Program-made: the position numbers and the translations under genes
Part shown: positions 1 through 64,000 of the stretch, in pieces
How positions within the stretch are numbered: position 1 is the stretch's first letter
Layout: the number at the start of each line of letters is the position of its first letter
From: Anolis carolinensis
Taxonomy: Eukaryota
Assembly: GCF_035594765.1 (NCBI RefSeq)
Contig: NC_085844.1
Span: 60,341,923-60,405,922, forward strand
Reading direction: 5' to 3'
DNA: 64,000 nt
Notes under the pieces: model-generated
What the model was told of the DNA's origin: nothing
Databases searched by the model: none
Seen by the model: the letters and a program-made list of their open reading frames with translations, nothing else

Positions 1-407
1 CAACACTACAGAAAATTTACACTGAAATGCTTTCATATGCTGATATATACACATCTATCTATCCATTTAGTAAGTAAACAAGTCCTGATAGTTACTGGCA
101 TCAAAAGAATACATTCTTGTTGACCTCTTCCATCTGACTGCAAGCTATTTCAAAGTTGTGACCCATGGTTGAATTTCCAAATATCTGTCTTTTTCTCTCT
201 CTATGTACCTAGACAGCCTGCATGGCTTAAATGTTACCAGCATGTGAAGATAGCAGGGGGTAAAATTCAACCAGAATGCTTACACAAGGCTCAGATCCCA
301 GAAATGACACGCTGGATGCACCAGGGAACTTTCCTATCTTATTGCATCTCTCCACTCTCTGACCTTAGTTTCTCTGCCCTAAAACCCTGAGATGATGCTA
401 GTCCCTA

Positions 408-715
408 GAATTATAGAATTATGGAGTTAGAAGAGACCACAAGGGCCATCCAGCCTAACCTCCTGCCATGCAAGAACACATAATCCAGGCACTTACAATA
501 GATGGCCATCCAGTTCAACCTCCTGCCATGCAGGAACACATAATCAAACCCCCCCCCCCCCAACAGATGGCCATCCAGCCTCTGTTTGAATACATCCAGA
601 GAAAAGGACTCCAGCACACTGCAAAGTAGCATAGCCTACCTCTGAACAGCTCTTACTGTCAGGAAGTTCTTCCAAATGTTTAGGTGAAATCTCTTTTCCT
701 GCAATTTGAATCCAT
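408..715 (-). mobile_element. CR1 LINE 3' fragment with internal ~45-bp duplication
   Basis: Reverse complement of CR1 3' end (...FKQRLDGHL; tail-like agaattatagaatt); segments 444-486 and 503-546 duplicated. Confidence 0.85.
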
Positions 716-839
716 GGGGAGGATTGACCCATGATTCAGGGAATTGTAGTTCACCCACTCCAAACTGAGAATACCTAACAATCAAGGACAAATAATGCCT
801 TTTTCAAATAGCCTGGGCATCGCCGGGTTCCCAAGCTAG
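716..839 (+). mobile_element. Helitron 3' terminal fragment
   Basis: GC-rich subterminal hairpin-like cctgggcatcgccggg followed by CTAG (836-839) and host T. Confidence 0.55.
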
Positions 840-864
840 TATAACATAATTTCAGATATTTAAG

Positions 865-1032
865 CCTGGCTGTCTTGTTATTATTTATTGTATTGTTAAA
901 TTGTGTTATGATATGTTGTTTTATATTTTGTCATATTGTATGGTTTTGGGCATGGCCCCATGTAAGCCGCCCCGAGTCCCCGTTGGGGAGATGGTGGCGG
1001 GGTATAAATAAAGTTTTATTATTATTATTATT
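865..1032 (+). mobile_element. L2 LINE 3' tail
   Basis: tgtaagccgccccgagtcccc...ggggtataaataaa + (TTA)n tail; same tail type recurs at ~9350-9485, 13150-13430, 16640-16850(-), 20640-20945, 51530-51590(-), 61695-61760. Confidence 0.75.
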
Positions 1033-2487
1033 TGTTGGCTAAATATTCTCCAAACTAAACATACTCTGAGCTAAACATACCCTATCTTCGAATAGATTTG
1101 ACTTCAATGGCAATATCTGGTGTTTGTTTGAATGTAGCCCAACCATGTTAAATCTCTTCTCAATTTATCTGGTTAATGTACACTCAAACTGATAATCTGG
1201 GATTGGGAATGAAACTATAATGTTTCATATATCACGTTCTTGTAACTGACTATTGGGAAGGTTGTATAGATAAAGGTAGTACTCTGCTGGATTTCTGCAC
1301 ACTTTTGTGGGCCTTATGGTGCCTATGGAAGTGGAGGCATTTCTGGTGAAATTAGACATTTGGGCAATGATGCAGTGGTGAATTTTGAAGTGCAAGTGCT
1401 CATCATGACAGTCCTTATATAGAAGCCACCAATGATTTTTGTTTTAACATAGACAGCAATTTTAGGACTGAAGCTAAACTCAGAAGAGAAGGTTGTAGGA
1501 AGATCATTACTGCCCCTTCTAATGACAAAGTCCAAGCTTTGCAAGTATGTGAGATTGGGCTCCAGTGTACTACTACATGTGCAATTGAGGATCAGTAGCC
1601 AAGAGATTTAGCCTGAAATTAAGAAGTAAAAAAGGCTAGATATCACACAGCATTAGAAGGAGTTCATCTATAGCATAGATCAGAATATACTGAAGGGGAA
1701 AATTGATTTTTTAAAAAAGTAAAAAAAAAAACCTGAAATATTAGACTCAGTGCAAATAAGGAGGAAGGAACAAGGAAACAGCAGTTGGAATAGCACACAA
1801 GAGAACAAAAAACAGCAAGAATGGTATGCAAACATGATGTTTAGGAAGCAACCAAGACAAAGAATAATCAGACTCCAAAGACCAGATAGAATAATCTGTA
1901 GATCACGTAAACAATTCCAGGTATTTCTGTCAAACTAGGGTCAACCTACACCTGTTCCCAAGCAAAAAATTTCAAAGGTCTGACCAGGAAGTTTATTTTG
2001 TCTAGTTACCAAAACAAAATTACAAGATCCACTCAAAAGCAACTGAGTCATTCTTACTGTTTGTGTTTATGAACATATTACCATAATATTAATATGTGAA
2101 GGTTTCACATGGGAGTGTTCCCTTTGAAAGTTTCTTTCTGTGCAGCATACTGTGTGTGAGCGTAAAAACTGGTGTTCTGTGATGACCCACATATGTCTAT
2201 TTGAATCACACATTTGCTGTCTATCTAACTGGAAACTTTTTTTTAGTATCACCAACTATAGGAGTTGAAATGTATGGATTATTTTAGAACCAGGTCACCA
2301 AAATCTTCAATTGTGCCAATTCAAATCTAGACAAATTGGGGATGAATGCACAAACCAAGTGGATTTTCTTGCTTATGTCATTGTAATTTAGAACTTTAGA
2401 TCCAATGCACTAGCACCTGGAGTTTATTATGTACAGTATAGCTTTCCTGGAAGCTTGTAAAAAGTAGGGATATGAATTAATGGATTT

Positions 2488-2560
2488 CATAGAGTCATAG
2501 AATAATAGGGTTGGAAGAGACCATATGGGCCATTTAGTCCAACCCCTTGCCATCCAGGAA
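2488..2560 (-). mobile_element. CR1 3' tail fragment
   Basis: catagagtcatagaat...ggttggaagagacc...gtccaacccc. Confidence 0.75.
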
Positions 2561-3239
2561 AGATGTATTCATTTGAAATGATGTAAAATAATAAACAGCT
2601 ACCTAGGCTTCTTCCACACTAGCAAAAAAAAAACAAAAACCCTATATCCACTACTCTATTCTAGCGTAGTATGAACATGTGACATCCAATTGTTTTAACA
2701 ATAAAAGTGATTTTAAAAAAACCTTCTTGCTTCATAGTTTCTGTATTGTGGTTGTTGCGTTCCTGTTGCAAACTTGTCATAGGATTTCCTTGATAAGATG
2801 GGTTCACTACTGAGGCTGAGAGAGTGTGACTCACATGACATCACTTGGGTTTAATGGCTGAATGGTGATTTGAACACAGTTCTCCAGGGCCTACATTATT
2901 GTCCATGGCTCTGTGCAATCGAATTGCCCAAACCATTACTCCATGCTTTCTCCTTAAGACCCAATGCCATTAAAGTTCAAACTAGATTATGTTTTCAGAA
3001 GTCTGGTGTCATCTGACTCCTGACTGAAGAAAAAGGGGGGAAATGGGGGAGGGGAAGAGACAGGGAAACGGTATGGGATAGCTGACCATCCCCAAAGATG
3101 GACCTTGGAGATGTTTTTCCATTCTTTCCCCCGCTTCTCTCCCACCCGTAGAATAATGTCCTGCGACGTGCAGACTGAAATGGAACTGTATATTCTTTTA
3201 ACTTAACTAGGCTCCAGCAAAACAACATAGGGCTTGTAA

Positions 3240-3462
3240 TTTTGTTGCTATGTGCTTTTATGTTGGCTCCTATTTATGGCAACTCTATCACAGGGTTTTC
3301 TTGGCAAGTTTGAATCAAAGGATGTTTGCCATTGCCTTCCTCTATTGAGAAAATCTGACTTGGCCAAGGTCATGCAATAGGTTTCCATGGCTGAGTTGTG
3401 AGTTGAGCCCTCCTCTCCTGGAGTGCTGTTCCAGCACTCAAACCATCACACCACACAAGCTC
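3240..3462 (-). mobile_element. MIR-like (CORE) tRNA-derived SINE
   Basis: Reverse complement of tRNA head plus CORE-like gtgaccttggccaagtca; degraded relative at ~2745-2890. Confidence 0.65.
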
Positions 3463-4042
3463 TCTAATTAGCTATCAATATAGTATATTAAATAAAGCTG
3501 TATATTAAATAAAGCTGTGCATCTCTGATTCATCTCTTGCATTTGTTTAATCTTCTTTGTTTCACACTCCACATTTTTCTTTATTTTTGTCTTTTGGACT
3601 TTGTTATGTGAGCCTATAATTTGTCTTTCATTCAGAAGTGGCAGTGCCAGTGTGGTGGTTTCCTTTAGTTATGGTTTTGCTCTTTGGTAATAAATCCTTT
3701 TGGAGCCAGATCTGTTGCGGTTTGGAAAAACATTGAGCTGGTTGCCTTGGAATGCCAATACCATGAGCTTGCTGCAATCTGAGGTTGTTATATTGGAGCA
3801 AACTGCAAAGGAATGAAAAAGGTGGGGCAACATCCATGGGTTAATTATGTGCCATGTGTCTTCTATGGCAGCTTGCCAATTCCTGACCTAGAGCTATTTC
3901 TTTTAGCAGCCTTCTGTACATTTGTTGCACCACCCATTTGTCAGGCCTTCACTGTCAATCGCAATGCCTTACACTAAATTCTCTTTCGAATTGAGATGAA
4001 GAACCAAGTTTCCCACAGCTTCCAGGCTAACTACTGCACCAT

Positions 4043-4453
4043 TAGAATCATAGAATCATATCCAGTCCAACCCCTTGCCAAGAACCAGGAAATTTGCATT
4101 CAAAGCACCCCTGACATATGGCCATCCATCCTCTGTTTAAAAGCTTCCAAAGAAGGAACCTCCACCACACTCTGGGGCAGAGAGTTCCACTGTTGAACAG
4201 CTCTTACAGTTAGGAAGTTCTTCCAAATGTTCGGGTGGAATCTCCTTTCCCTGCAATTTGAAGCCATTGCTTCGCATCCTAGTCTCCAGGGCAGCATAAA
4301 ACAAGTTTGCTCCCTCCTCCCTATGACTTCCCCTCACATATTTATACATGGCTGGCTATCATGTCTCCTCTCAGCTTTCTCTTCTGCAGGCATGACCAGT
4401 TCTTTAAGCCTCTCCTTATAGGACTTGTTCTCCAGAGCCTATGAGGAGCAGCT
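4043..4453 (-). mobile_element. CR1 LINE 3' fragment with short 5' inversion
   Basis: ORF2 C-terminus (KNFLTVRAVQQWNSLP..VVEVPSLEAFKQR) and (ATTCTATG)n tail; ~4431-4453 is CR1 sequence in the opposite orientation. Confidence 0.9.
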
Positions 4454-4865
4454 TTGGCTAATATTTATTTTCATTGGCCAATGCTTATTTTCTGTATCCA
4501 CAAATTGAGGTTATCAGTTCTCAGAGCTAGAACAGACATAAGGAATGGGAGCTTATTAGAGAAATAGACAAAAATAATTTCCCTATTAAATGAAGTCTAT
4601 TTTAAAAAGTAAACATATGAACAGTAATTGAATAAGTGAATATAAAATACAGATGGAAACATAAAATTAACATTAATTTTTCCATAATGTTGGAATTTGC
4701 TCTTTGACTATTTGAAACTCCCATTGTGTTTTATACTAAGAAACAAAATATAACAATTAGCCAATTCTGATAGCAAACTATATTTAGAGAATTTGGGTTT
4801 TATAGGACAGAAATGCAATGGCATAATTCAAGGATACAGTCATTAAACTCTAACTGTAAACAGTT

Positions 4866-5124
4866 AGCCCCCAGTGGGGCAATGGGTTAAACCCTTGTGT
4901 CAGCAGGACTGATGACTAAAAGGTCAGCAGTTCGAATCTGGGGAGAGGGGTGAGCTCCCATCTGTCAGCTCCAGCTCCCCATGTGGGGACATGAGAGAAG
5001 CCTCCCACAGAATGATAAAACATCAAACATCCGGGCGTCCCCTGGGCAACGTCCTTGCAGACGGCCAATTCTCTCACACCAGAAGTGACTTGCAATTTCT
5101 CAAATCACTCCTGACATGAAAAAA
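4866..5124 (+). mobile_element. tRNA-headed SINE with Vingi-related body and tail (contains HDV-like ribozyme fold)
   Basis: A/B-box-like head (agtggggcaatggg; gttcgaatc); body matches the reverse complement of 6098-6192; 3' end tcactcctgacatgaaaaaa resembles the Vingi 3' end at 7771-7797. Confidence 0.85.
4984..5076 (+). ncRNA. HDV/CPEB3-like ribozyme fold (probably inactive) inside SINE
   Basis: P1 ggggac 4985-90/gtcccc 5037-42; P2 tgagagaa 4992-99/ttctctca 5069-76; P3 gcc 5000-02/ggc 5034-36; P1.1 cc 5004-05/gg 5044-45; P4 cgtc 5050-53/gacg 5060-63; J4/2 G-C-C-A-A with catalytic-equivalent C at 5065. Confidence 0.7.
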
Positions 5125-6097
5125 CTGGAAACAATAGGCATGTAACTAAAAATTGTGTGCATATGTACTGTATATGATATTACTTTCTATTGTTTAGGAT
5201 TTAAATTGGGGTCAGGACATGTTATGATATGATGATCCCATATTGGTCCAGGCCTACAGATCAGCATTCCTGTGATTATTCAACCTTGCTATTTGTTGGA
5301 GGAAGTTCAAGACTGAAGTGGTTTGAAGCTGTAGGTTTCAGTAGCAAAGAGCAAAGAAAATCACGGCATATTAAAATCTTCTGGTTATTCTTCCATCAAA
5401 AAGAATAATCTCCATTTGATTGCTGTGAGAATCTTCACTTGAAAAAAGTTTCTATATACAGAAAGAAGTTTGATAAGCTTTAAATAATTCTCTCTTTTGT
5501 TAGCTGTTTCAACAATATATTTATATAAAATTATGGTAGTTATCAAAGTATGCAGATAAAAGATTTTTCCTTAAAAGTATGTACTCTGAAATCCACATCT
5601 CAAGTAACTGTTGACGGAATAAATTGCTGAAAGACCTTATTAAAGGAGTCATTTTTGCTTTGAAATACTACACTTCGTTTGGCTTATGTCGCATATGTGT
5701 TTAACTGCTAAATTAAATTTATTATGAAGCAAAAAAAAAAAATCCAGCGCACAAATGCAAGTCTTTTGAAATCCGGTCCTTTGAGGGATGTTTTACAGAT
5801 TATGTCACTAAAATGCCATTCCTATTCCTGGTTGTTATTCATATTTGTGTTTTTGTTGTGTGCCACCAACATGGATTTGATTTATCATGGCCCTATGAAT
5901 GAGAAACCTCAAAGACCCCCTGTTATTTATAAAGAGCTGTAAGGCCCTTTTGATGACAAAATCAATTTCCTTTATGTGTAATCCAAAAGGTTTCAGAGCA
6001 TGGTCTGTCCTCTGGATGGTGCCTTTTGCATTTGCAATCCCTTCAGCTAAATAAGTAGACTGTAACATTTTACTATGGGACCTCAATTCTAACTTTG

Positions 6098-7797
6098 CAA
6101 GTCACTTCTGATATGAGAGAATCAGCCGTCTACAAAGACGTTGCCCAGGGGATGCCCGGATGTATTTCGATCCTGCAGGGAGGCTTCTCTCATTGGAGCA
6201 TTGCAGCACACCCGAATACTTGGGAGTTAGCCTAGACTGTGCTCTGACCTACAAGAAGCATTGCTTGAATATCAAGCAAAAAGTGGGTGCTAGAAACAAT
6301 ATCATATTAAAGTTGACTGGCACAACCTGGGGATCACAACCAGAGACAGTGAAGACATCTGCTCTTGCACTTTGCTACTCTGCTGCTGAGTACGCATGCC
6401 CAGTGTGGAATACATCTCACCACCTGAAAACAGTGGACATGCTGATAATGAGACATGCTGCATTATCACAGGATGTCCACGCCTTACACCTCTAGAGAAA
6501 TTATACTGTTTAGCTGGTATTGCACCACCTGACATCTGCCAGGAAGTAGCATCCAATAATGAAAGGTCCAAAGCAGTGACATCTCCAGCCCATCCTCTGT
6601 TCAGATATCAGCCAGCACATCAACTCTTTAAATCAAGAAATAGCTTTCTGAGATCTACAGAGATACTTGCAGGAACGTCTCAGCAAGAGAGAGTCCAAAA
6701 GTGGCAGGCTGTTGTGACTCAGCCTTTGTGTGACTCTGATGAGGATTCTGGAATGCAGTTTCAAGATGATGGGATTCAGGTTCAGGATGAGTTTCAAGAT
6801 GACTCTGATGGGAATTATGGGATTCAGGTGCAGAATGTCCCTGCTGTGGGAGATGAGGAGCAGGGAGGCTTTCCCACAGGAAGAAATGATGTTGTTACTG
6901 ATGATGGTTTTCAGGTGCAAGAAGCAGAAAGGGAGAGTAGCTCCCAGCCTCAGCCTGATAACACTAATGAGCCCTGTAGTCTTGAAAATGATGAGGCCAC
7001 TTCTCTAGATTGGGCTAGTCATTTGGAATTTCAGGGGTTGTGCGAAGTCTCAGAATAGCAAATAAAAGGGAGGTCAAAGGGCAAAGAAATGCCTCCATGG
7101 TATGCTATTAAAACAGTCTGCTGAGAGGGAAATCTTCGTCAAGGCAATTTCCTCGCTTGAATCAAGAACCATGTCTGCTTTCCTCTATTATCTTATAGCT
7201 TGGATATATCTTCATTTCTGGGACTTTGGCTTCATTTTAAGGACATTGCTTCATGCGTAATGTTTCCATGGATTTGTACTTACAGCTTTGTTTTTGTAAC
7301 TATCTTTTGGTACTGATCTTTTACCTTTTATGAACTATCTTTTCCTTATTTCCTAATAAACTACAAAAGACTACGATCTGTGTGCAGCCTGGTGGCTTTA
7401 GCAAGGTGAAACTAACCTGAGGTGCGACACAGGCTAAAACCCGGAATCTCAATCCATGGCTGATACCAAATGAGAGACTGCCTTCTGGGCACACAGAAGA
7501 CTGAGTGACTTGGAAGGCATTGAACAGACTGCTCTCTGGCAGCACAAGATGCAGAGACAACCTTAAGAAATGGGGCCACAAAGTGGAGTCCACAACATGC
7601 AAGTGTGAAGAAGAGCAAACCATCGACCACCTATTACAATGAAGTCTGAGCCCTGCCACATGCACAATAGAGGAACTCCAAGTGGCCAGCTACTGGTCAA
7701 AGGACATTTAGTATAATGCCAAGTTTTTAACTTTGGTTGTGTTTTAAATACATTACAACTGTACTCCGGGTTCGCTTCTGATATGATAAATAAAAAA
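6098..7797 (+). mobile_element. 5'-truncated Vingi (Ingi-related) LINE with inverted 5' segment, interrupted by a solo LTR
   Basis: RT C-terminal region (YLGVSLD..LTYKKHC..ALCYSAAEYACPVW..LAGIAPPDI..WKALNRL..C-terminal Cys/His motif), frameshifted; A-rich tail; 13-bp TSD aattctaactttg at 6085-6097 and 7798-7810. Confidence 0.85.
6710..7429 (+). mobile_element. Solo LTR (Gypsy-like), 720 bp, inserted in Vingi
   Basis: TG...CA ends with imperfect inverted termini (tgttgtgactcag / ctgaggtgcgaca); 5-bp TSD caggc at 6705-6709 and 7430-7434; removal restores Vingi KWQA-KTRN; AATAAA near 3' end. Confidence 0.9.
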
Positions 7798-8477
7798 AAT
7801 TCTAACTTTGAATAAAAGATATCGGGAACAATAGGGAATGACCATTGCCCTCCTTGTGAACTTTCTGAGCCATGAGACACGTGGCTGGACAATCTTGTCA
7901 ACCAGAAACCACAAAATCTGTTCTTGTGTTCTCAATTTGTGAAAGGTGCTGGGTGTGGGATGAAATGTGACATTTATGTGCTATGAATTGGCTCTGATAC
8001 GTATAAATATCTTCTCACATGAGCAGACTAACTAAAAAAAGCTTGCTCAAGTTAAGTATTTCAGACACAGAGCTTATGGATGTCGGACTCTCTTCACAGT
8101 GTTTCCCATTGGATCTTTGTAAGATTTCATTTTTTATCCATGCTGCTGAATTGTTATTTGTGCATGGTAATCACTACTTCATAATAGAGCTAAATTTTGA
8201 TGGGTGAAAAAAATCCGCTTCATTGTTTTATGGGCTTTCTGAGTCAAACTCTTGGTATTCTAGCAGTTACTATTTCTTCCTTTTTGTGTTTTCTGGGATG
8301 GATGCTGGTGACTGAGCACAAAATACTGCTAGCACACACTGGAATGGGTATCATCTTGAACTGATAATAAAAGAGAGGTGAAATTAATGTACGAGGGAAT
8401 AATCTTAATCTCATCTAATCTGGAATAATTTGAACAGTTCTGCAATTAATCTAAAACTGATTTTTCCCCATTAGAAA

Positions 8478-8754
8478 TGGCTCAGTGTGTTAAAGTGCTG
8501 AACTGCTGAACTTGCAGACCGAAAGGTCCCAGGTTCAAATCCAGGGAACAGAGTAAGCGCCCGCTGTTAAACTCCAGCTTCTGCCAACCTAGCAGTTTGA
8601 AAACATGTAAATGTGAGTAGATCAATAGGTACTGCTCTGGCGGGAAGGTAACGGCGCTCCAATGCAGTCATGCCGGCCACAAGACTTTGGAGGTGTCTAC
8701 GGACAACGCCGGCTCTTCGGCTTAGAAATGGAGATGAACATCAACCCCCAGAGT
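8478..8754 (+). mobile_element. Sauria SINE (3' end missing)
   Basis: Matches the other Sauria copies (ttaaagtgctgaactgctgaacttgcagacc...gagatgaacatcaacccccagagt). Confidence 0.9.
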
Positions 8755-8801
8755 GCTACTAAACGCGCGGGCGGGGGGGGGGGGGGTACAGAATGAAATT
8801 C

Positions 8802-9350
8802 TGGGTTACTGTGAGTTTTCCGGGCTGTATGGCCACCAATGTTCCATAAGCATTTTCTCCTGTCATTTCGCCTGCATCTATAGCAGACACCTCAGAAGTT
8901 GTGAGGTCTGTTGGGAACTATGCAAGTGGGATTTATATCTCTGTGGAATGAGAAAGAACTCTTGTCTTTTTGAGGCAAGTGTGAATATTATAATTGGTCA
9001 CTGAATTAGTACTGAATAGCCTTTCAGTTTCAAGGTCTGGCTGTTTACTGCCTGGGGGAATCCTTTGTTGGGAGGTGTTAGCTGGCCTTGATTGATACAT
9101 GTCTGGAATTTCTCTATTTTCTGAGTGTTGTTCTTTATTTACTGTCCTGATTTAAGAGGTTTTTTTTAATACTGGTAGCCAGATTTTGTTCATTTTCATG
9201 GTTTCTTCCTTTCTGTTGAAGTTGTCCACATCCTTGTGGATTTCAATGGCTTCTCTGTGTAGTCTGACATGATAGTTGCTAAAGTGGTCCAGCATTTCAG
9301 TATTCTCAAATCATATCCAGGTTGGTTCATGAAGTGTTCTGCTATGGCTT
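8802..9350 (-). mobile_element. Penelope-like element 3' fragment (GIY-YIG C-terminus plus terminal repeat)
   Basis: Minus-strand AIAEHFMNQPG...YHVRLHREAIEIHK..NFNRKEETMKMNKIW; ends in the hammerhead-bearing terminal unit. Confidence 0.85.
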
Positions 9351-9666
9351 TACTATGTTTAACTTTGTTGTATGGTGGTTTTTTTGACAATTAAATGTTT
9401 CTTTATGTTTATGTCAGAAACCGCCCTGAGTCCTCTGGAGGAGATGGAGCGGTATATAAATAAAGTTTTATTATTATTTATTATTACAGTACATGTGCCC
9501 AGAGACTGGGTGCAACTATTTGCCAATAGGTTATGTCCAATATTTTGAACTTCAACTAGGGGCTGTTGGGAATTCTGGGAGTTGAAGTCCAAACACTTGG
9601 AAGGTTGAAGTTTGCATTACACTGTCCTATATCCTAGGATCTGATCCCAGATTATCTGGCAGTATA

Positions 9667-9995
9667 AAAGGTAAAGGTTTCCCCTGACGTTAAGTCCAGT
9701 CGTATCCAACTCTGAGGGTTGGTGCTCATCTCCATTTCTAAGCCGAAGAGCCGGCGTTGTCCGTAGGCACCTCCAAGGTCATGTGGCCGGCATGACTCAA
9801 TGGAGTGCTGTTAACCTTCCTGCCAGAGCGGTACATATTGATCTACTCACATTTGCATGTTTTCGTACTGCTAGGTTGGCAGAATCTGGGGCTAACAGTG
9901 GGCGCTCACTCCGCTCCCTGGATTTGAACCTGCGACCTTTTGGTCCACAAGTTCAGCAGCTCAGCGCGTTAACACACTGTGCCACCAGAGGCCCC
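9667..9995 (-). mobile_element. Sauria SINE, full length
   Basis: Reverse-complement head and (ACCTTT)n tail; flanked by atctggca(g/a)tata at 9654-9666 and 9996-10008. Confidence 0.95.
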
Positions 9996-10008
9996 ATCTG
10001 GCAATATA

Positions 10009-10316
10009 AAAGGTAAAGGTTTCCCCTGATGTTAAGTCCAGTCATGTCTGACTCTGGGGGTTGGTGCTCATCTCCATTTCTAAGCCGAAGAGCCGGCGTT
10101 GTCCATAGACACCTCCAAGGTCATGTGGTCGGCATGACTGCATGGAGCGCCATTACCTTCCCGCCGGAGCGGTACCTATTGATCTACTGACATTGGCATG
10201 TTTTCAAACTGCTAGGTTGGCAGGAGCTGGAGCTAACAGCGGCCGCTCACGCTGCTCCCAGGGCTTGAACCTGGGACCTTTTGGTCTGCAGCTCAGTGCT
10301 TTGCCACCGGGGCTCC
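10009..10316 (-). mobile_element. Sauria SINE
   Basis: As above; flanked by atctggcaatata at 9996-10008 and 10317-10329. Confidence 0.95.
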
Positions 10317-10349
10317 ATCTGGCAATATAGACTCATATAATCCAGTTCA

Positions 10350-10669
10350 GGGGCCCCTGGTGGCACAGTGTGTTAAAGCGCTGAGCTGCTGAACTTGCGG
10401 ACCAAAAGGTCCCAGGTTCAAATCCCGGGAGCGGAATGAGCGCCCGCTGTTAGCCTCAGCTCCTGACAACCTAGCAGTTCGAAAACATGCATATGTGAGT
10501 AGATCAATAGGTACCGCTCCGGCGGGAAGGTAACGGCGCTCCATGCAGTCATGCCGGCCACATGACCTTGGAGGTGTCTATGGACAACGCCGGCTCTGGA
10601 GATGAGCACCAACCCCCAGAGTCGGTCACGACTGGACTTAACATCAGGAGAAACCTTTACCTTTATCTT
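10350..10669 (+). mobile_element. Sauria SINE
   Basis: Full head and tail; TSD atccagttca at 10340-10349 and 10670-10679. Confidence 0.95.
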
Positions 10670-11167
10670 ATCCAGTTCAAAGAAGATAATTAGACTTAAA
10701 AACCCAGATATGGAGGCATGACAGTCCACTGAGTGAAAACCTTCTGAATTGCTCCATTCATGCTTCACAAGAAATAGCCCTTAGTGAACTTTTTGCTCAG
10801 CCTCCAACGCGCCACGCGAGCCGGGTGCGTGTGCTCTTTAAAAGGTGTCCCTTGAGAGGCTGGCGAGCGGCGGCGGGGGAGTGGCGAGCGGAAAAGTCCC
10901 CGAGAGGTCAAGAGAGGGCTCTCCTGGGACTCGGTGGCAGGATCACCACTTTCGAGGCTCGCCCTTCCCTTACAGCCGCGGAGGGAGGGAGGGAGGGAAG
11001 GGGGGAGGCCGTCTGCGCGTGGGCTGGCTTCCTGGGGGTGTTTTTGCGCCGAGGGGAGGCTCAGCCCCGAGAGCGGGCACCGGGGCGCCCGGCGGAGGGA
11101 CTCTCTCCCTCTCCCTCCCCTTCCCCTCTCTGCCAAAAGCCAAGCCCCCTCTTCCATCCAGGAAGCC

Positions 11168-11182
11168 ATGCGCCCCCGGTGA
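11168..11182 (+). promoter_or_regulatory. uORF ATG-CGC-CCC-CGG-TGA (MRPR*) in ARHGAP28 5' UTR
   Basis: gccATGc at 11168, TGA at 11180-11182, 6 nt before and in frame with the main ATG. Confidence 0.7.
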
Positions 11183-11188
11183 CAGACA

Positions 11189-11310
11189 ATGGAGGTGACG
11201 GACTCCGGCGGCGTGGTGCTCACAGCCTACCATTCCTACGCTGCTGCTGCTTCCCGGCTGCCGGGCAAAGCGGAGCCGGACTTCGCGGGACCCAGCCGCT
11301 CGCCCCTCAG
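11189..11310 (+). CDS. ARHGAP28: First coding exon of Rho GTPase-activating protein 28 (MEVTDSGGVVLTAYHSYAAAASRLPGKAEPDFAGPSRSPL-R); remainder of gene not seen in window
   Basis: ATG at 11189 (acaATGg) inside a CpG island; translation matches the N-terminus I recall for human ARHGAP28 (MEVEDSGGVVLTAYHSY...PLSR); 40 codons + AG then donor CAG|GTACAT at 11310/11311 (phase 2). Confidence 0.9.
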
Positions 11311-11827
11311 GTACATTGCTTCTTCTGTCCTTGGTTGAGAGAGTGCTTTTGGCGCCTTTCACTTGGGGAGGAATTCCGACCTTGCCCTGCTGCCAGGGCT
11401 TGATTCTTAGCCTCGGCGGAGGAAGTTGGGGCGTGTGCGTGCTCCATTGTGCGGCTCCGTCGGCGCCCTTGGAGGCTCGGCGTGGCTGCGTTGCGTGGCG
11501 TGGGCCCCCCTCCCGGGGCTCCCTTGAAAGTCCCCGGAGAGCGGCGGGTCGGGTTTGTTGGCGCGCCGAGATTGGCCTCAGATAAGCGGAGGGGAAGTAA
11601 TGCGGGAAGCGAGGGGCAGAGGAAGAGAGAGATGCACAAGTTCACAGAGAGGAAGGGAGAGAAGAAAGGAAAAGAGAGAATTAATGCACTTTTTTGACTT
11701 TAACTACCCCGGTCAATGTTAGGAGATCTTGACAGTTGTAGTTTAGCACTCTGGCAGAGAAGGTTGAAGAGTAGACCTTGTAAAATGACCACTCCCACCA
11801 TGCCATTCCATTGCATTCATTCTACAG

Positions 11828-12233
11828 AAGTGGTTCCCAACTTTTTTTGACTACAACCCACTTGACCAGGAACCACTTTGACCAGGGACCACTTTGACTA
11901 GGGAACACTTGAACAGGGACCACTTTGAACAGGGAACACTTGAACAAGGACCTCTTTGAACAGGGATCAGGAAATTTGCATTGGATAGACCACATCAACT
12001 CTCATTTCTGATTCAAAACATATGCCACCCAGTAGTCCCCATCTGCTCACCCACAGAAAACCATATTTAATAATCTAGAGCTGATGTGGTCTATCTAATG
12101 CAATGGTCAGCTCTGCAGAAAGGAGCGGAAATAAAATAAATACAATAAAATAAACAAATGAAGAAGTTCGTGGACTGGATTTTCATTCTCTCAGTCCACT
12201 GCTGTGCCGTGGCCCACAGGTTGGGAACCACTA
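11828..12233. mobile_element. Non-autonomous hAT element with internal 15-16-bp tandem repeat (11858-11966)
   Basis: TIR agtggttcccaac / gttgggaaccact; 8-bp TSD ttctacag (11820-27, 12234-41); ~7 units of ccactttgaccaggga. Confidence 0.85.
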
Positions 12234-12248
12234 TTCTACAGTGTAGAT

Positions 12249-12382
12249 CAGTGGTTCCCAACCTTTGGGCGTCCAGGTGTTTGGGACTTCAACTCCGAGA
12301 AATCCCAGCCATTTTACCAACTGTTAGGAACTGTGGGAGCTGAAGTCCAAAACACCTGGAGGCCCAAAGGTTGGGAACCATA
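12249..12382. mobile_element. Palindromic hAT MITE
   Basis: cagtggttcccaacc...ggttgggaacca, near-palindromic body. Confidence 0.8.
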
Positions 12383-12413
12383 AGTGTTTTGGACTAGGCT
12401 ATAACCTAGCCCA

Positions 12414-12743
12414 GGAGCCCCGGTGGTGAGGTGTGTTAAAGCGCTGAGCTGCTGAACTTGCAGATCAAAAGGTCCCAGGTTCAAATCCCAGGAGCGGAGG
12501 GAGCGCCCGCTGTTAGCTCCAGCTTCTGCCAACCTAGCAGTTTGAAAACATGCAAATGTGAGTAGATCAATAGGTACTGCTCCGGCGGGAAGGTAACAGC
12601 ACTCCATGCAGTCATGCCGCCCACATGACCTTGGAGATGTCTACGGATTATGCCAGCTCTTCGGCTTAGAAATGGAGATGAGCACCAACCCCCAGAGTCA
12701 GACATGACTGGACTTAACGTCGGGGAAACCTTTACCTTTACCT
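12414..12743 (+). mobile_element. Sauria SINE, full length
   Basis: TSD taacctagccc at 12402-12412 and 12744-12754. Confidence 0.95.
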
Positions 12744-13609
12744 TAACCTAGCCCCTACTCTGCAAGCCTTCTGCACACAACTGAAGACATGGTTGTTTCA
12801 ACAAACCTTCGACCATATTTAGATGCCTTTCATGAATATATGTGAGGATCCATAGATTTCACCAAGCACTGTACATGACTGAGATTGACTATTGTTGTTA
12901 TATACCTGCAGCTATGCTGTATTTTACTGGTTTTGACTAGGGGGTTTTATGAAGAGGGATATTATGTTGTTTGTTAATTAATTGTCCATGCTCTTTACTT
13001 AGGCCTTGGCCATTCCATGCACTTTATTATCTTTAGTTGCTCCCATCCCTAGTCACCAAAGAATATGCACTCTCAGGTTTCCATTTCCCCTTAAAATGGT
13101 CCATGTCTTATGGTGCTTGACTACTGATTGGGATTACCGTTTCTGTTTTAAGTTATTTTAACTTTTGTAAGATGTTATTATACTGTGATTTTATTGTGTT
13201 ACTGTTTTTATTGATGCAATACTGTTTTGGGCCTGTCCCAGTGTAAGCTGCCTTGAGTCCCTAAAGTTTTATTATTATTATTACTATTATGGTTTCATAT
13301 TATTGCTTCTGTAATTTTTTTATTTGTGTGTTGCACCTACATGAGTGCTTTGTAAGCCGCCCGAGTCCCTCTGGGAGATGGTGACAGGGTATAAATAAAG
13401 TTTATTATTATGACTATTATTATTATTATGAATCCAGTTTGACACCACTGGAACTGCCATGGCTCAATACAATGGGATACTGAGATTTGGTGTTTAGGCC
13501 ACCATTCTTTGGCAGAGAAGGTTACAGATCTTGTAAAACTACAGTTCCCCACGTTCCATAGCATTCAGCCACAGTCATTAAAGCGGTTTCAAACTGCACT
13601 GATTTGACT

Positions 13610-14702
13610 TTAATGTGGCCTAGGCAAAACTATGCTTAGGTGGATCTGTAATTGATTAAGTGAACAAACCCAAAAGGTGCTCACCAATGCTTTCTCTTCA
13701 TCCTGGAAAGAAGTGACAAGTGGAGTGCCATAGGGATGCATCCTAGGTCTGGTTCTGTTCATCATCTTTATTAACAACTTAGATAAAGAGTTAGAAGGAA
13801 TGATCATCAAGTTTGCAGATGACACCAAATTGGGAGGGATGGCCAATATTCCAGAAGACAGGAGCAGAATTCAAAATGATCTTAACAGATTAGAGAGACA
13901 GGCCAAAACTAACAAAATGAAGATCAACAGAGGCAAATGCAAGATACTGTACTCTATTTAGGCAGAAAAAATGAAATGCAAAGATACAGAATGGGGGACG
14001 CCTGGCTTGACAGCAGTACATGTGAAAAAGATCTTGGAGTCCTTGTGGACAACAAGTTAAATATGAGCCTACAGTGTGATGTGGCGGCTAAAAAAGCCAA
14101 TGGGATTTTGGCCAGCATAAATAGGAGTATAGTGTCTAGATCCAGGGAAGTCATGCTCCCCCTCTATTCTGCCTTGGTCAGACTACACCTGGAATACTGT
14201 GTCCAATTTTGGGCACTGCAATTGAAGAGAGATACTGGCAAGCTGGAATGTGTCCAGCGGAGGGTGACTAAAATGGTAAAGGGTCTAGAGAACAAGCCCT
14301 ATGAGGAGCAGCTTAAAGAGCTGGGCATGTTTAGCCATGTTTAGAAGAGAAGACTGAGAAGAGACATGATGGCCATGTATAAATATGTGAGGGGAAGTCA
14401 TAGGGAGGAGGGAGCAAGGTTGTTTTTTGCTGCCCTGGAGACCAGGATATGGAACAACAACTTCAAACTTCAGAAAAGGAAATTCCACCTGACCATGAGG
14501 AAGAACTTCCTAACTGTGAGAGCTGTTCAGCAGTCGAACTCTCTGCCCTGGAGTGTGGTGGAGGCTCCTTCTTTGGAGGCTTTTAAATAGAGGCTAGATG
14601 GCCATCTGTCGGGGGGTGCAAATGCAGTTTTCCTGCTTCTTGGAAAGCCGAGGTTGGGCTGGATGGCCCACGAGGTCTCTTCCAATTCTATGATTCTATG
14701 AT
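13610..14702 (+). mobile_element. CR1 LINE, 5'-truncated (~1.1 kb of ORF2 RT and 3' UTR)
   Basis: KFADDTKLGG; EKDLGVLVDNKLNMS..CDVAAKKANGIL; LYSALVRLHLEYCVQFW; tail ttctatgattctatga; stops and frameshifts. Confidence 0.95.
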
Positions 14703-14726
14703 AGTGTGGACGCAAATAGAGAAAGA

Positions 14727-14732
<6 letters not shown>

Positions 14733-14766
<34 letters not shown>
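14733..14766. repeat. (AG)n microsatellite
   Basis: Direct. Confidence 0.95.
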
Positions 14767-14768
<2 letters not shown>

Positions 14769-14969
14769 CCCCACTTGTACACCATATAACGCAGTTTCAA
14801 ACTGTATTATATGGCAGTGTATATGGGACTAGAGTGAAGAGAGGAGTGAAGGAAGGAAGGAGAGGAGAAAGGAGAAGAAAGAAGAGAGAAAAGAACAGAA
14901 TGACACTGTATCATTTATGTGTAAACATTAGTGAAGGGCTCCCTCTTTCTTCCCTCCACACCTTGATGT

Positions 14970-15191
14970 GGGTGCATCTACACTGTAGAATTAGCGCAAT
15001 TTGACCCTACTTTAATGGTCATTACTCAGTGCTATGGAATTTTAGGAATTGTAGTTTACAAGGTGTTTGAGCTTCTCTGCCAAAGAGTGTTAATTCTTCA
15101 CCAAACTACAGTTCCCAGCATTCCATAGCATTGAGCCATGGCCATTAAAGTGGTGCCAAAACTCCATTAATTCAATGTAGTTGATGCCCCC
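14970..15191. mobile_element. Palindromic MITE (Harbinger-like; TIR gggtgcatctacactg)
   Basis: Inverted arms; related copies at ~11700-11825, 13430-13600, 27284-27677. Confidence 0.7.
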
Positions 15192-15439
15192 AATATTTAG
15201 TTAAAAGTTAAGTCATGTTGAGTGAATTCAGAATGATTGTCTGGGGAAATGTGTACAGAATTGCTGCCCAAGTGGCTTTTCCCTTGTTGCAATAATGGGG
15301 TTACTGATCGAAACAGACATACTGATTTTGCACTCACATATTTATATAATTTAGAATTTTCCAAGAACAGGTACAAATAATTACCACAGCAAATGGAGAA
15401 TGCAAAATATATGTTGCACTATAAAATTCTTCCACTTTG

Positions 15440-15905
15440 TGGTTGTATGTCTTTAAGTCTTCTGACTCACGGTGGCCCTAAAGCTACACTATCACAGTGG
15501 TTTCAAGGGATGTGAGACTTGCCAGGTTCACCCAGCGGGTTTCCATGGCCAAGCAGAGAAATTTTTTTCCATGTCAGGAGCGACTTGAGAAACTGTAAGT
15601 CACTTCTGGTGTGAGAGAATTGGTTGTCTGCAAGGACGTTGCCCAGAGGTTGCCCAGAAGTTTTGATGTTTTTAAAATTCTGTGGGAGGCTTCTCTCATG
15701 TCCCTGCATGGAGCTGGAGCTGATAGAGGGAGCTCATCCGCGCTCTCCCTGGGTTAGATTCGAACCTGGCAGCCTTCAGCTCTGCAACCCAGCCTTCAAG
15801 TCACAAGAGTTTAACCCACTGAGCCACCGGGGGCTCAGCAGAGAATTAATTCCAGGTCTCCAGAGTCTTAGTCCAGTGCTTAAACCATTACACCATGCTG
15901 GCTCA
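15440..15905 (-). mobile_element. MIR-like SINE split by a younger SINE insertion
   Basis: CORE-like acttgccaggttcacccagcgggtttccatggcc before 15552; tRNA-head half after 15845. Confidence 0.7.
15561..15836 (-). mobile_element. tRNA-headed Vingi-related SINE (degenerate HDV-like fold at 15612-15706)
   Basis: Reverse complement of the 4866-5124 family; TSD agcagagaa at 15552-60 and 15837-45. Confidence 0.85.
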
Positions 15906-16387
15906 AGCTTACAAGAGGTAATTTGTAAAAGGTTTCATCTAACCAGCAGCATTTTTTTCCCTGAGGCAGGAATTTCACAATATTAGTGTACATCTTGGAG
16001 ACATTCCTTACATTTGTCCCAGATAAATTTGCTGATAAAGGAAATTGTTTCAGTAATATCTTCCCAGGCAACACCTTTGGTCTTGATAAAGCTGACCTTT
16101 CTTCTAAATAAGAAGCCGATTTTAGCTGACTTCTGCAATTAAGAGTGTTATTTGTGAACGTTTTACTTGTGTATAGCATTGGGGGATTTTCAGCTGCCCA
16201 AGAAATGAGAAGTTTTCTTCCTTTGGGTTTTTTTTTTAATACATTGAGGGTGGATATTAAAACCACAGAAGATAGAAACCCAAACACATATTTCACTTCC
16301 TAGTATGTGAAAGAAATACAGTTGTTAACCTGATGGACTTCTGTAGCTTTACTCATAGATTTTAAAAGGACCAGTAGATTATTTGCG

Positions 16388-16545
16388 AGAGCCAACATGG
16401 TGTAGTGGTTTAAACTATGATTCTGGATACTAGGATTCAATTCACTAATTAATCATGCAAACCCATGGGGCAAGTTACATTCAGCCTCAGAAAACTATGT
16501 GATAGATTTGCCATACATTGGAAATGACTTGAAGGCACACAATAA
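16388..16545 (+). mobile_element. MIR-like SINE
   Basis: gagccaacatggtgtagtggttt...ggattcaa...gggcaagttac; relatives at ~20975-21138(-), 31864-32060(+), 33705-33915(-). Confidence 0.65.
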
Positions 16546-17888
16546 CAAGAACAAGTAGATGCTTTATAGCAACCATATCATAGTCAAGTAACTAAGTGTC
16601 ATCTGTCATCCTCTTTTAGGCAGTGCATGGACATAATAAGATGTAAAATAATAACTATAATAACTTTATTAATATAACCCACCTCCATTTCCCCGAAGGA
16701 CTTGGGCGGGGGGGCTTACATGGGGTACAGGCCCAGAATAAACAGGGAATTCAAAGTACAACATTAAAACACATAACAAAAAATATGATTAATACAATTA
16801 AAAGAAAGTTAAAAACATAATAAAATACATCACTCAGCATCACAAAACCAAAAAGTGGGCATATTCAGATTTGTGAAAGAAGGGCAAGGCTTGTGCAAAA
16901 CGCAGACCAATAGGACCAAAGCTGGGAATAAAATGCTGGAAAACCAGTACAATAAATAAATTAGGGCTGGGCAGGGATGGTTGCAAGCTAAACTGTTATT
17001 CAAAGGCATGCTGGAATATACAATGTTGGAAAATCAACCAATAGACAAGATAATTTCAAATGTTTCCATGGACTTTCTCTCTCCTCTGTAAAATGGCATA
17101 ATTGAACCACCTCTCAAATGGCATAGATCATCAATGTTTTGTTCTTTATTCAATATTCAAAATGTAAATTAAAGTTCTTTAATTCAAAATATACCTTAAG
17201 ATTTCATATTAGAGTGATATTATTTCTGGATTGTGTTGTTAGTTACTTTGTAGGCCAAAAGTTGGTTGGAAGAGCTAAATGTATTAAATACTATAGTGAC
17301 TACTGTACATACGTAAGTGCTCTAGAACCCAGAATGGGTTCATAGAGTTCAGTGGATTCATTTTGAGGCCAATCTTGTTCTTTTCAGTATGGTATTCGAG
17401 AAGTGAAAAGATCATGAAAAATCTGTAGCTTGATGAATTTTTGCTTGTGATCCTAAAACCATAGGAGCATATGAACTCTGGTCAATTTAGATTAATCAGT
17501 GTAGCATTTCCTGTAATGAAGCTTTGCCTCTCCATGAAGAAGGAAAATGCTTTGAGTGTCTGCTTGCTGATGGTTCCAGTTTGTTCCTCTTTGAATTGAT
17601 CAGGAGAAAAGACTGCAGTAAAAGAACAAGAAAGTGTGGCTGTTGCTGTCTTTTGCTACCATTCACATAGAGACCTGCAGCAGGGAAAATTCCAGCCCAA
17701 ACACATTACAAAGGATAGTGTAGCCAAAATACTCTTCAGCTTTGTCAGTGAAGTTTTGTAGGATCGCTGAACAGGTGCGACTCTTGTCTTCTTTGCTGAA
17801 TGCTGACACACAGGTATTCTAGTTATTTATCAACAGAATCCAAGAGTCTAGATTTTTCCTATTCTGATCTTCTTTAGTTAATGTAAAG

Positions 17889-18023
17889 CAGTGGTTCTCA
17901 ACCTGTGTGTCCCCAGGTGTTTTGGTCTACAACTCCAAGAGATCCCAGCCAGTTTACCAGCTGTTAGGATTTCTGGGAGTTGAAGGCCAAAACATCTGGG
18001 GACCCACAGGTTGAGAACCACTG
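17889..18023. mobile_element. Palindromic hAT MITE
   Basis: TIR cagtggttctcaacctgtg / cacaggttgagaaccactg; degenerate 8-bp TSD atgtaaag/atctaaac. Confidence 0.85.
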
Positions 18024-18176
18024 ATCTAAACATAGACACATAACTCTGATCCAGAAAATCTGTTTCATTAGGGATCCTCTCTGTAACATAACGAAAGATG
18101 GTAGAAATGTGTTTCTTAAGATATGTGATATTAGGAACAGGCATTTTAAACTCTGTGTCAAGGACTGGTACCATGG

Positions 18177-18467
18177 GGAACCCCCAGTAGTGCAGTGGAT
18201 TAAACCACTGTGTTGGCAGGACTGCTGACTTGAAGGTTGGATTGCTGACCTGAAAGCTGCCAGGTTCGAATCCCACCCGGGGAGAGTGTGGATGAGCTCC
18301 CTCTATCAGCTCCAGCTCCATGCGGGGACATGAGGGAAGCCTCCCACAAGGATGGTAAAAACATCAAAACATCCGGGTGTCCTTGGAGATGGCCTTGCAG
18401 ATGGCCAATTCTCTCACACCGAAAGCGACTTGCAGTTTCTCAAGTCACTCATGATATGGGGAAAAAA
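18177..18467 (+). mobile_element. tRNA-headed Vingi-related SINE (degenerate HDV-like fold at 18323-18416)
   Basis: Same family as 4866-5124. Confidence 0.85.
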
Positions 18468-20896
18468 CATGCTTATGCCTATCGCTACAATTGTTTATTA
18501 ACTGGAAACTGTCCATGGACTGGAAGCTCTTGGCTCATAAACCAGTTATCATTCCACAGACCACCACTTTGTGCAGAGAGGGCTTTAATAGCAAGTAGAA
18601 TGGGCAAAATTTGCTCTTTTCCTTTTCTCCAGTGAGAGTCTCCACTGAAAGCCAGTCATTTGAAAAGAAGAATGAGCCAATCTGGTCACACAAAAAATCC
18701 TCTGGATGTAACACATTTGAAATATGCATTTCTACTGCTCTGTCTAATTGGTGTTGATTCACATGTTCAAAATAATAGTTTTGAAATTTGTTTGTACTCT
18801 AACCTTCTTAAACATGCTTGGAGCAAATAAAAATAGAAGCTATTATACGTAAAATATCGAAATAAAGCTCCTATGGTAGATATATGGATAACAACTGTCA
18901 GAAACTTTTCCAGTTTTTAAAATGTAGACTCACACACTATTCGGGAAAGGTTCTGCTTGTGAAGTTGCCCACTTCCTGCAGCTGTTTGGTTGCAATAACT
19001 AGCTTTTGCCATATGGACAGTCGGAAGCCCCATCTGTGTTTCCAAAACATGCTGTGGAAAGAGGTTGTATTACTTCAGTATGTGGGCCAATGGAATGCAG
19101 AATGCATGAAAGCAAATGTACTGACAGGTTTAGCAATGTCTTTAAAAGTCTGTGTTTTACTCCGTGTCCCATTCACTTCTTCAAATACCTTTTCATAGGT
19201 TTTCTTCTCACAATTGTCTTCTACTTCCCCATTCAAAGTTTCATAGAATCACACTGTAGTGTGCTCATATTTTGGTTCATTACAACTGCATACATTTATA
19301 TATTAGGTAGCAAAAAAAACCCCTGGCTGTCCTGTGACTGTTTTATTCAGACAGATGCGAATTCTATGTAACTAATTTAACAGATATGCTTGCCAAATAT
19401 TACAGGATAAGTGACATGATCAACTGCCATATTATTATATAAGAGGATTTGCAGTCTTTATCTTTTGATTTCTTGTGGAAGCAAACTGTGTTTTTTTTAT
19501 CAGTAGAGCCAATGTTTCTGTTTAGCAATAGTGGTTGTACGTGGTAACATATTTTGAAAAGTAAAGCTTATCATATGAGAAACAAGTTTAGCTTTCCACC
19601 AAAATTCATGCTTTCTCCTTCCCCTATTCTTCTTCTGTGTGGCCAGGAAGAGGAGGCCCAATTTATATCAACTACAGTTTAGTTGTGATGGAACCCTCAC
19701 ATGTGGTTAACCCTTACTGTGATTTATTTTAAAAGTCAGATCATAGCTTGATACTGAGTTCTTTCAAACAAATCATAATTAAGAGCAACCAAATCACTAT
19801 GCATCTATGATGATTGTCAGCTATCAATATGAATTCAAATTTGCAATGAAATAGACTATTTACTTTAAGTCAAGTTGATGCAGGTGAATAACAAGACAGG
19901 AAAAACCTTCTGTGTAGCAGTCTGTCAGAAGTAGATGACATGGAAGGTGCATCTTGTCAAAAGCGGTGGGATTGAACGGTCCCATCATATTGGAGATTTA
20001 GACACCTGTAGATGCTAATAATCTGACATTCCAGTTTCTCTGAATGCCTGCCAACTTCCACTAGGTTAGAATGGAGAGAGTCTTTCAGAAAATGGGTACA
20101 GGAAACAAGATCACATCACTGGTAGAGAGCACTTTCTATCTTATCCACTGTTTAATCACTTTGATACCACTCTTTCAGTCTGTATGTTGGTGGGTTGAAG
20201 GTTTAATCAAATTTGTGTTATTATTGTTACTTGTGTTCGAGTCATTATCCAACTTATGGCAGTCCTATCCTATGTCTCATCTACATGGGCCCAATAACCT
20301 TTGCTCACATTGTAGTAGATCCTGGCTGTCTTCATGACATTCTGCACTTCTGATGGGTATTGTCAGGCTAACCCAATTTAACTGTGTTAAGAAAAGTCAG
20401 AGGATACTTTGCCAAAACTCTGGAGTAACCTCACACTTCAGTGCAATGTGGACAGCAAGACTGGATCTCATTTTGATTGGTCCACTGTCCACACAAGTCA
20501 CTGCCACCATTACCTTTTCCCTGTGCTCATTACCCTTCTCCTTCTTGGTGATGTAGTTACCTTTGCTGATATCATCACATGGGGTTAGGATTGTGGTTGT
20601 GGATGCTCCCAAGATTAGTCTAGAAATTTTTTTCCTCTCTAAATCATTTAAAACTATTTTTATTATGCATTTTTGTATTGTGTTTTTATGGAATTCATGT
20701 GTTCATTTAGATACTTATACTTAGGTAATGATTAATTTTATTTTTGTTTAGTAATTGATGTTTAGTTTTGTTTAGTTAATGATGTTTATTTTGCACTGTT
20801 TTGATTTATGTGTTGTTTATCACCAAGACATTGAATGTTTGCCTTTTTTTGCTTGGAAGCCACCCTAAGTCCCCTTGGGGAGATAAGGTGGCCTAT

Positions 20897-20897
20897 A

Positions 20898-20945
<48 letters not shown>
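20897..20945. repeat. (AAT)n microsatellite forming an L2 tail
   Basis: Direct; follows gccaccctaagtccccttggggagataagg. Confidence 0.9.
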
Positions 20946-22836
20946 TGACCCATATTAACAGGCCAGTGTAGATGAGGCTGTAGGATGATTCTGAAAAGAT
21001 TTTCCATTGCCTTCCTTTCAGGATGAGAAAGATTAATTTGCCCAAGATCACCCACTGGATTTCATGGTTTCATGGGACTTTGAACCTGGCCTCCCAGTAT
21101 CCTAGTCTAACAATTGAACCATGGCATCTTGCTGGCTCCCTATCAGATATGGGTCTTTTATAGTAACAGTACAAACAATATGGTTTCAGAAGCATCAAGT
21201 GCTACTTTCTAGTAACAATCCCAATTTGTTAAACCAAGAAACCTATGATCTTATCCCTCCTTGAAACACTGGCAGCACATTATACATGAAGCATAAGAAA
21301 ATGGTTTCTGTTATATATAAGATTCCTTTTGGCATCACATTGGAAACACCTGCAGTCTTAATTGTACTGTGGTAGAAAGATATGCTCTCATATGTTGAGT
21401 GGTCATCAGTATGAAGGAAACAATCCATGTTTTCAGTATTAAAAAGCAACCCATGAAATCAATTTCAGCTGGTGTTCAGGAGAGCATGATGGAATTTCTC
21501 CATGGGTGGTATTTGGCATTTATTACACTGGACAGCATTGATTCATGGTCTCCTGAATGCCAGAGGGAGCACAGAGACTTAGGCACCTGTTCCGCACACC
21601 CTGGCCTGTGATAACCAAGTTCTGGTTTTTCATTGAAACTGAAATTTGAACAATTACAAATCAGAAATTTCTCCTGATTCTTGAACTGGCATAACTAACT
21701 TCAGTATTGACAATTCTGTCACAAAGATCTGATTACATTGCAATCAATGGCAACAAAGGCAGAAAGGGATAGGAAATTTATCAGTTGATTCCTAGTGGCA
21801 GAATTCAAAAACAGTGTTAGTCTAGATAAGTATGAAAGGGACCCTTGAGCACTTTTAGAAGCAATTGAAAGAAGGAAGTTGATAGCACATGTCTACAAAC
21901 CAGTAGATTCCTGGCTCTTCAGGCTAGATCACCTGCCACATCAATGGGTAACATACATTTCACATCAGAGTTGGAAAGAGCCCTGCAGTTGTGGAATCAC
22001 TTTAGTCCAACTTGCTGTCTATTATGTGTATCCTCAGAAACACTCAAATTTCTGTTTAACCTGTGACGACAAATAAATCATTGTAACTCAGACTTTCCAG
22101 AATGACAGCGATTTTCTTTTATTAGTTGTTTGCACTATTACTGTACTTCTGTTTGGTCCTTCCTTTTACTCTTTTGGTTTTCCTTTTGCTGTGAAATATC
22201 AATTTTTGAAAACAAATAAATAAATTAAAGCCACAGTTAATCAGAAATGAAAACGAAAGTTTCCGATCTCCCTGCAGCTATGAAGGAGAAGTAAGGGAAG
22301 GTCATGAGTATGTGGGTAGGCTGGGGTCATTATGGTTGACATGTTTTATCATGACATATATAAGACTAACAATTTTGAAAGTCTTCATGTTGCTGCTTAT
22401 ACGGTGTATAACAATATACCAGAATAGGTCCCTCACCCCTGGTAATTGTTCTTTCAGTTGCTGCACATTTGCAGGAAATGTAAAAATATGTTTTATAAAT
22501 ATTTATGAAGTCCATTAAACTATTCTAATCTTCAATCACATGGTCTTTATTTGGAAAGACAAGTTCCTTCCAGGTTGAACATGCACAGTCACAAATTTTC
22601 ATAAAACCATCAGGATGTGGTCATTTTGCTTTTTCACATAAAATAAACATTTTGGCTTCCAGCCATACTTTTCCTGATAGCCCTGGAATTTTTTTGTAGC
22701 AGACTAATTTTCATAGTTTGTTGTTTTTTCTGTAGCATGCTTCCCTGAAACAAACATTTATGACAAGTATGAGTTAAGCAGATATCAGAAGAACAAAAGG
22801 AAGATGTTTACAATGTATTTTAGTAGTCTTATAGGA

Positions 22837-22970
22837 CAGGTATGGGCAAACTTGGGCCCTCCAGGTGTTTTGGACTTCAACTGCAACAATTCCTAACAGC
22901 TGGTAGGCTATTAGGAATTGTGGGAGTTGAAGTCCAAAACACCTGGAGGGCCCAAGTTTGCCCATGCCTG
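22837..22970. mobile_element. Palindromic hAT MITE
   Basis: TIR cagg(t/c)atgggcaaacttgggccctcc; TSD ttatagga/ttatagag. Confidence 0.9.
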
Positions 22971-23152
22971 TTATAGAGTCACAACATAGTCCCTAGGAAG
23001 GGTTCCTATGGACAATAGAATGAAGCACATCTCTGTGTGGAAAATAGATTTTACCTCTGAAAATTATATGAAGATGAGATATCTCCTCTCAAGCCTACTG
23101 TCTTTTCTATTAGAACTCCAAAATATAGTGAAAAGCAGACCGCCCATAATTA

Positions 23153-23452
23153 CAGTAGAGTCTCACTTATCCAACATTCTGGATTATCCAACGCATTTTT
23201 GTAGTCAATGTTTTCAAAACTTTGTGATATTTTGGTGCTAAATTCGTAAATATAGTAATTACTACATAGCATTACTGTGTATTGAACTACTTTTTCTGTC
23301 AAATTTGTTGTATAACATGGTGCTTAATTTGTAAAATCATAACCTAATTTGATGTTTAATAGGCTTTTCCTTAATCCCTCCTTATTATCCAACATATTCA
23401 CTTATCCAACATTCTGCCGGCCCGTTTATGTTGGATAAGTGAGACTCTACTG
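23153..23452. mobile_element. Tc1/mariner-superfamily MITE
   Basis: 24-bp TIR cagtagagtctcacttatccaaca; TA TSD on both sides. Confidence 0.9.
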
Positions 23453-24334
23453 TATGTCATGCAAGGATGAAGGAAAACTTTAGGATCCAAGGCCTTCTTG
23501 TGTCCCAATAGAATCCTGAAATGGTGGGGAGACGGATGACTCCTTCAGCTTCTGAACTAGTAGTTTATTTCTCTCCCAGTGAGAATATTAAAAGTTTCAA
23601 AAGGAGAGACAAAGTCCCCCTTTCCCCCTTTCCAAAGAAATTTTCAATCACCACGTATATATTGTCTGTCCTCCAGACACAAATCTACCAGATCCTATGA
23701 ACTGGAAATACTATTACTTCTCTCTTCTCTGCTGCATTGCTTAGTTGAGTCCCTTTTGGGAGATAGGGTGGGACAGAAATAAAGATTATTATTTTTATTA
23801 TCATTTAGATGGTCTTATTTGTTCTTTCATGGACTAAAACCCATGAAGCTTAATCCATTTGGCATATCCATATTTCTTCGTATCAGTAGCAAGCAACTGT
23901 GGTAGCTCGGGGCCAATTTTCCATTCCAGAACCTTCTGAGGCTCCAGGGATTGTAAAAATGCCAAAGCAAAACAAAAGCCCCAGGACTGGCTGTGAGACC
24001 ACCTCTGGTTTTGGAATGTGGGGATTTCAAAACACCAGTCATGGTTATCATACTAGCGTTTTTCTTAGGATGTGCTTTTTTAAAAGTAGTGGGAAGCACA
24101 GGATCAGGTGAAGTTGCATAAAGTATTTACAACAGACAACTATAGCAAATTCTTTCTAAAATGCTCTTTCTGCCTCTAATCTTCCACCAATTAAATCTTC
24201 CACTTCCAACTCCTTAGCAGTTTGGACTAAAGTTCCAGGAAGAATACCTCAAGAAACAGGTATCTAAAAACTAGTCATGGGAATAATTGGGGGAAGGGGA
24301 GGGGATGAAAATTAAGCAGTAAAGAATTAACATT

Positions 24335-24476
24335 GGATTCCCAGTGGCGAAGTGTGTTAAAGCACTGAGCTGCTGAACTTGCAGACTGAAAGGTCCTAGG
24401 TTCAAATCCTGGGAGTGGAGTGAGCGCCCGCTGTTAGCTCCAGCTTCTGCCAACCTAGTAGTTCGAAAGCATGCCA
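24335..24476 (+). mobile_element. Sauria SINE 5' half
   Basis: Head and body up to gttcgaaagcatgcc. Confidence 0.85.
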
Positions 24477-24559
24477 ATTTGACTATTTCTTATGAAGCTT
24501 TGTTGGATAGCTAAAAGACCAACAAGATGCAGTAATGTAATGATATATTTTTGGTATTA

Positions 24560-24745
24560 TCATAGAATCATAGAGTTGGAAGAGACCTCACAGGCCATGC
24601 AGTCCAACCCCCTGCCAAGAAGCAGGGAAATCACATTCAAAGCACCCCCGACAGATGGCTTAAAAGCCTCCAAAGAAGGAGCCTCCACCACAGTCCGGGG
24701 GAGAGAGTTCCACTGCTAAACAGCTCACGCAGTGAGGAAGTTCTT
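24560..24745 (-). mobile_element. CR1 3' fragment
   Basis: catagaatcatagagttggaagagacc...gagttccactg. Confidence 0.85.
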
Positions 24746-25200
24746 ATAGGAATCTTTTGAAACAATATTAAAAATGTGTTCCAGTCCAATTGGGATATTA
24801 CTTTATAATGCACGGATACATTATGTGCCAGTAAATTACCAATTCAGCATACTGCCATAGCTCACACTGAAAGTGGATTGTGTGACTGGGGAAACAAGGA
24901 CCTGATGCTGATAGTTTGGCAGCAGAGCTGGTTTGACTGCAGATTTATATACAAATGATGTCAAAACCCTTCTGTCAAGGTACAGTATAAACAATCTTAA
25001 CTATTTTTATATGTTTATCACATTGTACCATCAACTTCCTTGGAGGAGGAGAATACAATAAAACAAAATGCTTCTTCCAAATACTTTAAAATTGTCCCAA
25101 TGTTTTGGAAGGAAGAACAATTTTCTCAAAAGTACTGTCCTCCAGAGCTTGAGGGGGAGAACTCTTTTATCATTCCCAATGGGCACTGCTACGTCCAGTA

Positions 25201-25944
25201 CAGGCAGTCCCTAAATTATGAACAAGATAGGTTCTGTAGGTTTGTTCTTAACTTGAATTTATATGTAAGTTGGAACAGGTACATTTTAAGTGTAACATAC
25301 ATATATGCATACATAGGTAAAGGATTGACATTGAGTCTAGTTGTGTCCAACTCTGGGGGTTGGTGCTCATCTCCATTTCCAAGCTGAAGAGCTGGAGTTG
25401 TCCGTAGACACCTCCAAGGTCATGTGGCCAGCATGACTGCATGGAGCGCCGTTACCTTCCCGCTGGATATCTATTGATCTACTCACATTTGCATGTTTTT
25501 GATTTGCTTGGTTGGCAGAAGCTGGGGCTAACAATGGGAACTCACCCCGCTCCCCAGATTTGAACTGCTGGCCTTTTGGTCAGCAAGTTCATCAGCTCAA
25601 CAGTAACCCGCTACACCTCCGGGGCTCCATGTACATACATGCAAAAATATAAAAGGTTTGGAAAAGTTAACCTAGAGAAAAGTTAACACCCCTGTGGGGT
25701 TTGTTTTGCTGTCTGTGCCCCTGTTCAGAAGATTTCACCTCATTTTCGGTCCCCGTGATAATTAGATTTTAAAATTTTTTGCTTGTTGTAGAAGCAGGGA
25801 TTGGTGATAAAGCATCAGTGGGGGTACCTTTTCTCCATGATAACCCTTCCAAGTGGTAGATTTTTCCTACTTCCTCTTGTCTCACCCCCATTCTTAACTA
25901 TGGGTCATTTGTAAGTCTGATGTTTGTAACTTGGGAAATGCCTG
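25201..25944. mobile_element. Tc1/mariner-superfamily non-autonomous element with nested Sauria SINE
   Basis: TA|caggcagtccc ... gggaaatgcctg|TA. Confidence 0.75.
25317..25628 (-). mobile_element. Sauria SINE
   Basis: Reverse-complement Sauria body, inserted in a (TACA)-rich tract. Confidence 0.9.
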
Positions 25945-27469
25945 TACCATCCCTAGGATGCTCTCTTGGGGAATTTTTTGTAGTTAATCATTCTCTAATA
26001 GAGTTGGGTAGATTTAGTTGGTAGGTAAAAGATCACATCTTATGGTGGTGGGGACACAACATCTTTCACAGGGTGTAAATTAAGAGCCAATTTCAAACAA
26101 GTATTTTTCAACCTATTTAAATTTATTGCTTCAAACTATTATTAAACCATACAGGAGGTAATGCATATAAATAAAGCAGACAATAGCAAACTTTTTCCCT
26201 GTATGCTCAAGAAAGATCTACAACATGTCCTTTGAGACTCTCACTAAGGAATGCAGTATTTATAGTCTTTATAGAATTTCATGTTGTGGTTGAAACTGGA
26301 GTTGGCTTCTCTGGTTACCTCAGCATGGTGCCCCTGCTGATTTCCCTGGTGCCTTTGTATGCAGAACTTATGGGAAACATCTGGCACTGTCTTTTTGATC
26401 CGCTTGTTTGGTTGAACATTTGGCCAGCTGCCCTCCATTCATTTTAATAATGTCACTTACTGCAGTCATTAAATGATGCTTGAAGTTGCCTGCAAAAAAT
26501 AAGAAAATCTTGGCTCTTCAGATGAGTAGGTTATCCATCATGTTCCCCCATGAATATATATGTCATTCATTTCCACAAAAACAAGGCGAATCCTGTGGCT
26601 TCTGTCATCACATATAGTAAGGAATTTATAGCACATAGTAAAGTGGTGGAAGGATTTCTTTTGTGAGCTTAATGCAGAGGGAGAGAACCCTTCACAGATT
26701 TTATGACTACCACTCCAAAAAAGGTTAACATAGAACTCAGGAATGATGGGAGTTGGGGGCATCTGGGTGGAAAGAAACTGGCCCCAATCCTTGGATTGAT
26801 ACTACATGAACAATATATAGGATTTTAGAGGCTGCCGGGACCTAGGAAACAGAACAAAGATAAGCACTCCAACTGTATATCAGAAAGAGTGAAATCTGAG
26901 TCTAAGCCACTGCTCCCAATTGCTAGAAAAATGAAAAATGCATGTGCTATAGTATTTATGTTTCTTTTTGTCCCAGTACAATTACATCTGTCTAATATTC
27001 TGTAAAAGGTTCTTTGCACTAAAAGCATGCAGCAGATTTGGACTTCAGAAATGATCATAGTTGTAAGAACCACCCTAATGTACCTTGCTTAACTGGTCTA
27101 ATGCACCAGGAATGGAATTACAGAATATAGATGACATAGACTGAAAAAGGGAAATCATCATCATCTAAGGGTTTACAGTGAAATTGTTCATATGAGCAAA
27201 ACAAAACAGGGATTCAGCCTGCGTTAGTTGGAGTTACACTTTCCCTGAAGACACAGGTTCATAGTTGGGGTGTACTTTTGGACTACATCTAGACTGTAGA
27301 ATTAGTGCATTGATGCCATCATTGTCATAGCTCAGTGCTATAGAATCTCGGGAGTTGTAGTTTATTGAGGCAGCAGCACTCTGCCAGAGAAAACTAGATC
27401 TTGAAAAACTACAACTTCCATGATTCTATAGCTTTAACCCAAGGCAGTTAAAGTGAAGCTAAACTGCAT

Positions 27470-27648
27470 AGTGTCCCAAAAGTCTCCGTACATAGAGAAA
27501 AGGGGAAATTGTAGATAAATGTACCTTTATTTACAAAATATTAATTACAAAACCTTTCCAGTATAAAATATATATAATATGTATAAATATAGTATAATAT
27601 GTGAGTTACTTAATGTTTCCTATGTATTGAGATTTTTGGGACACTCTT
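27470..27648. mobile_element. Tc1/mariner-like MITE nested in a Harbinger-like MITE
   Basis: TIR gtgtcccaaaagtctccgtacatag / ctatgtattgagatttttgggacac. Confidence 0.7.
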
Positions 27649-27786
27649 TACATTAATTATAAAGTGTAGATGCACCCCTGGACTCAGCTTTGAACTTGGA
27701 GGCCCAGGTTTTTGTGATGGCCAGGAGTTTTAACATTTAACATTTGTGTAGCAACTGTGCCCATTCCTTGAAACACTAGTGATACA

Positions 27787-27890
27787 GGGTTGCTGTGTTT
27801 TCCAGGCTGTATGGCCATGTTCCAGAAGCATTCTCTCTTGACGTTTCGCCCACATCTGTGGCAGGCATCCTCAGAGGTTGTGAGGTATAG
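27787..27890 (-). mobile_element. Penelope terminal mini-unit carrying a minimal hammerhead
   Basis: Same sequence family as 8802-8910; TSD gtgatacagg at 27779-88 and 27891-900 (overlaps the element start by 2 nt). Confidence 0.8.
27837..27877 (-). ncRNA. Minimal type I hammerhead ribozyme motif
   Basis: Minus strand cct-CUGAGGA-ugccugccacagaugugggc-GAAAC-GUC-aag: core intact, stem II, palindromic ACGU stem III; stem I weakened. Confidence 0.7.
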
Positions 27891-28159
27891 GTGATACAGG
27901 TCTTAGTTACAATTCAGGTTACTGTGACATGCTCTACTTAGGACTGCCTTTCAAGAATGTTCAGAAATTTCTTTGGAGACTTACTTTATCAGTAATGCTG
28001 GTGCTCTCGATACCAGTAAAGGTGCTAGTTAAATTTGGTGCAGAAGAGTGGTTGGTGGATATTGCACACATTTAGCTATGAGGGAATGGGATTTGTTTTG
28101 TTTTGTTGTCTTATACACAAGTAAAAGAACTCAAGCTCTGAACTATGTAGCATGTGTAA

Positions 28160-28310
28160 TACCCCTTGTACACTGCCATATAATCCAGAATACCAAGGCA
28201 GAATCCACATTATCAGCTTTCAACTGGGTTATTTGAGTCTACACTGCCATATAATATAAAAAGCAAATACTGTAATATTGATTTTATACAGCTGTGTAGA
28301 AGGAGCCTAA
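28160..28310. mobile_element. Harbinger-like MITE (ccccttccacac.../...gtgtggaaggggcc family)
   Basis: Shared internal gaactgggttatctgagtccacactgccata; copies at 37896-38045, 42288-42660 (tandem), 54459-54602. Confidence 0.7.
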
Positions 28311-31060
28311 ATCTCTCATAAATCAAGATGCTGGGTTTTTTTTTATTTCTGATATATTTGTTTTTTTTTTGGAGGGAAACATTTGAGGAAAATACATCTC
28401 AAAGTGAAATGATAAAAACTAAGAAATTTTAAGGCACCCCATATGAAAGCAAGAGAGGAAATTAGCTCTCAAAGGGAACTTGGAAATGTAATATACTTTA
28501 CAGAGAAAGTTCCTGTAAGTGGTTTTAGTTGCTTGCTCTTTCAGGAAAAACAGTTGTGGTATTTAAGTGGAAATTAATAATTGATTCCATTTTCAGCTCA
28601 ATACACTGAATTCAGTTGTGAAGAAAACATGATGAACATGTGCTTCCAAAGTCATTCTTTTATTGTTTAATTACCTTATCAGAACATTTTATGAAGAAAC
28701 CAGATATATTTGTCTTTTTCTTCTTTTTCCCATTGATGTTTTGTTTTCTTGAATGAGAGATGAAATAGTACACAATGTATTTTGACTGGTAATTCTAGGA
28801 ACCATCTATCTAGAAACACTTTTAATTACCTAAAATTCAGAATGTTGACCTTGGAATATACTTTTCTTCACATTGTTCATTAGTAAGACCTTTTATTTCA
28901 TGGACAAATGTTCCTATTAACAGTTATTAGCCATATTGTTTTATCTATGTGTATCTTTGCAGTGAAATTATACTTGCTAACAAAGTTCATTGTATCAGAT
29001 TTTATTATATCAGTTTTTATGCTATCAATGTGTACTTTTTTTTTTAACAGTTGTTAGACGACATGTGGATAACAGTGAGTCTGGGGCCATGGGTCCAAAT
29101 GGCCTATCCCATCTTGTTATTGGCCTCTCCCTTTGCCTTTGTGTTACCACTGCTACCCCTTAGCTCTGGGGGACCCTGGGCATCACCTGTTGCATCTGCT
29201 GGGGTTATAACTTTGGTGTCTGTATCATTGAGGAAGGGTCAGAGTGACCACATGGCCAGGTGCTTGAGTAATGGCTGCAACAATGTGACAGGAGATGACC
29301 AGGCTCTCGCAGAGCTTCTGTCTAGTGAGGACAACCTAGTCAACATAGAAAAATTATTATAATGGCAGTGTATGCAAGTGGATAATGGATTGGGCCAACA
29401 GTGATTCTATTGAGCTGTCCACATAGCTGAAATCCCAAGTCATGAACCCTGAATATCACCTGATTTTGCATAATGGGCCCTCCCTGGCACTCCGAACAGT
29501 ATTCAATGGGTGGGTTTCCATCAAAATGTCTTGCAATATCCAGAGAAGCCCATCTGGACAATGGTCAAGGGGATCCCCTTGATGATTGTGCAGTATCTTC
29601 TTCTTAAACTGTAGATCCCAACCCAAATGGGTTCCATGTTGGAGTCCCAAAAATTGATAAGAGTAACCGCTTTCTGAACATTATTTAGTGGCTGTTTTAG
29701 ATCTTTACACAAATCTTTGGTGCAAAGTTCACAATGGACTCTGCAGAAGATGCTTTGGCTATATGAGGTCAGCTGAAAGGGGTCATGAGTGGAAAAGTTT
29801 AAAAGACCCTGCTCTAAGATATGGTGATATCTCTGCATCGTTCCTTGCTATATATTTTGATACAATACTTCTTTTTGTATCAAAATTTGATTTTTCACAT
29901 ATTATTTATCCCATTCAGGCAACATGTTTATACACACACAAACACATGCAAACATACACAAATAAACACATGCTTATCAAATTCTAAACCAAGTAGTGTA
30001 CATCTGTCTTCTTGTTGATTCACAGATTGTGTGCCAAATAGTATATCTATCAAGTCTGAAGCTATGATCTCTAACCCCACAAAATGCAGTACATTTGAAA
30101 CACTCTTATCTGCTGAAATCTGTCAAGCCAATGCAACTAATGCAAAATGGAATCATACATATGTTCTTCTTAGCTGTCAAATGTTGTTGAATCTTCCTTG
30201 CTTTGAATGTGACACAATAAGATTCATTTTTACTCTCGTAAAGCAAAAAAGATTGCCAGATTTGTTTTGCAGCTTAGTATTATTTTACTATAATCTGTAT
30301 TTCATCAAAGACAGCTTTATCCTCCTAATGCAGTTTTGGCATTAATGGTTACTCTACATATATGTGTGTGTGTATTTGAAAGGACTTTATGAAGAAAGCC
30401 AAATTTAAATCCATTGCAGTGGTGAAACAGGAACTATAAATCATCCCAACACAAAATATGATATGGGTGCAATTACAAGCAGATTTGAAGTTAATTATCT
30501 GTTGTCCCATTTTATGAATCAATACAATTCTGACTAATCATTGTTTATCTGCATGGTTGAAAAGGAGACTGCAGTGTAAAGCTGTTAGAACAGAGTTTTG
30601 TAAAAGTTGCTGAAAGGCTGCGTCCTTGCCTGTTAAAACATTAATTTCTCTTCTCTGTTTATACTGAGATTGTCCTTAGGGAGGGATCTGTAACACTACC
30701 TCTTTTCCTTTTCCATTGATCCCATCCCTCTCATCACCAAAAGGAAGAGAGAAAGCTCAAATTTAGAGTTTCAATGGTTATTGAAAATTGGCTATCTTAA
30801 GGTCTGTACCTAAGCTATAGGATTTATCAAGGATGAAGTGGAAGTAGGTAGCTGACAGATGGTAGAAAAGTAAGGGAGATTGAGCTTCTCCCTTAATCTC
30901 AGCAAATGAAAAAATGTAAAAGCTCCGTCTCCCTTACTCTTCTATCTTCTGTCAGTGACCTACCTTCACTTCGTCCTTGGTACACATGTACCCTACCTTA
31001 ACGGATTTGTTGGTTCCTTTCATATCTCCTTCCCCTTCTGATATCATCAATATTTTGTAT

Positions 31061-31163
31061 GGGTTGCTGTGAGTTTTCCAAGCTGTATGGCCATGTTCCA
31101 GAAGCATTCTCTCCTGACATTTCACTCACATCTATGGCAGGCACCCTTCAGAGGTTGTGAGGT
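31061..31163 (-). mobile_element. Penelope terminal mini-unit (hammerhead degenerate)
   Basis: gggttgctgtgagttttcc...cagaggttgtgagg. Confidence 0.8.
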
Positions 31164-32811
31164 ATAAGTATGAGAAATAAATAAAAATAAATAATGAAAA
31201 CCTTTGACAACACAATATTTTGTATGATGCTTGAGTAACAGACTAAGAACTGCAGGCGATCAAGCTCATTGCAGACTTCACATAGAAAGTAGGCATTCAA
31301 CACACGAAGTTCTGGTGGAGCTCTTTATGATTCCTTATACTGTATTTTTTTGATTCTATGGATTTCATCCCATGAGGGGGTGAAAGTGGGAGAAATCATA
31401 TTTTTGAGTGACATTTCATGTAGCTCTGTCTCAAAACGATCCCAAGAAATTACCCACTTACTGATCCAGATCAGTACACTTTTGAAGATCAATATCCCAT
31501 TCTAACGTGATCAAAGATAAGTTTTTCAGGATGGTAAGAATTCGTCTAAGATCATCACAAAGACTGTAATGTAATCTAGCTCTCCATCTATTGAAACAGC
31601 CAAGAATGTACTTTGTCAGCCTACACAGGCTTAACTGCAGTTGGCAGGGTTGGCCTAAATTTCAAGCTGTTATTAGCAACACAAAATTCTTGAAATTATT
31701 TCAGTGGGCATTGCCCATGCCAGTCAACTCCTAAGTAATGACTTTTCATTTCAGTACATAGTATATTCATTTTTCCACTAATGGGTTCCTCAGTGCATAT
31801 GTGGAAAACCAAGAGTAAAAATAATCTCATGCCATTTGAATGTACACAAGCTATTGAAATCCTGAGTCAGTGTAGTGTAGTGTTTTGAGTGTTGCACTAG
31901 GACACTGAAAGGCCGGAGTTTGAATCCCAATTAAGACATGGAAACCTGGGCAAGTTGCCCTTTCTCAGACTCAGAGAAAGCCAAGGGTAAATCTCTCTAA
32001 ACAAATTCTTGCTAAGAAAAACACAATAATAAGTTCACATTAGGGTTACCATAGGTCACAGCAACAATTGAAATCATAAAAAAATATTTTAGTTGATTCA
32101 TAAAACATAGTAGGATGAGGAAGACTAAGTACATGGATTGCACTGAATCTATATTAAAACAGTTGTCTAGTTGTATCACTATGAATTCATAGTAGTGGGC
32201 AATCCATTCTGGTTTATCTTAACCTGCTGAATGTGTTGTGTTAATCAGTTGTTACAACTTGAACTGCTTCTCCTGTACTTCTGACCACCACATACAAAAA
32301 TGACAATGGGCTGTTTTCTTATTCTAAAGAGGACTATGAAGGACCTATATATCTGGCATAATTTCTCTTATGTACTGACTATTTTGAAAAACAATTTAGT
32401 AGACAGCATGGGCAGCATAGTTGTACTATGTCTTTCTGGAACATAGAAGTAGCTTCCTTTGGGGAAAGAACAATATAATCATTTAATGATGGGCTCAGAG
32501 ATTATATAACAGAATGCATTAGGCAAAAATAAAAATCTACTAACACTCAACAAAAGAACAATGAATTATATAAAAAATTATATAAAACCCCTATAAATAC
32601 CTATTGTTTGTTATATTTTACTATATAGTTTAATATACAGAAAAATATGCAATGGATTTTTTTGAGACTTATTACCTACAATAAACAAGTTAAACCGCTT
32701 TATCAATAGTGACCCAATCTGCACTGCCATACAGTGCAGTTTAAAAATATATTATAAGGTCAGTGTAGACCCAGACCCCATCTACACTGGCATTGAATTA
32801 ACTGCATTGAA

Positions 32812-33302
32812 TCTATATATATAACAGGGTAATGAAATTTCGGCCTAGGACAAAACAACAAAACTACACATCCCAGAAACACTAAACTTGGCAGCACAAC
32901 CCCTCATCCATGCCTCTACGTTCATACAACAAAAAGAAAAGAAAAATAAAGTCCTAATTAGAGGGAGAGGAATAATTGTTTTTATCCAATTGCTGCCAGT
33001 TAGAAGGTTAAGCTCCGCCCACTTGGTCTCCTAGCAACCCACTCAGCCCAGGGGACAGGCAGAGCTAGGCCTCACTTAGGCCTCTTCCACACTGACGATA
33101 AAATACAGATTATCTGATTTGAACTGGATTATATGGCAGTGCAGACTCAAGGCCCTTCCACACAGCTATATAACCCATTTATAATGAACTTAATGTCAGG
33201 GGAAAACCTTTACCCTTTACCTTAACTACTACCAATTCCTCAATATTTTATTTCCCATACCACCATACTTCGCCACAGCAACGCGTGGCCGGGCACAGCT
33301 AG
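32812..33302 (+). mobile_element. Complete non-autonomous Helitron (491 bp) inserted in a MITE (~32711-33375)
   Basis: A|TC start, CTAG|T end, no TSD; subterminal hairpin gccac..gtggc (33272-33289). Confidence 0.85.
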
Positions 33303-35486
33303 TTGCATTATATAAGTCTACTCTGACCATATAATGAAGTTCCAAATTGCATTATATGCCATTGTAGATGGGGCCAGTGTTTATATTGCCCTACATTTGC
33401 ACACTCTAACAGGATGACAGATATGTGATGATATTTTGCAAATGCATTCATGACACAGTTGTCAATGGCATAGGCATCCATGTAACATCTAGTAGCACTT
33501 CTGTGGTCATTACTTCAATTCATTGACCCAATGCAGACAACTAAAATTCTGTTAAAATCAATGCATGGTGGTGAAACTGAAATCGCTGTGACAGATTCTG
33601 CTTCATCCTTTATAAAGTGATCCAACTGGCCTACTTGGTACAAAAGTCAGTAGTAGTATGTGCATGACCTATATTTACATATCACCCATATTTGCAAAAT
33701 TTGATGTGTGCCTTCAAGTTGTTGCAATCTCTGGTAACCCTAAGGTGTCTTATCACAGGATTTTCTTGGAGAGATTTGTTCATTAGCAGTTTGCCATTTC
33801 CCTCTGAAAAGAGATAGAGTGAATTGCCCAAAGGCATTTGGAAGATTTTATGGCCAAATTGGGATTTGGACCGACTCCTGAGTGGTTCAAAACTCCAACC
33901 ATCACACCATACTTCCTCCCACTGGGAAAACTACAGAGCACATATCAGAAGGTTACTCCAGGCATGATTTTTTTGAAGCTCAGTGCAGAATGAAAGATCT
34001 AATCCCACTTTCCCTATTCCACCTGTTGATTATTTTCATACTTCAGGACTGTTGTTTTTTGCATTTATTTATAACGCCCCCAAATATTTGCTGGAACCAA
34101 AGACCAAGATATTGTGTGTGATAACCCACAGACATCATCTATGTTCACAAGACTTTTCCTCATTGGCCATTATTTGTTTTGGATCTAGCTCAAAAACCGT
34201 TTCTATACAAATGGAAATGTTATCACATGTTAACTTTGGACACAAAACTCCAAATAAAACAATGAAACAACACAGATTTTCCTTCCTTTTCTGACTGCAT
34301 CACTGGAATCACTGGCTAATAGAGGAATTGGAAGGGAGGATCTTTCTTGTGAATTTCTCACTGTACTTTGCATTTGGATTTCTCTGAACATATATGCTTG
34401 ATTAGAAAATGAAATCAAATGTGACGAAGTGAAGCTTAAGGATTCATGACATAAATGTCTTCAGCTGTTTCCATGAGAATATGGCAAAGAAAGATGCAAA
34501 ATCTCTTAATTATTAAATGTATTGTTATGTAAACAGTCATGTTTGGAGTACTGTGATAGAATTGCTGAATCAGACAAGTAACAGAAGACCCAAGAGAAGA
34601 ACTTAGTAATGTTTTTGCTTTAAATTCATCCCCGGATGATCACTTGTGAGTACAGTACTTTATTAATGTTTTTATTTTACATATACAGAATGATTTCTTC
34701 AGTTCCCCATTACATTTTTTGAGAGTACTGTATATGCTTTCCATATCTCCTGATTTAAGCCATTAGAGGTAATGGTTTTTCAAAAAGAACTTTTAAAAAC
34801 AAAACTATTTGCTACCATGTCTCTGTATGGGTCTTGCTTGGATGATAGTGGTGGGAATAAACAATAATTTAGATTGTATAGCTTTAGGGGTAGTTAGCAG
34901 GAAAAGAATGGATTTGTGTACTGTATTAGTTCTAGGGGAAATTATTACTTTAATAATGCCCTTTTAAGCAAAAATATGGAGCTAATAAAAATGGAAACTA
35001 AGGAAACTAAAAACAGAGCTGTTTCACTCATCTTTTTTAAGAGCACCAATCCTGTTTTTCTTTTAAAAAATAACACTACAAATAATAAACATGGCACTTT
35101 TTCAAAGAAAGAATAATGTAAATCAAGTAGTACTAATTAGTAACTAAAATAAATTACAGCCATGTAGGATTATTGTTGAACATTCATATGCAGTACAACA
35201 TTCAGCATGTTTTGCAGCTCTGTCATCAACCCCTTTGGATTTGTAAGACACAATTAAACCAAGACCAATGAGATGTAGTTTTGAGTTTGTTTATTACAGC
35301 CATGTATTTTTATTGGATTTTAAAACACTGAATATCCCATTAATACAAATATAAAGTACAATAAACTAATGACAATAAAATATACCAGATACAAAAGACT
35401 AAAACTAAATAATGGTATACATCTGCTCACTTCCAACCTATGTAGATTTAAGTAAGTATTTTGTTATTGTTACTGCTGTTGTCTAA

Positions 35487-37246
35487 GGGCGTTTCCAGAC
35501 ATGGTTTAAACCCACGCCAAAGCAGCTTGGGTTTAAATTCACACGCCCCCTCCAAAAAAGACCCGGGCTTTCCTGGTGGGGAGTCCCTATGGAGCCACCA
35601 CAACCCCCCAAAAAACTTCCCTAAAACTTGTAAAAAATTACTGGGCCTCCATTATGGCTGTCCTGGAGTCCTCCTGGCATGTAGAAATGACACTCAAAGA
35701 GATGGGGGGTGAGTTAAGGAGCAATTTTCCTCCTTGTCCCCCCGGTTTCCTGCTGTGTAATTTCTACCCCATAGAGGCAGCCTAGTAAGTTTGTAGGACA
35801 GTTTTGAGAGGTTGGTAGGGGTGTGGTGGTGCCATCTCACTTCTCCAGGCTTTTGGAAGCCCAAAGAAATGAGTTGGCTGCTGAGACTCACTCCCATGTA
35901 GTCCTAGGACTACCCCAGGTGTTGTCACTGCGCCTTCGGGGATTATGGTTGATGGGGATGGAATTCGAAGAGGAAGAAAAAACCCTCGTGATGAGGGTTC
36001 ACTGGAGGAGTTGTGCAGGAAGCGACTTAGAGAGCTATATGGGGATCTTCTGAGGAAGATTCAGATGGGGAGATGGATGCTGAGGAACAGGTGGTGGCTG
36101 GGGAAGCGGGCACTGAATGGGCACAGCCACCGGAGATGTCTGGGGATTTGGGGTCTATGGATACTTCTGAACCTGGGGTTTCTGCAGGAGCTGATCCCAA
36201 TTGGGATGCTTGGAGAAGGGAGGATGGTTCTTTAAGTGTTCATGGGGCTAAGTGTGGGCAGGATGATTGGGACTCCAACGAATTGCTAGGTACTCCAGAT
36301 CCACGAGCTCTAGCTGTGTGGAGCTCAGACTCTGAGTAGATTTGGGACACCTGGTGTTTGGGTGTGAGTGTTTGGTCACCCAGGAGGAAGGGGAATAAAA
36401 TGGGAATGTTTGGCCACTGCACTTTGCGTGTGGCAAGGTGTTGCTGAGGCGCCATTGGGATCTCTGTGTTTCCATGAAGACTGGACTTGGACTATGATTT
36501 GAATCTGCTGTTATCACCTAGCTTGGCTCTCGCTGTGTCTTATCGTGGACCTGTTTTGGATGACTGCACCCTCTTCAGACCTTGGATCGGAATTTGACCT
36601 TGCTACTGCCTTCGCCCTGTGATTGATGACTACTATCGGCTTTTGACTCCTGGCTTGCTCTTTGGACACCGCTGTTATCTCCTGACCTGACCTTGGAATC
36701 CCGGACGACGTCTTTTCACCATCCTTTTGGAGCCTTCGGCTTTATCCACATTGTGGAAGCAGTCTACTACATTCTTAGTTTGTTTGTTTGTTTCCTGACC
36801 AATTTGGTGTTTTCTTTTGGGAACTGTTCCTTTGAAAACTACAGAGCCGGCTGGCAGGGCAGGGCTTGGACTCAGAAAGTGCAGTTTGCACTAAGTTTGT
36901 TTAGCTTTGTTTTTACCTGCTTGTGTTGCTGAATTATATTTTTGTTTGAACTGCTCTTGAAGCACTGATAGTGAAGTGTTTCAAGGTTTTTTCTGTGTTA
37001 ACATTACTTTTTGGCTTATCTGCTGAATAAACTCTATTTTTGTTCGCTAATTGGCGTCTGACTCTTGACACCAGGGGAGTCCCCACAAGTCTAATACCTC
37101 ATTAGACCCCTGCCTTTCAGGCCATATCTAATGGGGTATCTAATTAATTCGGGACAAAGTAGGATGAATTAATTTCCAAATTAATTTGGAGGCTTCAGGA
37201 AAAAGCCTGACAGGCCCTGCGTTTTGGGGCCTGTCTGGAAGGACCC
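35487..37246. mobile_element. PIF/Harbinger-like non-autonomous element (~600 bp) interrupted by a solo LTR
   Basis: TIR gggcgtttccagaca / tgtctggaaggaccc; flanked by TAA and TAG. Confidence 0.7.
35920..37070 (+). mobile_element. Solo LTR (Gypsy-like), 1151 bp
   Basis: TG...CA; 5-bp TSD ccagg at 35915-19 and 37071-75; AATAAA at 37026-31. Confidence 0.85.
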
Positions 37247-38224
37247 TAGGATGATTCCATTCGGATTACCTAACAGACACCAGGTTTTTAAAATAAGATA
37301 CAGTAAAGCAAACATTCTCATGCAATCTCTAATTGTAAAAACAAAAACAAAATATAAACTAGATCTCACTGTATGTATGGTTTACATAAGAAGCAATGGT
37401 ATAGATTTCTAAATAAGCCTGAATAACAAAAAAAATCTGTTTTTCATCATGCTGTGGTCTTTGTATTACATTTCAGTTTTTGTTGTTTTACTTCTAAATG
37501 CCTGGAATAAGGCAGACTTACATGTGGAAGTTTTCCTGTTTCCCCCTTTTTCCTTTGGTTCAGTTTCAGCAAATAATTTGTTGAAAGGAAATCCTCTTTT
37601 GAAAGCTCTATGTCAAAAGTGAATAACACATTATACTCTCAAACATATTGAAACATACTTTTAACTGGTATCAACTGATCAGTGAAGATAGTCCACAGAG
37701 AGGATAGGGGCTCTCATCCAAGAGTGCTCATCCACACCGTTTCCTTCAAGTTTACTTTGTTTCCTGCTTCATTATTTTCAAATTACATATCTTTGGCTTC
37801 AGTACAGTAAAGGCATTGCTATGAAGCACGACCCATGAAACAAAAACCTGGCTAGTTAGTCAATAAAACTGGGAAAGAGAATAGAAGTAACAGAGGGCCC
37901 TTCCATACAGCCCTATATTCCAGAATATCAAACCAGAAAATCCCACAATATCTGCTTTGAACTGGGTTATCTGAGTCCACACTGTCATATATCGCAGTTC
38001 AAAGTAGAACATGTGGGATTTTATTTAGTTGTGTGGAAGGGGCCTGGGAAACAAATCATTCATGGCAAATAGTATAAAGTCAATCAGGAATGTCACTAAA
38101 ATTATGAAGACAAAATTACAGACATTGATCATTTGTAACTGGATCTCATTATACTTTGTAATAAAAATAAAAACTAAAATGCAGTCAAATTGACCATTCT
38201 TGAAGGATAACACAGCCTAGCATT

Positions 38225-38505
38225 TTTTTCTTGGTGTCTTGGTTTTTAGGCCTGTTCTTGAGGTTATTTGGGGTGCTGATTCAAAAAATTGCATTGGATA
38301 GACTGCACCAGTTCTAGTTTCTTAGATATGGTTATAATGATTTTCTATAGGCAAGCAGATGAAAACAGATATATGTCATATGTTCTGTATGTCAAAAAGC
38401 TAGAGCTGATCGGGAAAACTGGTGCCATTTTTAGAATCAGCAGGTTAAATATACCCAGAAACAGGCCCAACATTTGAGCCACCAAAATGTGTGTTGGCCA
38501 GTGTA
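38225..38505. mobile_element. DNA transposon fragment (Tc1/mariner-like end ggccagtg|TA)
   Basis: Inverted internal arms; related sequence lies inside the hAT at ~11970-12105. Confidence 0.5.
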
Positions 38506-40071
38506 ATATTCAAATTTATCATCTCCAAATTTAGAGTCACATTCTTCACTTTTATTTCTACTGAATCCTATTTTACTTTGAAATCATCCTTCTTTCAATC
38601 AGTGGGATCAGGTGGAAAAGAATCTGGTTCTTTAGTTACCTATATCTTATATATTCATCTATACTAGAGATGATTAATGTATGTGAATAGAATTCATGTA
38701 CTGTGTGTAAGCATGGGGTCTCTATGGACATTTCAAAAGTTTAACTTCCAGAAAGATCTTGGTATGTTTCAATTGTTCTTGTGACCGATTCTGGCTTCCT
38801 TGAAACTGTTTGAAAATGGATTAAACCAAAGAGATGTATCAGATCATTTTAAAGACAAGACTTCAATGCCAAACCCCACCCCAAAAACTGCATCATGAAT
38901 TAATTATGTAAATAAATTTTGTATGAGACGGTTATAATACAGTCCTTTATGAAGCAGGTTACTCGTTCTTCCACTTAATTGCAATGCTCTAAGGCATTTA
39001 TCTTTATTTTCAAATCTGGATTCTTTATTGTACTTCACTTTGCAGATTCTATCATCACTCAGTGCCTATCACAAAATGCAATGTACAGTACATATCTTGC
39101 TATAATTTGGAAAACTTAAACTGCTTACTTTTTTTTTTTTTTTGAAAAAATGGTTCAGTATAGTATACTTGTGTTTATAAATCTTATAGTTAGAATAAAA
39201 CTTAAAATGATCAGCTGGAGAAACTTTCCATATCTGAACCACAGTTATTCATAACATACTCAACAATGGGTCCACTAAAACTAAATGCATAAGTAGTTTA
39301 TTGACACAGGAACAATGTAAGCCATAGTTTCCCGTAGTCTATAGAGAAATATTCAGTTGTTTGCAAATAAGTGAATCCAGATGTTTGTCTGGCTCACCAG
39401 AATCCTGGATATTTCCATCGCTGCAGACAATTTTAGTTTCAAATAAAAGGACCACAGCAAATGGCAATTTATAGATTATAATGTCAAGGCCACAGACATA
39501 CAAAATGCAAATATGAAACAGATATAAAAATGATTCCATAAGTATTTACAACTCAGGTATACAGTGGGTTTTAATGGATAATTAAAGGATCAACATAAAG
39601 AAAATGGGCATTATACTTATTTCATCTAAAGCTCTCTGTTATAAAACCCTTGATTGCTTTGGCTAGTAAACAAAGTAGATAAAACAAATTCCTATTAGCT
39701 AAATGACATTTTGTAAAACCACAAACCATATTCCCGAACCATTAACTGCTTGGTCTTTTCATAGACTAGTTCTTAAGTGTAATCTGTCACCTCCTTATTT
39801 TTGCAGTGTATTTCTATGTATAATTAATATTGGGTATGATCAAAACTGCAATCTTGAGTGTTTCTCAGGAAGAACCTGGTTTAAATGGTAACTTTTAAAC
39901 ATGTCTTTTGGAGCCTTTAACCCATTCCTCCTGTATTTTAGCTAAACAACATTTAGCCACAAACACACATACACACTTAACCCGGTTTAACATGGGTTAT
40001 AATGCATGTGTGCAAGGGCCCTTAGTGAGGACATCACAGCATTGTCTTTAGCTGCTCCCAGGTCTTGAAAC

Positions 40072-40963
40072 TAGTGATGTGCATTCGGAACTTACCTTGA
40101 TCCACTTTGTGTCCTGGCTTTTGTCGGAGGCCCTGATCCGTTTTAGTCTGAACCTCCTAAAATTGGGAGGTCAGACATTTCGTTTTTGTTTTCTGGGCTA
40201 AAAGATCAGTTTTCTTTCAGCCCATTATTGGGACTTCACACATAGGCCCAAAGCTCCCAGACCTACGGGTGCAGGCTTTGGGCCTACTCACCTGAGCTTC
40301 TGATGCAGGCTTTGGGCTTTGGGCCTACGGATGCAGGCTTTGGGCCTACGCATCCGGGCCTCATAGGGCCTGCAGCCGATTGCTGAGTAAGGATCGCTCC
40401 TTATTCGGCAATTGGCTGCAGGCCCTGTGAGGCCTGGGTGCATAGGCCCTTTGGGCCTACAGGTGCAGGCTTTGAATCTACACACACAGGACTCGCAAGG
40501 TCTGCTGCAGACTCTGCAGCCGAGTGCCTAGTAAGGAGCGCTCCTTATTCGGCGCTCGGCTGCAAAGTTTGCAGCAGAACCTGCAAGGCCTACAGCTACA
40601 GTCTTTGGGCCTACGTGCCCAGGACTCACAGGGTCTGCTGCGGACTCTGCAGTTGAGCACCAAGTAAAGAGCACTCCTTACTCGGTGCTGGGCTGCAGAG
40701 TCTGCAGCAGACTCTGCAAGGCCCAGGCACTTAGGCCCAAAGCCTGCCCCTGTAGGCCCAAAGCGCTGGGTTGTTTGCAGCCCCACGCTTTGGGCCTATG
40801 TTGATCCGATAAGCAGGCTTGGAGCCCATACCGATTCCTGCCTGCTTTTCGTATCGAGTTGATTTTTGTTCCGGGGGGACTTTCCATTTTGTGCCATCCA
40901 AATGGATGGTACGAAATGGAAACATGAATTAAACAAATGGAACAAATACTGCACACAGGACTA
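40072..40963. mobile_element. Non-autonomous hAT element with internal palindrome array
   Basis: Ends tagtgatgtgca / tgcacacaggacta; 8-bp TSD cttgaaac/cttgtaac. Confidence 0.75.
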
Positions 40964-43422
40964 CTTGTAACTCACTTTTGCAGACGGTTCAATTGGACTT
41001 CTTCCTGCTGTCCTTCCTCTGACCAATAAAGACCTTTTTCTTTAAGGAGCCTTTTAGATCTTAATATCATTTGCCAGACTGAGCTTTTAAAGGGGAATGT
41101 TGTTTCTGTTTTACTGTATTTTACACATGTGTTTTAAAATATTTTTAACTTAAATTCTCAACTAGTGTTTTTAAAAAGAAAAATGGATTCCGGTGTGTTT
41201 TAGCTCTGGTACTGGAATCTTAATTGCATTCTATTTTTAAAAGGTTGTATGTCACCTTGGAGCTCATTAAATTAAATAAATAAATACAGCACATTTGCAC
41301 TCTTACAAATCCATACAATTTTCATTTAACTTTTATTATACGTTACATGTATTTTGCAAAGCAAAGAAGATATCGTCACATCTTTCCTTCTTGGCTCTAT
41401 GAAAAAGGAAACCGATATTTGTCTAGTGCTTTCTAAAATCCAAGTACTATTAAGTAATACAATCAAACATATGCTGGTGAGAGAATCCAGACTTGTTGGC
41501 TTCTGTTCTTCCCATAGCTGCAGTATAGAGCACAGATTTCAGTTTCCAGTGGACTAAGTTAATCTTTTTTATTTGTCTGAAATTCTTTTATAGTTAAAAA
41601 GAAGAAGAAGAAAATAGTGGGGGAGGGATTAGATTCTGACTGTTTGAACCACTAAACTAGAACCTGGTTGAGTCTAAATTCATTTGTATATTGACTAATT
41701 AACAGTTTGTGTTAGGTAATTAACAATAAATAGGAAAATTATATAAAAAAAACTGTCAGATGTTCCCAAAATGAGAAGGAATACAATGCAACTACAATAT
41801 AATACTTACTGATTACAAATACATCCAAAAAACCCCATAATAACAGAAATAACAAGAATTCCAGTCACACCATGAAATCAAGAAGAGAAGGTGGTATTAC
41901 AGTACCACTCCCATACCCATATGACTGGTACCCATACTTTTACTAGCCACATCTGACAAAATATGACCTCTCTAGTAATATTCTAAGTTCTCCAGGTGAT
42001 TCTATGGCAGACATGGGAAAGCTTCAGCCCTCCAAGTATCTTGTAGGCTGTTAGGAATTGTTGGAGTTGGAGTCTAAAACATCTGGAGGGCTGAAGTTTG
42101 TCATGCCTTTTCTATGGAATGCTTCTTGCCAGATGTTGCCATAGAATCACCCTGAAGGACCCAGCAAATTTCAAGCAAGAATACCTCTCTAGGAATTTTC
42201 TAGATTCTCCAGTGTGTCTCTATAGTTCTTTCTGTCAGGTTTGCTATTATCAGTGGTTTCCTGTATATTCTGGCATGTATCTTTCTCAGCCCCCTTCTAC
42301 ACTGAATTGATCCCAGATTATCTTCTTATCCCAGATTATATGGCAGTGGAGACTCATATAATTTAATTCAAAGCAGATAATCCGGGATCTGATCTTGGGA
42401 TATAAGGACAGTGTAGAAGGGGCCTTCAGGCCCTTCCACACAGCCATATAACCCACAATTTCAAGGTAGAAAAACTCACAATATTTGCTTTGAAGTGGGA
42501 TATCTGAGTCCACACTGCCATATATTCCATTTCAAAATAGAAAATGATGGATTTTATTCAGATGTGTGGAAGGGGCCTGGGTTATCTGAGTCCACACTGC
42601 CATATATCCCAGTTTAACAAAGATAATGTGGGATTTTATTCAGCTGTGTGAAAGGGGCCTGGGATACTGGGGGTGTACTGAACAATGATTTGGGAAATAC
42701 AAGATCTTCACCTACTGATAAAAAGACCATAACATTAAGTGCCAGGCTAGCATCTTTCTCTGATAGACACTCACTGTTATTTCTGCTGGTGGAAACATCT
42801 TGAAAAAAATATATTTGGCCAAAGTTTGGGGAGTAAGTAGATAAATATGGCAGTAGATATTTCTTTAAATGACCTTTTTGTTAGCCATTAATATATTTAA
42901 ATAGAAAAAAAATCAAAGTACTTGAATTGGTCTTGGAAATGAGCTAGCAGTTACTGTAAATGAACAATATTTGTTGTGGTACAATCTTGATGAAAACTCA
43001 TAGCTTGTAATTTTCTTGTTTCCCTATTTGGACCAGCAGATGTAAGCAACCTGATATCCTTCAGATGTTTTGGACTATAAATACTACAATCTTCAGACAT
43101 TGGGATCATGGTAATTTTAGTTCATGGAAGGAAGATTTTTTTTTATACTTCAGCTAAAGTTTTTGGATGTTTTCAGAAGCATATATAGAGAGGGGTGGGG
43201 GGTGTTACTAGAGAATGAGCATTCCACAACGGTCCCTCCATGTTTTCAAGTTTAATGTCTACAGATTTGATTATTTGTGGATTTGATTAATTTGTTCTCT
43301 CTGAAACTTTATGTTTTCCAGGGTGATTTTAGGGTTAGCTTCTGGCCAGATTTGACCATAGAGTTGCCCAGAAGGCTCAGGAATTCTCTGAGAAAATTGC
43401 TCTCTAGTTTTAAAAAAATACA

Positions 43423-43717
43423 GTACTGTTCCATTATCTGAGTGGAGGAAAAGGGTGCACAAGACAGAGAAGGATAGTCCATGGGGGAGGAGGAAGTTGA
43501 AGGAGTAAAACCATTTCTGCTTGTTTTTCTGTTATTCCTCCCACCCATGGCACTGTAGTGGAAACAACCTTCGCTTATGAAATGAGAAGTGGGGAGGAGG
43601 AATAACAAGTGAAAATGGGGAAAATTATTTTCCTCCTATTCCTTACCCCCATCAAATTGACTATCTTTCCTTGTCTAGTGCCACCTTTTGGCCTCCATCC
43701 GGATAATGGAACAGTAC
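43423..43717. mobile_element. MITE with ~26-bp TIR, superfamily unassigned
   Basis: gtactgttccattatctgagtggagg / cctccatccggataatggaacagtac. Confidence 0.65.
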
Positions 43718-44986
43718 CAAAAATTATCCTGGACCTGTGCTCCTAGCTCTATGAAAGTGAGGGCTTCACAGAAGTATACTTGCTCACGTAACAGAAATTC
43801 ATAAAATCTGTTTCTGCCTCCAGTGTTGATGACAAAAATACAACCAATTTCAAACTGCAGACTTTGACAACTTGTGTATGAGAAATGCTTCCATTCAAGA
43901 TCTGCACACCTGGGGTGGTGTAATCCAAGAAAAAACAGATGGAGATGATAAAAATAGATAGAATTTTTGGGTGATTGCTTCCAGGCTTAGCATTTCAACC
44001 TTTGAAAGGGAAAAATTATTGCCTCCTTAATATCCTTCCACTTCCAAGTGAACATTTTCTATTCTAACAGACTTTTCACAAGAGCTTTCAATAATGGGCC
44101 ATTTTGGCAGATTTTAATCTTTTGTCTTTTTACATGTGTGATTCAAATGGTTGTAATTCCATGGAATATAACAGTTATATTCTGTGATGATGATGATGAT
44201 GATATATATAAAATGTATATTCATTTAGCTAATTGTATTTTTTAGTTAGCACAGTATTAAGCAATCAAATTTGTATGAACCCACTAAGAAGCATTTGCTA
44301 CTTGAAAAAACATTATGTTAATGCATTAATTGTTGTAATTACAATTCCTTTATTATTAATTTACTATAAATGCATGACGTAGTTATTTTAGTTCATTATA
44401 GACTACTGGGTAATTTTGGATGACATTAGGAAGCTGTTAATTTTGAATGAATTTACTATAGCAAAGTGCCATAGAGGGCAGTGGAACTAGCATATTAAGG
44501 CTTTCCAATTCTTGTTTCCTGTGACAATGCTTGCAGAATCAGGAATTGGAACACACCAGCTTTTTACGGATTCTTACCTAAAGCAGAAATTCTCTAACTT
44601 TGCTGCTCCGGGTGTTTTGAACTTCAGCTCCCAGACCATTGGCCAAATTATAAAGGAAGTGACCTCGTTGTTAGGGCTGAAACTTTAAATTGATTAATTC
44701 ATGAAACTAGTCCTTCAGTTGAACTTATTCCTCCGCAAATAGATATAGACTTGAATACTACATGGGACAACATATTAAATGTGTTGAAAGCAGTGAAACT
44801 ATTCAATATTCACAAGTGTCCTGTTGTAGGTTTCAGTGTTTTAAGCCTTCAGGACGATATCTTTTTCTTATTATGAATGTCTACACCTTGATTATGATTC
44901 TGTAGCAATTCGTAGGTTTTAACTATCATGTACTTAATTAGTAAACCATTTTGAGTTCAATTTTTGGGAGAAGGCAGGGTATAAAT

Positions 44987-45477
44987 GGTTCTGGCTTAAT
45001 TGTCCGAACGTATCTCCCTCTATGAACCACTTCAGGGGTTAAGATCTTCTGGGGCAGCCCTGCACTCAGTCCTGTCTCCTTTGCAGGTGTAGTTGGAAGG
45101 GACAAGAGACAGGGCCTTCTCAGTGGTGGCCCCTCAGCTGTGGAACTCCTTTCCCAGTGAAATTAGGTCAGCTCCCTCCCTCCTGACTTTCAGAAAAAAA
45201 TTGAAAACTTGGCTATGGGACCAAGCCTTTGGAGAACAATCAGTGCAATAGGCAGCAATGAAGCAAGCATATATAATTGGAATGGCTCCTGGATTATGAC
45301 TTTGAATGTATGTAGTTTTAACAGCTGATCTTAATGTGTTCATTTTTTAAACTTTAATGATTTTAGTCTATCAGTTTGTTTTTTGTACAGCATTGAATAT
45401 TGCCAACTTGGAAGCTATTCTGAGTCCCCTTTGGGGTTAGAAGAGCGAGATAAAAATATAGTAAATAAATAAATAAA
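44987..45477 (+). mobile_element. L2 LINE 3' fragment
   Basis: RDRAFSVVAPQLWNSFPSEIRSAPSLLTFRKKLKTWLWDQAF plus (TAAA)n tail. Confidence 0.9.
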
Positions 45478-47125
45478 CAGAAATAACAGACCATTTCCAA
45501 ACCATTCTGGAAAGAAAGGAGACAACCAGTAATAGGTACAGTTGTCTTTCCTGGGGAATTCAGTCCTGGGAGTTTTCTTTCTTCTAAACTGAATAAAAAG
45601 CATGTTTCATTTCACTGGTCTGATTTACAAATGTAATTTAGAAAGAATTTTCATTAAATTGAGCCACAGTTCATGACTCTTTAGGAAACTTTGATAATCA
45701 GCACAGCAAAGTGTTTTGAAAATCTTGTCTACAGTTACTGTGATTAATTTAAACCTGTCACTGCAATTAGACAAGTGTGTTGCCAGCAACCCCATCTGTA
45801 ATACAATAGCTTATCACATTTGATAGCATCCCCCTCCCCACTTTGATCCACCTCTTTTGAGCACTTTCCATGCTCAGCAACTTTTTCTTGCAAAAGCTGA
45901 GGAAGCACTAGGTTATCATTTTCCAGCTTTTCTTTGTGCGGATAAAATGCTTGCTTCATTGAAAACTGTTGTGCAAGCTAGTATACAGTACAATTGTTAT
46001 TTTTAACTGAATATTTCAAGTGGCTGGAGGGAAATGTATTTTCAGATAATTCCATGAAACTATTGAGGAGGTCCAGTGTTGGCATTTCCCAGTAATTACA
46101 GGTTGATTTACATGTCTGTTGCAAAACCTATGGTGAAATCATCCAGATTAGACCTGAAATTTGGTTTTTGTTTACAAGCTGAACTAAATATTCTGCATAT
46201 GCATGTGTTTAAAAAACTACCTTATCAGAATGTCATTTTAGAAGACAATACAAGTGACAGGGAAGGTTGCTCAACCTTTTCCCATTCAAAACCATTACTT
46301 AACTGTTTCCTCCTCCGGTTCTTGAGGTTAAATTGAAGGCCATGTAGTGTGGAGACAAAAGATGCTTGATTTTGGTTTCTGGACAGCTTCAAGTCTTCTT
46401 GCTGGGTTTCCATACTAGTCACACAGCACACCATAAACCTGTCAGGGTAACATGAGCAGTTCGGGTGACATGTTGTATGGGGCCCTTGGGAAACATGGTG
46501 CATCAAGTTGAAGTGTACCAATTGACCTTTAGATTTTGGTTTCCTCCCTTATAGATAAGCTTCTTATTATCTTATTTGTAGATTCTGATTCAAAGTTACT
46601 ATTGGAATAGGGGTATTTATTGGTTTTATAAATGCTTTTTCCTAATAATAAGATATAGCCTCTTTTATCAGCAAGCTGTCATGGTGAACTTTGGACACAT
46701 TTGATAAAAGAGAATGCAAATGTTGGGATAGTTGCAAATTCTGCTTTTGACAGAACACCATTTTGAAGTTTACTTAGAACCCTTCAGAATCCTCCAAAGC
46801 CTGCAGTTCACTATTATGACCTATTGTTCTGATCATCTTTTGTCATTTGGTGTCAGGTCATATATTACAACAGTGTTAGAGCTGTTTATATATACATAGT
46901 AAAGATTATTTCAGTTCCAGAGTTTTTTCATCTCTGTCTTTAGCTTTAGATAAAGTGGGCTTTAAATTTTTTGCAGCTAGTGCTGCAATAAAAAGTGAGC
47001 TGCTTTCAGGACAAAGATAATCATATGAAAAAGTCTTAGGAATTATACTTCTGAATACAAGATATACCAATGGGTTTATTGCATGGCTGTAATGGAAAAA
47101 GAACCTGGCCTCTCCCCAACTTTAA

Positions 47126-47286
47126 NNNNNNNNNNNNNNNNNNNNNNNNNNNNNNNNNNNNNNNNNNNNNNNNNNNNNNNNNNNNNNNNNNNNNNNNNNN
47201 NNNNNNNNNNNNNNNNNNNNNNNNNNNNNNNNNNNNNNNNNNNNNNNNNNNNNNNNNNNNNNNNNNNNNNNNNNNNNNNNNNNNNN
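47126..47286. other. Assembly gap (161 N)
   Basis: Direct. Confidence 1.
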
Positions 47287-48176
47287 GAAATTTTTCAGAT
47301 TAAAAAAAAACCTGGTTTACTCATGAATTTTAACTGATTAACCAAATCCCCATGAGTGTCTGCTGAAGTTTATCTGTCTTGGGTGTTCACTGAAGTTTAT
47401 CAATGGAGCCTGATTTCTAAATTATTTTGCGTTATGTAACTATTCTTCATGATTCACTAAAAAAAAGTTTCAACCCCCCCCAAAGAAAGATTTTTCTGGC
47501 TATGACCCTGATAGTTCCACTGTTGTTTCAAGTAGCCCAGAAGAACCATAACAGAGTATATAAAACTTTGAGTCCATATTGTTGATATTGTAATCTGATA
47601 ATAGAAATAAAATATTTTTTTAGCTTTACTACTGCACATGTTTAAACCTGAATACATCTGGAATTTATGTGTTATACTGAATATAGTCAGAGGTAAATAC
47701 TATCCATTGCTGGGAATAAGAATTGCCAAGAAAAAAAAGTTAATTGAAACAGATATAAAATAGAAATAAGAAAAGAAGCACAGGGGGATTGAGTGAATGT
47801 AAACAAAACTAGCACATTTTAAGATCCGGGAATAAACAATAATGCCAAGTATTATTTATTCTGAAATTGTACTGTTGTGAGCATAACCAGCCATCAAACA
47901 TTGAGAAGTATTGAAATAAAGAATCAGTTAAGGAAGAAAGGAATATCAGAGGAAGTAACCAACTGCAGAGACAGCTGTTAAGATGGTAGGTAAGCCACTG
48001 TAAGCAAAACTGGAGTAGCAGGATGAAAGGAGAAACACATGTATGGTATGCTTAGAATCTACCATATGTATTATAGATCAGAAAAAAATAATTGCATAGA
48101 ATAAGTATAATAAACATTTCATGTTGAAGATTGTAGTCTTTAGGTGGAATGAAAATAGTTGTTGAAATAAAAAAGC

Positions 48177-48304
48177 ATGTGTTGTCGAAGGCTTTCATGG
48201 CCAGAATCACAGGGTTGTTGTGTGTTTTCCAGGCTGTATAGCCATGTTCCAGAAGTATTCTCTCCTGACGTTTTGCCCACATCTATGGCAGGCATCCTTA
48301 GAGG
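48177..48304 (-). mobile_element. Penelope terminal mini-unit (hammerhead core mutated)
   Basis: tgtgttgtcgaaggctttcatggcc...ggcatccttagagg. Confidence 0.8.
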
Positions 48305-49741
48305 TATATGAAAAAAAAACACTGATTCCTTAGTTTTATGACCAAATAGTGTTAATATATAACCAGCAGAACTTGGAAACTAGGTCTATACTATCAATTC
48401 AGAGTTTAGACATCTCTGGATTCAAGATGGTAGGGAAGTCTGATATTGGGTGCTCAGAAAGGAATTTACTAAGTGCAGGCTCATTATATATTGAGCCTAG
48501 ATGATTTCAAAAATTCCGTAGTAACTTCTCTAGGTATTTCATAGTCACTGCCCATTCATTCTGTTTCACTGGTGATGACAATAGTTTCTACCTTTTTGCT
48601 GAAAGTAGTCTACAAGAAATGTGTAATACGTATATAGCAACAAATAAAGAAATAGTACAACTTAAAACAAACTACCAATAAAAATCCTATAAAATCCAGA
48701 GTTTAAAATTATATTTAAAAAAATATTTTAAAAAAATTACAAGTGTGATGAAAATATGGTCCATGGGCATTTTTGTGCCCCCTGAGATTCTCAGATTTTC
48801 CCCATTATTTTTTTTTTACTTAAACAAATTGGTGAGAGGTTATATTATTCCAATGGTGTCACATTTTGAACTTCTGTGTATTATTTCAGGCATAAGAAAG
48901 AGCCTTCTCTAAGAATAAAGTAAATTGAAATTTGAATTTAACAGTTTCATTGATAAATGAAGGGCACTTTCAACCCTAAAGCAACCTGAAGGAAAAATAT
49001 AGTAATATCAATCTCTCCCCCCAATTAGGAGTGTGTGGGATATTTTAAGTTTAAATTTTTAAGAACTGAAAACATTATAAAAATCTAAGTGGGTACAGGA
49101 AGACAAGAGACCTAGAATAATTAGGTAGGCATGTCATAGGACACTAAAGTTGACAGTATCTCTAATATGGGATGCCTCTTACTTGAAGGTTGGAAAATTT
49201 GTCCCTTCTTGGGTTGACAGATGATTTTATTGCAACTAATGCTCTCTATTTGAGGTTTGTGAAGTTTTTTCTTTTATACGAATTGAACAGAATGTCAAAA
49301 ATTTCTGTATTTGAGATTGGGGGCCCTTCAAAAAGACAAAAGTGAGTACATCACATATAGTGTTTTCAAAAGGGCAATAAGAGACTTCATGGACTTCATG
49401 ATATTCCAGGTTGACAATCAGAAATTACATGATGAAGGATCCATTGATTGTTTTTAATTTCTGATACAATGTTATGCATAGAATTTTTAATTAAAAAACG
49501 ACCTTAATAGTTGAATGCTGGAACTAAACTGTAAGTATCCATTAATCAAACATCCAATAGCTGGATTATTTTTAAAGGCAGTTTTAGTAATAAGTCATTT
49601 AATTTGTCAAGGTATTTTTTTACAGTTGTGCAATATCATTAATTCCAGGTTAAGTCATTTCTTCATTATTGAAAAATTTAGCAACTCTTCTCTAGCAAAA
49701 AAAAAAAAATGACCTAGGGAACTGGTCCTTCAGATCATTGC

Positions 49742-49794
<53 letters not shown>

Positions 49795-50038
49795 TTATTA
49801 TGACACAGCAAACAGGATAGACATGCTGGATTTCATATCACAAAATCACAAGTCGAACACTTCCCAAGTGTCTAGGACTGTGTGATGTATTTTCGGATGA
49901 TGCGTGCAGATCCCAGTAGGGTGGCCTTTTGCAGCTGGCAGATTGTAATTTTGTCAATGTCTATTGTTTCCAAATGCCAGCTGAGATCTTTTGGCACGGC
50001 ACCCAATGTGCCCATCACCACTGGGACCACCTGCACTG

Positions 50039-50086
<48 letters not shown>
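49742..50086 (-). mobile_element. R4/Dong LINE 3' fragment embedded in (TAA)n
   Basis: Minus strand VQVVPVVMGTLGAVPKDL..HLETIDIDKITICQLQKATLLGSARIIRKYITQS*; (TTA)n on both sides. Confidence 0.85.
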
Positions 50087-50088
<2 letters not shown>

Positions 50089-50409
50089 CATACTGGCACT
50101 ACATATTATGCATTCTTTCTTCATTTTTCTCATGCTTTGTGAGTATTATTTTCTTGCATGGCTGGTTTTATGTTTAAACAGATTAGTGGTTAAGCACTAA
50201 CTTATAATGAACCAAGCTGTAACACATTGACATATTTCCTTAGTTAAAAGAGAAAGCTTTTTAAAAGCACTTTAAATAGCACCCACTTTAATTCTGGACA
50301 TAAATTTTATTGACATTTTAGCACTTTCTTAGATGCAAATGAAATGTAATGGAAGTCTTGTTTGCATAATAATAGATTTCATTATTTGTTTATAAATGTT
50401 GATCTAAGA

Positions 50410-51039
50410 CAGTGGTTCTCAAAGAGTGCTATGCGGAGCCCTTGAGGCTCTATGAAGCATACTGAGGGGGCTCCATGCTTCCCTCTCTCTCTTTATCCCC
50501 CCCCCCCCGCTCCAAACTTTCCCTCCTCTTTCCTGCTCCCCACCCACCCCAAACCCCTCCTTGCCTCCAAAAGCCTTTCCCCCTTGTATTCTGTGCTGCC
50601 CAGGGCCTTTCCCCCTTGCCTTCCTTGCTTCCACAACCCTATTTTCCTCCCACCACTTAGGGGGTGCTTTGATTGTGCTTTCCTTGCATGGCCAAAGGGG
50701 CTTGGACTGGATGGCCTTGAGGTCTTCCACTGAAATACTGTTAAGTTTATGTTAGTTAAAATTGTTCTTTTTTCTTTCCTTTCCTTCTTTCTTCTATTCC
50801 ATTGTGCATAGGAATTTGTTCATGTTTTTTTCAGTTACTTCACACAAACACTTCATCCATCTGCCACTGGCCTGGCCCGTCTGTCAAATTTTATAACACA
50901 ATGCAGCAAAACATTTGCCCATGCCTGATATACATACATACTATAATATATAATATAAAATATAAACATTTCTTGGGGCTCCAGGTTAAACTTTTGCTTC
51001 AAAAAGGGCTCCATGGCTGAAAAGGTTTGAGAATCCCTG
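50410..51039. mobile_element. Non-autonomous hAT element containing a CR1 tail fragment
   Basis: TIR cagtggttctcaaa / tttgagaatccctg; perfect 8-bp TSD atctaaga (50402-09, 51040-47). Confidence 0.85.
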
Positions 51040-51299
51040 ATCTAAGAAAATTACTTGTTTTTATTTATGGTGATAATTAATTTTATCCCACCTTTTTTTC
51101 TAAAAAATGTGACTTGGTTGTTGTTGCATAACTTCCAAATTGACTTATGGCGGCCTTATAGGGTTTCCTTATATTCCATGGAGGTTTGTCATTAAAGTAA
51201 GGAAGTAAAGTCTTTAAAAAATTGAGATGAGCACCAACCCCCAGAGTCAGACATGACTGGACTTAACGTCAGGGGGATCCTTTATCTTTACATTTATTG

Positions 51300-51454
51300 T
51301 TCTTTTATTGTTGTTGGGGGGTTGCACTACAAATAAGACATGTGAAGTGTGCATAGGAATTTGTTGGGTTTTTTTTTTCAAATGATAATTTTGCCCCTCA
51401 GCAGTCTGAAGGATTGTGGGCCGGCCCTCTGCTTAAAAAGTTTGAGGACCCCTG
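51300..51454. mobile_element. hAT terminal fragment resembling the OC1/OposCharlie1 group, preceded by a Sauria tail (51223-51292)
   Basis: ttgcactacaaataagacatgtg..gtgcataggaatttgtt...aaaaagtttgaggacccctg; family recognised from memory. Confidence 0.55.
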
Positions 51455-51607
51455 CGTTAAACCATAAGTAGTACTAAACCTATTGAAATGAAGGACCTCT
51501 GGTCCAAGAATACCATATAATTAAATAATAAATAAAGAAGAGCTTTATTTATATCCCACCCCATCTCCCCAAGGGGACTCAGAGCGGCTCAATTAGTTTA
51601 ATAATCA

Positions 51608-51841
51608 GGGTTGTTGTATGTTTTCCGGGCTGTATGGCCATGTTCCAGAAGTATTCTCTCCTGACATTTCGCCCACATCTATGGCAGGCATCCTCAGAGG
51701 TTGTGAGGCAGACAACCTCTAGGGATGCATGCCATAGACGTGGGCGAAACGTCAAGAGAGAATACTTCTGGAACATGGCCATACAGCCCGGAAAACATAC
51801 AACAACCCTGTGATCCCGGCCATGAAAGCCTTCGACAACAC
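51608..51841. mobile_element. Penelope insertion made of two inverted terminal units
   Basis: 51608-51708 is the reverse complement of ~51712-51810; 13-bp TSD agtttaataatca at 51595-607 and 51842-54. Confidence 0.85.
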
Positions 51842-51854
51842 AGTTTAATAATCA

Positions 51855-52510
51855 ATTAGTTTCCGGGCAAAGTACAAGGTGTTGGTTTTGATCTTTAAAG
51901 CCCTACTTGATTTGAGTGCAGGTTACCTACAGGATTGCCATTCCCCATAAAATCTGCCCTGCACGGTTTGTGAGTTGACTACTCCAATCAGCCAGAACCC
52001 GACTGGCAACCATCACCCAGGGGACCTTTATATTGGCCACTCCATGACTGTGGAACAACCTACTGAAAAAGATCCGACAGCTAAATGAGCTGTCAGAATT
52101 TAAAACTCATCTGAAGACCTATCTCTTCTGGCAAACCTACCCAGCCATTTTTAATTAGGAATATTAAACTTGCGTCCTATATTTTAATCTTTATTCTGTG
52201 TATTTTAATATGTATTTCATCAGAATTCATTTTAATATGTGTTTTATAAAATGTTTACAATAATTATGTGTTTTAACTGTGTTGTAACCTTACCTCCAGC
52301 GGGAAAGTAACGGCGCTCCATGCAGTCATGCTGGCCACATGACCTTGGAGGTGTCTATGGACAACGCCGGCTCTTTAGCTTAGAAATGGAGATGAGCACC
52401 AACCCCCAGAGTCAGACATGACTGGACTTAATGTCAGGGGAAACCTTTACCTTTTTAACCTGCCTCAAGCCATGAGACGGATAAGAAATAAAATTGTTAT
52501 TGTTGTTACT
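51855..52510 (+). mobile_element. L2 3' fragment with nested Sauria 3' half (52295-52455)
   Basis: FRAKYKVLVLIFKAL...ATPxLWNNL...FKTHLKTYLF plus tail. Confidence 0.75.
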
Positions 52511-54429
52511 ACTGCTACTACTATTATTATTGTCATTCTGGAGACTTAGAATATCCTTAGAAACAAATAAAACTACAGATACTGGCCCCATGGATATGGT
52601 GTTAAACTGTGTATCTCTGTGAGAGATCTAGTATGAGTGCTTTTGCCAATTTTAAAAGATCCACATGATTAAATGGTAAACATTGAAAAAAATACTATCA
52701 TAAATGTTCATTTTTCCAAATAACAACAACAACAATTTTACATGGGAACCAAGCCCAATAATACAACAATAGAATACAACAACATAAAATACATTCAATT
52801 ATAATGAATTAATACATAAAACATAAAAATCATAAAAGCATAAACTCAACAGCAACTGATAACCAATGTTCTTCCTGAGCTATTTTATGTATTATGTTGT
52901 ACATAAGTATTCTGGACAGGATGCAACTGATACGGAGAATCCATGTTGCTGCCTTTTTTAACAGTTAATTGAGGGTGACTTATAGCCTTCTGGTAGAAAA
53001 CAAACAAATCATTTTTCTTGTACTTTCACTCTCACAAGAGGGCCCTTATGAATCTCCAAGGCTACTAGAAGCTGATGGAGCTTTTATTTCTTTTCTTATG
53101 AAGTGGATAAAAGGTTTTAAGTCTTGACACAAACAGGAGAATACAGTCAAAGCATTTATCCTGAAGGCACCAAGCCTTTAAATAGTTACTATGCTCCGTT
53201 TCCCTCAAGGACCAGTAACAACTCCCTTGTTCTTTGTTCTTCTGGACCATGCATTACTAGAAGCACTATGCTCTTTTCTGTCTCAGCACATGCCAAAACT
53301 TTCATTATGTTTAGTTTGAAAGGGGTCTATTGCCACAGAATTATGGCAAAACTCTATCTCTTCTGTTTCGAGTGTCTTCATTAAAACATCAGTCTACTAA
53401 AGGTAAGATTTCCAGATTTATATCCCATCATTATTTTCCTCTCTATTTTTTTTCTTGAGGAGTAGAAAGAAATAATGAAGGTATGAAATTACAACCAGTG
53501 AAAAAATATATTATTGAATTTTTAAGCATAGAGGAAGGTAAAAAAGAAGAGATAGTGATTTGTAAAATAACATTAGGATATTCTGAAGTTGAGTATGTTT
53601 GAATGAGATCACATATGTTTTGTTTCTCTGAAAAGCTTGAATCATCATGACTTAAAATAGATGTTCCATTGATAATAGTAAATTTGACAAAAGTTTAGTA
53701 GTCCAGCATTATGATGCTTAATCTCAGCAACTACTTTATTTTGTGAAACATAATAAAGTTTTAATTAAATTTAAATTAAGGGATTTAAATTAAAAGTAAA
53801 ACAGAAGATAGATAGGGAAATGGAGAAGTTTTGTTTCACACTATTTCAGAAAACGTTTAAATCATTAAACGTCCTATTTCTCACTACCGTATGTATGAAC
53901 CAATCCTAGAGTCTTACTTCAGGGAGAGTCATATTCGGCTCAATAGGTAACTACGTAAAGGATTAAACTGATAATGCCATAATAGCTTTTGTGTAATTGC
54001 ATACTGTTATTAAAATTACAAACAAAATGTTTCTCCTAAGCACTCTGCTAAGGTAAGTGCTCATTATTTTAATACTTGCAAAAAATCTGTGGATCTTAGC
54101 AAATGCTCTTGTGGTATGTATCAAAACACAGTCTTCAATATCATTTTTTTATCACAACATTCTTTTAAAATATATATTTACTTGAAAGTGCACAGCATTG
54201 ATAACCACATTCGTAATTCAGTGTTGAATGTATTACACTGTCTTGTGCCAGTGTACTCTGATTTTCATTGTAAAAAGCAAACATGATATATTTTTTATTT
54301 CCATCCTTTGAAATATTAATTCTTTTTCTATTAAAAGAGTATCAGCATATGTATACCATGTGTAATAGTCATTGCCAGAAGACACTGCATGTGTTTCATG
54401 GGAGGGATATGGATGCATCATCATCACTG

Positions 54430-54890
54430 CCATAGGAAATCACTTGTGGCAGAGTCTGGGGCCCTTCCACAGAGCTGTATAACCCAGAATATCAAGGCAG
54501 AAAATCCCACAATATCTGCTTTGAACTGGGTTATCTGAGTCCACACTGCCATATATTCAAAGCAGAAAATGTGGGATTTTATTCAGCTGTGTGGAAGGGG
54601 CCTCTGATTGTCTTCCAAGGATAGAGTCTTGGCAGTGGGTCCATAAGTAACAGTGAAGACCTATTCTGGATCTAAATGGTCTTTTACAATGGAGACATGG
54701 ATTTCCAGATGGAAGGAGGTCAGTACAAGGATTTGCTTGATATGCCTTACTCTCAGTGCATTTCTTCTTTTTGACCCATATGCATGCCTCTTCAAAATCC
54801 ATTGGTAACAGCTGACCTCCAGTTACTAGGCTTAGGTGCCAGGGCTTCCCAGTTCTTGGTGTTTATACCACATATGTTTCAGTTAGCTTT
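54430..54890 (-). mobile_element. RTE-clade LINE 3' fragment with nested MITE
   Basis: Minus strand NWEALA..WRSAV..FEEA..ANP..LPSGNPCLHCKRPFRSRIGLHCYLWTHC (C2H2-like end). Confidence 0.8.
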
Positions 54891-55438
54891 TGAAGACAAT
54901 GCTGATGCATAACAGTTGTGATCAGATGCCATAGCTGCACTCATAGGAGCTCTGGTTTATCATAAGATCCAAACCCAGCCACTGTCTTGATTTATACAAA
55001 CTGTTCTCAAGGACTCTGATGTTGAAGAATAAGCAAAATCCCCCTTCCCGTGTGCCAGAAAACAGTATTGTATTTTTGTCCATTGATTATAACTGCTTCT
55101 TTCTATTACTGGTAGCCAATAGATTGCAGATCAGCACTGGTTTAGTGACCACCACCTTGAGTAGCAGTATACAACCCCTCCGTGAAATTGCAGAAAAACC
55201 AGTGAATCAATATGTCAGAAGTATGTTTAATACATACTTTTTATACACAATGGTGCTACTAAAGTGTTGTGATTTTTTTTTAAAGTAGCCTGCAGTTATG
55301 TGGTATTTGGGAGATCAAAGCTGCATTATACATGAATTTACTGCTTAGGAATGACGCTCAACATAAATAGTAGTTATATTATCTCAAGTGAAGTGTACTC
55401 AATACAGGAGAGAGCAAAATTAGAGTATATGGTAATAT

Positions 55439-55942
55439 GGAGCTCCCGGTAGTGCAGTGGGTTAAACCGCTGAGCTACAGAAATTGCTGACTGAAAGGTT
55501 GGCAGTTCAAATCTGCAGAGTGGAGTGAGCTCCCACTGTTAGCCCCAACTTCTGTTGGGGCTAACAGTGGGGCTAGCATGTTTTCGAACTGCTAGGTTGG
55601 CAGAATCATAGAATCGTAGAGTTGGAAGAGACCTCACGGGCCATCCGGTCCAACCCCCTGCAAGAAGTTTTGAATGAGATTTTCCTGCTTCTTGCAGGGG
55701 GTTGGACTGGATGGCCCGTGAGGTCTCTTCCAACTCTACGATTCTGTGATTCTATCATTCTATGATTCTGCCAACCTAGTAGTTCAAAAACATGCAATTT
55801 TGAGTGGATCAATAGGTACTGCTCCAGTGGGAAATTAACGGTGCTCCATGCAGTCATGCCAGCCACATGATCTTGGAGGCGTCTGTGGAGAGCACTGGCT
55901 CTTTGGCTTAGAAATGGAAATGAGCAGCAACCCCCCAGAGGT
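55439..55942 (+). mobile_element. Sauria SINE interrupted by a CR1 tail with templated inverted duplications
   Basis: SINE 55439-55554 and 55766-55942; CR1 tail 55668-55765; inverted copies 55554-55667. Confidence 0.85.
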
Positions 55943-56729
55943 TGACTTACAATCCAGGCTTCCCAATGATATTTTAGTAGACAAGATTATAACTATATAG
56001 GAAGATGTTAACTGCTCCCACTTAAATCTAGTCTCTGCCATAAATGACTAACTTGCCTCTCAATAGGAAGGGGCTGTAAAATGCATTGTAAGTAAAAGGA
56101 AAGATAGATCATTTGGTAGGCACAAGAGGAAGATAGCATTATAGCCCACTTATTGTGCTTACATTATTTTAGTGTTAGAAAGTAGGGAGTATTGACAGAA
56201 TTTTTGACATATGGGAAATCATTCACAGAACATAATCCCTTAGATGATTCATAAGATTTATCAAGCCACAAGGGAAAATGCTATGAAGGTAATAAAATGT
56301 TAGTTTTTACCAACTTTTTAAAGTTTGAACATTTGCATCTGTTCTTCCATTGAATTCCTAGCAAATGTTTGTCACACCCAAGAAATATGCTATCATCCTG
56401 AGGAGAAGCTAATACTTAATAGGAGCCCTATTCTACTTTGAGCAGTGGCTAAAGGACGAACTGCATTAGCTTTGGTCAATAAACAAGGGGCTTTTATCTT
56501 CACAGCAGAAACATTTAGTATCTTATCTCTAAGTATGAACAAGAACAAACATTCTGGCAAGGTTTTCCATGAAGAAATTTAAATGGCAGATGGTTTATCA
56601 TCATCATCATCATCATCATCAATATCAATCATTATTTTGGTCCAAAGACCCAATTTGCTCAGCAGAAAAAGTTCACAAAAGATTCATAAACTGATAAAGC
56701 CACTCAAAAACAGGATGGTGAAATTCTTG

Positions 56730-56848
56730 ATCGGGCATGGGCAAACTTTGGCCCTCCAGGTGTTTTGGATTTCAACTCCAACCAGCTGTTAGAAATTATG
56801 GGGGTTGAAGTCTGAAACACTTGGAGTGCCAAATTTTGTCCATGCCTC
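56730..56848. mobile_element. hAT MITE (same family as 22837-22970)
   Basis: gggcatgggcaaactt...aattttgtccatgcct. Confidence 0.75.
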
Positions 56849-56903
56849 TTCTAGATGCACATGAATATGGGTAAAAACACTGCAAATATATATAAGGCAA
56901 GAT

Positions 56904-58220
56904 TCAACCTGATTCTAATATAGGAAGGTGTCTAATCCTGGCTACCTCAGAGAGAAACTTGGCAACAGCCAAGGTCACATGGGAGAAATTGTCACCTAAT
57001 AAAAACTTTACTTGAAATTGTGCAGATCTACTGGGTAGGTTGCTCAGTAGTGGGTTAATATTATGTAGCTGAGCCTGCTTGCAAAAACTGCAGGACAATA
57101 AGATGTAATACAGCTGAAGACCTGGATGTGGGACCAAGCTTTTGGCCCATCCTAAGATACGGTTGATATAATCTGATGTATTTGTTGGATTAATGTGAAA
57201 TTGAATACAGACTGGCTCTGACTTTTGGCCCAATGCTACTGGCCCTCTTGTAATGGTCACACAGTGTTTTACTGTTTTAAATGGGGTATGATATTGGTTT
57301 TTAAGTGTGTTTTTACGATCATTTGTTTTACTATATTTTGTATTATATGTGGCATTAATCTTGCCATTGTGTAAGACCGCTCTGGGTCCCCCTGGGGGAG
57401 AAGAGCGGTATATAAATTAAATAAATAAATAAATAATACATTCAACATCCTGGTTACTGCATGAGCAAAGTCTTGCATTGTAAGGGACTCCCACAAATCT
57501 GCCTCGAAGCACTTTGGATGGGAACACATTGAACCTTGTTTTGGAAAATAAGCAACAATATTTGGCTACAGTCAAGTTCTTAAGATAATTTGTTTCATGA
57601 AAAGGCCCAGCATAATGTATGCTCAGGGTGCTTGGGAAACAAGAAACATATGAGCAAGAACTCAGTTCACAGAAGGCAATGCCCCACAGTCTTTGTTTAA
57701 TAGATTTAAGTGCCATGTCATAACACAGATGAGATAAGAGGGATGAAGAGAGGTCGATAGAAGAGGCCTTTTTAGAGTTAAGCTTGAACCAGTTGCTAAT
57801 GTAATCATCCTGGGCTAGATCGTGAATCAGACCTGAGCCCAGTCTGAAAACAGTAACCTTAATTCAATATTTAAAGGCCCACCACCAAACTCTTGTTGAG
57901 AGGGGGATTTCTCAGATTCTAACAGCAAGACACAGAATGACACACATCTGGGGAACTGGAAGAGGGCCCTCAAGAACCTTGATTGGTGCTGATCTATCTT
58001 AGGTGTTGAACCACTAATCCAGATGCTGGATGCATAAAGCAACTGGGTAGTTGTCTTGGCATTAAAAACGTTAATAGCCGTTGGTATATACCAACCCTCT
58101 TTGTTAATGCTAAAACATGTAATGGCTGATCTACTTTTGTGCTTTCAGGGAAATAGAAGATATGTGAGTGGACCAGCACAGAGTGTGATGGAAAAGCAGC
58201 CCCAGATATTGTTTATGACT
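56904..58220 (-). mobile_element. Old RTE-X-like LINE 3' fragment, interrupted by an L2 3' end (57111-57433, +)
   Basis: LYASSIW..QSRFLRALFQFPRCVS; RFNVFPSKVLRGRF..VPYNARLCSC..VEC|ILLSCSFC..FLLGDN..VAKFL; L2 insert flanked by taataca. Confidence 0.7.
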
Positions 58221-58489
58221 TAGAATAGCTGAGATTCTGTAGAAGATGGAAATAATTAATAATTCAAGAACTTTATATAGACTCTTGCATTGTCAGAGAA
58301 TTTGACTTAAAAACTAAAATGAGCTATGTGGACACATAAAAACAGATAAGTTTGACAATACCAGATGATATTTTATTCTTTTCACAAGTCTGTCTACTCA
58401 TTGTCTCCAAATTGGCAGACCATATCTTTGAGGAATGCATTTCATTCTTTATTGAGGCCTATCTGAACTGACTAGTTAATCACTGGAAA

Positions 58490-58592
58490 TGGCCATCTGT
58501 CAGTGGTACTTTGATTGTGTTTTTCCTGCATGGCAGAGGGTTGGACTAGATGGCCCATATGGTCTCTTTCAACTCTATTATTCTATGATTCT
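58490..58592 (+). mobile_element. CR1 3' tail
   Basis: ggccatctgtc...gggttggactagatggccc...attctatgattct. Confidence 0.85.
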
Positions 58593-59844
58593 AGGTTTAC
58601 ACACACACACTTGTCCCCAACCCAAGATAGTGCTGGGTCAGATTTAAGCCTTGATGCACTGTCACCTTACCATCCACCTTGCTGTTGCCACTTCGAGAAG
58701 GCTACAGAGTCATTACCCACTTCCAGTTGTTAACCCGGTGTACCCAGTAATAACCACTGGAAGTGGCAAAGTGTCATGGAGACAATCAGAATTAAATGCA
58801 CAGTGAATGCAGGTTATAAAGCCTGTGTAGCCAAGCCCTTAGAAACAAGCAGTTAATGTTCACCTGAACGAAACAATTTCTGATTTCAAAGGTTTTTTGT
58901 GAGTTATTGTATTTGCCTCTGAATTGTTTCTTCCTTGTCTGTAATAAGTGCTTATACAAAGTGTCCAAAAATCTCCATAAATGATACATTATATTCTATT
59001 TTATATTTTTAGTATTTTTATATATTTTATATTTTTACAATGGCAGTGAAGGTGGATGAAGGCTGCAACAGATAAGTGGCGATCAATCATAAGTGGCGAT
59101 CAATCCGTGCCATTGGATTAGAATCTCTTTCTGTAAAGATTGTATGTTGGTCACTGTGCACTGATTCCCACGCATAAAACAAATCCATGCATAGGTGTCT
59201 TCCAAGCAAACCTTTGGAAGACAATCAAACTTAGTCACAAGTGATTGCCTATGATGAATGTGCTTGAGTAATTTGATCACAGAAATAAATGCATTTCTTC
59301 AAACAATAAAAGAAACACATTTAGAGTTTTCTATTATTCAGTTACTTTTACTTAATTATTCCACAATGTTTTCATCACTTAGGAAGTTATTTAAGAGCCA
59401 AAATGAATTAGAAATAAATCAGCAATATAGATAGTATCTGAGGGTTTCTTTCTTTTTATATTTACCTTTGCTTATTGAATTATTTAAGATTCCCCTACTT
59501 CCATGTGTCTTAGGTTTGCAGTAGCAACTGTATCTTGTACATGTTATAAATAATTTGTACAGTCTTGTGTGAGTTGCTGGCAAAAACTTGCCAATAGCCA
59601 CATTCCTGATTAAGTATAGTGCCCATTCAGGTACGATTTCTATTTTTTCCCTGTGTGTAGCAACACTCTATTATAGAGTGCATATAAATGATTAAAGTAG
59701 TCACACAAGTCAGAAGTACTGCTGAGTGTGTACTGAAGATAATAAGACCTTTCACAGACATGTCCAGAAGATCCTGACACAAAGGATCTAATACCACTGT
59801 TTCACATATGACCCATTTTTATGCGGCAACTTTGTTGGTCAGTA

Positions 59845-60263
59845 CCCTGTTTCCCCTAAAATAAGACATCCCCAGAAAATAAGACCTAGTAGAGGTTTTG
59901 CTGAATTGCTAAATATAAGGCCTCCCCAGAAAGTAAGACCTAGCAAAGTTTTTGTTTGGAAGCATGCCCAACGAACAGAACACCAGAGCATGCAGGATCG
60001 GTAAATGTACGTACCATAGAGTGGTGTACATGGAAATAATGGTAGTAACAAGAAATTCTTGATAGGATTCACAATTGGTCTGGTTATGCTGGTTTGTGAT
60101 GAGAACTACTGTACAGTATATAATAAATGTTCATTTTTTTGTTCAACAATAAATGTGAATTCTTATTCATGGAAAAATAAGACATCCCCTGAAAATAAGA
60201 CCTAGAGCATCTTTGGGAGCAAAAATTAATATAAGACACTGTCTTATTTTCGGGGAAACACGG
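59845..60263. mobile_element. Tc1/mariner (pogo/Tigger-like) MITE
   Basis: TIR cc(c/g)tgtttcccc(t/g)aaaataagaca; TA TSD. Confidence 0.85.
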
Positions 60264-60323
60264 TATATGCATGAAAACCTTTCTTATATTCCAGTTATTA
60301 ACTAGAAAATTCAAAGATCTAGT

Positions 60324-60641
60324 GCAGGCCAAGCATTCCTTGTCCAAAGTGTTTTGGATTTTTTGGGACGTTGGAATATCTATAGTTGCATACATTTGCA
60401 TATCTTGGGATATCTTGAGGATGAGACCCAAATCTAAACCCGAAATTGATTTGAGCGTCATAAATGCTTATTGATGTAGCCTGAAGGTTAATTTATACAC
60501 AATATTTTTAATAATTGTGTGGATGAAACAAAGTTTGGGAACAGCAAACCATCCAAAAAAGATATCACTCTTTTTGCCATTCATGTGAACAATTTTGAAG
60601 TATTTCAGATTTTGAAATTCCAGATAAGAGATTCTCAACTG
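60324..60641. mobile_element. Degraded Tigger-like MITE; another at ~61345-61595
   Basis: Imperfect TIRs cagg..agcattccttgtcc / gataagagattctcaactg. Confidence 0.5.
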
Positions 60642-62554
60642 GCACAAATTCAGCTGTTATCCAGTCCATTTCTGAGTTATATATTTTTACTACTGTTGCT
60701 AATTTTAATATTTGTCACTTTTTACTGATTGGGTTTTTTTTAGATGCCAGTAAGAGAATGAGAGAAAGAGAGTATACATATGCATGTTATGCGAATAGTC
60801 ATATACAGGTTTCTAGATTCAGTTCTTGGCATTTAGGTTAGTTAAAAGTTTTTTTGGGGGGGGGGAACTGTTGCAGCAGATTTCATGTCAATTAGAGTAA
60901 ATAAATAATACTGGCTTAAATGGACCATTCTGTAGTATCATCATGTGCTAAATAGGGACTGCAATGGGACTTTTATGGGTGGCCATGGGAAGCCTATTGA
61001 TGGCTTGAAAATGCAGTCCTACCTCCTAGGAGCAAATAGCTTCTGTACAAAATAATTCTGTTTTACCAGAGTTTACCATTTATGTAAGTATATGCAGTTG
61101 ACACTAGAATGTTCACTCATCTCTCCTTTTAGATGAGAATTAAATGTGTCTGCTAAGCACAGTGTAGTTTTGTTGCTGCTCTTCTGTTTTAAGGACTCTT
61201 CACATTATTTAATTGAATGGAAAGCACAGACGTTCTGTTATCATTATTCAGGCAATGATTAAGTGTCACCAAACTTGTTCAGTATGATTTATTTGACACA
61301 GAAGGACCTTTAATGGCAACTGTTTATTAGACAGATAAGGACTGTACAGTGGGTCTTGGTATGCACAGGGGATTGTGGGTGTGCACACACATACAAGCAC
61401 ACACATACAGATACCAAAACCCATGGCTGCTCGGTCCTGTTATACGTATACAATGGCATAGTAAAATGGTGTCCCTTATATAAAATGGCAAAATTTTCCC
61501 TTTTAGCTGTTTCCCTTTTAGCTGTTAAAAATGTTTTCAAACCATGGGCTGTTGACTCTGTTGATGTGGAATCTGTGGATATGAAGGGCTGACTGTTTCC
61601 TAATGTGACTTTTAGAAATTAATTCTGCTTTTCTTCAGAGATATGATAAAAAGTACATGGTTCAGCAACAGAAATAACAAATACCTAAAGGAAAACATCA
61701 ATCTCCTGTTGAGTCCCCCACTGGGGTGAGAAAAGGGGTATACAAATGAAGTAAATAAAGCATGCTGTTTGAAGCTCATGAATACCTCAATCATAGGCAA
61801 CATGATTTTCCAGAGTATTGCTATTTTGCAGGGTTTTTTTGTAGGATTTAAATCAAACTTATATCAGGACCAATTGAAGGCAGTTTCATGCCCTGGACAT
61901 ACAGTAAACACATAGCAAATGGCAGTTGAATCGAGTTGGTGGTTTTATATTGGGTAGAATGTGGCAACTGGTGTTGAATTTTCACTGGGTGGAGTTCTTA
62001 TTGCCTTCAATTATTCAACCCAGACATCATTTTTTTATTTGTTTTCCTCTTTGGTTTTATTTTACGGAATATTTATGGCTTGGACCAGAAGTTTCATGAT
62101 GTCTTGATTTAGAATTGAATTTGACTTGTGATCATGTTCACAGCAGTTGTTCAAAAGAAAAGTGGCAGCCAGACATTTGAATTAGTATACTAACAGTAAA
62201 GAAAAAGAAAAAAACATGTTGGGTGACTCTGTAATTGTTTTAGAAAAAGGAGAATTTTGGATATGTTTGGCAAAAAGTAATTTATTTGGATACATTTGTT
62301 GCTTCTGCTACATAGAGATTTAAAATATGTGAAGTTTGCTAACACAACTTAATTGAGCAGTGCAATTTCTATTTTGAATGCCATCACAAAAGGGAAGTGG
62401 TGGCAGGGCTGTTTTCCAGTGGGGCTATATATAGATAGATCATAAAATTTTATGCATACACCTTTCTGTATACTGTAAGGAATGCAGAACCCAAGTACTC
62501 ATAAAGTGAACATGCTAAAGTTGCCCTGGGCTGCAACTTTAGGAATATTAAGCT

Positions 62555-62915
62555 ATATTTATTGTGTCAGAAGCAAACTGAGGGTACAAGTTGTAATGTA
62601 TTTGAAAACACAATTAAAAAAAAACTTGGCATTACACTAAATGTCCTTTGACCAGTAGCTAGCTGGCCACTAGAGGTGCCTCTGGTGTTGCTATAAGAAG
62701 GTCCTCCATTGTGCATGTGACAGGGCTCAGACTGCATTGTAATAGGTGGTCTAGGGTTGGCTCTTCTCCACATTTGCATGCCATGAACTCCACTTTGTGG
62801 TCTTATTTCTTAAGGTTGGCTCTGCATCTCGTGGTGCCAGAGCACAGTCTGTTCAGCACCTTCCAAGTCGCCCAGTCTTCTGTGTGCCCAGGAGGGAGTC
62901 TCTCATCCAGCATCA
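62555..62915 (-). mobile_element. Vingi LINE 3' fragment
   Basis: Reverse complement of ~7470-7797 (LPPGHTEDWATWKVLNRLCSGTTRCRANLKK...YWSKDI*). Confidence 0.9.
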
Positions 62916-64000
62916 ACCAGAAGCAACTTTCAATATTAAACTGAAGTGACTTTCATTGAAAGCAGTAAAATGCATGCATCTTTTTTAGAACACAGGAATG
63001 AACATTATGGTCCTTGAAATGTTGCCACACTACAGCTCCTATCAGCCCTAGCCAGCATAACCAGTGATAAGAGTGGATGGGAGTTATCTATTTCTAGAAT
63101 CTGATCAGTGCCATTAATACGCAGGAGTGGCTGACTTCCTGTTCTACAGTTATTTTGAATAAATTGCAAAGGCTTCTTTTGTCATTTAGATAAGTTCTGC
63201 TGATGTTCTTGTAATCACAAAGCTATTGCTTTGCATAGCTGTGATTTTGTCTTTAAACCTGCCATGATGGGTGAAATGTTGCTTGCCACATTAGATATTA
63301 CAAGCATGATTCAATCTGATTTCTATGTTATTGATTTGATAGTACAAAAAAAAGGAAAGACTGTTGTTGAAATCATAACCCCTTTCTTTTTAATAGGGTG
63401 ATTTGTGCTGTCACTTGGGGCTAGATGATGTAAGGAAAGACTTCAGGGTGTGAAGCTTGTAGAGAGCAAGGATCACTGCTGATGTTCTTCCCTCTGGGAG
63501 GGAGGGAATGCTTGAATTCCTTGACAGTGACTAATAAACAGCAAACCATTTTATTCTTTATACAGATAGCATGCACAAGTGTTGGTCAAAAACAGCATAT
63601 CTTAGATAACTTGAGGACTGAGAGTGATGTGACACTGCATGGTGGAGCACATTTGTTCATACCCACTGGGACAATTTTTTCTGATTGCCATCTGTAGTTG
63701 TACTTGGCCTATTGATTTGTTGGACTAGAATCATATTTTTCCTCACCATTTTCATGCTGCTACAACCACTATCTCCTTAATTTCAGATACAGACAACATG
63801 CCCCACAAAAATATGTATAATTCAGAATATCCTATAGCCCTATACATTACATTTATGATTGTCTGATACAGCAAAGGTCAACAGTGGAAGCACTATTGTA
63901 GAAGAAGAACAGACTCCTATCACATACACAGAGTGGTGTGCTTTTTCATAAATCTGCTTGATTCTCTTGTAAATTTTTCCTGAGCAACCTTCTCATAGCT

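Follow-up and report, generated by a model that had tools for sequence, protein, structure and literature searches.

A hepatitis delta-type ribozyme fold with a hairpin in L3, and without G1, inside a SINE of Anolis carolinensis

The window analyzed here is a stretch of 64,000 nucleotides of the Anolis carolinensis genome (NC_085844.1, positions 60,341,923 to 60,405,922, forward strand). Close to its start lies a SINE copy in which a 93-base block (4984-5076, forward strand) sits between a tRNA-like head with its linker and a tail (Table 1). ARAGORN called no tRNA in the SINE head. The stem-loop of the tail has a folding energy of -9.4 kcal/mol (z = -2.8) and is also present in the copy at 15.6 kb; within the window the tail pattern is confined to three SINE copies, and in the literature such a tail is presumed to be the end recognized by the partner LINE. 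The block occurs four times in the window, and a covariance-model search of the window with filters off revealed no further decayed copies beyond these four.

Table 1. Positions of the SINE, of the elements of its HDV-like block and of the other block copies in the window (coordinates are those of the window).
Feature	Position	Strand	Details and basis
Whole SINE copy: tRNA-like head, linker, HDV-like block, tail hairpin, short A run	4867-5124	+	blastn against other copies; sequence
tRNA-like head and linker	4867-4977	+	B-box-like GTTCGAATC near 4933-4941; common to a different SINE family
Junction letters	4978-4984	+	4984 is the expected G1 site
P1 5' strand GGGGAC (after T4984)	4985-4990	+	6 Watson-Crick pairs with 5037-5042
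Single base between P1 and P2 5' strands	A4991	+	sequence
P2 5' strand UGAGAGAA	4992-4999	+	8 Watson-Crick pairs with 5069-5076
P3 5' strand GCC	5000-5002	+	pairs with GGC 5034-5036; identical to HDV G17-C19 / G28-C30
L3, 31 nt	5003-5033	+	UCC (U20, C21, C22 equivalents), hairpin insert 5010-5032, G5033
P1.1 CC/GG	C5004/C5005 with G5045/G5044	+	sequence; HDV mapping
P3 3' strand GGC (5034-5036), P1 3' strand GUCCCC (5037-5042), U5043 (U37 equivalent)	5034-5043	+	
P1.1 3' strand GG and J1/4 GCAA	5044-5049	+	identity to L039
P4 CGUC/GACG, 4 bp, loop of 6 nt (CUUGCA)	5050-5063	+	descriptor; pairing count
J4/2 GCCAA	5064-5068	+	C5065 at the catalytic C75 position; A5067/A5068 are A77/A78
P2 3' strand UUCUCUCA	5069-5076	+	pairs with 4992-4999
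SINE tail: stem-loop 5080-5113, A run 5119-5124	5077-5124	+	fold; tail pattern
Second SINE copy, block 18323-18416	18180-18470	+	L3 hairpin intact; 2-nt deletion in P1'; P4 mutated
Third SINE copy, block 15612-15707	15562-15835	-	P2, P3, P4 and J1/4 kept; P1 3' strand and L3 hairpin mutated
Headless, more diverged fragment	6096-6193	-	starts at J1/2 and reaches the tail hairpin's first arm; 97.7 bits

Two further elements in the window, at 25300-25628 (reverse strand) and 55438-55580 (forward strand), belong to a different SINE family. When aligned, they match the head and linker up to ...CCAGCT(C/T)C (position 4977) and then diverge, with the blastn matches ending at 4976. Since the head is common to this other family up to that point and is followed by divergence, the block and tail represent a separate graft, with a 5' boundary no more than 7 nt away from the G-run of P1. 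A head common to two SINE families fits head exchange between families. The element at 25.5 kb continues into what we take to be a Sauria-SINE/Bov-B-type body. Directly after the SINE head at 55.4 kb lies a long, near-perfect inverted repeat (55590-55760, from ...ggcagaatcatagaatcgtagagttggaagagacctcacgggccatccggtccaaccccctgcaagaag to its reverse complement), which may be a foldback or MITE-like insertion.

Family-wide letters were obtained by placing contigs from four public runs on the 4867-5124 copy at a likeness of at least 80% and taking the majority letter at single positions. Between 33,000 and 64,000 contigs per run were placed for two related species and none for a third, and the block-bearing SINE is thus a very abundant family in the two related species. 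Besides the letters at L3 and at 4984 described below, the variants listed within the block at 5% or more are CpG transitions. The copy at 4867-5124 is itself an inert fossil: a neutral, decaying insertion whose +1 letter is T and whose L3 hairpin carries two G>A changes. Summed contig depth at 5040-5080 (J1/4, P4, J4/2 and P2') is about three times that of the P1/P2 5' strands and about six times that of the head; contig depth cannot rank the parts, and the excess over the 3' half of the block may mean that this half is common to more families or copies. In a few contigs the linker is missing and the SINE head (4911/4915) runs straight into the beginning of the G-run of P1 (4986/4989), perhaps reflecting a subfamily whose block boundary lies at P1.

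The block contains all of the helices of the ribozyme of hepatitis delta virus (HDV) in their canonical order, P1-P2-P3-L3-P3'-P1'-P1.1'-P4-J4/2-P2', which is the nested double pseudoknot that defines the HDV class, with helices abutting one another. The initial annotation had listed P1, P2, P3, P1.1 and P4, and each of them was found at the positions given in Table 1. The P1 duplex has an energy of -13.1 kcal/mol (4985-4990 with 5037-5042). Positions 5044-5049 together with the flanking 5043 and 5050 read UGGGCAAC, the same as in HDV. Two hallmarks of the class, C-G pairs in P1.1 (C5004/C5005 with G5045/G5044) and a catalytic C in J4/2 followed by N-A-A (C5065, A5067 and A5068), are present.

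The most conspicuous departure from HDV is L3, which spans 31 nt compared to 8 nt in HDV (7-8 nt being typical); a MAFFT alignment opens a single 23-column gap in HDV, exactly at the L3 insert. As the initial annotation had described, this insert is a hairpin that is imperfect at 4984-5076 and intact in the 18.3 kb and 6.1 kb copies. In the 4984-5076 copy, four of its five pairs can form, with A5011 opposite C5031, whereas all five form in the family majority (GGAUG/CAUCC), in which 5011 is A>G in 95% and 5015 is A>G in 90% of the contig depth. The fragment at 6.1 kb keeps the L3 stem as GGAU/AUCC with a loop that is 9 nt shorter. For the U20-G25 reverse wobble of HDV, U5003 is present and G5033 lies just before P3', but the two are separated within a 31-nt L3 that carries the hairpin insert. 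From its place in the sequence, G5033 could be the equivalent of G25, which is needed for HDV activity (G25A costs approximately 3000-fold; PMC1874588). A search of the literature found no precedent for an L3 of 31 nt, and a loop of this length might abolish catalysis, even in a LINE.

The initial annotation had stated that the fold recurs in the window, and this is true in part only: the other three copies do exist, yet all of them carry damage in the core or in P1 (Table 1). In addition to the changes listed there, J1/4 of the 18.3 kb copy has become GGAGAUG, and the 6.1 kb fragment, which is without the P1 5' strand, has G in place of A77. Across the four copies, 83.8% of pair cells hold standard pairs, compared to 34-49% with slid partners; the paired cells amount to 100% for P2, 100% for P3 and 87.5% for P4. 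Covariation in P1, P2 and P4, which had been put forward as a check, did not materialize, there being no compensatory change among the four window copies. As these copies are young and related, the absence of compensation says nothing for or against selection on the structure.

To see how often such a topology arises by chance, a descriptor with a variable L3 was used (P1 ≥ 6 bp, P2 ≥ 6 bp with G-U allowed, P3 of 3 bp, P1.1 CC/GG, P4 of at least 4 bp, C-N-A-A ahead of P2' and L3 of 6-45 nt). On both strands of the window (128 kb), it returned a single match, at 4985-5076. In first-order Markov sequence, the same descriptor matched 7 loci per 22.3 Mb with the composition of the window and 2 loci per 22.3 Mb with that of the SINE, a null rate of approximately 0.1-0.3 loose matches per Mb, or approximately 0.04 expected per window when no core letters are required. 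At this rate, hundreds of matches are expected at random per genome, and topology is therefore insufficient by itself.

The decisive evidence beyond topology is the identity of the core letters. As the HDV reference we used L039 of the viral collection (1682 nt), which Rfam RF00094 recognizes at 106 bits, and positions were assigned by a helix-based mapping. The core letters of the block are identical to those of the genomic HDV ribozyme at 27 of 30 positions: A16-C22, G25, G28-G31, C36-C44 (= CUGGGCAAC), G73-C75 and A77-U79, including GGCnAAU. The assertion that the junctions mirror genomic HDV was thereby checked against a real HDV genome, and the quoted strings agreed. A strict pattern of 25 core letters plus a long L3 matched twice in 241 million metagenome records, and a 23-letter version matched twice in the viral collection (one shared coding sequence). 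Considered as L3-extended relatives, these metagenome and viral matches were rejected as chance-like, being GC-rich coding DNA without P1 or P2.

For a reciprocal test, the four window copies were turned into a covariance model of P2, P3, P4 and the L3 hairpin, which was run on 18.9 kb made up of HDV and two phage loci. Two genuine ribozymes were aligned: that of genomic HDV, in register from end to end (L039:683-778, 15 bits, E = 0.029), and a phage HDV-like ribozyme (L006:1819-1894, E = 0.018). As a separate observation, HDV-like ribozymes of the RF02682 type occur in phage contigs at L003:5308-5388, L006:10-90 and L006:1819-1894 and in many contigs of IMG/VR sample 3300045988; they have the same GCCUCC...GGC......UGGGCAAC core and adjoin tRNA gene arrays, and several of the pattern matches fall below the Rfam gathering score.

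Rfam (RF00094, RF00622, RF02682 and others) reported no HDV family for the block at the gathering score, nor at E-values up to 10 on 401 nt, which bears out the earlier expectation that searches with a fixed L3 length miss this fold. The nested minimum free energy of the 4985-5076 copy was no better than that of shuffled sequences (z = 0.03), and the global sequence alignment of the block to HDV was insignificant (z = 1.5). With these two measures insignificant and the core and topology matching, the signal lies in the structural context together with the core letters, which is what is expected of a ribozyme family whose helices vary freely. The initial description of the block as a nested double pseudoknot of HDV type, with a hairpin inserted in L3 and a SINE as its carrier, is thus supported by the descriptor, the pairing count, the core letters and the covariance model. 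The block is a variant of the known HDV-like kind, with its fold, core identity, family letters and graft boundary all observed directly.

The equivalence of U5043 with U37 places the expected G1 at 4984. This position is T in the 4984-5076 copy and C in two other full copies; in the family, T>C accounts for 57% of the contig depth and T for the rest, with no G among the variants listed; a minor G may occur among 14 weaker ones. The mixture of C and T is CpG decay of a CG. Position 4984 is unpaired against U5043 in all four window copies, and the G1-U37 wobble that closes P1 in the HDV class is absent, because this copy has T and the family majority has C at 4984; P1 consists of the 6 Watson-Crick pairs only. 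A slipped register, with G4985 in a wobble with U5043, is less favorable than P1 in register by 6.7 kcal/mol. In both HDV ribozymes, G1:U37 is specifically required (PMC1874588). Given this requirement, the missing G1 and the costly slipped register, we take the SINE version to cleave weakly or not at all, and its block, judged from these letters, is probably a disarmed relic. The description of the block as a ribozyme variant spread by a SINE is not supported as worded, since the family carries C (T here) at the G1 position and lacks the wobble; most likely, the SINE spreads a copy of the fold with little or no cleaving activity.

Published work on related SINEs offers a source for the graft. 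The middle and 3' parts of SINE2-1_ACar and SINE2-1B_ACar correspond to the two ends of Vingi-2_ACar, 5' and 3' respectively, and the alligator SINE2-1_AMi independently carries nt 2-74 of Vingi-2_Gav, that is, it starts at nt 2 (Kojima 2018, PMC5786205). The same study noted that a ribozyme in the body of a SINE would truncate it at the 5' end, did not include Vingi among the ribozyme-bearing clades and did not describe the 5' part of Vingi as a ribozyme (Kojima 2018, PMC5786205); our literature search found no paper linking HDV-like ribozymes to Vingi or Anolis. The copy at 4867-5124 appears to be a SINE2-1_ACar-type SINE, an assignment made by description rather than by Repbase comparison, and the literature on SINEs of this type suggests that the block body and tail derive from the ends of a Vingi LINE. 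No Vingi ORF was found among the 133 stop-to-stop ORFs of the window scanned with Pfam. An RVT_1 match at 13734-14341 (forward strand), the only reverse-transcriptase fragment in the window, was considered as a Vingi candidate and rejected as CR1-type. This fragment, which probably extends to approximately 15000, shows FADD and LEYCVQFW...VQRR..KM..GLE motifs as well as stops and frameshifts.

The account that we favor, and hold to be fairly likely, is that an HDV-type variant defining the 5' end of a Vingi LINE was passed into a tRNA-headed SINE and has persisted there without G1. Whereas the fold and core letters are observed, the Vingi origin, the cleavage in the LINE and the disarmament in the SINE are points that we infer. 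Following the literature, the block would have originated as the extreme 5' end of the LINE. In the parent LINE, by analogy with R2, RTE and L1Tc/NARTc, the fold would cleave immediately 5' of G1 in the co-transcript, thereby setting the 5' end of the element. A bipartite derivative of the LINE 5' and 3' parts could then have become a SINE behind a borrowed tRNA-type head. In the SINE, with the block behind a Pol III head and without G1, the Pol III transcript would stay whole, such that poor or absent cleavage would keep head, body and tail on one RNA. NARTc provides a precedent for a non-autonomous element that bears the ribozyme of its LINE.

An alternative, which we judge unlikely, is that the folded, non-cleaving block has been kept because it is needed in cis for Vingi-mediated retrotransposition, with possible roles in LINE-protein binding, 5'-end protection or second-strand help. 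That an extremely successful family retains the whole block and all of its helices speaks for such a role, as does the independent presence of Vingi-2_Gav nt 2-74 in the alligator SINE (PMC5786205). Engineered Vingi-1 donor RNAs use the Vingi 5' and 3' UTRs, and the R2 ribozyme fold is said to give cap-like protection (PMC13708176). However, variation in the block is plain CpG decay with no sign of selection, the four window copies contain no compensatory changes, and the block may be retained simply because the SINE arose recently from a bipartite non-autonomous LINE.

We consider it quite improbable that the SINE block is instead an active self-cleaving ribozyme, cut between C4984 and G4985 to release a headless body-plus-tail RNA, either through a slipped P1 (the G4985-U5043 wobble plus three G-C pairs) or through tolerance of C at +1. 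The family majority keeps the remaining core letters intact, one R2 ribozyme functions with a P1 of 4 bp (PMC3774820), a C at -1 is favorable as a leader base (PMC1874588), and one headless fragment (6096-6193) does exist. That fragment, however, begins at the J1/2 equivalent and not at the predicted cut, and among the loose contig ends listed there is no pile-up at 4984/4985. Moreover, the slipped register carries the energetic penalty given above, and efficient cutting would leave every retrocopy devoid of its Pol III promoter, whereas full-length copies are plentiful. Finally, a chance or convergent look-alike, a structured SINE body with no ribozyme ancestry, would agree with the insignificant global alignment, the silence of Rfam, the hundreds of loose matches per genome and the convergence of active-site letters reported in R2 work, but it is made very improbable by the full topology together with 27 of 30 matching core letters set in the proper helical context, by the reciprocal in-register match on HDV and by the near-absence of the strict pattern from huge collections.

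A broader proposal combines elements of these readings: an undescribed HDV-like subclass, with a hairpin in L3 beside the active site, would head Vingi LINEs, and an abundant SINE would keep it in non-cleaving form because the fold is needed in cis. We offer it tentatively, as possible and on balance rather doubtful.

Returning to the favored account of a Vingi 5'-end variant carried into a SINE without G1, cleavage by the LINE version would have several consequences. The range of HDV-like ribozymes would widen to take in the Vingi clade and transposons of amniotes, and L3, which has been treated as a catalytic loop of fixed length, would be seen to accept a whole hairpin, with the result that descriptors with a fixed L3 and the Rfam models would under-count the family. 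The SINE would constitute a natural case of a ribozyme neutralized before a Pol III-driven SINE can carry one, a problem raised only in principle until now (Kojima 2018, PMC5786205). On the practical side, a self-cleaving or tightly folded element would bear on the design of constructs.

Among known systems, the genomic HDV ribozyme (RF00094) has the same order of P1, P2, P3, P1.1 and P4, the same P3 (GCC/GGC), the same start of L3 (UCC), U37-GGGCAAC and GGC-n-AAU with the catalytic C. Unlike HDV, in which P1 has 7 bp and is closed by G1-U37, the block has a P1 of 6 bp with C or U at +1, and it further differs in its 31-nt, hairpin-bearing L3 (8 nt in HDV), in a P4 of only 4 bp and in having no Rfam score. 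L1TcRz of L1Tc/NARTc (Ingi clade) is likewise a ribozyme at the extreme 5' end of a LINE, in a sister clade (given the Vingi origin suggested here by the literature), and in NARTc it is carried, as here, by a short non-autonomous derivative of LINE 5' and 3' parts. The NARTc ribozyme, however, lies at nucleotide 1 and cleaves, whereas the block is internal, behind a Pol III head and without G1, and no L3 hairpin has been reported for L1TcRz. The R2 and RTE ribozymes resemble the block in the 5'-end processing role that may be supposed for its LINE form and, in some R2 elements, in core letters near those of HDV, and they tolerate variation in P1 length and L3 spacing; unlike the block, they have their variable insertions in J1/2 and P4 rather than in L3, and existing descriptors recognize them. 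Finally, by description, the SINE appears to have the organization of SINE2-1_ACar, SINE2-1B_ACar and SINE2-1_AMi: a tRNA head, a Vingi 5'-end body and a Vingi 3'-end tail.
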